Shown in pieces: positions 1-64,000 of a stretch of 64,000 nt of DNA (the stretch's first letter is position 1; every line of letters begins with the position of its first letter). A model generated the notes under the pieces. That model saw only the letters and a program-made list of their open reading frames with translations. It ran no database searches and was not told where the DNA came from. The position numbers and the translations under genes are program-made. Location of the stretch: NCBI RefSeq assembly GCF_009914755.1, contig NC_060930.1; one strand, 5' to 3'. The DNA comes from the human T2T-CHM13v2.0 reference genome, Homo sapiens.

Positions 1-339
1 TTGCTCCTCTCACTTTGGCCTGATTCAGAATCAATATTATATTCCTCACAGCTGGGAACTCTGAAGAACAGCAGCTTTGGCTGGAGTCAGAAGAAGTGGT
101 ATAATCAGCCGCAAAGGGTTCTCATTCTCTTTGGCCCCTGTTTTTGATGGTTTAACGGCTTTTTCAATGGAGAAGAAATGGAGAACAAACTTCTGTTCAG
201 TGATACTATTTACTACAGTCACAGCCTTAAAGATATATGATTTTTTTTGTGGCCTGGGTCCTTGAGACATATGCCAGCTCACAAGAAAATAGAAATTATT
301 TTGCCCTCCATATCTTTTTGTGCTTTGCTTCTTATTAAT

Positions 340-367
340 TATTATTATTATTATTATTATTATTATT
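340..367. repeat. (ATT)n microsatellite, HCRTR2 intron
   Basis: attattattattattattattattatt run. Confidence 0.9.
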
Positions 368-1127
368 TTTGCTAACAGAAATTTAATACAAATTTATTAT
401 GGCCACCTGCTAGATACTCTCTTCTGCTTTTAAGAACTTTATAAACATGTTATGTTACTGGATGGGTTTTATTCTTTCTTTCTCTTTCTAATCTTTTTTC
501 TCTTTTAGTCAGTCTAAATTCAATGAAAATTGGATTTACCTCTCTCTGGGTTACGTATTTGGATTTCCTGTATCTCAGAACTTGCTCTTTCCTTTTATTT
601 CCAACTACTTTTTTTGTCAATAATATATGTCTTATTCTTCTGACTCAAATCCCTTCCTTTCCAAGGAAAACAAATAACTTTCAAAGGAGCAAGGCTGTGT
701 TAAATTTAAGATATTTCAAGTTTTGGGGCATTCTACTCTTTTCCACAACATAAAAACTTTTGAAAAAAAGAACTTGAAAATTGTTTTTCTTGTTACCACA
801 CACATTTTTTTTCAAATGCTTATATTTATTTATCCTTGCATATGAAATTTGTTTTTTCTTTCTCCCACAAAAACCATTCCTAGCTTTTTCTCCTTAAAAC
901 TTAACTTTTTGCCGAATTAGTCAAAAGCAATTTCTTTACAACAGTTCAGGTTTGTCCAAGATTTCAAAGACATTTTGAGGTAAAGGGTCATAACATAGTA
1001 CAAATTTCTTTTGTCCGTATTATTTCACTCTATATAGTATTTTTGTAAAACTCTAGTACTCTTTATACCAGAAATGGTATAAGGTACACCTTATACCAGA
1101 AATGCATTGTTGTCATGCCTTCTTGCT

Positions 1128-1130
<3 letters not shown>

Positions 1131-1162
<32 letters not shown>
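1131..1162. repeat. (AC)16 microsatellite
   Basis: Perfect AC dinucleotide run. Confidence 0.97.
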
Positions 1163-1164
<2 letters not shown>

Positions 1165-1930
1165 ATACAGACAATCGAAGATGGAGACTTTAGCAGGAAA
1201 TATATATGATTTTTGGCCTATAATCTTATTGAGTAGCTGTAAGTTATCTGTTATAGGTTAGTGATTAGAATTTATAGATGGAATATTTCTAAGTATGGAG
1301 AAAATTTTTTAATAGTCTTTAAGGATAGCATAACAAAACATTTTTTAAAGTTTAAAATAATACATGAAAAATTAACACTCATTAATTTTTAAAAATTACC
1401 AAAATTCTGCCCATCGAGAACTGTTTCTTCTCTGGGTATTAAGGAGTCCCAGAAGGCAAGTTTCAGATAGTCCAGGAAGATTGGAGTTGAAGGCATATGA
1501 TACTTTGATCAATACATAAATGAAAGTAGGAAGAAGTACTTGAAGACTATCATTTAGGAGTGATTTTTAAATGATACACATAATAGAATATTAATACAAC
1601 ATTATTCAATTGTATTTAGAAAGAAAATGAAATAAAGAAGATATATATTCAACTTCCATATTCTTATTTACAAGAAATACTGCATCTGCTATTTGTGGGA
1701 GGGAGAGACCCTTCTCTGACCTGATTTGGCTTTTGATTTATTGATTGTGCTGTGGAGGTTCTGTTCAGGCACTGAAGTTATTCTAAACCAATTATGGGGT
1801 CAGAAACCAATCTGTGGTCAATTCCTGCAACTGAAGAGGACAGGAGTCAGACCATCCTCTACCAATAGCCTTGTTCACCTTTGAATTTAATTATTTAAAA
1901 GACACTTTTCTGTTGTTTCTTTTCCTGCAG

Positions 1931-2052
1931 AGTATTTGGGATGTTTGCCCATACTGAAGACAGAGAGACTGTGTATGCCTGGTTTACCTTTTCACACTGG
2001 CTTGTATATGCCAATAGTGCTGCGAATCCAATTATTTATAATTTTCTCAGTG
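1931..2052 (+). CDS. HCRTR2: Orexin/hypocretin receptor 2, penultimate coding exon (ECL3-TM7)
   Basis: Polypyrimidine tract and cag acceptor ending 1930; 122-nt exon translates (R)VFGMFAHTEDRETVYAWFTFSHWLVYANSAANPIIYNFLS(G) with GPCR NPxxY motif; donor G|gtgagt at 2053. Confidence 0.98.
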
Positions 2053-3832
2053 GTGAGTTTTCAACTGTTCTTCCATAAGCCACAATTGTAACCAAGGATG
2101 AGGAATCAATGAACACTCTTCAACTATATGAGGAGTTTAGTTGCTATGTGAGTTGTATTTTTTCCCTGACCTGATTTATCTTGAGTTTCTTCTCTTTTGA
2201 GGCAAAGTATTTGTTACTGAACTCATCAGAGAAAATGAACTGATTTTTCCATGTCAAACGTATAAGAAATGTTATAATAGAAGAAAAGTAAACATTCTGA
2301 GAAATCAATAACACAAAATCTTACATGACATACTTTAAACTCATGATTTACAAAAATATAAAATACTTTGTTCTGTTTTGCCTTGCTATATTATTCCTTT
2401 GCCAAAATGTGTAGCCTAATTGAGACAGAATTGGGATCTATTCACTTTTAGATATTTTACTATATTTACGTTTCTCTTGTGAGTATCATCTCTTGGATTT
2501 ATCTCAATATTTCCCACTGACTACCAAAAATAGTATTACTCCAAAATAACACATAAGTTAAATGATACACACATACATATACGTGTAACTTATACAATTT
2601 GTATCTGTTTATGGAATCAATATAATTATAAAAGTCATTTAAATCACTATTGTTTATTCACATTTTGCCCGACTGACTTTTAGAATTATGTTTTAATTAG
2701 CTACCTTTTTACATTGCCTTAATCTCCAACTCATTGGCGATTTCTTTGTTATTTCTATCTTCAAATATATGGTGATTTTATGTGGAAGAATAGAAATTCA
2801 TTTTGTGGCATATTTAATAAAGCTTCTGCATCTTCCAACTTGATCTTTGGCCTTCTGGTTTGCATAGGTTTAAAAAAAAGGCAACAAATTAGATTGATGA
2901 GAAATAATTTTGTTCTATTTAAAAAAAAATCTAGCACAATGACTAAAGCTCTGAACCTCGCACTAAGCAGGTAAAGGCTATGAGGAAGTTGTAATGAGAA
3001 GTGTTTGAAGCAGAAGTCACAGAACCAGGTCAAAGTCCTAGTATGGAGGATAAAAGTGAGTTAGAGGAGGCAACTGATAATCACTGATAACTCATTATGT
3101 GACTGCTATTGTGCTGGGCCCGTGAACATTCATCTTCTCATTTAATCACTGATAACTCAGTGCGTAGCTGAGGCTAAGAGAGAAGAAATGATTCGCAATA
3201 CTGCCATTCACACTAATAAAAGTGATTCATTCATTCTCATAGTTCTCCAATATCTCCTCCATAATTTAAAGACAAGGAATAGCTTCTACAGTATTTTTCC
3301 CCCTTCAGTTTTTGTTCTTTCTTATATAGATTATGAAACTGAAAATTTTCTGGATATTTGAGTGTATGTTTCTAGGTATTTTGTGGATTTAATTGTTTCA
3401 GTATCAGTTATTTAGAGTAAAATGCAGGAGTAATTTTTGTATAATTTTGGCTTTGTATGACATAAGTTTCATTGTGTTTAATTATTAAATATCTCTGAGA
3501 GTTCTTCTACTGATGATCACTTCCATTATAGTTATGTAGATAAAATATACCAATATGCGTAAATATATGAGGTTTGACTATAAAGGAATGAAGCAAATTC
3601 CAAGCCCCATATGTGAAAGGCAGCCTCGTTATTTTATGAAAATATTCATTGTTTCAAGAGTCTACCAAGCTTCCAATAAACTCAATTTCCTTATTCTATT
3701 TTACCCATCTTTGCAAAATATTACACCTCATTGTTAGTTTGGCTCAAGGGAGCAACTCAGTTGTACCCTATTCATAATTTGTTGAAGCATTTATGTATAA
3801 TTCCTTTTCCTTTCATTCTCTCTGTTTGCCAG

Positions 3833-4062
3833 GAAAATTTCGAGAGGAATTTAAAGCTGCGTTTTCTTGCTGTTGCCTTGGAGTTCACCATCGCCAGGAG
3901 GATCGGCTCACCAGGGGACGAACTAGCACAGAGAGCCGGAAGTCCTTGACCACTCAAATCAGCAACTTTGATAACATATCAAAACTTTCTGAGCAAGTTG
4001 TGCTCACTAGCATAAGCACACTCCCAGCAGCCAATGGAGCAGGACCACTTCAAAACTGGTAG
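3833..4062 (+). CDS. HCRTR2: Orexin receptor 2, last canonical coding exon (helix 8 and C-terminal tail)
   Basis: tctgtttgccag acceptor; phase 1 matches previous exon; GKFREEFKAAFSCCCLGVHHRQED...GAGPLQNW then TAG at 4060-4062; matches the recalled human OX2R C-terminus. Confidence 0.98.
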
Positions 4063-4201
4063 AATATTTATTCATATGACAAGGATACCTGAGTAAAACT
4101 ATCCTTTTTAAAATCACTGGGAACAGAAATTTTATTATCCTATGATGTGAAGCTAAAATTACTTGTGGATCTTTTTTTTTTTTAATCTATTGCTCTTTGG
4201 A

Positions 4202-4207
4202 AATAAA
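4202..4207 (+). terminator. HCRTR2: Candidate proximal polyadenylation signal of HCRTR2
   Basis: AATAAA 140 nt after the stop; it runs into a genomic A-tract. Confidence 0.6.
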
Positions 4208-4809
4208 AAAAAAGTCAGTTTAAAATGATTTCTCAACTTTTGATTTAAATATGTTAGAAGTTTAACCTTCAATTGAGCTTATTTCAGGCTATTTCACTTT
4301 TAGTTTCATGTATTAAAATGTGTCAATTAAATGTTTAAACATTTCTAATTCTTTTTATAATCCCTTGTTATTTTAATCTCTCACATTCAGATTGGTTCCT
4401 AAAAATTACCAGAATCTATCCAATGATTTTTTTTGCTACTAAAAGAAGTAGCAATTACTAATTCTGAATTAACAATAGACATGTTAGTTGACTTAATAGT
4501 TTTTTTAAAAAAAATCACAAGACTGTTGTTATAATGTGATATCTGAGAAAATATTTATATATAAAATAGCATATTGTGTTAGGTAATTCAAAAACTATCT
4601 TACAAAACTATATACTCACTCATTTACACAATTTTCTCAGGTTTGCAAATTGACCATTGCTAACATTTCTTGTCTCAACATATGGCCAGTAAGACTCTAT
4701 CACAGTAAAAGTTTTAACGTAATTTCCATCTCTAACACTTTAACATTTAAGAATAAGCTAAATCACATCATTATATTCTTTTAACAACAACAACAAAAAG
4801 TGATATAGT

Positions 4810-4960
4810 CAGCCTTGCTGGATTAAATTAAAAATGCACCACTGTGCTAGGTGCTAGGGAATGAGATGGCGTCGATGCAAACATGCCTTCAAAAGAGCTT
4901 CAGTCTAGTGAGGGAGACATGTTGACAGAGTGCAAGGCAGCAAACAATCTGGGGGACAAT
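4810..4960 (-). mobile_element. L2 3' fragment
   Basis: cactgtgctaggtgctagggaatg...gagcttcagtctagtgagggagaca resembles the reverse-complemented L2 3' end. Confidence 0.65.
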
Positions 4961-5925
4961 TCTTGGTCATGGCAGAGCAGTGAAGCTACCAAGGACAGTG
5001 GTCTTCACCAGAAAGTTTGTAGCGCAGTTGCACTTTTTTTTTTTCTTCAATTTAATTACAATGACAGTTGATGTCAGTGGATTCCATCTGGGCCTGGGGC
5101 TGAGTACCAGGTGGTTAAAAAATAGAGGGGCTTGCTCTTAACTCACACATACATGAATAGACTATCGTATATTTTGTAGAAAATGTAAGATCTGGGAGTC
5201 AAAGCACTGAGTATTCAAACTTATTCCCCTGAAAAATTCTTCTGATTCAAATATTTACTTGAAAATTAAACTAAAAGTAAAAGAAGTGTTTATGAAAGAT
5301 GATTTTCATCTCCTATTATGGTAACAGGTGTTCTGATTGTATTGAAACAAAAGATATGGGGCACAGTGTTTAAGAAAAACTTTCATAGAAAATTAATTTT
5401 TGTTATTTTTTCATTTTTCCATTACACTCAGAGAAAAGTAAAAGAGCCTAATTATCCACAACTTGTTTTCAAATCTTGGAATTTGGGATTCTGTTACCTT
5501 GTGCCTTTTATGACTCAAAGCAAAAACTATCTTCTTATACAAGGTTTATTGAGATCATATTGTAAAATATCAGCACTATATCAGTGAAAGCAAGGTATTT
5601 TAACTCTCTCCTTTCTCCCCTTTGTATATTTTAGAACTTCTTTTCTTATTTATGCTGCATGAAAGGAGAGTTGTAATTTTCGGATCGTGATGACAGCACT
5701 TTAAAAAGTTTGAGGATAACTTCAAATAACGTTGATAATATGCCTTAATAGCCAGTAATAGCTCAGAGGAAGAGTAAATTCCTTAGACCCAAATATACCT
5801 ACTTATAATTTAAAAGAGAGAAAAGGGAGAGAGATTGAGAGGGAAAGGGGGAGAGAAGGAAAAAACTGACTCAGAGAGCAGCAGTTATGTGACGTATGGG
5901 AAGTCAGAATTCCTTTGCTCTAAAT

Positions 5926-6109
5926 CAGTGATTCTCAAAATGTGGTTTCTATACCATCGGCATCAGCATCATCTGGGAACTTAGTGGACATGCTAACTTC
6001 CACCCTATCCCTCACCTACTTAACCAGAAACTTTAGGGGTGATAGCCCAAAAGCTGTGTGTTAAGCACTACAGGTGTTTCTGAAGCACTTTAAGATTTGA
6101 GATCCACTG
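5926..6109. mobile_element. MER5A-like hAT-Charlie DNA transposon (MITE)
   Basis: Terminal inverted repeats cagtgattctcaaa / tttgagatccactg; internal gcatcagcatcatctgggaac; degenerate 8-bp TSD ctctaaat/ctttaagt. Confidence 0.85.
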
Positions 6110-6174
6110 CTTTAAGTGATACCATCTGACATCAGTTTATCTGCCTGTGTGAAATAAAGTCTTTTACTGCACAG

Positions 6175-6229
6175 GTGTCTACAACAGGGGCCACCATCAT
6201 CGCTACCGTCAACGTGGTTGGATGTCTGA
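6175..6229 (+). CDS. HCRTR2: Putative alternative terminal exon of HCRTR2 (ortholog of rodent OX2R-beta tail)
   Basis: cttttactgcacag acceptor; joined to donor TG|gtagaa (4058/4059) it gives W-CLQQGPPSSLPSTWLDV-TGA; ATTAAA at 6275-6280. Confidence 0.75.
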
Positions 6230-9200
6230 AAGAAGAAGCTGAGTATCAATGTTGACTCTCACTCATGTCATCTTATTAAAAAAAAAACAGTTTACAAAAC
6301 AATTGCTACTGATAAATGCAGTGTGAAAGACTGGTTTTAAGGCACTGGTTTAAGGCACTGCTTTATGTCCACCCAGATAACTTGAGTTTTTAACTAAAAG
6401 TTTCAAATCACTATCTTCTTTATACTTACTAAAGTTCGTTTTGCAGAAGCAGATAGTTTCTAAGAATGATCATTTCATGGAAGGAGATATAAAATAAAAT
6501 AAAACCAGTACTTAAACTCTGGGAATGTAATAGGCCATGTACATAGCACTCAACATGTGAATCCAGGAATCCTTCTAAGAGGTCTAGATTTAGTATGGTT
6601 ACCTTAATAGGACAAATGGTAAAGAAATAGGTGTTCCCAAACTCTGCCAATCTTATGAAACAAAGAGTCAACTCTTTACCTCATTATTTGCTAATGACAC
6701 AAATGCAAAGACATCTTTTGAAAAGAATGTGTTGGGACTGTTTTATGCTGTACCTTGAATGTGTATCTCTCTTTTTTTTGCTATATTTCAAAGATTTAAT
6801 GTAAGTTGTCAATGTCATTGAGTTCTTGTTATCAATAGGGATGATATAATTTTATCTAACATGGAATCCATTTTAACTTTGTTATTTCTGAATTTCTATG
6901 AAACCACAAAAACCTTCATACTTGAATTTATTTATTCTTGGCTAAAGATTACTCCCAGTTTGTGAGGAAATTTATTTCTGAGTTTCCAAAGCTTGGAGAA
7001 TTTATTGGATATTAAATACCTGTTATAAATTATTGATGAGTTAATTGCAAGTAGCAGACACAATGATATTGAATTTCACTCCCAATACACATTGTTTTAA
7101 TGAAGATTAAGGTAAATATGTTTATAAAATTTAGTCTGGCTATGCTTAAACCTGAAATAGCAGAATGGCAAAAAACCCCAAAGCTGTTTATGGACCCAAA
7201 TTGTGAGGAGGGCTATTATTTTAATACTTGTGTAATAATAGAATGCACTTGATGTAAATTGTAATAGCCATCAACTGCATTTCAAAAACCTTTCGCTAGC
7301 CACTACAATTTAGAAAGCTTTTCAGTGTCAGTTAGTTTTACAACAAATGCCTTTTCTACTTTCTACAAGTCACAAGTCAAAAAAAAGTAAATTCCACCAA
7401 GTTTTATTCAATTAGTTTTCAAATTGCATGAAGCAAAAAATAGATTTTTAGAGACAATATATAAATAGAAAAAATATTGTAAAAGTCTACTCTATTACCT
7501 TATGTACCACAAAAAAATAAAGTACAAAGGCATGAAAAACACTATTATTTCCCAAAGTTCAAAGGGAATTGTTTTCTACGCAACTACTGCTACTAACAAG
7601 GGGACAACAACCCCCTCCACTTGCCACGTATTTTTATTCTCTTTTCTTTATATCTTTGGAGTTAAATGTCTTTTATGTTTTTCATGAAATGTATTCTATA
7701 ATTGTTGTATTTCATGTGTGTAACATTATGTCAGTTGTTTTAACAATTATCTTATATCTTGAAATTCTTTATGCCTGATTGTACTGTGTCTTCATGAAGA
7801 AATTTCTTATCAAATCCAATGTGATTACACACTTACTGCTGTAAAGGATGCGCATTATGTAGTTTTTAAGTAAAAACTATAGTGAGAATTCTATAATCAC
7901 ATTCACACTCCCCTCTCTATTGTATGAAAAATCTTGTTGTTGTTGATTAGATAAGGTGGATATTCACTCATAGTTAATGTCAAATCTCTGCAGTTAAGGA
8001 TTGAATTAAGCCCTCTGGTGCAGTACCTAATGATCAAAACATTTTTTCCAATAAGTTTATATAACCAAGGATAATAATGATATAAAAGGTTTTTAATGTT
8101 GTTTTTAAGAGCAGGTACTATAACAAAGAAGGTTAACACTGGTACAGAAATATTTCATAAAAGTTATGAAAACCAGATAAATACAGTATTAAATTTTGGA
8201 GCTTTTATCTGAGTTGAGAGATTTAGTCTACATTGACTGAGATGAAATGATGAACTCATAATTTTCAATTTATTATCAGAATAATAAGTGACATTTACAT
8301 AATTAATTTTTTTCTGGGCCATTTTGTATAAGTCATTTAGGACTATTTTAAGTTCACTGGTAAATTTTAAAATGTATATTTTCAGCTTTTCAATTTTTTT
8401 CAAAATAGTTCTGAGAAATTACAGAATCAGATACTAAGGATATTAATTTAAAAATCAATTTTTATTCAGCACTATTTATTCTAACATATATAAAAAATGA
8501 AGCCAAAGTAACCCGTCAAGGTAAATACTTGACTCCTAGGAAAATGTGATTTTAGTAGGCATCTCAAGAGGAAGTGAAACTTCTCGTGGTGAAATTACAA
8601 GAAAAACAAGTTATTCAGTGGTGAGAATGTGTTGCTCTAAGCAATCCATTAGCACAGACTAGCTACTTGGCCACTCCTCTTCCTTCTGGAGCCAGCCCTG
8701 AAGAGTGGTCACAGCATCTTCATTTTTATCCAGGCCAATGGCCATGCATGAGAAGTTGGGTAGCAAAATTCTTGAAGCACCTCTTTGTTCTTGCTCTTCT
8801 TTCACTGTTTTCTCACTCTCCACCTGTAATGCTCACTGCCAGTTTTACCACCAAGCTAAGTATCAGCAGACCTCCCTCCACAGCGTGCCTTGCCCTGTAG
8901 AACTCCTGGTCCTTCCTTCAGCCCAACCCCATCCAATTGCCTAGGTTCTTGTTGTCTCCTGAGATGAACAAGAGGCAAGTAGCTAATTTGAGAACAAATG
9001 AAGCAGAGCTGAAGGAAAAAGTAAAACATTTATTTTTTCATATCCCAAATTTTATAATTTTACATTTTTTTAAAACCCATTCATTTTCTTCCCAGAACAT
9101 TTATGCTTATCAGTGGTCTTCTGAATCTGTGACAACTCCCTTTTCAAGCCCCAGCTAAGCTTCTTGCCTCAAGCCAGAAGGAATCCCAGTTTTGAGTCTT

Positions 9201-11735
9201 GTGTTAAGGCCATGGCAGGTCAGTAGGGAGATTATCTGAGGAGGTACCGCTTGTGACACCTTCAGAAACAAAACAGCTATTGCCTTACGTTTCATAGGCC
9301 CAGGCCCTGAGCAATAGCAAAAAGATAATACTTATTTTTTTAAACTGTTGTTTATTAGGTGATCGATTTCTAATTAATTTCAAAATATTTAAGGTAATAT
9401 TTTAATTACCGAGGAAGAATGGTACAAACAAAATGTTGTGGAACTGGAAAATCCTCAGTGCTTGGCAACATGAAACTTATTTAACTTATTATAGATGAGA
9501 TAATGAGAACATCTTCAGAAAAGAAGCTATGTTCCTTAAAACAGGGGTACAGATTTAAAAGCTCTGTTTATATGGTTTTGGTAGACTAAGTGAAGAACTT
9601 GCCTATAAAGCTGAGTCTAGATCATATAGCATATCCATTATAAAGTGAGAAAATTGCAATTTTAGAGTATTGTCAATACATCCAAAAATTTTTACATGAT
9701 TTCTAAATGCAGATGTGTGTGTGTGTATGTCTACGTATGTCTCTCCATATGCAACAAGCAGTTAATTAGTCCAAATATATCCCACAGTGTAGATTAGTTT
9801 CATATCTCAGCTCTTCAATGTCTCTTCTTCATTTAATTCACTCCTTGGTGTCTAGTTTTCCTCACTCTTTTACAAATATCCAGGTTCTATATTTCTGCTT
9901 TTCTAGAGAGCTTTTTCCCTCAAGAATATATTTCTTTTTCTTTCTTTCTCTTTATTTTTGTTTGTTTTTAACTAACATTCATATGGTTATAACAATTTGA
10001 GACAAGTGAAAAGGAAAGATCTGTAAACTGCCTATCTCCTTTGAAATTCATTGCCAATAATCCTTAAGAATATAAAGTTCCTTGATGCCAAAGACCTTCT
10101 CATTAGTGTTGCTGCCTGTTGTTTCATTGGTTCCCTAGAACAATGCCTGGCACATAAAAGTTATTTGATAAATATCTCTGCTATTAATGAATTAATAATA
10201 ACTGCATGACAATTCTTTCCTCAATTCATCATTTTGCTTCATTTTCTCACAGTTGCTTCAATGTGTCTGTGGAACTATCTTTCCATGTGAACAAAACACT
10301 CTACATTCTCAGTGTCTACAAAGCACATATTTCCTTTTATTAAAATTAAACTTTGAGAGCACCAAATCCTAATGTCTAACCATCATCAAACTGGCAGATA
10401 GCACCAGTATTCTTTTTGCTCACCAATTTTATGCCCAGGCATCTACTGTTTCTTTCATGAATAAAACCTGACACCTGTAAGAGGATTTATCATGGTGAAC
10501 TTCTCTTTGTTACTGACATTTTCAGCCTCTTGGGCTCTCCCCTCCTTACTTATACACATTGGCACCCAGCTTGAAGTCATACTCTCTAGACCCTGGGTCA
10601 ATGTGGGTAATGCATCCAGGAATCCAGCTTAACTCTTCCTTGGTCTCTTTGATGTGACTGACCTTTATTTCTACATTTCTTCATCAAACCAGTCTCACAG
10701 TTTTGCACAGTGCAGATCACATGCTGCACCGTGTGCTTATTATCTCCTATAACAACAGATGCTCCACTGAAATGCAAAACTCTGTGTTAAGCCAACAACT
10801 GCTTCTCCATCCTTTCCTCCTATACGTTTCTTCTCACTACAACTTCCCTTCTCAACCCCAAAGGGACTACTGGATTCTTTACTCTTTTATTTTACCCCAG
10901 TCTATCAGTCCCATCCTGGACTTCCTTCCTTCTCTGCTTAGAGGAAAGCAAGATGCTCAGGTAGAATTGCACTTATGACTAGATATTATTTACTTCAAAC
11001 AAATTCTTACTATTTTGTCCTGATGAAATTCATGACAGTTTTCATACAACAGAAAGCCTGCCCTCTTAGAAGAGAAGAGAACTGAAAAGAAATGGTTGAA
11101 GTAAGGTAGAAAGCCCTCATGGAGTTAGGTGGCTAGGCCAGCAGAGCTAGGCACTGTTCTCCTGTTCAGAATTGCACTCCTGATACTCCAGATGGGAAGC
11201 CTGCCATGGCACTAACCACAGCACTTTTTATACCCTATCTCTGCTATTATGAGCCCACATTAGTTTTTCTTCTGCTTCAGAAATTGTTGCAAAAAATAAT
11301 TTTATTATTTACAAATTATTTTTAAACCATATAAATCTGCTTAGTTTGATTTCTCAAACCCTCTAAAACTTACACTTCTTGTTGTCCAATCTTTGCTTTT
11401 AATTGGGTATAATTTGAGGCAGAAATAAATTAATCTCATTTTTAAAAATGTACTAGCTATTAATAATTTTTAAATTTATCTTCTAAAATTGGAAAGTATC
11501 CACTTTAAATGCATCTGTAGCAAGGACTTTTTACATACATTCTGTAGCTTTATTACTTCCATTGAGAACTGTTAAAATAACAGAACTTACCTCACTGTAC
11601 GCTGGCTTTTGAAAAGGCAGCAGAACTGTTTATCTGATTATCGAAGTAATCATATTACATTTCTTTTTCTTTTCTAAGAGAAACCTTCTTCATGTGCTCA
11701 GTCAAACATTTTGGTGTTTAAGAATTGACTTATTA

Positions 11736-12122
<387 letters not shown>

Positions 12123-12562
12123 TTATTTGTTGCATCTATATAGTCTATCAATTCTAAAAGCACACTTTATGCGAAAATGTAGTCTAGGCCTTCAGAATGT
12201 ATTATTACAAGAAAGTATCTATCAACCATGTTTCATTTGTTTGCATGTTTTGTTTTGTTTCCAATAGACTATGAATATTCAGCTTCAAATGCTACCTCAT
12301 GATTGTTACATTCCTGTTGTTGAAAGAACCCATCTCTTTCTTACCTTCTTGTCCCTAAATTGTGTTCTTCTTATAACTTACTTTGCACATAACCATAATG
12401 GAGTGAGATCATAGAATTAAGAGGATTGAGAAAGAAAAATACTTCCCTCATTCCATTGGCAGTAATCTGTGATTCAAAAGTTAACAACATACCATGTATT
12501 CTTGTAGGAGATTCTTTCATGCTTATCACTGATCAACTTACATGCAGGTTAAAACCAGCCCT

Positions 12563-13272
12563 GAAAAAATGCTCATCATCACTGGCCATCAGAGAAATAC
12601 AAATCAAAACCACAATGAGATACCATCTCACACCAGAAGAATGGCGATCATTAAAAAGTCAGGAAATAACACTTGCTGGAGAGGATGTGGAGAAATATGA
12701 ACACTTTTACACTGTTGCTGGGAGCGTAAACTAGTTCAACCATTGTGGAAGACAGTGTGGCAATTACTCAAGGATCTAGACTAGAAATACCATTTGACCC
12801 AGCCATCCCATTACAGGGTATATACCCAAAAGATTATAAATCATGCTACTATAAAGGCACATGCACACGTATGTTTATTGCGGCACTATTCACAATAGCA
12901 AAGACTTGGAACCAACCCAAATATCCATCAATGATAGACTGGATTAAGAAAATGTGGCACATATACACCATGGAATACTATGCAGCCATCTGAGCAAACT
13001 ATCGCAAGGACAGAAAACCAAACTCCGCATGTTCTCACTCATAGGTGGGAATTGAACAATGAGAACACTTGGACACAGGGTGGGGAACATCACACACCGG
13101 GGCCTATCATGGGGTGGGGGTAGGAGGGAGGGATAGCATTAGGAGAAATACCTAATGTAAATGATGAGTTAATAGGTGCAGTACTCCAACATGGCACATG
13201 TATACATATGTAACAAACCTGCACGTTGTGCACGTGTACCCTAGAACTTAAAATATAATTTAAAAAAAAAAA
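12563..13272 (+). mobile_element. 5'-truncated L1PA (ORF2 C-terminus and 3' UTR) with internal deletion
   Basis: [17 protein letters not shown]..., [17 protein letters not shown]; poly(A) tail; short TSD agccct. Confidence 0.95.
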
Positions 13273-13953
13273 GCCCTAAATGCAACTTGTTCAGATAACT
13301 GGAGCCATCTTCCTAGCTCTTTATTTCTCAGACAGTGTGGGTAAGTCCTGCTCCGTACGAATGCTTATGTCAGTTTTGAAGTTCAGTACTTTCTTAAGAG
13401 CCAGAGTCAGTCAAGATGTTCCCTTAACAAGATTTTTCAATGGGGTTACACATTAATGAGTTCTTTTTCCTCCTTTAAGTATTTGAAAATTTTGGTTTAA
13501 TAAAAGGTTTAACTATGATGAATTTAGGATCCTTTTTCCTGTTACAGAACACAGAATAATAGTTAATATTTTACATACATATTGCAAGTTCATGTTGCCA
13601 CTAGGAGTGTCCAGAATAGACGATTGAAACAGCCTTCTAGCTACTACTATCAAAAAAGAGCTTTAAATAACATATTTTAATTAAATAACATTATTTTCTA
13701 TAGCTATACCTCAATAAAACCATCAACCAATGTTTGTACAATTTGATGCCCCCACTCTAAGATTTTTAGCTAGTGTAAATCAGAGTCTCCTATTTAATGA
13801 GACACTTTATCCAATCAGGTTGTGTTTATTATTCAACCAGATGATCTTGGAACTTATAACAAACTAGTAATATTTAAAGCTGGGCTTTATGTGCGTGATT
13901 TACTGGGATGTTTGCTTATACCTTGTTTCCAAGCTAAAAATATTGTGACCAGG

Positions 13954-14373
13954 TGTGTTAGTCTGTTTTGAGTTGCCATATAGGACTACCTAATGCTGGG
14001 TCATTTATAAAGAAAAGAGGTTTATTTGGATTATGGTTCTGCAGGCTGTACAAAGAGCATGACATCAGCATCTGCTTCTGGTAATGCTCTCAGGAAGCTT
14101 TTACTCATGCCAGAAGGCAAGGGGAGCCAGCGTGCCACATGGCAAGAGAGGGAGGAAGCACAAGAGAGAGGAGACGTACCAGGCACTTTTTAACAACCAG
14201 CTCTCACATGAACTAACAGAGTGATAACTCACTCAATACCCGGGGGATGGCACCAAGCCATTCATGAAGGATTTGCCCTCATGACCAAATACCTCCCACT
14301 AGGCCCAACCTCCAACACTGGGGGTCTCATTTCAACATGAGATTTGGAAGGGACGACTATCCAAACTATATCA
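13954..14373 (-). mobile_element. MST-family (MaLR) solo LTR
   Basis: TG...CA ends, typical gaaaagaggtttattt and cccactaggcccaacctccaac motifs; 5-bp TSD ccagg/tcagg. Confidence 0.9.
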
Positions 14374-15271
14374 TCAGGATTTTCTGGCATGGACTACCAA
14401 GCCATTTCTGCTTCAAACTCCCCTGAGATTCTTGTTAAAAATGCAGATTCTTTGATACCACCCCCAATACACTATTTAGTCTGAGATGAAACTCAAGGAT
14501 TCTGATTTAATTGATCTAGACTAGCATTTGACCATTGATTTATCATCTGGGATTCTAGGAAGTCAACCACTTATATGTTTTAGAGCAGACTTCATTATAA
14601 TTGAGGAGAATGTTTGTAGTCTGTGGGCTCCTCTGTCCACTTCTGATTGGGGCCCCTTTGCCTGATTCTGACTGGATCAGGCAGAGTTTTATTCAAGCCA
14701 CTGTCCTTTTTGGCTTCTTAATGTTCAAAATATATTAACACAATCTCAGTTTTCTAAGAGCTAAATTATACGACTTGGTTCTTGTCTGGTAACATAACTG
14801 CATTACTGGCTCTTGTCAAGATTCAGAGACATTCTCCCAGTTTCAAATTTGTAACTAACACTGTTTGATCACAAAAAAGTTCTAAGCCAAAGCAAAACTC
14901 TTTCTACCACCACCAGATGGCGTTACTTTGGACTTACCTATAAATGGATTTCCAAATGGTTTTTCAGAAACCAACTGGAGGTACTTAGAAAAACTTATGG
15001 AACTCACAACTATTCTTTGCATGTCAAAAGCTATAACAGTAAATAATATTTGTGGAGAATATTCTGTAAGATTAGGCTGCCTTTCTTTTCCTCCAGCTTA
15101 TTTAAACTATATCCTTATATTAACCCTTGTTGGAGATGTGTCCTCTTATTGCACTGTATGTGAGTGTGTGTGTGTGTATCCCATCACGTTGGTATGATGA
15201 TAGCACCCTTCATTGAGAAGCTTTGCAAAAAGAATATAAGAACATGTTATTATGTTTACTTAAAAGTATAA

Positions 15272-15576
15272 GGCCGGGTGTGGTGGCTCACACCTGTAAT
15301 CCCAGCACTTTGGGAGGCCAAGGTGGGAGGATGACGAGGTCAGGAGTTAGAGACCAGCCTGACCAACACGGTAAAACCCTGTCTCTAATAAAAAATACAA
15401 AAATTAGCCAGGTATGATGGCACGCATCTGTAATCCTAGCTACTCAGGAGGCTGAGGCGGGAGAGTCCCTTGAACCCAGGAGACGGAGTTTGCAGTGAGC
15501 CTAGGTGGCGCCACTGCACTCCAGCCTGGGTGACAGAGTGAGACTCCATCTCAAAAAAAAGAAAAAAGAAAAAAAA
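15272..15576 (+). mobile_element. Alu (S-type)
   Basis: ggccgggtgtggtggctcac start, A tail, TSD aaaagtat. Confidence 0.97.
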
Positions 15577-15950
15577 GTATTGAGGACATTGCTCATGACA
15601 TTCCAAGGTTATATAAAAGAATATATAAAAAGAAATTTCTGCCTGGACTTAGTGCCAGGAATACTTGTACTTTTCTTGCTTTCTTCTTAAGAACATTGCA
15701 CAATAGAGTATTTTTAAAAATTGTGCTTGCTGTTCAAATTGCCTGCTGGAAGGATTAGAGGCAGATCTGTAGCATGCCGAGTCCCATCTTTGCATACAGG
15801 CTATCATGACAAACATTGTATGTGCTAATTCTGTCTGGCTTCTCTTTATATTCCTATCTGTCTCTATTTCCTGTCATTTTAATGTTTTAAAATTGTACTT
15901 TTTACTTAAATGGTTTTTGGAAGAAATAAATATAAGTAAAGTCTGTTAGA

Positions 15951-16276
<326 letters not shown>

Positions 16277-16292
16277 TTACAAAGCACAAAAA

Positions 16293-17092
16293 AGAACGGC
16301 AAAGCCAACAAACATATGAAAAAAAGCTCATCATCACTGGTCATTAGAGAAATGCAAATCAAAACCACAATGAGCCATCATCTCACGCCAGTTGGAATGG
16401 TGATCATTAAAAAGTCAGAAAACAACAGATGCTGGAGAGGATGTGGAGAAATAGGAATGCTTTTTACACTGTTGGTGGAGGTGTCAATTAGTTCAACCAT
16501 TGTGGAAAGCAGTGTGGCGATTCCTCAAGGATCTAGAACCAGAAATACCATTTGACCCAGCAGTCCCATTACTGGGTACATACCCAAAGGATTATAAATC
16601 ATTCTACTATAAAGACACATGCACATGTATGTTTTTTGCAGCAGTACTCACAATAGCAAAGACTTGGAACCAATCCAAATGCCCATCAGTGATAGACTGG
16701 ATAAAGAAAATGTGGCACATATAATATACAGCATAGAACACTATGCAGCCATAAACAAAGGATGAATTCATGTCCTTGGCAGGGACATGGATGAAGCTGG
16801 AAACCATCATTCTCAGTAAACTAACACAGGAACAGAAAACCAAACACCACATGTTCTCACTCATAAGTGGCAGTTGAACAATGAGAACACATGGACACAG
16901 GGAGGGGAACATTACACATCGGGGCCTATTGGGGAATGGGGGCTAGGGGAGGGATAGCATTAGGAGAAATACTTAATGTAGATGACGGGTTGATGGGTGC
17001 AGCAAACCACCATGGCATGTGTATACCTATGTAACAAACCTGCATGTTCTGCTCATGTATCCCAGAACTTAAAGTATAATAATAAAAAAAAA
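16293..17092 (+). mobile_element. 5'-truncated L1PA (older subfamily)
   Basis: ORF2 C-terminal homology, 3' UTR, poly(A); TSD aaagcacaaaaa. Confidence 0.95.
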
Positions 17093-17519
17093 GAAAGCAC
17101 AAAAATAAAAGTACTTGGAAAAGTTTAAAGGGTTAAATATTATGCAAAACTGAAAACTAGCTTCAGATACATTTAAGTTTATATCATGTTAACAAGTTAT
17201 TTCTTTCTAAAAAATTCTAACCTGTAACACAGAGAGTGGACTTGAACTTGAAAATATGGTTAAGGTACAAATGCAGATTTGGGGTCCCAGTCTCCCAGAC
17301 TGTGGCTTCTATGGAAGAGATTGTACTGGCTCCAAATTCCACAGATGATTGAACAACTTGTTTCTGCCTGTGTCAGAGCTGAAGAGTGAATATCTCCACT
17401 ATATATATCTCAAAATCTCCCAAATGAAATTTGGTAACCCTCTATGCCATAACACATCACATTAATAATTTGTATTCAAAAGTCTCTCAGAAAAGATTTT
17501 TGAAATGCCAGATACTTTA

Positions 17520-19620
17520 ATTTTTTTATGTTTATATATTTAGGGTGTATGAGTACAGATTTCTTACATGCCTATATTGCATAGTGGTGGAGTCTGGGCT
17601 TTTACTGTAGTCATCATCTGAACAGTGAACTTGTACCAAATAAGTAATTTTTCAACTCTCATCCACCCACCCTCCCATCTTTTGTAGTACCCAAGGTCTA
17701 TTATCCCACTCTGTATGCCTGTGTACCTATTGTTTAGCTTCCACTTATAAGTGAACACATGCAGCATTTGACTTTCTGTTTCTGAGTTATTTTACTTAGG
17801 ATAATGGCCTCCAGTTCCATCTACATGGCTGCAAAAGTTATGATTTTATTCTTTTTTATGGCTCCATTATATGTATGTGTGTGTATCTCAATTTTCTTTA
17901 TCAAACCCTCTGTTGATGGACACTTAGATTAGTCCACATTTTTGCTATTGTGATAAACATGTAAGTGCAGGTATCTTTGTAATATAATGATTTCTTTCCC
18001 TTTGGATATATACCAGGTAGTGGGATTTCTGGATCTAATGGTAGTTCTATTTTTAGTTCTTTGAGAAATCTCCATACTGTCTTCCATAAAGGTTGTACTA
18101 GTTTACATTTCCACCAAAAGTGTATAAGCATTCCCTTTTCTCTGCATCCTCACAAACATCCTTTGCTTATTGACTTTTTAATAACAGCCATTCTGACTAG
18201 TGTGAAATAATATTTTATTGTGATTTTAATTTTCTCTGATGATTAGTGATGTTGAGCATTGTCTCAACATCACTATGCTAGTGGCATGCATGTTTTCTTT
18301 TGAAAAAAAGTTTGTGTTCTTTGCCCACATTTTAATGGGGTTATTTGTTTTTTTTTTTCTTTGAGTTGTTTGAGTTCCTTGTAGATTCTGAAAATTATTC
18401 CTTTGTCAGCTGCATAGTTTACAATTTTTTTCCCATTCTGTAGTTTGTCTGTTCACTCTGTTGATTGTTTATTTTTCTGTCCAGAAACTTTAGTTTAAGT
18501 CCCATTTGTCTATTTTTGTTTTTGTTGCATTTGCCTTTGAGGACTAGGTCATAATTTTTTGCCTGGGCAAATGTCCTGAAGATTTTTTTCCAGGCTTTCT
18601 TATAGTATTTTTATAGTTTCGGGTCTTATGTTTAGGTCTTTAATCTATCTTGAGTTAATTTTTGTAGCTGGTCAGAGGTAGGTGTCCAGTTTCAATCTTC
18701 TACATATGGCTATCCAGTTTTCCCAGCACCATTTATTGAATAGGGAGTCATTTACCCAGTAAATGTTTTAGTTGACTTTGTTAAAAATCAGTTGGTTATA
18801 GGTGTGTGGTTTTATTTCTAGGTTCTCTATGCTGTTCTATTCATCAATGTGTACATTTTTATACTAGTACCATGTTGTTTTGGTTACTATAGCTTTGTAG
18901 CATAATTTGAAGTCATAATATGATGCCAACAACTCTGTTCTTTTTGTTTGAAATTGCTTTGGCTTTTTTTCCTTGTGAGAGTTTGCTGAGAATGATGGTT
19001 TCCAGCTTTGTCCATGTCGCTACAAAGGACATAATCTCACCCTTTTTTATGGCTGCGTAGTATTCCATGGTGTATATGTGCCACATTTTCTTAATCCAGT
19101 CTATCATTGATGGGGGGAGGGGGAAGGGATAGCATTAGGAGATATACCTAATGTAAATGACGAGTTAATGGGTGCAGCACACCAACATGGCACATGTATA
19201 CATATGTAGCAAACCTGCACATTGTGCACATGTACCCTAGAACTTAAAGTATAATAAAAATAAATAAATAAAATAAAATAAAATTGCTTTGGCTTTCTGG
19301 ACTCTTTTTTTTGGTTTTATATGAATTTTAGGATTTTTTTCTAATTCTATGAAAAATGGCATTGGTAATTTGATAGGGATTGTGTCGAATCAGTAGACTG
19401 CTTTAGACAGCATGGTCATTTTAATAATATTGAATCTCTAATCCATGAGCCAGGGATATTTTTCCATTTGTTTTTGTCATCTAGGGTTTTCTTCCATCAG
19501 TGTTTTGTAGTTCTCCTTATAGATATCTTTTACCTCTTTGGTGAAATGTATTCCCAGGCATTTTACTTTATCTTATCTTTTTGTAGCTATTATAAATGGA
19601 ATTGCTTTCTTAGTTTGGTC
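17520..19620 (-). mobile_element. Old L1 (L1PB/L1MA) 3' portion, interrupted by a younger L1
   Basis: Minus-strand ORF2 remnants ([20 protein letters not shown]) and L1 3' UTR at the left end. Confidence 0.9.
18967..19280 (+). mobile_element. Short 5'-inverted L1PA insertion
   Basis: 16-bp TSD aaattgctttggcttt at 18951-18966 and 19281-19296; antisense ORF2 end (to ~19112) joined to sense 3' UTR and A tail. Confidence 0.9.
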
Positions 19621-20031
19621 CTTGGAAATGCCAACTACATTTAAAATCCTTTTCCATTTGATGGATTTCAGGTCTTGATGAACATCTCAGTTGCAATTTT
19701 CTTAAGATTGAAAAAGTAAATATTTTTTCTATATGTATATATAAAATTGTCCTCTCTCAAAATTTTAATTCAATAACCTGCTAGATATCACTTTAGAATC
19801 TTGCAGTACTAGTTTTCTTCTCAATTAATTGTAGATCTTAGCCTTTTAATTTGGGCATGTTTTTCCCTATTAGGACTTAAGTTATTAGGACCTAAGTTTG
19901 TAGACAAGAACTATGTTATATTTGAGAAATTTGTGAGTCATGTACTGGGCCTAGCACAGTGCCTCATAAGATGTAGACCCTCAATAAACTTGTTGAATAG
20001 GTTAATAAATAAAAAAGCCCCTATCACTCAA

Positions 20032-20332
<301 letters not shown>

Positions 20333-22019
20333 TATTTCAGTCAATTGTTAAAAGTGCTAAGAACAAGTGGAGATCTTGTTAATGAAGAAAAAAAAAATAG
20401 TATTTACTACTTACCTAAACACTCTACTAAGAAGGGATATACAGATCAAAAGGATTAAATCTCTGCCTGCATTAAGCTAACTGTTTTGTAAAGAAGAACG
20501 TAAACAAAGTCAAAAATGCATTTTTTAGGTGCTAGAGATTAGACAGGACAAAATCTTCTGGCTCTGCCTAGAGTTAAGTGGCTTTGGGAGAGGCTTTGCT
20601 GTAGTTTAAAGGCAGAGGTGGGGAAGGCCACTCTGGCCACAAGGACAGATCCACAATGGGATGGGGTATGAAACAGCACGAACCCTTCAGGAAATTACAC
20701 ATAATTTAAAAGGAAAATGGGAGCCCATGGCAGAAAATAGAATTGAACAGCAGGAAAAGGGTAGATAGTAAAAAGCATTTTATAATATTCAAGGACATTT
20801 GAAACTTGTGGTATACAATGAGGAAGAATTTAAAAATTCTATACAGAGGAGTGACATAGTTAGATTTGTGTTCTGGGGAGCATAATAATAGCATTACAGC
20901 GGGTGAATTTGAAAGCTGGGCCTCAAAAGTTTAGATCTCAAATAGGTTTTTATGGGAGTATTCATCCTCATGAAACATGATTTGGAACTAAACCAAGGCA
21001 GTGGCAATGGGGCTGGAAAATAAACACTAGATTTCATATCTAGATGAAGATTTGTGGAATAAGAGAGGCCACATTAATGTTTAATTCTATTTACAATGGA
21101 TCCCAGCCACCATCCGCTTTAACACAGAGGTGCTTTTCCAGTAGCTAAGAGGACTAGGTGCTTTAGATACATTTGTGAAGTTGTCCTCCCATTGTTAACA
21201 TGCTTTTTTTATTGTCTGTGTGTAGGTTGATGGGGGAGGCAGAGTTAGGATCACACATAGAAGTTCAGTCTTTGAAATGCTTTCTTTCTCTTTTTCCCCA
21301 AACAATGACCCCCACCTTTTCCTTCTGGCATATGTTGCCTCAAGACCCTAACACTGCTGCCAATCTGCTGGTCTTAGAGCCAAGAATCTGCCACCACCTG
21401 GCCCACCACAGCCTGCTCTGCTAGCTGCTCTCCTGCCAATACTGGCCTTCATGTACAAGTGTAGGTTTTGAGGGTTCCGTTCTCTCCCCCTTTCTCTCTT
21501 TGAGTGTGGGTTTGTGAGTGTGTGTGTCTTCTGTAATAAGAAGAAAACAGGCCACATTTTCTCTACTCGTGTTATACACTTCCCGGAGTGTCTCACATCA
21601 AAACCTGTCCTAAGTCCAAGCCTTAGAAGCTCTTTGCTGGCCCAGCCTACACTTGGGTTGTTACTTCTCAGGAGCTACCTTTCTGTCAGTTGAGATTTTA
21701 ACAACCCACCACAGTACTCCAAGCGTGCAGTCCCTCGCATCTTGAAATCTGTGCTTTGGCAGCAGCAGAATCAGGGGTCTGTGGATTCTGAACCCAGAAT
21801 GTGTCAAACCAAAGGGTGACATATTGGGACATTTAATAAGTCAGAGACTATTTCCCAGGAATATTTTTTTTGAAGCATTTAAACTAAAATACAATTGAAC
21901 TGAGATCTCAAAACAGGAAAAATGAACTTGACAAGAATTAGGCTAAGCTGCATCTCATGACGTAAATATTCACATTTGCATATACATTAACAGAGTCAAG
22001 TCAAAAATTGATTTTTTAT

Positions 22020-22330
22020 TGGATAGGATTAACTTTAGCTACAGAAAACAGAAAGTTTAAATGACTGGCTTTAAAAAGCGAAAGTTTACTTGCTTTCACT
22101 TATATGCAATCTGGGGGGTTGCGGGGGAAGATTTGTTTGTGGGTTTCCCATTCTCAAGGTGCCAGGCTCCTGTGTTTCTGCCCCATATCCTTAGAGGGAG
22201 GGTTTCCTCCTCAGGATTGCCTTATGTGCAAGGTGACTACTGAAGCTCCATTTTTTATGCCCAAATTGTAGCAAGAAAGAGAAAAGGAAGAAGGAACAGA
22301 AAGGCACATGACATCACTTCAAATAAAATT
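22020..22330. mobile_element. Ancient ERVL/MaLR-type LTR remnant (LTR33-like)
   Basis: aggattaactttagctacagaaaacagaaa...ggctttaaaaag...aagtttactt resembles the LTR33/MLT1 terminus. Confidence 0.5.
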
Positions 22331-23936
22331 AGGGGGAAAATAATAACAGATATCTGATAGGAAACTAACAGTACCTTCTGCAATAATGATTACATTTCTG
22401 GAAAATAAATGTTAAGATCCTTGAAAACAAGGAGTAATAGTTGAGGAAAAGCTTCTTAGCAGCCTGGGACTAAAAACTTCAAAAAATTTAAGATAAAAAT
22501 CTGAAAACTGGTAGAGAATTGGGGAGAAAAAGAGAATTTGAACAAGGCATGCAAGAGTAAGAAAAATGTCATCACAAAATTACTAAGAAAGCATAAAAGC
22601 AACTATATTTTATTAGAGTAAAAATAAATGGATTGAATAACCCTAGTAAAATAAATTCCAGCCATACATTGTTTATAAAAAGTGTATTTAAGGTGATTAG
22701 GAAAAAATAAAACTAAATTTAAGTGCAAAGATCTCCCAGGGAAGTCAAAGCAAAAATAAAGTCAGATGTTGCTGTCATTAGACAAAGTAAAATTTAAGGT
22801 GAAAACATGACAAAGAGGGACATTAAATAAGGATAAATGTACAATCAATGGTGACAAACTTTTATAAACTTGAAATTATATTAACAAAACATAAACCATG
22901 TAAAACTAAAATACCTTGATAAAATGCAAATTATCAGGTAACAAGAATATATCTATTGCAGAAAGTAATATATCAAACTAAAATAATGTGTATCTATTAC
23001 AAGTATACAATACTTTGTAGCCTACAAAATAAGAATATACGATTTCTTCTTAAAATGTTATACATTTACAATAATTAATAATTTGGCCACTCAGAAAACC
23101 TTGGTAAAGCAAGGAAAGTAGAGATATTATAAGCCAACTTAATAATTTAGTAACATTGGGTAAAAATGGAAGAAGTATCATATTGTGGTTGTGAACATAA
23201 GCTCTAGTTCTCCTAGTTTTGTGATTTGGGAAAGTTAATTATCTTCTCTCTACCTCGTCTTAATTTTCAGTAATATTAGGATAACAATAGTTTGTACATC
23301 ATCAGTGTTTTTTTTTTTTTGAGGAATAAATGACTCACATGTATTAAACACTTAGATCCATTGTTAACATATAATATGTATAAATAATGTCAGTATAAAT
23401 CAATGTCAGCCTAAAAAGTTAAGACTGTGATTTTAAATAATACTAGATTTAGAATAAAATCAAAATTGAAATGACATTATTAACTTAAAAATAACAAAAA
23501 AAGAGAAGACTTTAAACACAATGGATGGAAAGCAGCTATACCAATAAAAGACAAAAATGTGGAGTATTATATGTTCTTAATGTTTTTTAAAATTATAAAA
23601 ATAAATAAACTAAAACATAGAATTTTAAAAATTAAATGTTGGAGGGATTAGGTCAGATAAGAGAAATTTCTGTTAGCAGCAGCTGAATTTTCTGCTAATG
23701 ACAGAGAATTGTGAAAAGATGATTTCATAAATATGGCAAATGTTTGTAATAGCCATCCTAGGAGCACGGATATTAGTAACTAATTGAGGAAGTACTGTTG
23801 GGCAGTGTCAATATACTGGTTAAGAATAGAATTTAAAATAATGCTAATTATAAGGCCAAAAAACTCAGTAATGCAATTTTTTTAGTATAATTCAGTAGGG
23901 GAGAAGGAGAGATAATTAAACTTGGAAATTGACATA

Positions 23937-24271
23937 CAGTTGTCCCTTGGCATCCATGAGGAATTAGTTCCAGGACTCCCTATGGATACCTAAATTCACA
24001 AATGCTCAGGTCCCTTATATAAAATGGCAAAATATTTGCATATAACTTACACACACCCTCTTTATAATTTAAGTCATTTCTAAAGTACTTATAATACCGA
24101 ATGCATTATAAATGACTGTGGAAATAGTTGTTGTATTATTTAGGGAATAATGACAATAAAAAATATATGTATATGTTCAGTAACAGATGCCTTTTTTAAA
24201 AAAAAATTGTTTTTGATCCACAGTTGGCTGAATCTATGGATACAGAGCCCACATTTACTGAGGGCAGACTA
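23937..24271. mobile_element. MER2-like TcMar-Tigger DNA transposon
   Basis: TIRs cagttgtcccttgg / ctgagggcagacta, TA-flanked; internal cccttatataaaatggc. Confidence 0.88.
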
Positions 24272-24493
24272 TATTTAGAGTACTTAAGGATCACAAGGGA
24301 CACACATCTGAGGGTACTGAAGAGTGGGAAGAAATTACTAACCAGAGGGTCAGACTAGAAGGCAAGGAAGTGAAGCCAGGAGATGATTAGAAAATAAGAA
24401 AATCATACAAGCCTGGAGATTATGTTGAAGTGTAAGAACATAATTAGAGTGAGAAACATGAGTCAAGGAAGAAGGAGATTGGTGCTTGAGAGA

Positions 24494-25095
24494 TGTGGCA
24501 GACTGTATCTTTCAAAGATGGCTACACCAATATATATCTCATTCCACAAGCTGTTTTTACCATGCTGTATTGACGCTCTTCCATATGGAGGTGGGGCCTA
24601 TGTCCCCTCCCTTGAAACCAAATGAAACTTTGTAATTGCCTTGATCAACAGATTGCAGTAGGAGTGATGCTGGATGATTTCAAAGGCTAATACACACAAG
24701 AAAATAATGGCTTTCATTTGACTCTTTCTTGGAACATGTGCCTTGGAAACCATGAGCTTATTTGCAAGAAGCTCAGCTATCCTAAAGTTTATCTACTGGG
24801 TAGACCAAGTGGAGAAATTACACAGACATTGAGATTATGTTCAAGGGGTCTCAGAGGTTCAAGGCCTCCCAATTCAGGCACCAAACAAGTGGAGAAAAGG
24901 CTTTCAAGATCATCCCTCTGAAATAATTGTCTGATTGAAACCTCAAAAGAGTCCCTGAGCCAGAACCATCCAGCCAAGCCACTCTCAAATTCCAAATCCA
25001 CAGACACCATGAATGACAGTAAATCATTATTGTTGTTTTAAAGCACATAAGTTTTGGGGGGTTATTTACACACAGCAACAGAAAAAAAAACTGAT
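24494..25095 (+). mobile_element. MLT1-family (MaLR) LTR
   Basis: tgtggcagactg...aaagatggc start; ttgttgttttaaagcacataagttttggggg...acacagcaa end. Confidence 0.85.
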
Positions 25096-25496
25096 GAATG
25101 GGAAACATGGAGAGAAATGCAAATAGAATAAAATGGGGAGGAATACAAGGAGAGGAAAGTAGTATTGTGCAAAATAGGCAATCGGATGACCCTCAAAAGG
25201 AAATTTTTTTTCTGAGCAACTTAATGAATATAAGGTCAGATTAAATTGGAAGGTAACAGGTACAAATATCATTAATGCTAAATTCTATTTGTAGTAAGTC
25301 AACTATTTGTAAATTATGCATTGGAGACCGACTTTACATCAATCAAAAGTTAAATTTATTTAGAAATCTATAGAAGAAGAAAAAGAATAAAAGCCATTGG
25401 AAAAGTTTTTACAATTATTCCATTAAATAGACAAAGTCCTTTAAGGAAAGGGATTAAAATGAAGGTAAGGTGATCTGCTTAAAAATAATATAGCAA

Positions 25497-25650
25497 TCTG
25501 GGAGCCATGGCTCATGCCTGCAATCCCAGTGCTTTGGGAAATCTAGGCAGGAGGACCTCCCAAAGGAGGACTTGGAGTTTGAGACCAGCCTAGGCAACAC
25601 AGAGAGACTCCATCTCAAAATTTTAAATTTCTTAAAAGAAAAAAAATAAA
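25497..25650 (+). mobile_element. Alu monomer (FLAM-like)
   Basis: ggctcatgcctgcaatcccag...gagaccagcctaggcaac...ccatctcaaaa as a single arm. Confidence 0.8.
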
Positions 25651-25849
25651 ATGAAATAATATTGTATTAATTCCAGTAAAAGCATCAGACCAATTTAGAA
25701 TATGGATGAGAGAGAAAAACTAGAAATAACACCACAACAAGGAAGGAGAAAGCTGGTCTCTGGCAGGGACTTCTAATTTAGAGAAAGACAGATGATAGCA
25801 AACAGCAAAAGTTGTATTATAGATGTAACTTAAAAACTAATTTGATTTT

Positions 25850-27358
25850 TATTTTTAGTCAGAAAACTGCTTTAGGTATGGAACAAGTATAACCTGGTAT
25901 TTCCAGTATCTCTCTGTTGACCTCACATCTCTCTCCAGATACTGCCTCAATTCTCTGCTTCTCTTTATAGCAAATTCCCTTGAAAGAGAGACTACCTGGA
26001 TCAGAAATTCCTCTGCTTCAATTTGATCCTGAATCCACTTCATCTAGATCTTCCTCACCAATTCCCCCAAATATTTGTCTTATTATGGTCACATGGGACC
26101 TCTACTTTGCTATATCAGTAATTTTGTTCTCATTTTACTTTTTTGTAGTTAATTACTCCCTTCTCCTTGAAACACTTTCCTTGTTTGGCTTCTAGGATGC
26201 CCTGTTCTCATGGATTTCCTTTCACTTCTCCAGTCATTTCTGTTTGTTTTTTCAATATCTTCGTGATCTTATATTTTTAATGCGTCCTGCTAGCTTCCCA
26301 ACTAGGTTTCCTACTTTCACCTTAATTCCCTATGGTTTATTCTCTACAAGAAAGGAATTATAATCCCTTAAAAATGTCAATAAAACTCTATCACTACTCA
26401 ATACTCTCCAAGGGGTCCTTATTTTATTCAAGTAAAAAACTAAAGTCCTTACTATATGTCTGTAAATTCCCATAGGATCTGGCCCCACAGCCTCTCTGGC
26501 CCCTGTCCATTCTGCCCCTTGCCAATTCTGCCCGGCCACAGTTGCCCAATAGCTGGTCTGTGAACACATCAAGCACATACTTAATCTCAAGGCTTTTGCA
26601 ATCATTCTTTCCTCTAGTTGTAATCTCTCATTACTTATTCTGAGTGTCTTGTTTCTGCAGTTGCTTTACTTACTTGACCTATATAAAATAGTAATTCTTA
26701 CCCCTACAACTCCATTATGTCCTATCTTCTTTGCCTTGCCTTATGTTTTTTTCTTGGAGTTACAGATACCTGATGTAGATAGTATTTACTTTTTTTATGC
26801 TTGCATTAATCACCTAGAATATAAACTCCAAAAGAGGAGCTATTTCTCTTTTATAATCTATCTAATATATCTTGGATATTTGCTCCCACCTAAATTTCAT
26901 GTTGAAATGTAATTCCCTGTGTTGGAGATGGGGTCTGGTGGGAGGTATGTGGATCATGGCGCGGATCCCTCATGAAGGGCTTGGGCCATCCTTTTGGAGA
27001 GAAGTGGGCTCTGGCTCTGACTTCACACGAGATCTGGTTGTTTAAAAGTGTGCGACAGCTCCCCTGAGCTTCCTCTCTCACTTGCTCCTGCTTTTGCCAT
27101 GTGAAGTACCAGCTACTGCTTCATTTTCCACCATGAGTAAAAGATCCCTGAGGCCCTCCCTCAGCAGTACATGTCCCTATGCTTGTTGTGCAGCTGGCAG
27201 AACCATGAGCCAATTAAATCTCTTTTCTTTTAAATTACTCAGTCTCATGTATTTCTTTATAGCAATACAAGGTTGGCTTAATACATATCTCTAAAGCAAA
27301 AGCTGGGCCTGGTATGTAATAGGTGTTCAATAAATATTTATTGAATAAATGAATAAAT
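25850..27358 (+). mobile_element. Degenerate L2, interrupted by an MST LTR
   Basis: Pyrimidine-rich L2 body; 3' end tcaataaatatttattgaataaatgaata. Confidence 0.7.
26863..27285 (+). mobile_element. MST-family (MaLR) solo LTR
   Basis: tcatgttgaaatgtaattccc...gaaccatgagccaattaaa...taataca; TSD tatct. Confidence 0.9.
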
Positions 27359-27706
27359 ACTAGGCTAAATAAAGTTTAAAACATCATAATAGAACACTGG
27401 GTAGATGTCAAGATGACAGTTTTGTTATTCACATATGGACATGGAAAGGTCTTTGTGGTGCATTGTTAAGGGAGCAAACCAAATTACAGAACACTATATA
27501 GAGTAGAGCTGTATAAAATACATATGGTGTATGTTTATAAATATGTCTAGAAAAATTTGAAAGCTATATATCAAATATCATATCATTTATCTTTAGAAGG
27601 CTAATTGCATATTTTCAATTTATTGTTTATAATTTTTTTTATCTATTATTATAGGTTACTTGTATAATCACAAAAGACAACTGAATAATTCTTTTTGTCT
27701 TCATCA

Positions 27707-28085
27707 ACTTTTATTTTAAGTTCTGGGATACATGTACAGGATGTGCAGGTTTGTTACATAGGTAAACGAGTGGCATGGTGGTTTGCTGCACAGATCGACC
27801 CATCACCGAGGTATTAAGCTCAGCATCCATTAGTTATTCCTCCTGATGCTCTCCTTCCCCTTGGCCCACCAATACACCCTAGTGTATGTTGTTACCCCTC
27901 ATGTGACCATGTGTTCTCATCATTCAGCTCCCCCATATAAGTAAGAATATGCAGTGTTAGGTTTTCTGTTCCTGTGTTAGTTTGCTGAGGATAACAGGTT
28001 CTAGATCCATCCATGTCCCTGCAAAGGACATGCTCTTGTTCCTTTTTATGGGTGCATAGTATTCCTTGGTGTATATGTACCACAT
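27707..28085 (-). mobile_element. L1PA 3' UTR fragment
   Basis: ttttattttaagttctgggatacatgtacaggatgtgcaggtttgttacatagg. Confidence 0.9.
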
Positions 28086-29759
28086 GTACAACTAATTTCC
28101 ACAACAAAAAATGTACTATTACATGGATATAATGTTTATATTCTCTTCACAGAATTTGAGTCACTTGAATTTTTGCTTTAACACTTAGAATTTGGAGGGT
28201 CTGTTTTCTTAAAAAAAATTAACACTTTAAATCCAATAAGTAAATGTGGAAGGTTGGTGGAAATAGTTAGCTGGAAACTCAGAATTGATATTAACTTTCA
28301 CCAAGCCTTTGTTCACATTATTTTCTTCTACAATTTATGAATGAATAATCCTGCACTATCTATGCATTCAAACAATGATACATATGGTGCATATGTATAT
28401 ATGGCAAAAATCTAAGAAATGTAGCCAAATATTAATATTGCTTACACGTAAGTAGTCAAATCATGGTGGTTTTTTTTTATTTTCTTGATTTTGCAAGAAA
28501 ATTAATAAAGAGGCTATTTACATTTTAATGTACAAATGTGTATACAAATATAATAGTTATGCTTTAAAAATCCAATAAATAAATGTAAGTAAAACATTTC
28601 TGAATTTTTTAAAGATTTCTCAATAGATCTAGGTATTCTTCTTAACCAAATACTGATACTACCGTTAACCACTTCTGGAAAATTCTGGCAATTGGTCCCT
28701 TTGGGGAAGAACTAGAGGAATCACTACTATACACACTTACTGTGGTATTCAGTGCCCTTCCTCAAGGGGAATTCGCCTATCTTTTTTTTCTTAAGTAATA
28801 TTTTATCTTTAATAGACAAATAATGGTTGTATTTATTTACGGGATACAAAGTGACATTTTGATGCAAGCATACCTTGTGGAATGATCAAATCAGGCTAAT
28901 TAACATATCTGTCATCTCAAATGCTTATCCTTTCTTCATTGTGGGAGCACTTAAAATCAATTCTTTTAGCTATTTGGAAATATAAAATATATTATTTTCT
29001 AACTATATTTACTTACGATGTAGTGTAATAGATCACAAGAACCTATTTCTTCTATCTAACTGAAACTTTGTACTCTTTGACCAACATCTCCCCTTTCTTT
29101 GTCCATCCTCCTAGCCCAGCCTTTGGTAGCCATCACTGTACTCTGTATTTCTATCACTTTGCCTTTTTAAATTGCACATATAAGAGAGATCATGCAGTAT
29201 TTGTTGCTTTGTGTCTGACTTATTTCCTGTAGCAGAATGTCCTTTAGGTTAATCCATGTTGTCATAAATGACAAAATTTCCTGCCTTTCAAAGGCTGAAT
29301 AGTATTCCATTGTTTATATATACCACATTGTCAAAATCCATTCATCTGTTGATGGGCATGTAAGTTGTTTTCAAATATTGGCTTTATTAATAATGCGGCA
29401 GTGAACGTGGGAGTTCAGACATCTTGTTGACATACTGATATTAATTCCTTTGACTATATACTCAAAAGTGGAATTGCTGGACTGTGTGGTAATTTTAGAT
29501 TTTTAGTAACATTCATACTGTTTTCCAAAATAACTGTATGAATTAACAATACCATCAACAATGTACAAGGGTTCCCTCTGCTCCACATCCTCATCAACAC
29601 TTGCTAGTTTTCATGTTTTCGATAATAGCCAGTCTATCAGGTGTAAGATAATATTTCATTGTGATTTAATTAGCATTTCTTTGATAATCAGAGATTTTGA
29701 GCCTTTTTTAATATATCTGTTGACCACTTTTATGTTTTCCTTTGAGAAATGTGTATTTA

Positions 29760-31759
<2,000 letters not shown>

Positions 31760-31822
31760 TGTAATGTTAGCTGGTTATTTTGTTTGTTAGTTGATGCAGT
31801 GTCTTCCTAGCCTCTATGGTCT

Positions 31823-32839
31823 TTACAATTTGGCATGATTTTGCAGTGGCTGGTACTGGTTGTTCCTTTCCATGTTTAGTGCTTCCTTCAGGAGCTCTTT
31901 TAGGGCAGGCCTAGTGGTGACAAAATTTCTCAGCATTTGCTTGTCTGTAAAGGATTTTATTTCTCCTTCACTTATGAAGCTTAGTTTGGCTGGATATGAA
32001 ATTCTGGGTTGAAAATTCTTTTCTTTAAGAATGTTGAATATTGGCCCCCACTCTCTTCTGACTTGTAGAGTTTCTGCCGAGAGATCCGCTGTTAGTCTGA
32101 TGGGCTTCCCTTTGTGGGTAACCCGACCTTTCTCTCTGGCTGCCCTTAACATTTTTTCCTTCATTTCAACTTTGGTGAATCTGACAGTTATGTGTCTTGG
32201 AGTTGCTCTTCTCGAGGAGTATCTTTGTGGCATTCTCTGTATTTCCTGAATCTGAATGTTGGCCTTCCTTGCTAGATTGGGGAAGTTCTCCTGGATAATA
32301 TCCTGGAGAGTGTTTTCCAACTTGCTTCCATTCTCCCCGTCACTTTCAGATACACCAATCAGACGTAGATTTGGTCTTTTCACATAGTCCCATATTTCTT
32401 GGAGGCTTTGTCCATTTCTTTTTATTCTTTTTTCTCTAAACTTCCCTTCTCACTTCATTTCATTCATTTCATCTTCCGTTACTGATATCCTTTCTTCCAG
32501 TTGATCGCATCGGCTCATGAGGCTTCTGCATTCTTCACGTAGTTCTCGAGCCTTGGCTTTCAGCTCCATCAGCTCCTTTAAGCACTTCTCTGTATTGGTT
32601 ATTCTAGTTTTACATTTGTCTAAATTTTTTTCAAAGTTTTCAACTTCTTTGCCTTTGGCTTGAATTTCCTCCTGTAGCTCGGAGTAGTTTTATCGTCTGA
32701 AGCCTTCTTCTCTCAACTTGTCAAAGTCATTCTCCATTCAGCTTTGTTCCATTGCTGGTGAGGAGCTGCGTTCCTTTGGAGGAGGAGAGGTGCTCTGCTT
32801 TTTAGAGTTTCCAGTTTTTCTGCTCTGTTTTTTCCCCAT
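31823..32839 (-). pseudogene. L1 ORF1p, full length (1017 nt) but with in-frame stops
   Basis: ATG GGG AAA AAA at 32839; premature TAA at 32690-32692 and a CGA>TGA stop near 32450; C-terminal 186 aa open. Confidence 0.9.
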
Positions 32840-33487
32840 CTTTGTGGTTTTATCTACTTTTGGTCTTTGATGATGGTGATGTACAGATGGGGTTTTGGTG
32901 TGGATGTCCTTCCTGTTTGTTAGTTTTCCTTCTAATAGACAGGACCCTCAGCTGCAGGTCTGTTGGAGTTTGCTAGAGGTCCACTCCAGACCCTGTTTGC
33001 CTGGGTACCAGCAGCGGTGGCTGCAGAAGAGCGGATTTTCGTGAACCGCGAATGCTGCTGTCTGATCGTTCCTCTGGAAGTTTTGTCTCAGAGGAGTATC
33101 CTGCCGTGTGATGTGTCAGTGTGCCCCTACTGGGGGGTGCCTCCCAGTTAGGCTGCTCGGGGTTCAGGGGTCAGGGACCCACTTGAGGAGGCAGTTTGCC
33201 CGTTCTCAGATCTCCAGCTGCGTGCTGGGAGAACCACTGCTCTCTTCAAAGCTGTCGGACAGGGACATTTAAGTCTGCAGAGGTTACTGCTGTCTTTTTG
33301 TTTGTCTGTGCCCTGCCCCCAGAGGTAGAGCCCACAGAGGCAGGCAGGCCTCCTTGAGCTGTGGTGGGCTCCACCCAGTTCGAGCTTCATGGCTGCTTTG
33401 TTTACCTAAGCAAGCTTGGGCAATGGCGGGCACCTTTCCCCCAGCCTTGCTGCCACCTTGCAGTTTGATCTCAGACTGCTGTGCTAG

Positions 33488-35550
<2,063 letters not shown>

Positions 35551-36532
35551 GAACAAAAAACCAAACACCGCATATGCTCACTCATAGGTGGGAATTGAAC
35601 AATGAGAACACATGGACACAGGAAGGGGAACATCACACTCTGGGGACTGTTGGGTGGGGGGAGGGGGGAGGGATAGCCTTAGGAAATATACCTAATTATA
35701 AATGACGAGTTAATGGGTGCAGCACAGCAGCATGGCACATGTATGCATATGTAACTAACCTGCACATTGTGCACATGTACCCTAAAACTTAAAGTATAAT
35801 AATAATAAAATAAAAAAATAAAGAATAGAATAAATAAAAACAAAAATAAATAAAAAATAAAAAGAAATCTCTGCTCATATCCAGGCCATGATGGTTTCCC
35901 CCTGTGTTTTCTTCAAGTAGTTTTATAGCTTCAAGTCTTATGTTATATTAAGTCTTTAATCCATTTTGAGGTGATTCTTGTACAAAGGCTGAAGTAAGGG
36001 TTCATTTTGATTCTTCTGTGTGTGTGTATCCAGTTTTCCCAACACCATTTATTGAGAAGTCTGTCATTTCCCCATGGTGTGATCTTGTTACCTTTATGAA
36101 AATTTAATTGACCATAGGTGTATGGGTTTATTTCTGGGCTTTCTATCATATTCCATTGATTGATATGTCTGGTTTTATGCCAGTACTATGCTGCTTTGAT
36201 TACTGTGGATTTGTAATGTAATTTAATGTCTGAGAGTGTGAAGCCTGCAGCATTATTTTTTCTCAAGATTGTTATCTGTGGCTATTTGTAGTCTTTTGTG
36301 GTTTCATATATATTTTACAATTTTTTATTTCTGTGAAAAATGCATTGGAATTTTCATATGGATTACATTTAATCCGCTTTGGGTAGTATGACCATTTTAA
36401 CAATATTAATTGTTCTAATCCATGAGCATGGGCTAGCTTTTCATTTATTTGTGTCATCTTCAGGTTTTTTCAACAATGTTTTATAGTTTTAGTATATGGA
36501 TCTTTCACTTCCTTGGTTAAATTTAGTCCTAA

Positions 36533-36651
36533 GTGTGTGTGTGTGTGTGTGTGTGTGTTTGTGTGTATGTGTGTGTGCATCAACTAACCATAGTCATGTG
36601 GGTTTATTTCTGGGCTTTCTATCATGTTCCATTGATTACTTCTAAGTGAAT

Positions 36652-36687
<36 letters not shown>
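36533..36687. repeat. Two (TG)n microsatellites flanking a ~60-bp L1-like segment
   Basis: TG runs at 36533-36577 and 36654-36687. Confidence 0.9.
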
Positions 36688-36689
<2 letters not shown>

Positions 36690-37206
36690 AAGATACTGTT
36701 GTAATTTTAAAATTTCTTTCTCAGGTTGTATGTTGTTAGTGTACAGAAATAATATTAATTTTGTAAGTTGATTTTGTATTCTGCAAATTCACTAAATTTG
36801 TTAATTTGTTTTAACAATTTTTTGGGTGTAGTCTTACAGGGTTTTCTATATATAAGATCATGTCATCAGTAAACAATTTCATTTATTCTTTTCCTATTTG
36901 GATGCTTTTTATTCTTACCCAATTGTTTTGACTAGGACCTCCAGTACTATGTTGAACATAATTGATGAAAGCAGACATCCTTGTCTTGCTCCTGATCCAA
37001 AAGCCTTTAACTTTTCACCACTGAGTATGATGTTCACTGTAGGCTTGTTATATATGGTCTTTGTTGTGCTGAGAAACATTCCTTCTATAACTGATTTTCA
37101 AAAGTTTATCATGAAAGGATGTTAAATTATTTCAAATGTTTTTTCTTCATCTATTGAGGTGATTATATTGTTTTTATTCTTCATTCTGTTACTATGGTGA
37201 ATCATA

Positions 37207-37583
37207 TTTTTAATTGTTTTTTACTTGCATAAATTTATTTTGTGATAGGTAGAAAAGCACATCTGCAGACCTAGAAGCAGAGTGAATCTAAAAAATATTA
37301 TTTATAATTATTATGAGTACACAATAGGTATATATTTTCATGGGGTACATTCAATGTTCTGATACAGGCATATGATGTGTAATAATCACATCAGGGTATT
37401 TGGAGTATTCATTACCTCAAGCATTTATCATTTCTTTGTGTTAGGGAATTTCAGTTTCATTCTTCTAGTTATTTAAAATATACAATGAATTATTATTGAC
37501 TGTAGTCACCCTGTTGTGCTATCAAATAGTATGTCTTATTCATTTTATCTAACTATATTTTTGCACCCATTAACAATCCCCAC
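37207..37583 (-). mobile_element. L1MA 3' fragment nested in the host L1, with possible 3' transduction
   Basis: atggggtacat...gatacaggcat...taataatcacatcagggta is typical of L1MA 3' ends. Confidence 0.75.
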
Positions 37584-37753
37584 TTGATTTGAATATGGTA
37601 AGCCATTCTTGCATCCTAGGAATAAATTCCATTTGACCATGGTGAATGATCCTTTTAATGTACTGTTGAATATAGTTTTTGGTATTTTGTTGAGGATTTT
37701 TGCATCCATGTTCATCAGCGATATTGGCCTGTAATTTGCTTTTCCGGTAGTTT

Positions 37754-38008
37754 CTTTTTTTTTTATTATACTTTAAGTTTTAGGGTACATGTGCACAACG
37801 TGCAGGTTAGTTACATATATATACATGTGCCATATTGGTGTGCTGCACCCATTAACTCATCATTTAACATTATGGAAAATCTCCTAATGCTATCCCTCCC
37901 CGCTCCCCCCACCCCACAACAGGCCCCGGTGTGTGATGTTCGCCTTCCTGTGTCCATGTGTTCTCATTGTTCAATTCCCACCTATGAGTGAAAACACACG
38001 GTGTTTCT
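37754..38008 (-). mobile_element. L1PA 3' UTR fragment
   Basis: ttattatactttaagttttagggtacatgtgcacaacg. Confidence 0.92.
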
Positions 38009-40371
38009 TAGTCTGGCTTTGGTCTCAGGCTAATGTTGGCCTTACAAAATGATTGTGGAAATATTTCCTTCTCTTCAATTTTTTGAAGAAGTTTGAAAAT
38101 AATTATTACCAGTTCTTCTATAAATGTTGGGTAGAATTCATTTATGAAAATATCTTTTCCTGGGTTTTCCTTGATGGCGGACTTTTCATTACTGATTTAA
38201 TTTCCTTGCTCATTACTGTTCCATTTATATTCCTCATGATTTGATCTTGGAAGGTTATGTATCGAAGCCTTTATCTATTTCCTCTCCATCGTCCAATTTG
38301 TTTGCATGCAATTGTTCGTAGTGGTCTCATAAGATCCTTTGTATTTTTGTACTATCAATTGTGATATCTTTTTTCATTTCTGCTTTAGTTTACTTGAACC
38401 ACCTGTATTTTCTCGTGGTTAATTTAGCTAAGGATTGTCAATTTTGTTTGTCTTTTTGGAAGACCAACGCTTAGCTTTACTGATCTCTTGTATTGTTTTT
38501 CTAATTTCTATTTCATTGATTTTTGCTCTGAAATGTTTCCTTTCTTCCACTAACTTTAGGCTTAGATTGTTCTTCTTTTACTAATTCATTGAGGAGTAAC
38601 ATTAAGTTGTTTATTTAAGATCTCTCTCTCCTTCTCTCACTCTCTCTTTTGATGTAGGCATTTAGTGTTACAAACTTTCCTCTTAGAACTGCTTTTGCTG
38701 AATCCTGTAAGTTTTAATATGTTGTTTCCATTTTCATTTTTCTCTAAATATTTTTAAAATTAATTTTTGAATTTCCTCTTTGACTCAATAGTTTTTCAGG
38801 AGCATGTTGTTTAATTTGCATATACTTGTTAATTTTTCTTGGTTTCTCCTGTTATTGATCTATAGCTTTATATCATTGTGATTGAGAAAGATACTTGATA
38901 TAATGTTGATCTTCTGACACTTGTTAAGATGTTTTGTGGTCTATCAATTGATTTATCCTAGTGAATGTTACATGTATACTTGAGAAAAATGTATATTTTG
39001 TTGCTGTTGGATGAAATGTTCTGTATAGGTCTATTAACTCCATTGGTATACGTATAGTTCAAGTCATATTTTGTTATTAAAAATTTTTTGTCTAGATAAT
39101 AGTTCTGTTGTTGGAAGTGGGATATTAAAATTATTTACTATTATTGTGCTGCATTTATGTCTCTTTTCAGAACTCTTAATCTTTGATTTATATATTTAGG
39201 TGCTTCAGTGTTGGGTGCATATATATTTACAATTGTTATATTATCTTGATGCACTGATCTTTTTATTATAATATACTGACCTTCTTTATCTCTTTTTACA
39301 GTTTTTTTTAACCTAAAGTTTATTTGGTGTGAAATAAGTATAGCCACCCCTGCTCTGTTTTATTTGCCTGGAATATCATTTTCCATCACTTCATTTTCAA
39401 CCTGTAAGTTTCCTTTAAGGTAAGGTGAGTCTTCTGTAGGCCCATATAGTTGGATCTTGTTTGGTATGTATCATGGTACTGTATGCCTTTTGACTACAGA
39501 ATCTAATCCATTAAACTTTAAAGTAATTATTGATAGATGAGAGGTTGCTACTTCCATTTTATTGTTTTCAAGTTGTTTTCTAGATCCTACATTTTTTTTC
39601 TTATATCTTGCTTTCTTTACTTGTGATTTGATTGCTTTTTGCAGGGATATATTTTGAATTTTTTAAAATATTTTGTGTATCTATTATAGGCTCATGCTTT
39701 GTGGTTACATAAATCATCTTATACCTATAACAAGCTATGCCAAGTTGATAACAACTTAAGTTTGATCACTTACACAAAGGCTACACTTTTACTCTCCTCC
39801 TTCTAAATTTTATGTTTTTGATGTCATTCTTTACATCTTTTTATAATATGCATACTTAACAAACTACTGTAGCTGTAGTTGCTTTTAAGAATTTTGCCTT
39901 TTAACCCTTATACTAGAGAAATCCTTGATTTGTTCACCATCATTACAATATTAGAATGTTTTGGAATTGAAAAATGCCATTAATTTTACCAGTGCGTTTT
40001 ATACTTTCATATGTTTTCATGTTTCTATTTTGAATCCTTTTCCTTCAGCTTGAAGAACTCCCTTTAGCATTTCTTATAACGCAGGTCTAATGGTGAGAAA
40101 CTCAGCCTTTGTTACTCTGAGAAAGTCTTTAACATCCCTCATTATTTAAAGACAGGTTTGCTAGGTATACTATTCTTGATTGGCAGGTTTTTTTCTTTTA
40201 GAATTTTGAATATATTATCCCACTCCCTTGAGCTTTCAAGGTTAATGCTGAGAAATTTGCTGATAGTTTTATCAGGGTTCTCTTATATGTGACAATTCAA
40301 TTCTCCCTTGCTGCTTTCCATACTCTAAGTTTTGACAGTTTTGTTATGATGTGCCTTGGTGTGAGTTTCTT

Positions 40372-40758
40372 TTCCTTTTTTAAATTTTAGATTCAGAGGG
40401 TACATGTGCAGATTTGCTGCAAGGACATATTGTGTGGCGTTGGGCTTCTGTTGATCCCACCACTCAAGTGGTGAACATAGTATCTAGTAGGAAGTTTTTT
40501 GTTTTTTTGTTTTTTTTTAGCTCTTAGACCCTTCTTTTTCCCTTTTTGGAAGATGCAGTGTCAATTGTTTCTATATTTATGTCTGTGTGTACCCAATATT
40601 TAGTTCCTACTTATGTGAAAGAACATGCAATATTTGGTTTTCTGTTTCCGTGTTAATTTGCATAGGATAATATTTTCCAGTAGTCTGTCCATGTTGCTGA
40701 AAAAGACATGAGTTTGTTCTTTTTTATGGCTTCACAGTATTTCATGATGTATATGTAC
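40372..40758 (-). mobile_element. L1PA/PB 3' UTR fragment
   Basis: ttttagattcagagggtacatgtgcag; TSD cttggtgtg. Confidence 0.85.
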
Positions 40759-42912
40759 TTGGTGTGGATTTATCCGGATTCATTTTATTTGGTGTTCTTT
40801 GGGATTCCTGTATCTGGCTTTCTATTTTCTTCCCCAGTACTGGGAAATTTTCTGCCATTATTTTTTGAATATGTTCTGTGCTTGTCTCTCTCTCCTCCTT
40901 CTGAACACCTATAATGTATATATTGCTCTGATTGAGGGTGTCAGTATGTCTCTTAAGATGTGTTCATTCTTTTTCATTCTTTTTCCTTTTTGCTGCTTAG
41001 ATTGGATGATTTCCAGTGACTTGTCTTTGAGTTCATTGATATTTTCTTCTGCTTAATCTCATTTGTGGGTGAACCTTTCTGTCAATTTTTTCAGTTTAGT
41101 TTAATATTCCTCAGCTCTAAGATTTGATTGATACTTTCATATACTTTCTCTTTGTTAAAGTTCTCTGTTTTTGCATTTCTCTCTGGACCTTAGTGACAGT
41201 CTTTATAATCATTATTTTAAATTCTCTATTGGGTAAATTACATCTCTTCTATTCACTTGGGTCAATTTCTGAACATTTATTTTGCTCTTTATTTGGAATA
41301 TATATTTCTTGTTTCTTTAGTTTCCTTGACTCTGTGTTGTTTACTGCACATTAGATAAGACAGCTGCCTTTCCCAGTCTTATCAAACAGGACCTGTGTAG
41401 AAGAAAAATATCACTAGTCCATTTGACAAAAAATTTTAATGTGCCTCTCAAAGCTTTGTTTGTCCAGGCCACTGTTTCTGTTATTGGTGGCTCCCAGGAG
41501 ATTGGGATATGCCATGTCCTATCAATACTCTGTGAACTATAAGATAGAGGCCAGACTTTCAAAATGTAGCCAGAAAAATGTCAAGTATTAGATGTGTGGT
41601 CCAGTTCCTTCTATCCTCATGTTGAAATTGGGTGCAGGTGTTACTTCTCCACTCTCTCTGCATGAAGCCAGGGAGAGGTACTATGGAAACTGCCTGTATT
41701 TGTGTTCAGGCCACACTTTTTGATTCTGGGAAGATAGCTTTGGGAGTGGGGCCACTGTTTGTCTACATCTTTGTTATCTGTGATCTAGAGTAAGTTAGGA
41801 ATGCAAAGCTCCACCACTCCCAAGCTTAGGCTGTTAAGAATTCAGTCCTTTGGATGGGAGCTGTAGAAGTTGTGACACTTAATTGTGAACAAACTCTTTT
41901 CAAGAAGAATAGGTAGGCTATAAAATAATAGAAGAAATGAATAGAGCTATAGAAGTTGTGACACTTGGTATGTGAACAAACTCCTTTTAGGAAAAATAGG
42001 CTGGGGACAAGCCAAGTTCTGCTTAGTCTACCTGAGAGCTACTATTAGTCTGTCTTGTTAGCTCCCTGATGCAAGCTGGAGGTTAAGCTATGTAGTTGTC
42101 ACTGGATGAGTGTGCAGTAAGCTGCTAGAGAAAAAAAAAAAAAGGAGCTGTGCATTCTAGCCCCTGTTCTCCACTGCTCCCAAGAGATATAGTTCCTGGA
42201 AGAGTTTGCATGCCTGTTTAAAACCACCTCTTTGTTCTGTGATCTAGGGAGACTTGTATATGCCTAGTCTCTTCTGCTCTTAGAGCCAGGAGTTTTGGGA
42301 TATAGTATTTCTGGTAAATGCTGTAAAAGGGCATTTTGTGGGTGAACACACTCCTTCCAGGGAGAATTGGGAGAGCTGGGATTATTGCTGAGTTGAGCTG
42401 GAGGAAGTCTCAGGAAGTGTTAAGCTGCTGCTCAGGCTGTTAGAGAGCTACTTTTTGCTTGCCCCTTTAACTCTCAGATGCGTTAGTTAGAAACCAGACT
42501 GTCAAGTAGCCGCTAGGGGAGTATGCTGTAAACCTCTTCCAGGGAGAACCAGGTAGTGGTATTTTTGAGTCCTGTCTCTGTACTAATTCTACTAATTCAC
42601 AGTGTTAAAGCACCTGAAAAAGTGCTTGCACACACATATAAAACTGCCACTGTTTTCCTGTGGTCTAAATAAACTTGTGTATGTCTAATTCTCTCTAACT
42701 CCCAGAGTTGGTGAATTAAGAGCCAAACTGTTGGGCATCTTATAATTGGGGTGCCATATGTAAGGTCCCAATCCTCTCCACAGGGAGAATCTGAGTGTTA
42801 GTGATTCCAGTTATATGGTGAAGTACCTGGAAGGGGTCCATGCTCAAGTATGCCTCAGATTTGTCTACCCATTTGAAGTGCATGTTTGGGTTTTTATTTT
42901 GCTTTTGATGTG

Positions 42913-43357
<445 letters not shown>

Positions 43358-43437
43358 TGACATCAGTCTAAGGAAAACAGTTTAAAGAAAGTTCATCAAA
43401 AAGTAACAGTAGACACATCTGGGTGTCTTAAATATGA

Positions 43438-43912
<475 letters not shown>

Positions 43913-46900
43913 TAAAAACTATTTTGAAAAGGAAAAGATCATTATAACAGTTATAGATCTGTTTTCAGTAGCCTTAGCAACTTATTAACAATCCTTTTAT
44001 GTTCCTGTCGGACATCTCCCCCCATGGAATGTCCAAAGCCCCTTTCCAATGCACCATTGAGAGAACTGGCCTTACAAAATTGCCCTATCTGGAATTCAGC
44101 AGGACCATACACTACCCCCATTCAGTCGTCTCTCTGAAAGACAATGTTGGCAGTGTCTGGCCACAATTCAAAGGTTACTATCTCCTATTTTTAAAAAAAG
44201 GACTAGAACATATAAATTTGAATACAAATGTATAATGTTTTGAGGTGATCTGGTAAGATGTTGGTCTTCCTTCATTTAGTAATAACCTCGCTGGATCAAC
44301 AGGTACATAACATCTTTTCACGGTGATAATTGGAATGTGCACTAGACTCTAGCAGTTACATAAAATGGGAAACAGAGAGTAGCAAACGAGTTATAAGGAA
44401 TTTAAAGGCGTTATGAATGCTTTTTAATAGTTGGTCTTAACTATGGTCTTAGAGATGTAATAAATTTCTGAAAATCAGACCCAACTAATAGAGTAACACG
44501 ACCATCACCAAAACACAACCATGGAGACTTACTCAATTTTAGCTGAAAGGGGATAGCACTGTCTCAGCCAAATTGGACTGATATGATTGAGTATATTAAT
44601 TTACCCAAAAAAGAAAGAAAATGACATATACCTCCTTATCATGAAGAGGGCTACATGGGGTTTATTCTAACCTGATGCCATTAAATATTCAGGTTATATA
44701 GAATGAATTATGGAACTAATCCTCTTTAAATATTTTCACCCACCAATTTTATGTTAGCATACCTACATTAAGATACTGGCTAGCATTTAGCTTTTTTTAT
44801 AAGTAAATAAATTGGCAATATCATTAACACTTCCATCAATATCATTGTTTAAAGCATAAATAATAAATGAGTCCATTCTTTATTTCCTACTAGACTGAGG
44901 GCCAGAACTTAATAATAATCCTCTAAGGCAATCTTATTTTTGGAGCTGTTTTAGTTCTCTTGAAGACAGGCAGCGTATCTTCCCAAATGATGACATGAGC
45001 CAAAGGAATGGCTGTTTAATTAAAATTTTTAACTTCATCAATGGATTGAATGATTTTGTATAAAGAGCATTGAACTGTGAGTCTTGTGCCTTGATAAATG
45101 GTGACAACCAACACCAAGTAACGCAAAACAAAAGTAAGAATTCATTCCTCCTTCTCAACCCGCCCACCATCTCAAATGGTTGCCAGATCCTGTAAATTTT
45201 AAATTCTGAAATTTCTTGGACCTACCATTTTCTCTGCATCATTACTACTTTTAGTTCAGCCCTTGTCATTCTCCCCTAAACTACTGACATAGCTTTGTGA
45301 CAGGCAATTTACCTTGTTTCCAAACCATCTTCCATAGCATTGCATAAGCAATTTTTCAAAACCCAACCAGGTTACTCTGTTCTGGAACTCACCAAAAGCC
45401 TCTCTTTCTTCTGTTAAACTCTAGTCTTCTTGGTAAAGCATAAAAGGCCACCCATAATTAGCACTTATCTTTTCCTCTTCATCCACTGAGTCTCAGTAAC
45501 GTTAGTCCATCTGAACTCCGCAGAACAAACCTCAGAGTCTTGGCTCCTTGTGGTTTCTCAGCTTCTCCCAGTTTTGGCGGCCTTGTCCCTCCATGCCTGG
45601 CCACATCTCATCAGGTTGTGAGTGAGGAGCTTGATGGGCAAGTTATGGTGAGGTGATTAAGTATACCTAATTATTATTATTTTTTTTGGTGAGGTCTTCC
45701 AATAAAAAAAGCAAGAGTTTTTTTGTTGTTGTTGTTTAATTTCTCCAAAAATTACTGCTTCATGTCTGCTTTTATTACTTGGCATCTTAGAACTCTGTTT
45801 ACAGGTCTTTTAGCCAAGAAACTCATGACCATATGTATGTATTCTTTTCAGAATGTCAATTTTAGGTTGGCTAGAGCTGAACAGACTCCTCCAGACAGTA
45901 GCATGCTACAAAAGTTTTAAGTAGACAAATATAGTGGTAATGCAAAGGTGATTGGAGGAAGTCGAATGTCACTGAACAAAAGCTTTAAACAACTTTATGT
46001 TCCAAAAAGAAGTGCCCTTGAATATGAAGTTTTTTTCACTGATTTATCATAGAGTTTTATTTAACAATTTTTCTTTTTTCGCTTTTATATGTAGCTTAAT
46101 TTGCATTCTAGTTTATCCAATTCATGCAACTAGTGTCTGTCCCTCATTTTTGTTTTTGTAGAGTCTTTGATACAAAAGTCTTTTAGTAAATATTACATGT
46201 CTTTTGCCAAGGTGTGAGGTCTAGTGCATTTAACTGTCATGAGAATGATACGTTAGCTAAAACAAAATTTATCAAAAAGCAATTACATAAATTTAGGGAA
46301 TTTTGAATGGGAATTTCAGAGCCTTTGGGATGCTTCAGTAGCAGCTGTGAATGTGCTGGCAAAGCCCAATAAGTAGAGCTGAGGACTACTCATGAAAATT
46401 CCCACCGGAGCAGCTGTACTTTCTTCTGTTTCATTTATATATTACAACATTTTACTTGAAATGTAGAATACATTTTAAAATTAGGCACACATTATAATTA
46501 GAAATATCAAAATTGATAATTCTATTTCTACAATGTTCTGATTCAATAGCAGCTTTCATTTAAATAATCGAGAGTATTATTTTCGTAGACATTAAATTTG
46601 GGTTTATGAATTTGAGGTTCTATAATTTGCTTGGGGTAAAATTGTGTTATCTTTTTACTAAACTCATTGAAATTCAGTACTTCCTGTGCTATCTTTGTCA
46701 CTAATAGAAGTTACAGATATTTTTATATAACATTTTATTAGTGGAAGTTCTTTCAAATTAGGATCTGTGATAATCACTACACTGAAACAACAATATTTTT
46801 AGACTCACTTAGATCTTGATATTTCCTTCTGCAATGAGGAAGCATATGTATTACTTTATCACAAATTTAAAACATATTTTGACAAGTATATTTTAACATA

Positions 46901-47289
46901 CTTAATTTCCTTTATGATCTTTAAAATTTTTTTTTGCCATGAAAATATTATCCTGAGAAGGAGTCTATACACAAAGAGGACTGATGGCTCAATGAACAGG
47001 CATTCAGTGGTAACACAGCTGATATTATTTTGTGTTGGATAAACAGCTATATGACCACAGGTGCTTTCTATACCTATAAGTTATAGACCGAAGCAGCTGT
47101 ATTTGTCTGGCAAAGATTAGCACCATTCACAGGGTCTTATATTCAGGTTCTGTGGATCACTGCACTCTAGAAAGTCATAACTATATCGCCTTCCTTGAAC
47201 AGAAAATTATGTTATTCTCTTCCTTTGTTTCATAAGTTTATTTTCCTTGTGGTTGCTCTTCTTAAACTCAGCACTTAGATACATTACTA

Positions 47290-47780
47290 AACATGTGGTT
47301 TTTGCTGCCCCAAGATCCCTTCAGCTGCTTCTTCTAATACCATAATTTTCCTTCGTGATGCACACCTTCTGCACCATCAGATTCTGTGCTTTGAAAAGGG
47401 CCAACTACACTGACAACCTGTATCTATGATACTGGACATGGGGTAAGTTCCTTTTGTAAAATTGATTGGCACTTGACACATCTAGAACTGATGTGACTTA
47501 ATTCTGCAACTTTAATAGTAAAAGAATGACACTTTCTACCCTGCTTTCTAAGAGAGAAGGATGTTTGCCAAGGGCTTCACAGCCATCTTCCCACCAGAAG
47601 GAAATAGCCTTTCTGGGAATAGAACTGGTAGAGAAGAATGCAGGTAAGAGACAGGAGGAAACAAACAACTTAGACCCAGAGAAAACAGTTTAAAACACAC
47701 CTGAAATTAATTCTTCCCACGGACTCTTCAACTATGGTAGTAACCAACTCTGTCCTAGTTTAAGTCCTTTTAAGTTGGCT
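47290..47780 (+). mobile_element. Degenerate MLT1-like LTR about 1.4 kb upstream of the GFRAL ATG
   Basis: cacagccatcttcccacc...ggactcttcaactatg...gtttaagtcc pattern of old MLT1 LTRs. Confidence 0.45.
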
Positions 47781-49163
47781 TATATCTAAGCTTGTCTTGG
47801 TAGAAGTCATTAGGAAAGTTTAGTGACTCAATCCCTTGAAAAGAAGAAAAGATTGATTAATTTTATGATATTATAATCCTTCTATTATGTAATAATTAAG
47901 TCAGTGAATGTAATATAATCAATTTTTTTGTGATATAAGCCCCTCATATACATACCTTATATTACAGCAAGAATTAATACAATTGACACATTTTACAAAG
48001 GAGTGAATAACTTCCAATGCTAAGTCACTCATCTAGATCTATAGAGAAAAGCAGTGTTATAATTTTTGTTTGTTGGACTCTAGAGTCTGTGTTTTTTCAT
48101 TATGCCTGCTGAAAACAAAATATAGTATAACTTCTCTACTGGTATAAAATAAACATGAACAATATGCAATCAAAAACTCAATGGTGTAACTGCACAAATA
48201 CTTCTCTCCCATCCCTATCTCTTCTTAATTTCTTGCCAAAGCAGCATTTTATTTTTTAAGCATTCATTCTAGAAAGGCCTCCAGGTGATTTAGAAATAGA
48301 AGTCTCATGACACCCCAAGAAAGATGATGTGCTGTAGGTTTACATGAGGAAGGGCGTAGCCAAACCAAGGCATAAGATAAATAAGTCCCTTCATTGAAAC
48401 TAGGAAAAAAAATAGTTGTCAAGTGATGCACACAAATGTAGATGATTATCTTTCCAGTGGAACATAGAATTTCTGCATCACTGAGAAGAGTATGTTTTTT
48501 ACACTGTAGCTGTACTTGGAAGGTATCAGATACTGTAGCTGAAGTGGCATAATTTTTAAGCATACTGGGGTTTGTGGCACATGTAATACAACATTCTTTG
48601 TTTGGGAAGCAGCTTCCCAGTATGTTTGAGTTATATCAGGCTAATTCTAGTAGAACTTCGATTTTGCATACATTTTCCAGGGCTATTATGCGTTTTTAGC
48701 TTTTCTATATCCTCAAATGACATGAAATTGCCTTAATGAGGCTAATTAAACAAGTGGAGACTGAGTATGCTCAAGTGTCTTTGAAAATTTTGGGTCATAT
48801 TTGGGAGGCTTTTACGTAGTGTTGTATTTTAGTTAAGGAAAATAAACCTTTTTCATGAACGTGCAGATTATGTATCATTTCTCTTAGTATTTGGCTCATG
48901 GGCTTTCTTAGAGGCATAATATCCTAATATTCAAGACCAGCACCCTCAGGAGAATAATCGAATTTGAATATAATTAGAACAGTTCACAACTTAGGAAACA
49001 CTGGGGAGGAAATGATGATATAGGAAGCTGACTTGAATTGGTAATGCCTTTAGGAAGCAAACACAGAGGCTGAAGCCTTATTCTGGACAGTTACTCTTAA
49101 GAAAGTTGTCAGAAGAAACGCATCTGCCTTTTTTTCCAGGTGAACTGCCGTGAGTTGTCCAGC

Positions 49164-49185
49164 ATGATAGTGTTTATTTTCTTGG
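49164..49185 (+). CDS. GFRAL: GDNF family receptor alpha-like, first coding exon (signal peptide start)
   Basis: agcATG ATA GTG TTT ATT TTC TTG G|gtaagt = MIVFIFL(A); consensus donor. Confidence 0.95.
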
Positions 49186-50894
49186 GTAAGTGAATGGTGC
49201 TTCTGGTTTATCTGAATTATTCATAATACTAATTCTTTGTAAACTGAATACCATCACACTTAAGCTTAACAGGGGCTTATAATATGAAGTACCAAGTAAA
49301 TTACAAATTTATGCTTTAACATGGTTTATTCTTCTTGCAAAAATGTACACTCACTTTTACTCACTTATTTCTAACTCTATAGATAATGCAGCATGTGAAA
49401 ATTGTATTAATCTCTCAGCTTGTTTCTGTTTTATTGTATAGAATGACCCAATGACTTTGAGTTACTTATTAGGATTAATGGAATTCACACATGTGTTAGA
49501 ACCTTTTAGAAATAAAAATAAAACCTTCCAGTATCTATTTACAAGTTATAAGATGAAAAATTTCAAACTGTTATCTATTTTATTTATTTTGCTTTGAAAT
49601 TAAACAAAAATAAGATTAATTTAAAACATTCAATTTACCTACAGTGTTAATATTTGCTAACTAGAAGTAATTTAGTGAAGTAAAACCACTTAACACCATA
49701 TCAGAATGCTTCATATTTTCATTAATTTTTATGACCTAGAACTCAAGTGTGGACTTACTTCTCTTGTATTGGATCCGATGAATGTATTATAAGATGTTGA
49801 TGAAAAATAATTTATTTTTATTTAATGTAGAATCCATGAATCTATTTGCTAGATGTGTGACTGGAGAATATTTTATATCTTCTTTAGCATTTGGTAGAAT
49901 CTATAAACTGAATTCAGAAAAGGAATAATTGTAACTGTAGCTAGATTGTAATTTTAAAAATATGGCATTTTATGTTTAAGCTAATATATACTTGAATAAA
50001 GGCATAATTATGGGCCAGAAAGCAAAGAAGTTTACTTTAAATTGTATCGAACATAAAAGGAGAGTCATATCAAGTCAAGGAAACAAGTTAAGAAGGAGAG
50101 AAATCCCTTATATTTTCAGTTTTTCTTTTGTTTAAGTAATATTTTTCCATTGTTCCATAATTTTGCTTTTTGTAATTATTCCTAAAATATTTTCTTATTT
50201 TTATAAAGATTGTTAATATTTCTTTAGTTCTTTTTTGTGATAAAGAGAAATATAGGAAACTTTAATTTTTATAGATCAGGCAGCAATATAATGAAGCTCA
50301 CAAAATACATTACAGACTCATTATGACCTCAGTTGAAAAGGCAATGGCCTCTTATTTTCATCTTTTACTTCTAAATTAACTTGACACCAGGTTGCATGAA
50401 GGAGGGAAATAACTTCTTAACATTGTTAGAACTAAAATTATACTATTTGATATGTTGTACCAACATTTCCCATATTATATTTTTTAGAATGCTTGTTTGA
50501 CATTATCTAAATAGGTCTTATAATGAGGAAAATGTCTGTTGGTAAAGAAATGTGGAAAACAATGAATTTTAAAATCTCAGAACATTTAGTAGGATAATAA
50601 GCCCCATACATCTTTAAAACACTGATATAATTTGCAGCATTATCCATCTTATTAATTTAAAAATAGAAGTTATTTTTCATTGAGTATTACAGGAAAATTC
50701 TTGAAAAATCCTAGGTTAAATACAAAACCACAAGTCATAGTTTGGAATGAATAAGACAGATTTTGGAGAGGTAATACATTCTTGATTCTTGTGGACCAAA
50801 TCATTGAGGTGGTTTTCTTAGTTGAGTCAATATTTTGTTGAGTAGGAAGTGTGGAAAATCCTATAAAATAATCTATTAAGAAGCTTGTTCAACC

Positions 50895-50959
50895 AAAAAC
50901 TGAAAATGTGAAAGGAAGTAAAACATTAAAAACTGAAAATGTGAAAGGAAGTAAAACAT
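50895..50959. repeat. Perfect 32-bp tandem duplication (period 33)
   Basis: aaaaactgaaaatgtgaaaggaagtaaaacat at 50895-50926 and 50928-50959. Confidence 0.95.
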
Positions 50960-51879
50960 ATTTGGGGAAGACAACATGTAGTATTTCTAAGTGATTATTA
51001 CTCTGAAGTACTGATGAAGTTTTGATGATATATCTGGGATATTATCACTTATAAGATTCTTGAAGGGGCTTTTCACAAGATATAATGATTAATGGCAAAT
51101 AAAATACCATTTTCTTATAAGTTGAGTTTATGACTTCAAATTTCTATTTCTGGGTCTTTGGAAAACTGGATTTGACCAAGTAAATTTGTGCTAGGATCAA
51201 AAGAGTCCTCTTTTTCTTTCTTTGGGCTAGCCAAATAAGGAGTACAAGGGCTTGGCTAGATGAGGTTGTCCATGAACACATGAGAAAACAGAAAGCTGAT
51301 ATGTCCATTTCCACTCCAGCCCTCAGCAAGAAAAATGTTACCAAGCTACACCCATGGGCCTAATCTCCAAATGCAGTGACCCAGCAAGTAGTACACATGG
51401 TCCAATCAGTTGTCTTGGATTCTTCTTATAAGATGAGATTTGCAAAGAGGTAAGATTTAAAAAAAAAAGAGAGATTTCAAGCCCTTACTTGAAGCCTATC
51501 ACTCTACATTGTCACAGGTGATTCATAATTAACAACAGCATTTAAAAATTCAAATAATTTGGCTCTTATTTAGTTATAGCTTGACTCTCTTGATGACAGT
51601 TACTACAACTGTCTCTGTAACACAATTTCAATCCCTGTATTTTTTTCTATTAATTGATTTGGCTAGTGTCACTTCATATGTTTGCAGAATCAATTTGACT
51701 AACTTGTGTAACATATTAAATTAACATTGCTATTTTCTTGATTGTTTTTAGAAAACTTGCTGGATTTCTCCTCTAGCAAAAGTAACTTGTAAATATCTGG
51801 AAGGTATTATTTTTTAGATGTTATCAGTTATTTATATATCTTATATATAAACATCTAATAACTTGGGTATAAGCCAATA

Positions 51880-53180
51880 TTCATTTATTGAATACCTATA
51901 CTGCATCACTGTGTTTGGTGACAAAAATACAGTTATAAATTATCCTTAATGTCTGTGGGTAAAGCTGTACAATCCAGTGGTGGAGACAGGCACATGAATA
52001 TATACACTACAGAACAGTAAAATCTGTAATTGCGGGATCCCCACAGTTCTAGTAAATGGATGGAAGATGTCAAATTCAATTTGAGTGTGGAAAAAGGGGA
52101 GTATAGAATTCAAGTAAAGTTTCCAGAAAATAGCTAATGATTGTGTTCAGTTTTAAACAACAAAAAGGGTTATTCCAGAAGAAAAAGAAAGAAAATACTT
52201 ATCAGGGATCAGACAGTAGGTATGCAGAGGTAGAAGACAGCATGGATCATTCGGGAAACGATAAATGCTTGAGACCTTCCAGATTGCACATGGTGAGGAA
52301 TATGAGAGCCCTGATATGAGAAATAGTTTAAAGGATATAAAACAGAAAAATGGCAAGACTAGAATAGTACATCAGGTAGATTAGGGGTTACAAAGAACCT
52401 ATCTGAATAAGGTTCTGAATAAGATTCAAACTGGAGGCAGACTGACTAATAAGTTAAACAAATGCTCAAAGTGAAAGTCAATAAATTTAGCAAGAATGAA
52501 TATGGGAGAGTGAAGTTGAGGATGGAAAATAGTCTACCACAAAACCAAGATTTCTAGTTTGAGTTCTCATGTTAATTGTGGCATTGTGAATGAAGTAGTG
52601 GTCCACAGTGGAACAATGATGATGAAGATCCTGTGAAAGTGTTTCTGAAACATTCAAGTAGAGATAACAATTACGTACCTATGACAGGAACGCTGGAAAT
52701 ACTGAGATTAAATTATACATTTGAGAATCATCAGACTAACATTTTAGTTCAAACCGTAAGAGTACATGGAATTTTCTGCAGAGAATGTATAAAATGAAAA
52801 TAGAAAAGGTCTGAGAAGAGAACCTAAGCTAAAATTATACTTTACTAGAAGAATAAAATGATCCTGGGAATAATTTTAGCTATGGTCAGAAAATACAAAG
52901 TGGATAAATATCAAGAGAACAGAATGGAGGGCTGGCAAAGGAAGAGTTTCAAAAACAAAAAAGTCAACAAAATGGTCAATGGTGAAATAAAGTTTAAAAC
53001 CATTAAGTTAGATTTTAAAGGGGTAATTAGAGACTTTTTTAAGAGCAGTTTTAATGGAATAATAGTAATAAAATTAAATTATAAGTTGAGGAATAAATAG
53101 ATGATGAGAAGTCAAAATGAGCAAATTTAAAATATTCATTTAAGAATCTATAAAAAGAAATACAGATCTACAGCTAGAGA
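51880..53180 (-). mobile_element. Degenerate L2 in GFRAL intron 1
   Basis: attcatttattgaatacctatact...acaatccagtggtggagacag and a purine-rich body. Confidence 0.65.
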
Positions 53181-53323
53181 GGAGGTTAAGGTTATTCCCA
53201 CCATCAATTATTTCACTACATGTTATTTTCCATAATTCTGCTCTTTATCATTAATAACTTAGATTTGAAGAAAATGGATGCCAAATTTATATTACAACCT
53301 TGTTTTTGTTGTTGTTATTCAAG

Positions 53324-53458
53324 CTATGGGGTTAAGCTTGGAAAATGAATACACTTCCCAAACCAATAATTGCACATATTTAAGAGAGCAATGCTTACGT
53401 GATGCAAATGGATGTAAACATGCTTGGAGAGTAATGGAAGATGCCTGCAATGATTCAG
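53324..53458 (+). CDS. GFRAL: GFRAL coding exon 2 (end of signal peptide, start of Cys-rich domain D1)
   Basis: 135 nt, phase 1-1; (A)MGLSLENEYTSQTNNCTYLREQCLRDANGCKHAWRVMEDACNDS; donor G|gtaaac. Confidence 0.97.
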
Positions 53459-54029
53459 GTAAACAAGTTGCTAAAAATACACTCAAATGATTTATTTTTA
53501 CTAAGATAAAAACAGGATTTGATATTTTGTCATTATCCTAAGAACTAAGTTTTTTTCTATGTATCTTATTTAATCTTGACCCCCATCGATTCACTTTTAA
53601 TCATGTATTAGCAAATTTAATTACAAAAGGATTTTCTTAATTACTAAAGAGCTTTAATTACTGAGGGCAGCATTATTCAAGATTTCAGATTATTTTCTTA
53701 CCTCTCTCACCATGTATAATGCTACAATTTTATGCATTCTTCTGAGAACCATGGCACTATTTTTTTTCAAATAAAAGGTTATTTTGATTACATATGTCAA
53801 TGATAAAATAGAAAAAATAAGATTTGTTATAATAATTGTTGTGCATTTGTCCATGCACAATGTACAATGTATATTCTTGAAACATATATGCGGTATTTCC
53901 AATTCTATGTCAAGAACAAGTAAAGCTATAGTTTTGTTTTTAACTTGGCCTACCTTCCAAACATTTGTGGGGAGGTTCAAGAGTTGAGAATGTGAAGATT
54001 GGAGAGTGACTGGTATTTTCTTTCTTTTT

Positions 54030-54330
54030 TCTTTTTTTTTTTATTTTGAGACTGAATCTTGGTCTGTCGCCAGGCTGGAGTGTAGCTGCGTGATCTCGGC
54101 TCACTGCAACCTCCGCCTCCCGGGTTCAAACGATTCTTTCTCCTGCCTCAGCCTCCAGAGTAGCTGGGACTACAGGCGCATGCCACCATGCCCAGCTAAT
54201 TTTTGTATTTTTAGTAGAGACGGGATTTCACCACGTTGGCCAGGATGGTCTCAATTTCTTGGCCTCGTGATCTGCCTGCCTCGGCCTCCCAAAGTGCTGG
54301 GATTGCAGGCGTGCACCACCGTGCCTGGCC
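54030..54330 (-). mobile_element. Alu (S-type) in GFRAL intron 2
   Basis: Reverse Alu with poly(T) on the left. Confidence 0.96.
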
Positions 54331-55394
54331 TATATTTCCTTAAAAAGAAAAAATATATATATTTTGAATATTCAAGTAGCTAAATAAGCATTGAATGAGA
54401 ACATTATAGTAAGACTCCTTTCATTAAAAGTAAATAGAATAGTATAAACTACAAATAGAATAAAGTAAATAGAATAAGTAAATAGAATAAACTGTCTATG
54501 TGGTAGAACATAGTCAATTTATACAGTAGAACATTGTTCTACAGCATAATCTATACAGATTACAGTATAATCTATCTACAGTATAATCTAAAAATAATCT
54601 ATTTATTTTGATGATTAAACTTCTTGCTACATTTTATAAGGCAATTTAAAATATGTTGTTAAAATATTATATTTAGGTGTCACAAATTGTACCTTATTTA
54701 ATTTCAGTATACAAATAGTCTTTTGCAGTAAATTGCAATAATATTTGCATAATTATTTTATGTATGAAGCTGAAATATGCGTATTCTCAAATGTACAAAT
54801 GAAATAAACTAAGGTAGTTTTATTCAGAATAATAAATAAAAGAAAATGTTCAGGTAGAGGATTACATATTTTTAAATTAATGTAGAAAATGAAATATTGG
54901 TAATTATGAGACTTATTCACTAATATTTATTGAGTGCTATGTGCCAGGACCACATAATTTTTAATGATAAATTTAGAGCTACCTGCACATATCTTTCTAT
55001 AGTCTGAGAATGATATGAAAATAAAAGATCAGATTATGACAAAATAGCTAATAAAATAGATAAGCTGACAAAATGCTAAGATTAGAGAGCATTCTGGTCA
55101 CCTCCTGTAAGAGTAGCCTTATTTTTACTGAAAAGCAAGAAATGATATTCTAAGTAGGAAAAAGCTATTTTGAAATGCAGAAAGTTTTAATATAGAAAGT
55201 ACATTATGGAAAATATTCAATGAAAATACAGGTTTTTCATAAAATGTCACTTATATGGATATCTTGCAGCAACCCCAGATAATCTTACCATATTAATTAA
55301 TTATTCAGGTTAATATGTTAAAAGTACTTTGGGGAGGAAGAATCCAAAATTATAATCAGATTAATATCTATAGTGTTATGTGTTTGATTGTGAG

Positions 55395-55553
55395 ATCCAG
55401 GTGACCCCTGCAAGATGAGGAATTCATCATACTGTAACCTGAGTATCCAGTACTTAGTGGAAAGCAATTTCCAATTTAAAGAGTGTCTTTGCACTGATGA
55501 CTTCTATTGTACTGTGAACAAACTGCTTGGAAAAAAATGTATCAATAAATCAG
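55395..55553 (+). CDS. GFRAL: GFRAL coding exon 3 (rest of domain D1)
   Basis: 159 nt, phase 1-1; (D)PGDPCKMRNSSYCNLSIQYLVESNFQFKECLCTDDFYCTVNKLLGKKCINKS; donor G|gtaata; start set from the recalled protein ...NDSDPGDPC. Confidence 0.93.
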
Positions 55554-57499
55554 GTAATATTTTGTTTTAAGAAATGTTTATAGTCATGAAAAAGAAAGCA
55601 ACAATTTCAAAATTAACCACATCTATGTAATGTGATTAATGTTTTTTGTAATTTGATTAATTCTTTTCAAAGCTTTATTATTTTAAAAATTTTGTTGGTA
55701 TATAGTAGGTGTATCTATTTGAGGGGTACATGAGGTGTTTTGATACAGTTCTTGATGTACCTTGGGGTTCTGTGAGCCATAGACCTCAGTAAGTGCACGA
55801 CATACTTCTTTCATTACTAACCACAATTCTAAGCTTCATTCGAGTCAGTGGAATTATAGATTCACTCATTCAATTCATATATTTGTGGAGTTTATTGTGG
55901 CCTTGCACAAAACCTAGATGATAGAAGGCAAATAAGATATTATCTTTGTTGTTAAGGAACTCAGTGTCTCCTGGGAGAAATCAAAATGTAACTAATTGCT
56001 AGAGTTATACTTGCCTTTGCATAGGGACATTTAATCAGGCTAATACACTGGAGTAGGGGTGATCAGTTAGCCTGCATGTACCCTTAACTGTACAACAAAG
56101 ACATTCCAAGAGATGTGCGAGATCAAACAGTTCTAAAGTCAACAGTTTCCAGTCTTCAATGTCCCTATATACTCCGAAAAGTAATCAGCAGAGGAATGCA
56201 CCTGTTATCACAGAGTGCTCAATTCTTCTTTCACAATCAACCTTCTCTCACTTTACAAGAGGTAGATTTACCTCTCATCTACACGGAATGGTCTCATCGT
56301 CCAACCCATTCAACCATCCGTTGTGGGCTCATTGGACAAATTTCTGTTCCATAATTTTGCCATTTCCAGAATATCAACAAATGAAGTTATGCAACATGTA
56401 GCCGTTTTAATTCAGTTTATTTTGTTTAACATAATACATTAGAGATTCATTAATTTTTCTCATGTGTAAGTTTATTTTTCTTGAAGAGTAGTATTTCATT
56501 GTGTGAGTATATCACAGGTTGGTTCCATTCATTATCGAAAGTAAATTGCATTATTTCCAGGTTTTCAGGGATTAAAAATAAGGCTGCTATAAATATTCAC
56601 ATACAAGATTCAGACAAACATAAGCTTTACTTCACTTATGAAATTGTGGGGTCACATGGTAAGTATATGCTTAATGTTACAAAAAGCTTCTAAACTGTAA
56701 TTCAGATTTAGTGTAATCATCAATGTATAAAAGTTCCTGTTGCTTCATATTCCCAGCAACACATTTTTTTGCCATTCTAATATATAGTGGTACTATATTG
56801 TAGTTTTAATTTGCACTTAATTATAATGTTAAGCATATTTTTATGTGTTGTGTGCCATCTATCTGTCTATCTTATTTGGTAAAGTATTTCTTCAAACTTT
56901 TGTCCATTTTAAAATTGGTGTTTGGTTATTGCATTGAGTTTTGAGAGCTGTTTCTGCAAGTTGAATAGATTTTTTTTAATCAGAATATGTGTTTTGTATT
57001 TTTTTAGTCTGTATCATTTAAGAGTGTCTTAAAAAACAGAATTTTAAAAATTTTGGTGAAATTGAGTTTATCATCTTTTCTTTCATAGATCATACTTTTG
57101 ATGTTGCATCTAATAAATATTTAATTCACATTAACAAAGATTTTCTCATAAGATCTAGAAATGATGTAGCTTTAGGTTATATATTTAGGCCTATGTTACA
57201 TTATGAATTAATTTTTGTATCCAGTACAAGATATAAGTCAGATTTTCTTCCCTGCAAATATCTAATTGTTCCACCCACATTTGTGGAAAATAATATAATT
57301 TTACTTTTCTCAAAAGTCATTTGGCCATATGTTGGTGGCTCTATTTCTAGACTTTCTATTCTGTTCCATTGAGTTAATTCTGTACTTTTGCAAATATTTT
57401 ATAGTCTTACTATAGCTTCACAGAAAGTCTTGAAATCAAGTAGTATGATTCCATTAACTGTTACTTGAAAAATAATTTTGGCTATTCTATTTCTTTGTC

Positions 57500-57832
57500 T
57501 TTATTTTATTTTATTTTATTTTATTTTTGTTGTGTTGCTGTAGTTGTTTTTGAAACAGGGTCTTATTCTGCCACCCAGGCTGGAGCATAGTGGCCCAATC
57601 TTCACTCAGTGCAGCCTCTACCTCCTGGGTTCAAGTGATTCTCTTGCCAAAGCCTCCCAAGTAGTTGGGATTACAGGCATGTGCCACCACACCAGCTAAG
57701 TTTTGTATTTTTAGTAGAAACGGGTTTTCGCCATGTTGGCCAGGCTGGTCTGCAGCTCCTGGGCTGAATTGATCTGCCTGCCTCAGCTTCCAAAAGTGCT
57801 GGGATTACAGGTGTGAGCCACCGGGCCGGGCC
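57500..57832 (-). mobile_element. Alu (J/S-type) with (TTTTA)n tail
   Basis: Reverse Alu; TSD ttctttgtcttt. Confidence 0.95.
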
Positions 57833-59669
57833 ACTTCTTTGTCTTTCCATAAACATTTTAGAATCAGCTTGTCAATGTCTGCAAAGAATCCTGCTGACAT
57901 TTTGACTGAACTTACCTTGAAATTATAAACCAATTTACTATGTCGAGTGTTCAGATTTATTAACATGATATATTTCTTCATTTATTTATAACTTCATTGA
58001 TGTAGTTCATCAGTATTTGATAGTTTTCAGTATATAGTTCTTGCACAACTTTTTAGGCTTCTACAAACACACTTCAGGTTTTGGTGCTGTTACAAATGGT
58101 AATTTATTTTACATCTTAACTTTCTATTGATTATAGTGATTATATAGAAATACAATTAATTTTTCTATATGGACTTTATAGCCTATGACTTGCTAAATGC
58201 AATTATTCTATTTTTTTGTAGAATCTGCAGGAAATTCTAAATAAATATTCTTGTCATCTATAATAGAGTTTCATTTTCCCCTTTCCAATCTTTAGTCTTT
58301 CATTTATTTTCCCTGCTTTATTACCCCAACTAGAGCTTTCAATATATTAAATAGAATTGTTGAAAGTGGACATCTTACCTTTTCACCTGTCTTAGGAGAA
58401 AGGCATTCAGTTTTGTACCATAAAGAGTGTGTGTGTGTGTTCTTTGCAGGTTCTCTTTATCAAGTGGAGGAAATTCCTTATTTTTGGTTTTCTTCGTTTT
58501 TAAAATCATAAATGTATAAATAAATGCTGAATTCTGCAAATACTTTTTTTGCCTCTATTACTATTAATTACTTCAAACATTTATCTTTTCCTTTTTTGGG
58601 GAGTATTTCTATTTTTCTGGCCATTTTAAAATATATAGTAAATTAGTGTTAACTATAGTCTCCCTACTGTACTATCAAGTACTAGAACTTATTCCTTCTA
58701 TGTTAATGTATATTTGTATCCGTTAACCAACTTCTCTCCATTTCTCCTCCCCCGTGTCCTGCCAAGCTTGATCACATTTTTTCCTTTAGTTTTTTATATG
58801 GCGAAATTCATTATTTGATTTTTTACTGTTGTTCCAGCCCTTCATTTCAAGGCTAAATTCTGTTCAATCATGGTGTATTATTCTTTTTGTATTTCTGGAT
58901 TCAACTGCTAATATTTTGTTTAAAAAACTATGTTCATAAAGTATATTGGCATGTTGATTTGTTTTCTTATAATGTCTTTGGTTTGGTATCTAAGTTATGC
59001 TGGCCTGTAAAATCAACTGGGAAGTATTTCCTCCTCTTCAATATTCTGGAAAAGCACAAAAAGAATTGGTGTCATTCCTTCCTTACATGATCTATTTCAT
59101 TAACCAGTAAAGATATCTGGCCCATGCTTCATTAAAAAGATTTGAAAATATAAATTCAATGTGTTAACTTGTTGTAAGACTATTCTTGTTATCTATTTCT
59201 TCATGAGTGAGCTTTGGTAATTTGTGTCTTCCATTTGCTGAATTTATGTTGGATTTTTATCCTTAAAGTTTTCAGTTTACTGTTTCTTTTTGGTTTCTAT
59301 CTCCCTACAAAATTGCTCCTAGTATTTCCTAATTGTCCTTTTTAATGTCTGTAGCAGTTGCAGTGATGTCCTTTTTATGTTTACATATTGATAATTTGTA
59401 TAATTTGTGTCCTTTCAATTTTACTATTCATTGTTTCTTTATGTGTATGTCTGATTTGATTTTAATGTGTTCTCCATTTTCTTGCTTCCTAACATAAAAC
59501 CTTGAGCCACTGATTTGAGATTTTATTCTTTCCTCATATAAGCATTTAATACTATGAATTTCCTTCCAAGTACTGATTTAGCTATAGCCACACATTCTGA
59601 TATGTAGTTTTAATTTAAATTTATGTCAAAATATTTTCTCCTTTTCTTTGTGACTTCCACTTTGTTATG

Positions 59670-59978
59670 ATTTATTTTATTATTATTATTATATTTTGAG
59701 GCAGAGTCTCTCTCTGTCGCCCAGGCTGGAGTGCAGTGGAGTGATCTCAGCTCACTGCAAACTCCTTCTCCTGGGTTCAAGCTATTCCTCTGCCTCAGCC
59801 CCTGAGTAGGTGGGATTACAGGTGCTTGCCACCACACCTGGCTGATTTTTGTATTTTTAGTAGAGACATGGTTTTGCCATGTTGTCCAGGCTGGTCTTGA
59901 GCTCCTGACCTCAGGTGATCTGCCAGCATCAAACTTCCAAAGTGCTGGGATAACAGGCATGAGCCACCATGCCGAGCC
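59670..59978 (-). mobile_element. Alu (S-type)
   Basis: Reverse Alu with (TTA)n tail. Confidence 0.95.
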
Positions 59979-62122
59979 AGAAGGTTATTTAATTTCCTAA
60001 TATCTGAGATTTCTCAGATATCTTCATTATTGATTTCTAGTTTAATTTCAGTATCACAATATAACATATTTTGGATGATCTCAATTCTCAATTCTTAATT
60101 AAAATAATAATTGCCAAATATCACCTATACAATGTGATACAGTCTACACACATAATAAGCACACACACATACACACACAGACAAAGTACTAGAAGCCATA
60201 GAGTAAAAAATAATGGTGACTCAGAAGACTTCACAGAATTGTTAGACTTGGGCCTTTTAGGGTAAGTTGGTTTCATTAGGTAGGCAAAACAAAATGGATA
60301 TTTTAAGCAGAAGAAACAGAATGAAGTGGGGAGCATTTGGGGAGCAACAATTCCCTTGTTAAGCTGGATACTAGAATGGAAAAGTATTTAACACTGGAAA
60401 GAAATCAGCTATTTATGAAAAGGAGGAAGGCTGAACTTACATATCTTTCTAAAGAGATTAGACTTTAAACCGTTGCTATGAGGAGCTATTACATATTTTA
60501 AATAGAGGAATGTATCATCAGTTTCTCAAAAGATATCACAGGCAATAACGTAGAGAGGATGGAATGGGAGGCAAAGAAAGATGCAGGTCAAGAATATCAG
60601 TTAAAAAGCCATCAAAATAATTTAAGAGAGAGGTAATGCATGCCTGAACTAAGGCACCGGTCCTGAGAATTATAATAAAATATATACTTAAGGTATATTT
60701 ATGAATAATAATCAATAGGAATTGGTGACCAGTTGGATATGAGGAATTTAAAATGTATTAAGCGTAATCTCCAGGTGGCTGGCTTGGGACAAGGGGATTG
60801 CTATACACTGAGCCAAGAAATGAAAAATTGTACAGGACTGGGGACGAAAGTGATGAGTTGTATTCTGAAAACATTTCATCTGAGGCATGCTTTGGAATAT
60901 TCGAGTTAGGAATGTTGGTATTTTTTTTCTAAATTTGCAATGATAAAAAAATAGTCTAAAAATGTAAAGGAGCATGCCTCATCAAGCTGGCATTGGGAAG
61001 CAGGGATCTTGAGGAGAGAAATCTAAAACAGAGATATAGAGGTTTATGAGTAGATAAAAAACATAAAGGAGAGTAAGACTGCCTGGGAAAAACACAAAGG
61101 GAGGAGAAAGATATTTTCAGAAGAATTTTATGACCTATTTGAAGAAACCAAAAAGAAGTTTTTTAAATAGGAAAAGAAACTACAGAGAGTGGAATTTTTG
61201 AAGCCAATGAAAGAGAGGACATGAAGAAAATTGTCAAAATTCTGAAAAGTCAAAAAAGATAGGGACTGATAATGGCATTAATTTGCTACTTAGTAGATAT
61301 TACTAGTTTTAGATTAATTAGGCTGAAATGTTAGCATGCTGAAATGCTTATTAAAATATTTAGTGAGTTTTTTCAAGATGGTAAGACATCTGAACTTAAT
61401 AGCCTAAATTGCCACTTTTAGCATATCAAATTTTGACAAAATATTGTATATCAACAGAACTATACATATTTAGAGCAGTTAAGTTGAAATCAGTTTACAT
61501 ACTAAAACTATTTTTTCCACAATAGAAATTTATTAAATGCTGTTATGTGGAAATATTGATGAATCAGGCATACAAAAACCTTGCACTCGATGAGAGTTTC
61601 ATATGGACAAGACCTAAAGGAGAAAGCCTAAATATTCCCGATGGACTTCGTAAAGGACCTGACCTGGATTTTGTGTTTACAGAAAGCATTCAGCTGATTT
61701 ATTATAATTCATGACAAAGAATTATAAAGAAATTGATAATTTAAATATGAGAAAGAACATGATAATTTAAATCTTACCATTCCTTCTATGTCAACTGCAG
61801 CATCCTCCACAGACCTTCTAATCATCACTTCAACAAAATGGTTTTCTCTCCATGCTTTGCATTCCCAAAATATTCTCCAGAGTACACAGACATGCACTTT
61901 TCTATTCTCAAGAAAATCAGTTTTGTTATTTCTTTTCAAAAATATGCTAAAGCACCCAGCAGAATACCTGACGCTTAGCAAATTATTAGTAAATATATAA
62001 TGTAAATATTTTTCATTAACTAAATATTGAGCATCTCAATGATGTATCCATTAATAAAATATTTATGTGTAAACCCTGGAGAATATAAAGAGCATCATCA
62101 AATGAAATGAGCAAACAAAAGT

Positions 62123-64000
62123 GGTTGGCAGCAGTTCCAAGATGGCAGAATAGGAACAGCTCCAGTCTACAGCTCCCAGCCTGAGTGATGCAGAAGACGA
62201 GTGATTTCCACATTTCCAACTGAGGTACCAGGTTCATCTCACTGGGGCTTGTCAGACAGTGGGGGCAGGATAGTGGGTGCAGCCTACTGAGCATGAGCTG
62301 AAGCAGGGTGAGGCATTGCCTCACCCGGGAAGCACAAGGGGTCAGGGAATTCCCTTTACTAGCCAAGGGAAGTGGTGACGGATGGCACCTGGAAAATCGG
62401 GTCACTCTCACCCTAATACTGCACTTTTCCAGTGGTCTTAGCAAATGGCACACCAGGAGATTATATCCCATGCCTGGCTTGGAGGGTCCCACGCCCATGG
62501 AGCCTCGCTCATTCCTAGCGCAGCAGTCTGAGATCAAACTGCAAGGCAGCAGCGAGGCTGAGGGAGGGACGCCTGTCATTGCTGAGGCTTGAGAAGGTAG
62601 ACAAAGCAGCTGGGAAACTCAAACTGGGTGGAGCCCACCGCAGCTCAAGGAGGCCTGCTTGCATCTGTAGACTCCACCTCTGTGGGCAGGGCATAGCCGA
62701 ACAAAAGACAGCAGAAACCTCTGCAGACTTAAATGTCCCTGTTTGACAGTTTTGAAGAGAATAGTGGTTCTCGCAGCACAGAGTTTGAAATCTAAGAATG
62801 AACATACTGCCTTCTCAAGTGGGTCCCTGACCCCCAAGTAGCCTAACTGGGAGGCACCCTCCAGTAGGGGCAGACTGACACCTCACACAGCTGGGTACCC
62901 CTCTGAGACGAAGCTTCCAGAGGAACGATCAGACAACAACATTTGCTGTTCAGCAATATTTGCTGTTCTGCAACCTCCGCTTCTGACACCCAGTCAAACA
63001 GGGTCTGGAGTGGACCTCCAGCAAAGTCCAACAGACCTGCAGCTGAGGGTCCTGACTGTTAGAAGGAAAACTAACAAACAGAAAGGACATCCACACCAAA
63101 ACCCCATCTATACATCACCATCATGAAAGACCAAAGGTAGATAAAACCACAAAGATGGGGAAAAAACAGAGCAGAAAAGCTGAGAATTCTAAAAATCAGA
63201 GCAACTCTCCCCCTCCAAAGGAATGCAACACCTCGCCAGCAATGGAACAAAGCTGGATGGAGAATGACTTTGACGAGTTCAGAGAATAAGGTTTCAGATG
63301 ATCAAACTTCTCTGAGCTAAAGGAGGATGTTCGAACCCATTGAAAAGAAGCTAAAAACCTTGAAAAAAGATTAGACAATTGGTTAACTAGAATAAACAGT
63401 ATAGAGAAGTCCTTAAATGAGCTGATGGAGCTGAAAACCATGGCACGAGAACTACATGATGAATGCACAAGCTTCAGTAGCCGATTCGATCAACTGGAAG
63501 AAAGAGTATCAGTGATTGAAGATTAAACAAATGAAAGGAAGCGAGAAGAGAAGTTTAGAGAAAAAAAGAGTAAAAAGAAATGAACAAAGCCTCCAAGAAA
63601 TATGGGACTATATGAAAAGACCAAATCTACATCTGATTGGTGTACCTGAAAGTGATGGGGAAAATGGAACCAAGTTGGAAAACACTCTGCAGGATACTAT
63701 CCAGGAGAACTTCCCCAATCTAGCAAGGCAGACCAACATTCAAATTCAGGAAATACAGAGAATGCCACAAAGATATTCCTTGAGAAGAGCAACTCCAAGA
63801 CACATAATTGTCAGATTCACCAAAGTTGAAATGAAGGAAAAAATGTTAAGGGCAGCCAGAGAGAAAGGTTGGGTTACCCACAAAGGGAGGCCCAGCAGAC
63901 TAACAGCAGATCTCTCGGCAGAAACTCTACAAGCCAGAAGAGAGTGGGGACCAATATTCAACATTCTTAAAGAAAAGAATTTTCAACCCAGAATTTCATA
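62123..64000 (+). mobile_element. L1PA (about PA5-8) with intact 5' end, sense-oriented in GFRAL intron 3; runs off the window
   Basis: YY1 core caagatggc at 62138-62146, complete 5' UTR, ORF1 ATG at 63155 with several stops. Confidence 0.95.

What the first reader, a model, noticed from the sequence alone, without database searches (positions are those of the whole stretch)
4057..6280. Hidden, intact HCRTR2 terminal exon encoding an OX2R-beta-type C-terminal tail
Seen: the last codons TGG TAG contain a GT donor (CTG|gtagaa; exon would end at 4058). About 2.1 kb downstream, cttttactgcacag|G TGT CTA CAA CAG GGG CCA CCA TCA TCG CTA CCG TCA ACG TGG TTG GAT GTC TGA (6175-6229) rebuilds the Trp codon and adds 17 aa, CLQQGPPSSLPSTWLDV. 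ATTAAA follows at 6275. Recalled knowledge: rodent OX2R has a long isoform (460 aa vs 443 aa) ending W-YLQQGVPSSLLSTWLEV, which is 13/17 identical with the same length and stop position, whereas human OX2R is usually described as the 444-aa form ending LQNW. Inference: a conserved 461-aa human isoform whose new end (-L-D-V) fits a class II PDZ ligand and adds Ser/Thr sites, potentially changing trafficking, arrestin coupling or drug response. The exon is too short for the ORF track. It may already exist as a predicted gene model.
Basis: partly seen in the sequence, partly recalled or inferred. Interest (0 to 1): 0.93.

Follow-up and report, generated by a model that had tools for sequence, protein, structure and literature searches.

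The report
Annotated alternative last exon of HCRTR2
The "hidden" exon is real in the sequence, but RefSeq already lists it as a predicted alternative ending of the human orexin-2 receptor, like the known mouse OX2-beta variant, and nothing here shows that human tissues use it.

Summary
HCRTR2 exon 7 ends ...GPLQNW + TAG. The GT at 4059-4060 can act as a donor. An AG at 6173-6174 precedes G + 17 codons + TGA, encoding CLQQGPPSSLPSTWLDV. ATTAAA lies at 6275.

It is not hidden. RefSeq's Gnomon model XM_054355266.1 uses exactly this junction, coding end and a 3' end at 6321. Joining the annotated exons gives intact reading frames of 444 and 461 aa.

Reviews describe mouse OX2-alpha/beta variants differing by 17 C-terminal residues, both measured in mouse brainstem.

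The signals alone are modest. The donor sits at the 3.6th percentile of 197 real donors and the acceptor at the 41st percentile. 19% of nearby AG sites would add 17 or more residues.

I could not test conservation of the tail. Length limits kept full-length orthologues out of reach, and 0 of 21 fetched OX2R fragments carries it. No searched paper describes a human variant.

Best reading: a composite exon where weak splicing competes with a proximal AATAAA, so the 444-aa form probably dominates. The PDZ and arrestin ideas remain speculation. Already known; low-to-moderate interest.

The parts
3833..4058 (+). HCRTR2 exon 7, the part shared by both forms. It encodes the C-terminal tail up to ...GPLQN plus the first two bases (TG) of the Trp codon.
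   Evidence: It matches the Pfam profile Orexin_rec2 (PF03827) over positions 1-57 of 57, and the profile ends at this Trp.
4057..4062 (+). TGG TAG: the terminal Trp codon and the stop of the curated 444-aa form. The GT at 4059-4060 is the weak 5' splice site of the long form (CTG|GTAGAA).
   Evidence: The donor scores 3.7 bits, the 3.6th percentile of 197 real chr6 donors.
4063..4225 (+). 3' UTR of the curated transcripts NM_001384272.1 and NM_001526.5. It carries AATAAA at 4202-4207 and the transcript ends at 4225. In the long form this stretch is intronic.
4059..6174 (+). Intron of the predicted long-form transcript (2116 nt). It is unique sequence with no masked repeat. A candidate branch point CTGAC lies at 6126-6130, and an AATAAA at 6153-6158 lies just upstream of the acceptor.
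   Evidence: exon table; no masked repeat between 870 and 11738; letters; hexamers. The branch point is inferred from the recalled yUnAy consensus and was not tested.
6175..6229 (+). Coding part of the alternative last exon. G completes the Trp codon, then CLQQGPPSSLPSTWLDV follows, with TGA at 6227-6229.
   Evidence: The acceptor scores 8.0 bits, the 41st percentile of 196 real acceptors, and ranks 5th of 310 AG sites in 4060-9000.
6230..6321 (+). 3' UTR of the predicted long-form transcript. ATTAAA is at 6275-6280 and the model ends at 6321, followed by TGTG and GGTTTT.

Best explanation
This is an alternative last exon of HCRTR2, already present in RefSeq as the predicted transcript XM_054355266.1. 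It would give a 461-aa orexin-2 receptor whose cytoplasmic tail is 17 residues longer than the curated 444-aa form. That is the same design as the published mouse OX2-beta versus OX2-alpha pair.

Exon 7 acts as a composite exon. If cleavage and polyadenylation occur at the AATAAA at 4202, 144 nt past the donor, the transcript ends at 4225 and translation stops at the TAG right after Trp. This yields the 444-aa, alpha-type form. If the weak 5' splice site inside TGG|TAG is used first, 2116 nt are removed. The G at 6175 then restores the Trp codon, 17 more codons are read, and the message ends after the ATTAAA at 6275.

The donor is weak and the proximal signal is a canonical AATAAA, so I expect the 444-aa form to predominate in human tissue and the long form to be minor or cell-type restricted.

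Shown: the sequence elements, the intact frames, the identity with the RefSeq model, and the existence of the mouse pair. Inferred: orthology with the rodent beta exon, actual use in human tissue, and any functional difference.
For: - Identical junction, coding end and 3' end in XM_054355266.1.
- Intact reading frames of 444 and 461 aa.
- GT and AG dinucleotides, an average-strength acceptor and a weak donor.
- AATAAA at 4202 and ATTAAA at 6275.
- No masked repeat in the region and no Rfam family match in 1-12000.
- Both mouse variants were quantified by variant-specific qPCR in brainstem and were absent in knockouts (PMC3869224 passages).
- The mouse alpha-specific reverse primer printed in that paper has its best match in the whole 64-kb window at 4075-4092, directly 3' of the TAG (15 of 18 bases). 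This is what is expected if mouse alpha is the unspliced read-through form.
- The model carries a 92-nt 3' UTR. From my knowledge of how Gnomon builds models, this usually needs transcript evidence (inference, not checked).
Against: - The donor is at the 3.6th percentile of real donors, and 38 of 263 local GT sites score at least as well.
- A 17-codon open stretch is unremarkable: 19% of 310 local AG sites would give at least that.
- The alpha-primer match is not significant by itself: 7 of 50 shuffled primers score as well somewhere in the window.
- The mouse beta-specific reverse primer and the common forward primer give no match above chance (24 of 50 and 20 of 50 shuffles).
- 0 of 21 fetched OX2R proteins from other vertebrates carries this tail. 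12 of 21 end at the Trp, including three rodents (gopher, porcupine, guinea pig). All are fragments or N-truncated models of 380 aa or less, so this is a weak test.
- The curated RefSeq transcripts and all 6 matched PDB sequences use or stop before the 444-aa end.
- The paralogue HCRTR1 has no comparable exon.
- No paper found describes a human variant.
Confidence: 0.7

Rival explanations
1. The exon is a conserved relic that is annotated but not functional in human. It descends from the rodent-type beta exon and still looks intact. In human the weak donor is almost never used, and the Gnomon model rests mainly on similarity to rodent proteins. The 444-aa receptor would then be the only physiologically relevant form.
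For: - Weak donor at the 3.6th percentile, with a canonical AATAAA only 144 nt downstream.
- Only a predicted transcript (XM) has the exon, and both curated transcripts (NM) lack it.
- Reviews and the 2025/26 Concise Guide passages mention no human variant.
- A study of the human OX2R C-terminus treats 444 aa as the protein (PMC5482145 passage).
- The only full-length solved construct is 444 aa (7sqo_R).
Against: - The frame, stop, acceptor and ATTAAA are all intact.
- The model has a 3' UTR ending 41 nt after the ATTAAA, which suggests transcript support (inference).
Confidence: 0.22
2. It is a chance arrangement. An ordinary AG with a short open frame happens to lie downstream of a Trp-stop that always contains GT. 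It has no evolutionary relation to the rodent beta exon.
For: - GT after TG is automatic for Trp plus any stop codon.
- 19% of 310 nearby AG sites give 17 or more added residues.
- A stronger acceptor-like site at 8734 gives a 69-residue open frame with no annotation. This shows that such look-alikes occur here.
Against: - The added length, 17 residues, equals the published mouse alpha/beta difference.
- Only 2 of 310 AG sites combine a good acceptor score with 17 or more residues.
- A poly(A) signal follows 46 nt after the stop.
- An independent annotation pipeline chose the same exon.
This is unverified here.
Confidence: 0.06

Closest known systems
RefSeq predicted transcript XM_054355266.1 (HCRTR2, Gnomon, T2T-CHM13v2.0)
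   Same: Identical in every respect tested: donor at 55122058, acceptor at 55124175, coding end at 55124229 and transcript end at 55124321. It gives 461 aa.
   Different: Nothing differs; the finding is this model. It is a computational prediction and not a curated (NM) transcript.
Mouse OX2-alpha / OX2-beta C-terminal splice variants (Chen and Randeva 2004, Mol Endocrinol 18:2790; known to me only through citing papers)
   Same: Both are alternative C-termini of the same receptor that differ by 17 residues. In mouse the two forms are separately detectable by RT-PCR. Binding affinities were reported equal, with a higher maximal inositol-phosphate response of beta to orexin-B (PMC12689969 passage). 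Alpha/beta heterodimers have been reported.
   Different: Sequence identity of the tails was not testable here. In mouse brainstem beta mRNA was measured at levels comparable to or above alpha. For human there is no published measurement in the library I searched. One review calls beta 'likely ... truncated', which conflicts with the 17-residue difference and appears to be a guess.
Composite terminal exons, where splicing competes with intronic polyadenylation, as in the immunoglobulin mu secreted/membrane switch (recalled textbook example)
   Same: A 5' splice site lies upstream of a poly(A) signal inside the same exon, and a downstream terminal exon has its own poly(A) signal.
   Different: No regulation has been shown for HCRTR2. 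The coding difference here is only 17 residues of a cytoplasmic tail.
Alligator mississippiensis 'orexin receptor type 2 isoform B' (P0008, NCBI)
   Same: The protein continues past the conserved terminal Trp, and the first added residue is Cys, as in human.
   Different: It adds 27 residues that are otherwise unlike the human 17. tblastn of its tail against window 1-14000 gave no hit below E = 5.

Membership tests
RefSeq HCRTR2 predicted isoform (XM_054355266.1) | Same donor, acceptor, coding end and transcript end | tested here: met
   exons ...55121833-55122058, 55124175-55124321, with coding sequence ending at 55124229. These equal window 4058, 6175, 6321 and 6229.
Rodent-type OX2R-beta C-terminal splice isoform | Alternative C-terminus that differs from the alpha form by 17 residues | tested here: met
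   The human tail adds 17 residues, giving 461 against 444 aa. [quoted passage not shown]
Rodent-type OX2R-beta C-terminal splice isoform | The alpha-specific sequence is the unspliced read-through directly after the shared exon | tested here: inconclusive
   The best window-wide match of the mouse alpha reverse primer (from PMC3869224) is 4075-4092, 15 of 18 bases. However, 7 of 50 shuffled primers score as well somewhere in the window. The beta reverse primer shows no match above chance, with 24 of 50 shuffles as good.
Rodent-type OX2R-beta C-terminal splice isoform | Tail sequence homologous to the rat/mouse beta tail, in the same frame with the same stop | not testable with these tools
The protein search only reaches 0.55-1.75 times the query length, so full-length 444-461-aa orthologues were out of reach in 3 of 3 searches. 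0 of 21 fetched OX2R fragments has the tail.
Rodent-type OX2R-beta C-terminal splice isoform | Spliced transcript detected in tissue | not testable with these tools
   Sequencing reads are off for this job, and no paper on a human variant was found.
Composite terminal exon / alternative last exon | An internal 5' splice site followed by a poly(A) signal in the same exon, plus a downstream terminal exon with its own poly(A) signal | tested here: met
   The donor is after 4058, AATAAA is at 4202 and the curated transcript ends at 4225. The acceptor is at 6175, ATTAAA is at 6275 and the predicted transcript ends at 6321.
Class II PDZ-binding C-terminus | Hydrophobic-x-hydrophobic at the free C-terminus (definition recalled) | tested here: met
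   The last three residues are L-D-V. This is a low-information pattern, so meeting it says little.
Class II PDZ-binding C-terminus | Binding to a PDZ domain | not testable with these tools
   This needs a binding assay. 'PDZ' occurs 0 times in the one paper on the OX2R C-terminus that I read by term search (PMC5482145).

The most novel reading that the evidence does not exclude
The human 461-aa OX2R-beta form is made in particular neurons or peripheral cells. Its longer tail adds four more Ser/Thr and an L-D-V end. This changes arrestin binding, trafficking or pairing with the 444-aa form, as reported for the mouse alpha/beta heterodimer. Responses to OX2R agonists and antagonists would then differ by cell type.

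A wider version: the Trp-stop that doubles as a splice donor is an ancient vertebrate switch. The terminal Trp is kept from sturgeon to mammals, and an alligator model also splices onward from it.
Probability: 0.15. Interest if true: 0.55.

Novelty: already known. Interest (0 to 1): 0.27.

Why it matters
OX2R is the target of marketed sleep drugs and of agonists in development for narcolepsy (Concise Guide 2025/26 passages). All pharmacology and structures that I saw use the 444-aa form.

If a 461-aa form were expressed in human brain, the receptor's cytoplasmic tail would differ in some cells. That tail is the region implicated in arrestin and other protein contacts (PMC4018553 passage). The mouse data hint at different maximal signalling and at heterodimers.

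The exon itself is already in public annotation, so what is missing is evidence of expression and function, not discovery of the exon.

Tried and rejected
1. **Cross-species test of the tail.** The length limit still kept full-length orthologues out. The searches returned 22 named hits, and 6, 11 and 7 candidates from unnamed sources were left out by the tool. I fetched 21 OX2R-type hits and did not fetch P0022, an OX1R fragment. None carries the tail.

2. **Mouse qPCR primers from PMC3869224 as orthology probes.** Only the alpha primer lands where expected, and not significantly.

3. **Paralogue test.** The last exon of HCRTR1 aligns with exon 7 only up to ...VVLTSVTTVLP plus a stop. Hits to the 17-residue tail are at chance level, on the wrong strand or upstream of that exon.

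4. **Bird, alligator, guinea-pig and peacock tails against window 1-14000 by tblastn.** Apart from the expected matches to exon 7, nothing scored below E = 0.3.

5. **Pfam.** The Orexin_rec2 profile ends at the Trp, so it cannot score the tail.

6. **Rfam on 1-12000.** 0 matches. ORF list for 3800-6500: nothing beyond exon 7 that bears on the finding.

7. **Literature.**
   - Chen and Randeva 2004 and 2010 are not held.
   - A search for the tail's last seven residues together with 'orexin' found 0 papers.
   - 'HCRTR2' plus 'GPCR isoforms' found 1 paper, which I did not read.
   - One search was badly framed: 1,906 papers, and none of the 15 listed holds HCRTR2.
   - PMC4018553 and PMC9044999 hold 0 occurrences of 'splice', 'splicing' or 'isoform'.
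   - Supplements are closed. Isoform catalogues kept in supplementary tables could list this transcript, and I could not see them.

8. **Rejected: repeat-derived exon** (no masked repeat). **Rejected: non-coding RNA**.


Full report
**What is in the sequence**

Exon 7 of HCRTR2 (window 3833 onward) read in frame from 3835 gives KFREEF...TLPAANGAGPLQNW followed by TAG at 4060-4062. The letters around the end are CTG|GTAGAA, so a GT sits at 4059-4060. At 6173-6174 an AG follows ...GTCTTTTACTGCAC, and the next base, G at 6175, would complete TG+G = Trp. The stretch 6176-6229 reads CLQQGPPSSLPSTWLDV plus a stop. ATTAAA is at 6275-6280. Every coordinate in the finding is right.

**It is already annotated**

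The chromosome table lists three HCRTR2 mRNAs. The curated NM_001384272.1 (the 'select' transcript) and NM_001526.5 end their coding sequence at window 4062 and the transcript at 4225. The Gnomon model XM_054355266.1 ends exon 7 at 55122058 (window 4058). It adds an exon at 55124175-55124321 (window 6175-6321) and ends its coding sequence at 55124229 (window 6229).

I joined the annotated coding parts in a script, using the window plus L022-L026. This gave 1335 nt = 444 aa and 1386 nt = 461 aa. Both have a start Met, no internal stop and a final stop.

**How good are the signals by themselves?**

I built simple weight matrices from curated chr6 mRNAs inside twenty 10-kb loci (L001-L020), using 197 GT donors and 196 AG acceptors. 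These are home-made matrices from gene-dense regions, so the scores are rough.

| Site | Score | Percentile of real sites | Local rank |
|---|---|---|---|
| Donor CTG\|GTAGAA | 3.7 bits | 3.6th | 38 of 263 GT sites in 3833-9000 score at least as well |
| Acceptor at 6175 | 8.0 bits | 41st | 5th of 310 AG sites in 4060-9000 |

- The six constitutive HCRTR2 introns have ordinary sites.
- A GT after TG is automatic for any Trp-stop.
- Of the 310 AG sites, 101 would make TGA at once, 57 rebuild Trp, and 19% would add 17 or more residues.
- Only two sites (6175 and 8734) combine an acceptor score of at least 8.0 with 17 or more added residues.

The arrangement is better than a random AG, but the sequence alone would not carry the claim.

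**Surroundings**

- No masked repeat of 100 nt or more lies between 870 and 11738. That 10.9-kb gap is in the top 0.63% of such gaps on chr6.
- No Rfam family matches in 1-12000.
- No other ORF of note lies in 3800-6500 on either strand.
- AATAAA at 4202 serves the curated 3' end at 4225. Further hexamers lie at 4312, 4326, 4822, 4827, 5265 and 6153 inside the would-be intron.
- A 13-nt unit is repeated 2.7 times at 6330-6365, just after the model's end.

**Mechanism**

Exon 7 is a composite exon. It becomes a terminal exon if the AATAAA at 4202 is used. It becomes an internal exon if the weak donor at 4058 is spliced to 6175, with the ATTAAA at 6275 then ending the message. The stop of the long form lies in the last exon, so nonsense-mediated decay is not expected (inference). 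The weak donor and the nearby canonical AATAAA make me expect the 444-aa form to dominate in human tissue. This is inference and nothing here measures it.

**Literature**

I saw only passages found by term search, not whole papers.

[quoted passage not shown] - PMC12689969 reports equal affinities but a higher maximal inositol-phosphate response of beta to orexin-B. It guesses that beta is 'truncated', which does not fit the 17-residue difference.
- PMC3869224 measured both variants in mouse brainstem with variant-specific primers: beta 1.94E-5 and alpha 7.16E-6 of total RNA in C57BL6, on separate scales. Both were absent in knockouts.
- PMC13478096 cites Chen and Randeva 2004, 2006 and 2010 for tissue-specific variants.
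- The primary papers of 2004 and 2010 are not held.
- PMC4018553 and PMC9044999 contain no occurrence of 'splice', 'splicing' or 'isoform'.
- PMC5482145 treats human OX2R as 444 aa and never mentions PDZ.
- The orexin section of the 2025/26 Concise Guide, in the passages shown, mentions no variant.
- Searches turned up no description of a human long form. One search was badly framed and uninformative.

Supplements were closed, so isoform tables there remain unseen.

**Conservation**

This is the weak point. The protein search only sees proteins of 0.55 to 1.75 times the query length, and no HCRTR2 exon encodes more than about 81 residues. Three searches reached only fragments and N-truncated models of 380 aa or less.

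- Of the 21 OX2R-type proteins fetched, 12 end exactly at the Trp. These are bear, platypus, crocodile, potoo, camel, two frogs, lungfish, gopher, sturgeon, porcupine and guinea pig.
- One, alligator 'isoform B', continues past the Trp with 27 different residues.
- The other 8 end otherwise or are cut.
- None has the human 17-residue tail.

This shows that the 444-type end is ancient. It says little about the long form. From my own memory, rat OX2R is listed as 460 aa, which fits, but that too is only recall.

The Pfam Orexin_rec2 profile ends at the Trp. HCRTR1 has no comparable exon. Bird and alligator tails find nothing in window 1-14000. The mouse alpha primer maps best at 4075-4092, where the model predicts it, but 7 of 50 shuffles do as well. 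The beta primer maps nowhere above chance.

**Structures**

Six PDB sequences match exon 7. The only full-length one (7sqo_R) is 444 aa and the others stop earlier.

**Functional claims**

L-D-V fits the hydrophobic-x-hydrophobic pattern (definition recalled), and the tail adds three Ser and one Thr. Both are low-information features. Neither shows function.

**Verdict**

The exon is a real and intact sequence feature with the same design as mouse OX2-beta.
- It is already a RefSeq predicted isoform, its use in human tissue is unshown, and its conservation could not be tested here.
- Novelty: already known. Interest: low to moderate, because no experimental work on a human long form was found and OX2R is an active drug target.

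Noticed in passing
window 871-11737: A 10.9-kb stretch covers the 3' end of HCRTR2 and about 5.4 kb beyond it, with no masked repeat of 100 nt or more. Only 0.63% of inter-repeat gaps on chr6 are this long. It may mark conserved non-coding sequence or a longer 3' UTR.
   Followed up: partly
window 8734-8944: This is the best acceptor-like site of 310 AG sites in 4060-9000 (11.5 bits). In the phase set by the 4058 donor it would rebuild Trp and add 69 residues (PMAMHEKLGS...). It is not annotated and the translation looks nondescript, so it is probably chance.
   Followed up: partly
window 6330-6365: A 13-nt unit, ACTGGTTTAAGGC, is repeated 2.7 times directly after the annotated end of the alternative last exon.
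   Followed up: no
window 6153-6158: A canonical AATAAA lies 16 nt upstream of the acceptor AG, inside the would-be intron. It could end unspliced read-through transcripts.
   Followed up: no
P0005 (Chlamydotis macqueenii partial OX2R-like protein), last residues: The bird fragment leaves the mammalian tail after ...PANG and carries 62 other residues. Its cut end reads LQQG, the same four residues as positions 2-5 of the human 17-residue tail. Long avian C-termini might contain a beta-like exon, or this could be coincidence.
   Followed up: no
P0001-P0021: The terminal Trp followed at once by a stop is kept in 12 of 21 OX2R models, from sturgeon and lungfish to mammals. An alligator model (P0008) splices onward from the same Trp to a different 27-residue tail that also starts with Cys. 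The Trp-stop that doubles as a donor may be an old feature of the gene.
   Followed up: partly
P0003 (Neotoma lepida, partial): This rodent gene model ends at ...GPLQN without the Trp, that is, at the split codon. This is what a predictor would give if it expected a further exon after the donor.
   Followed up: no
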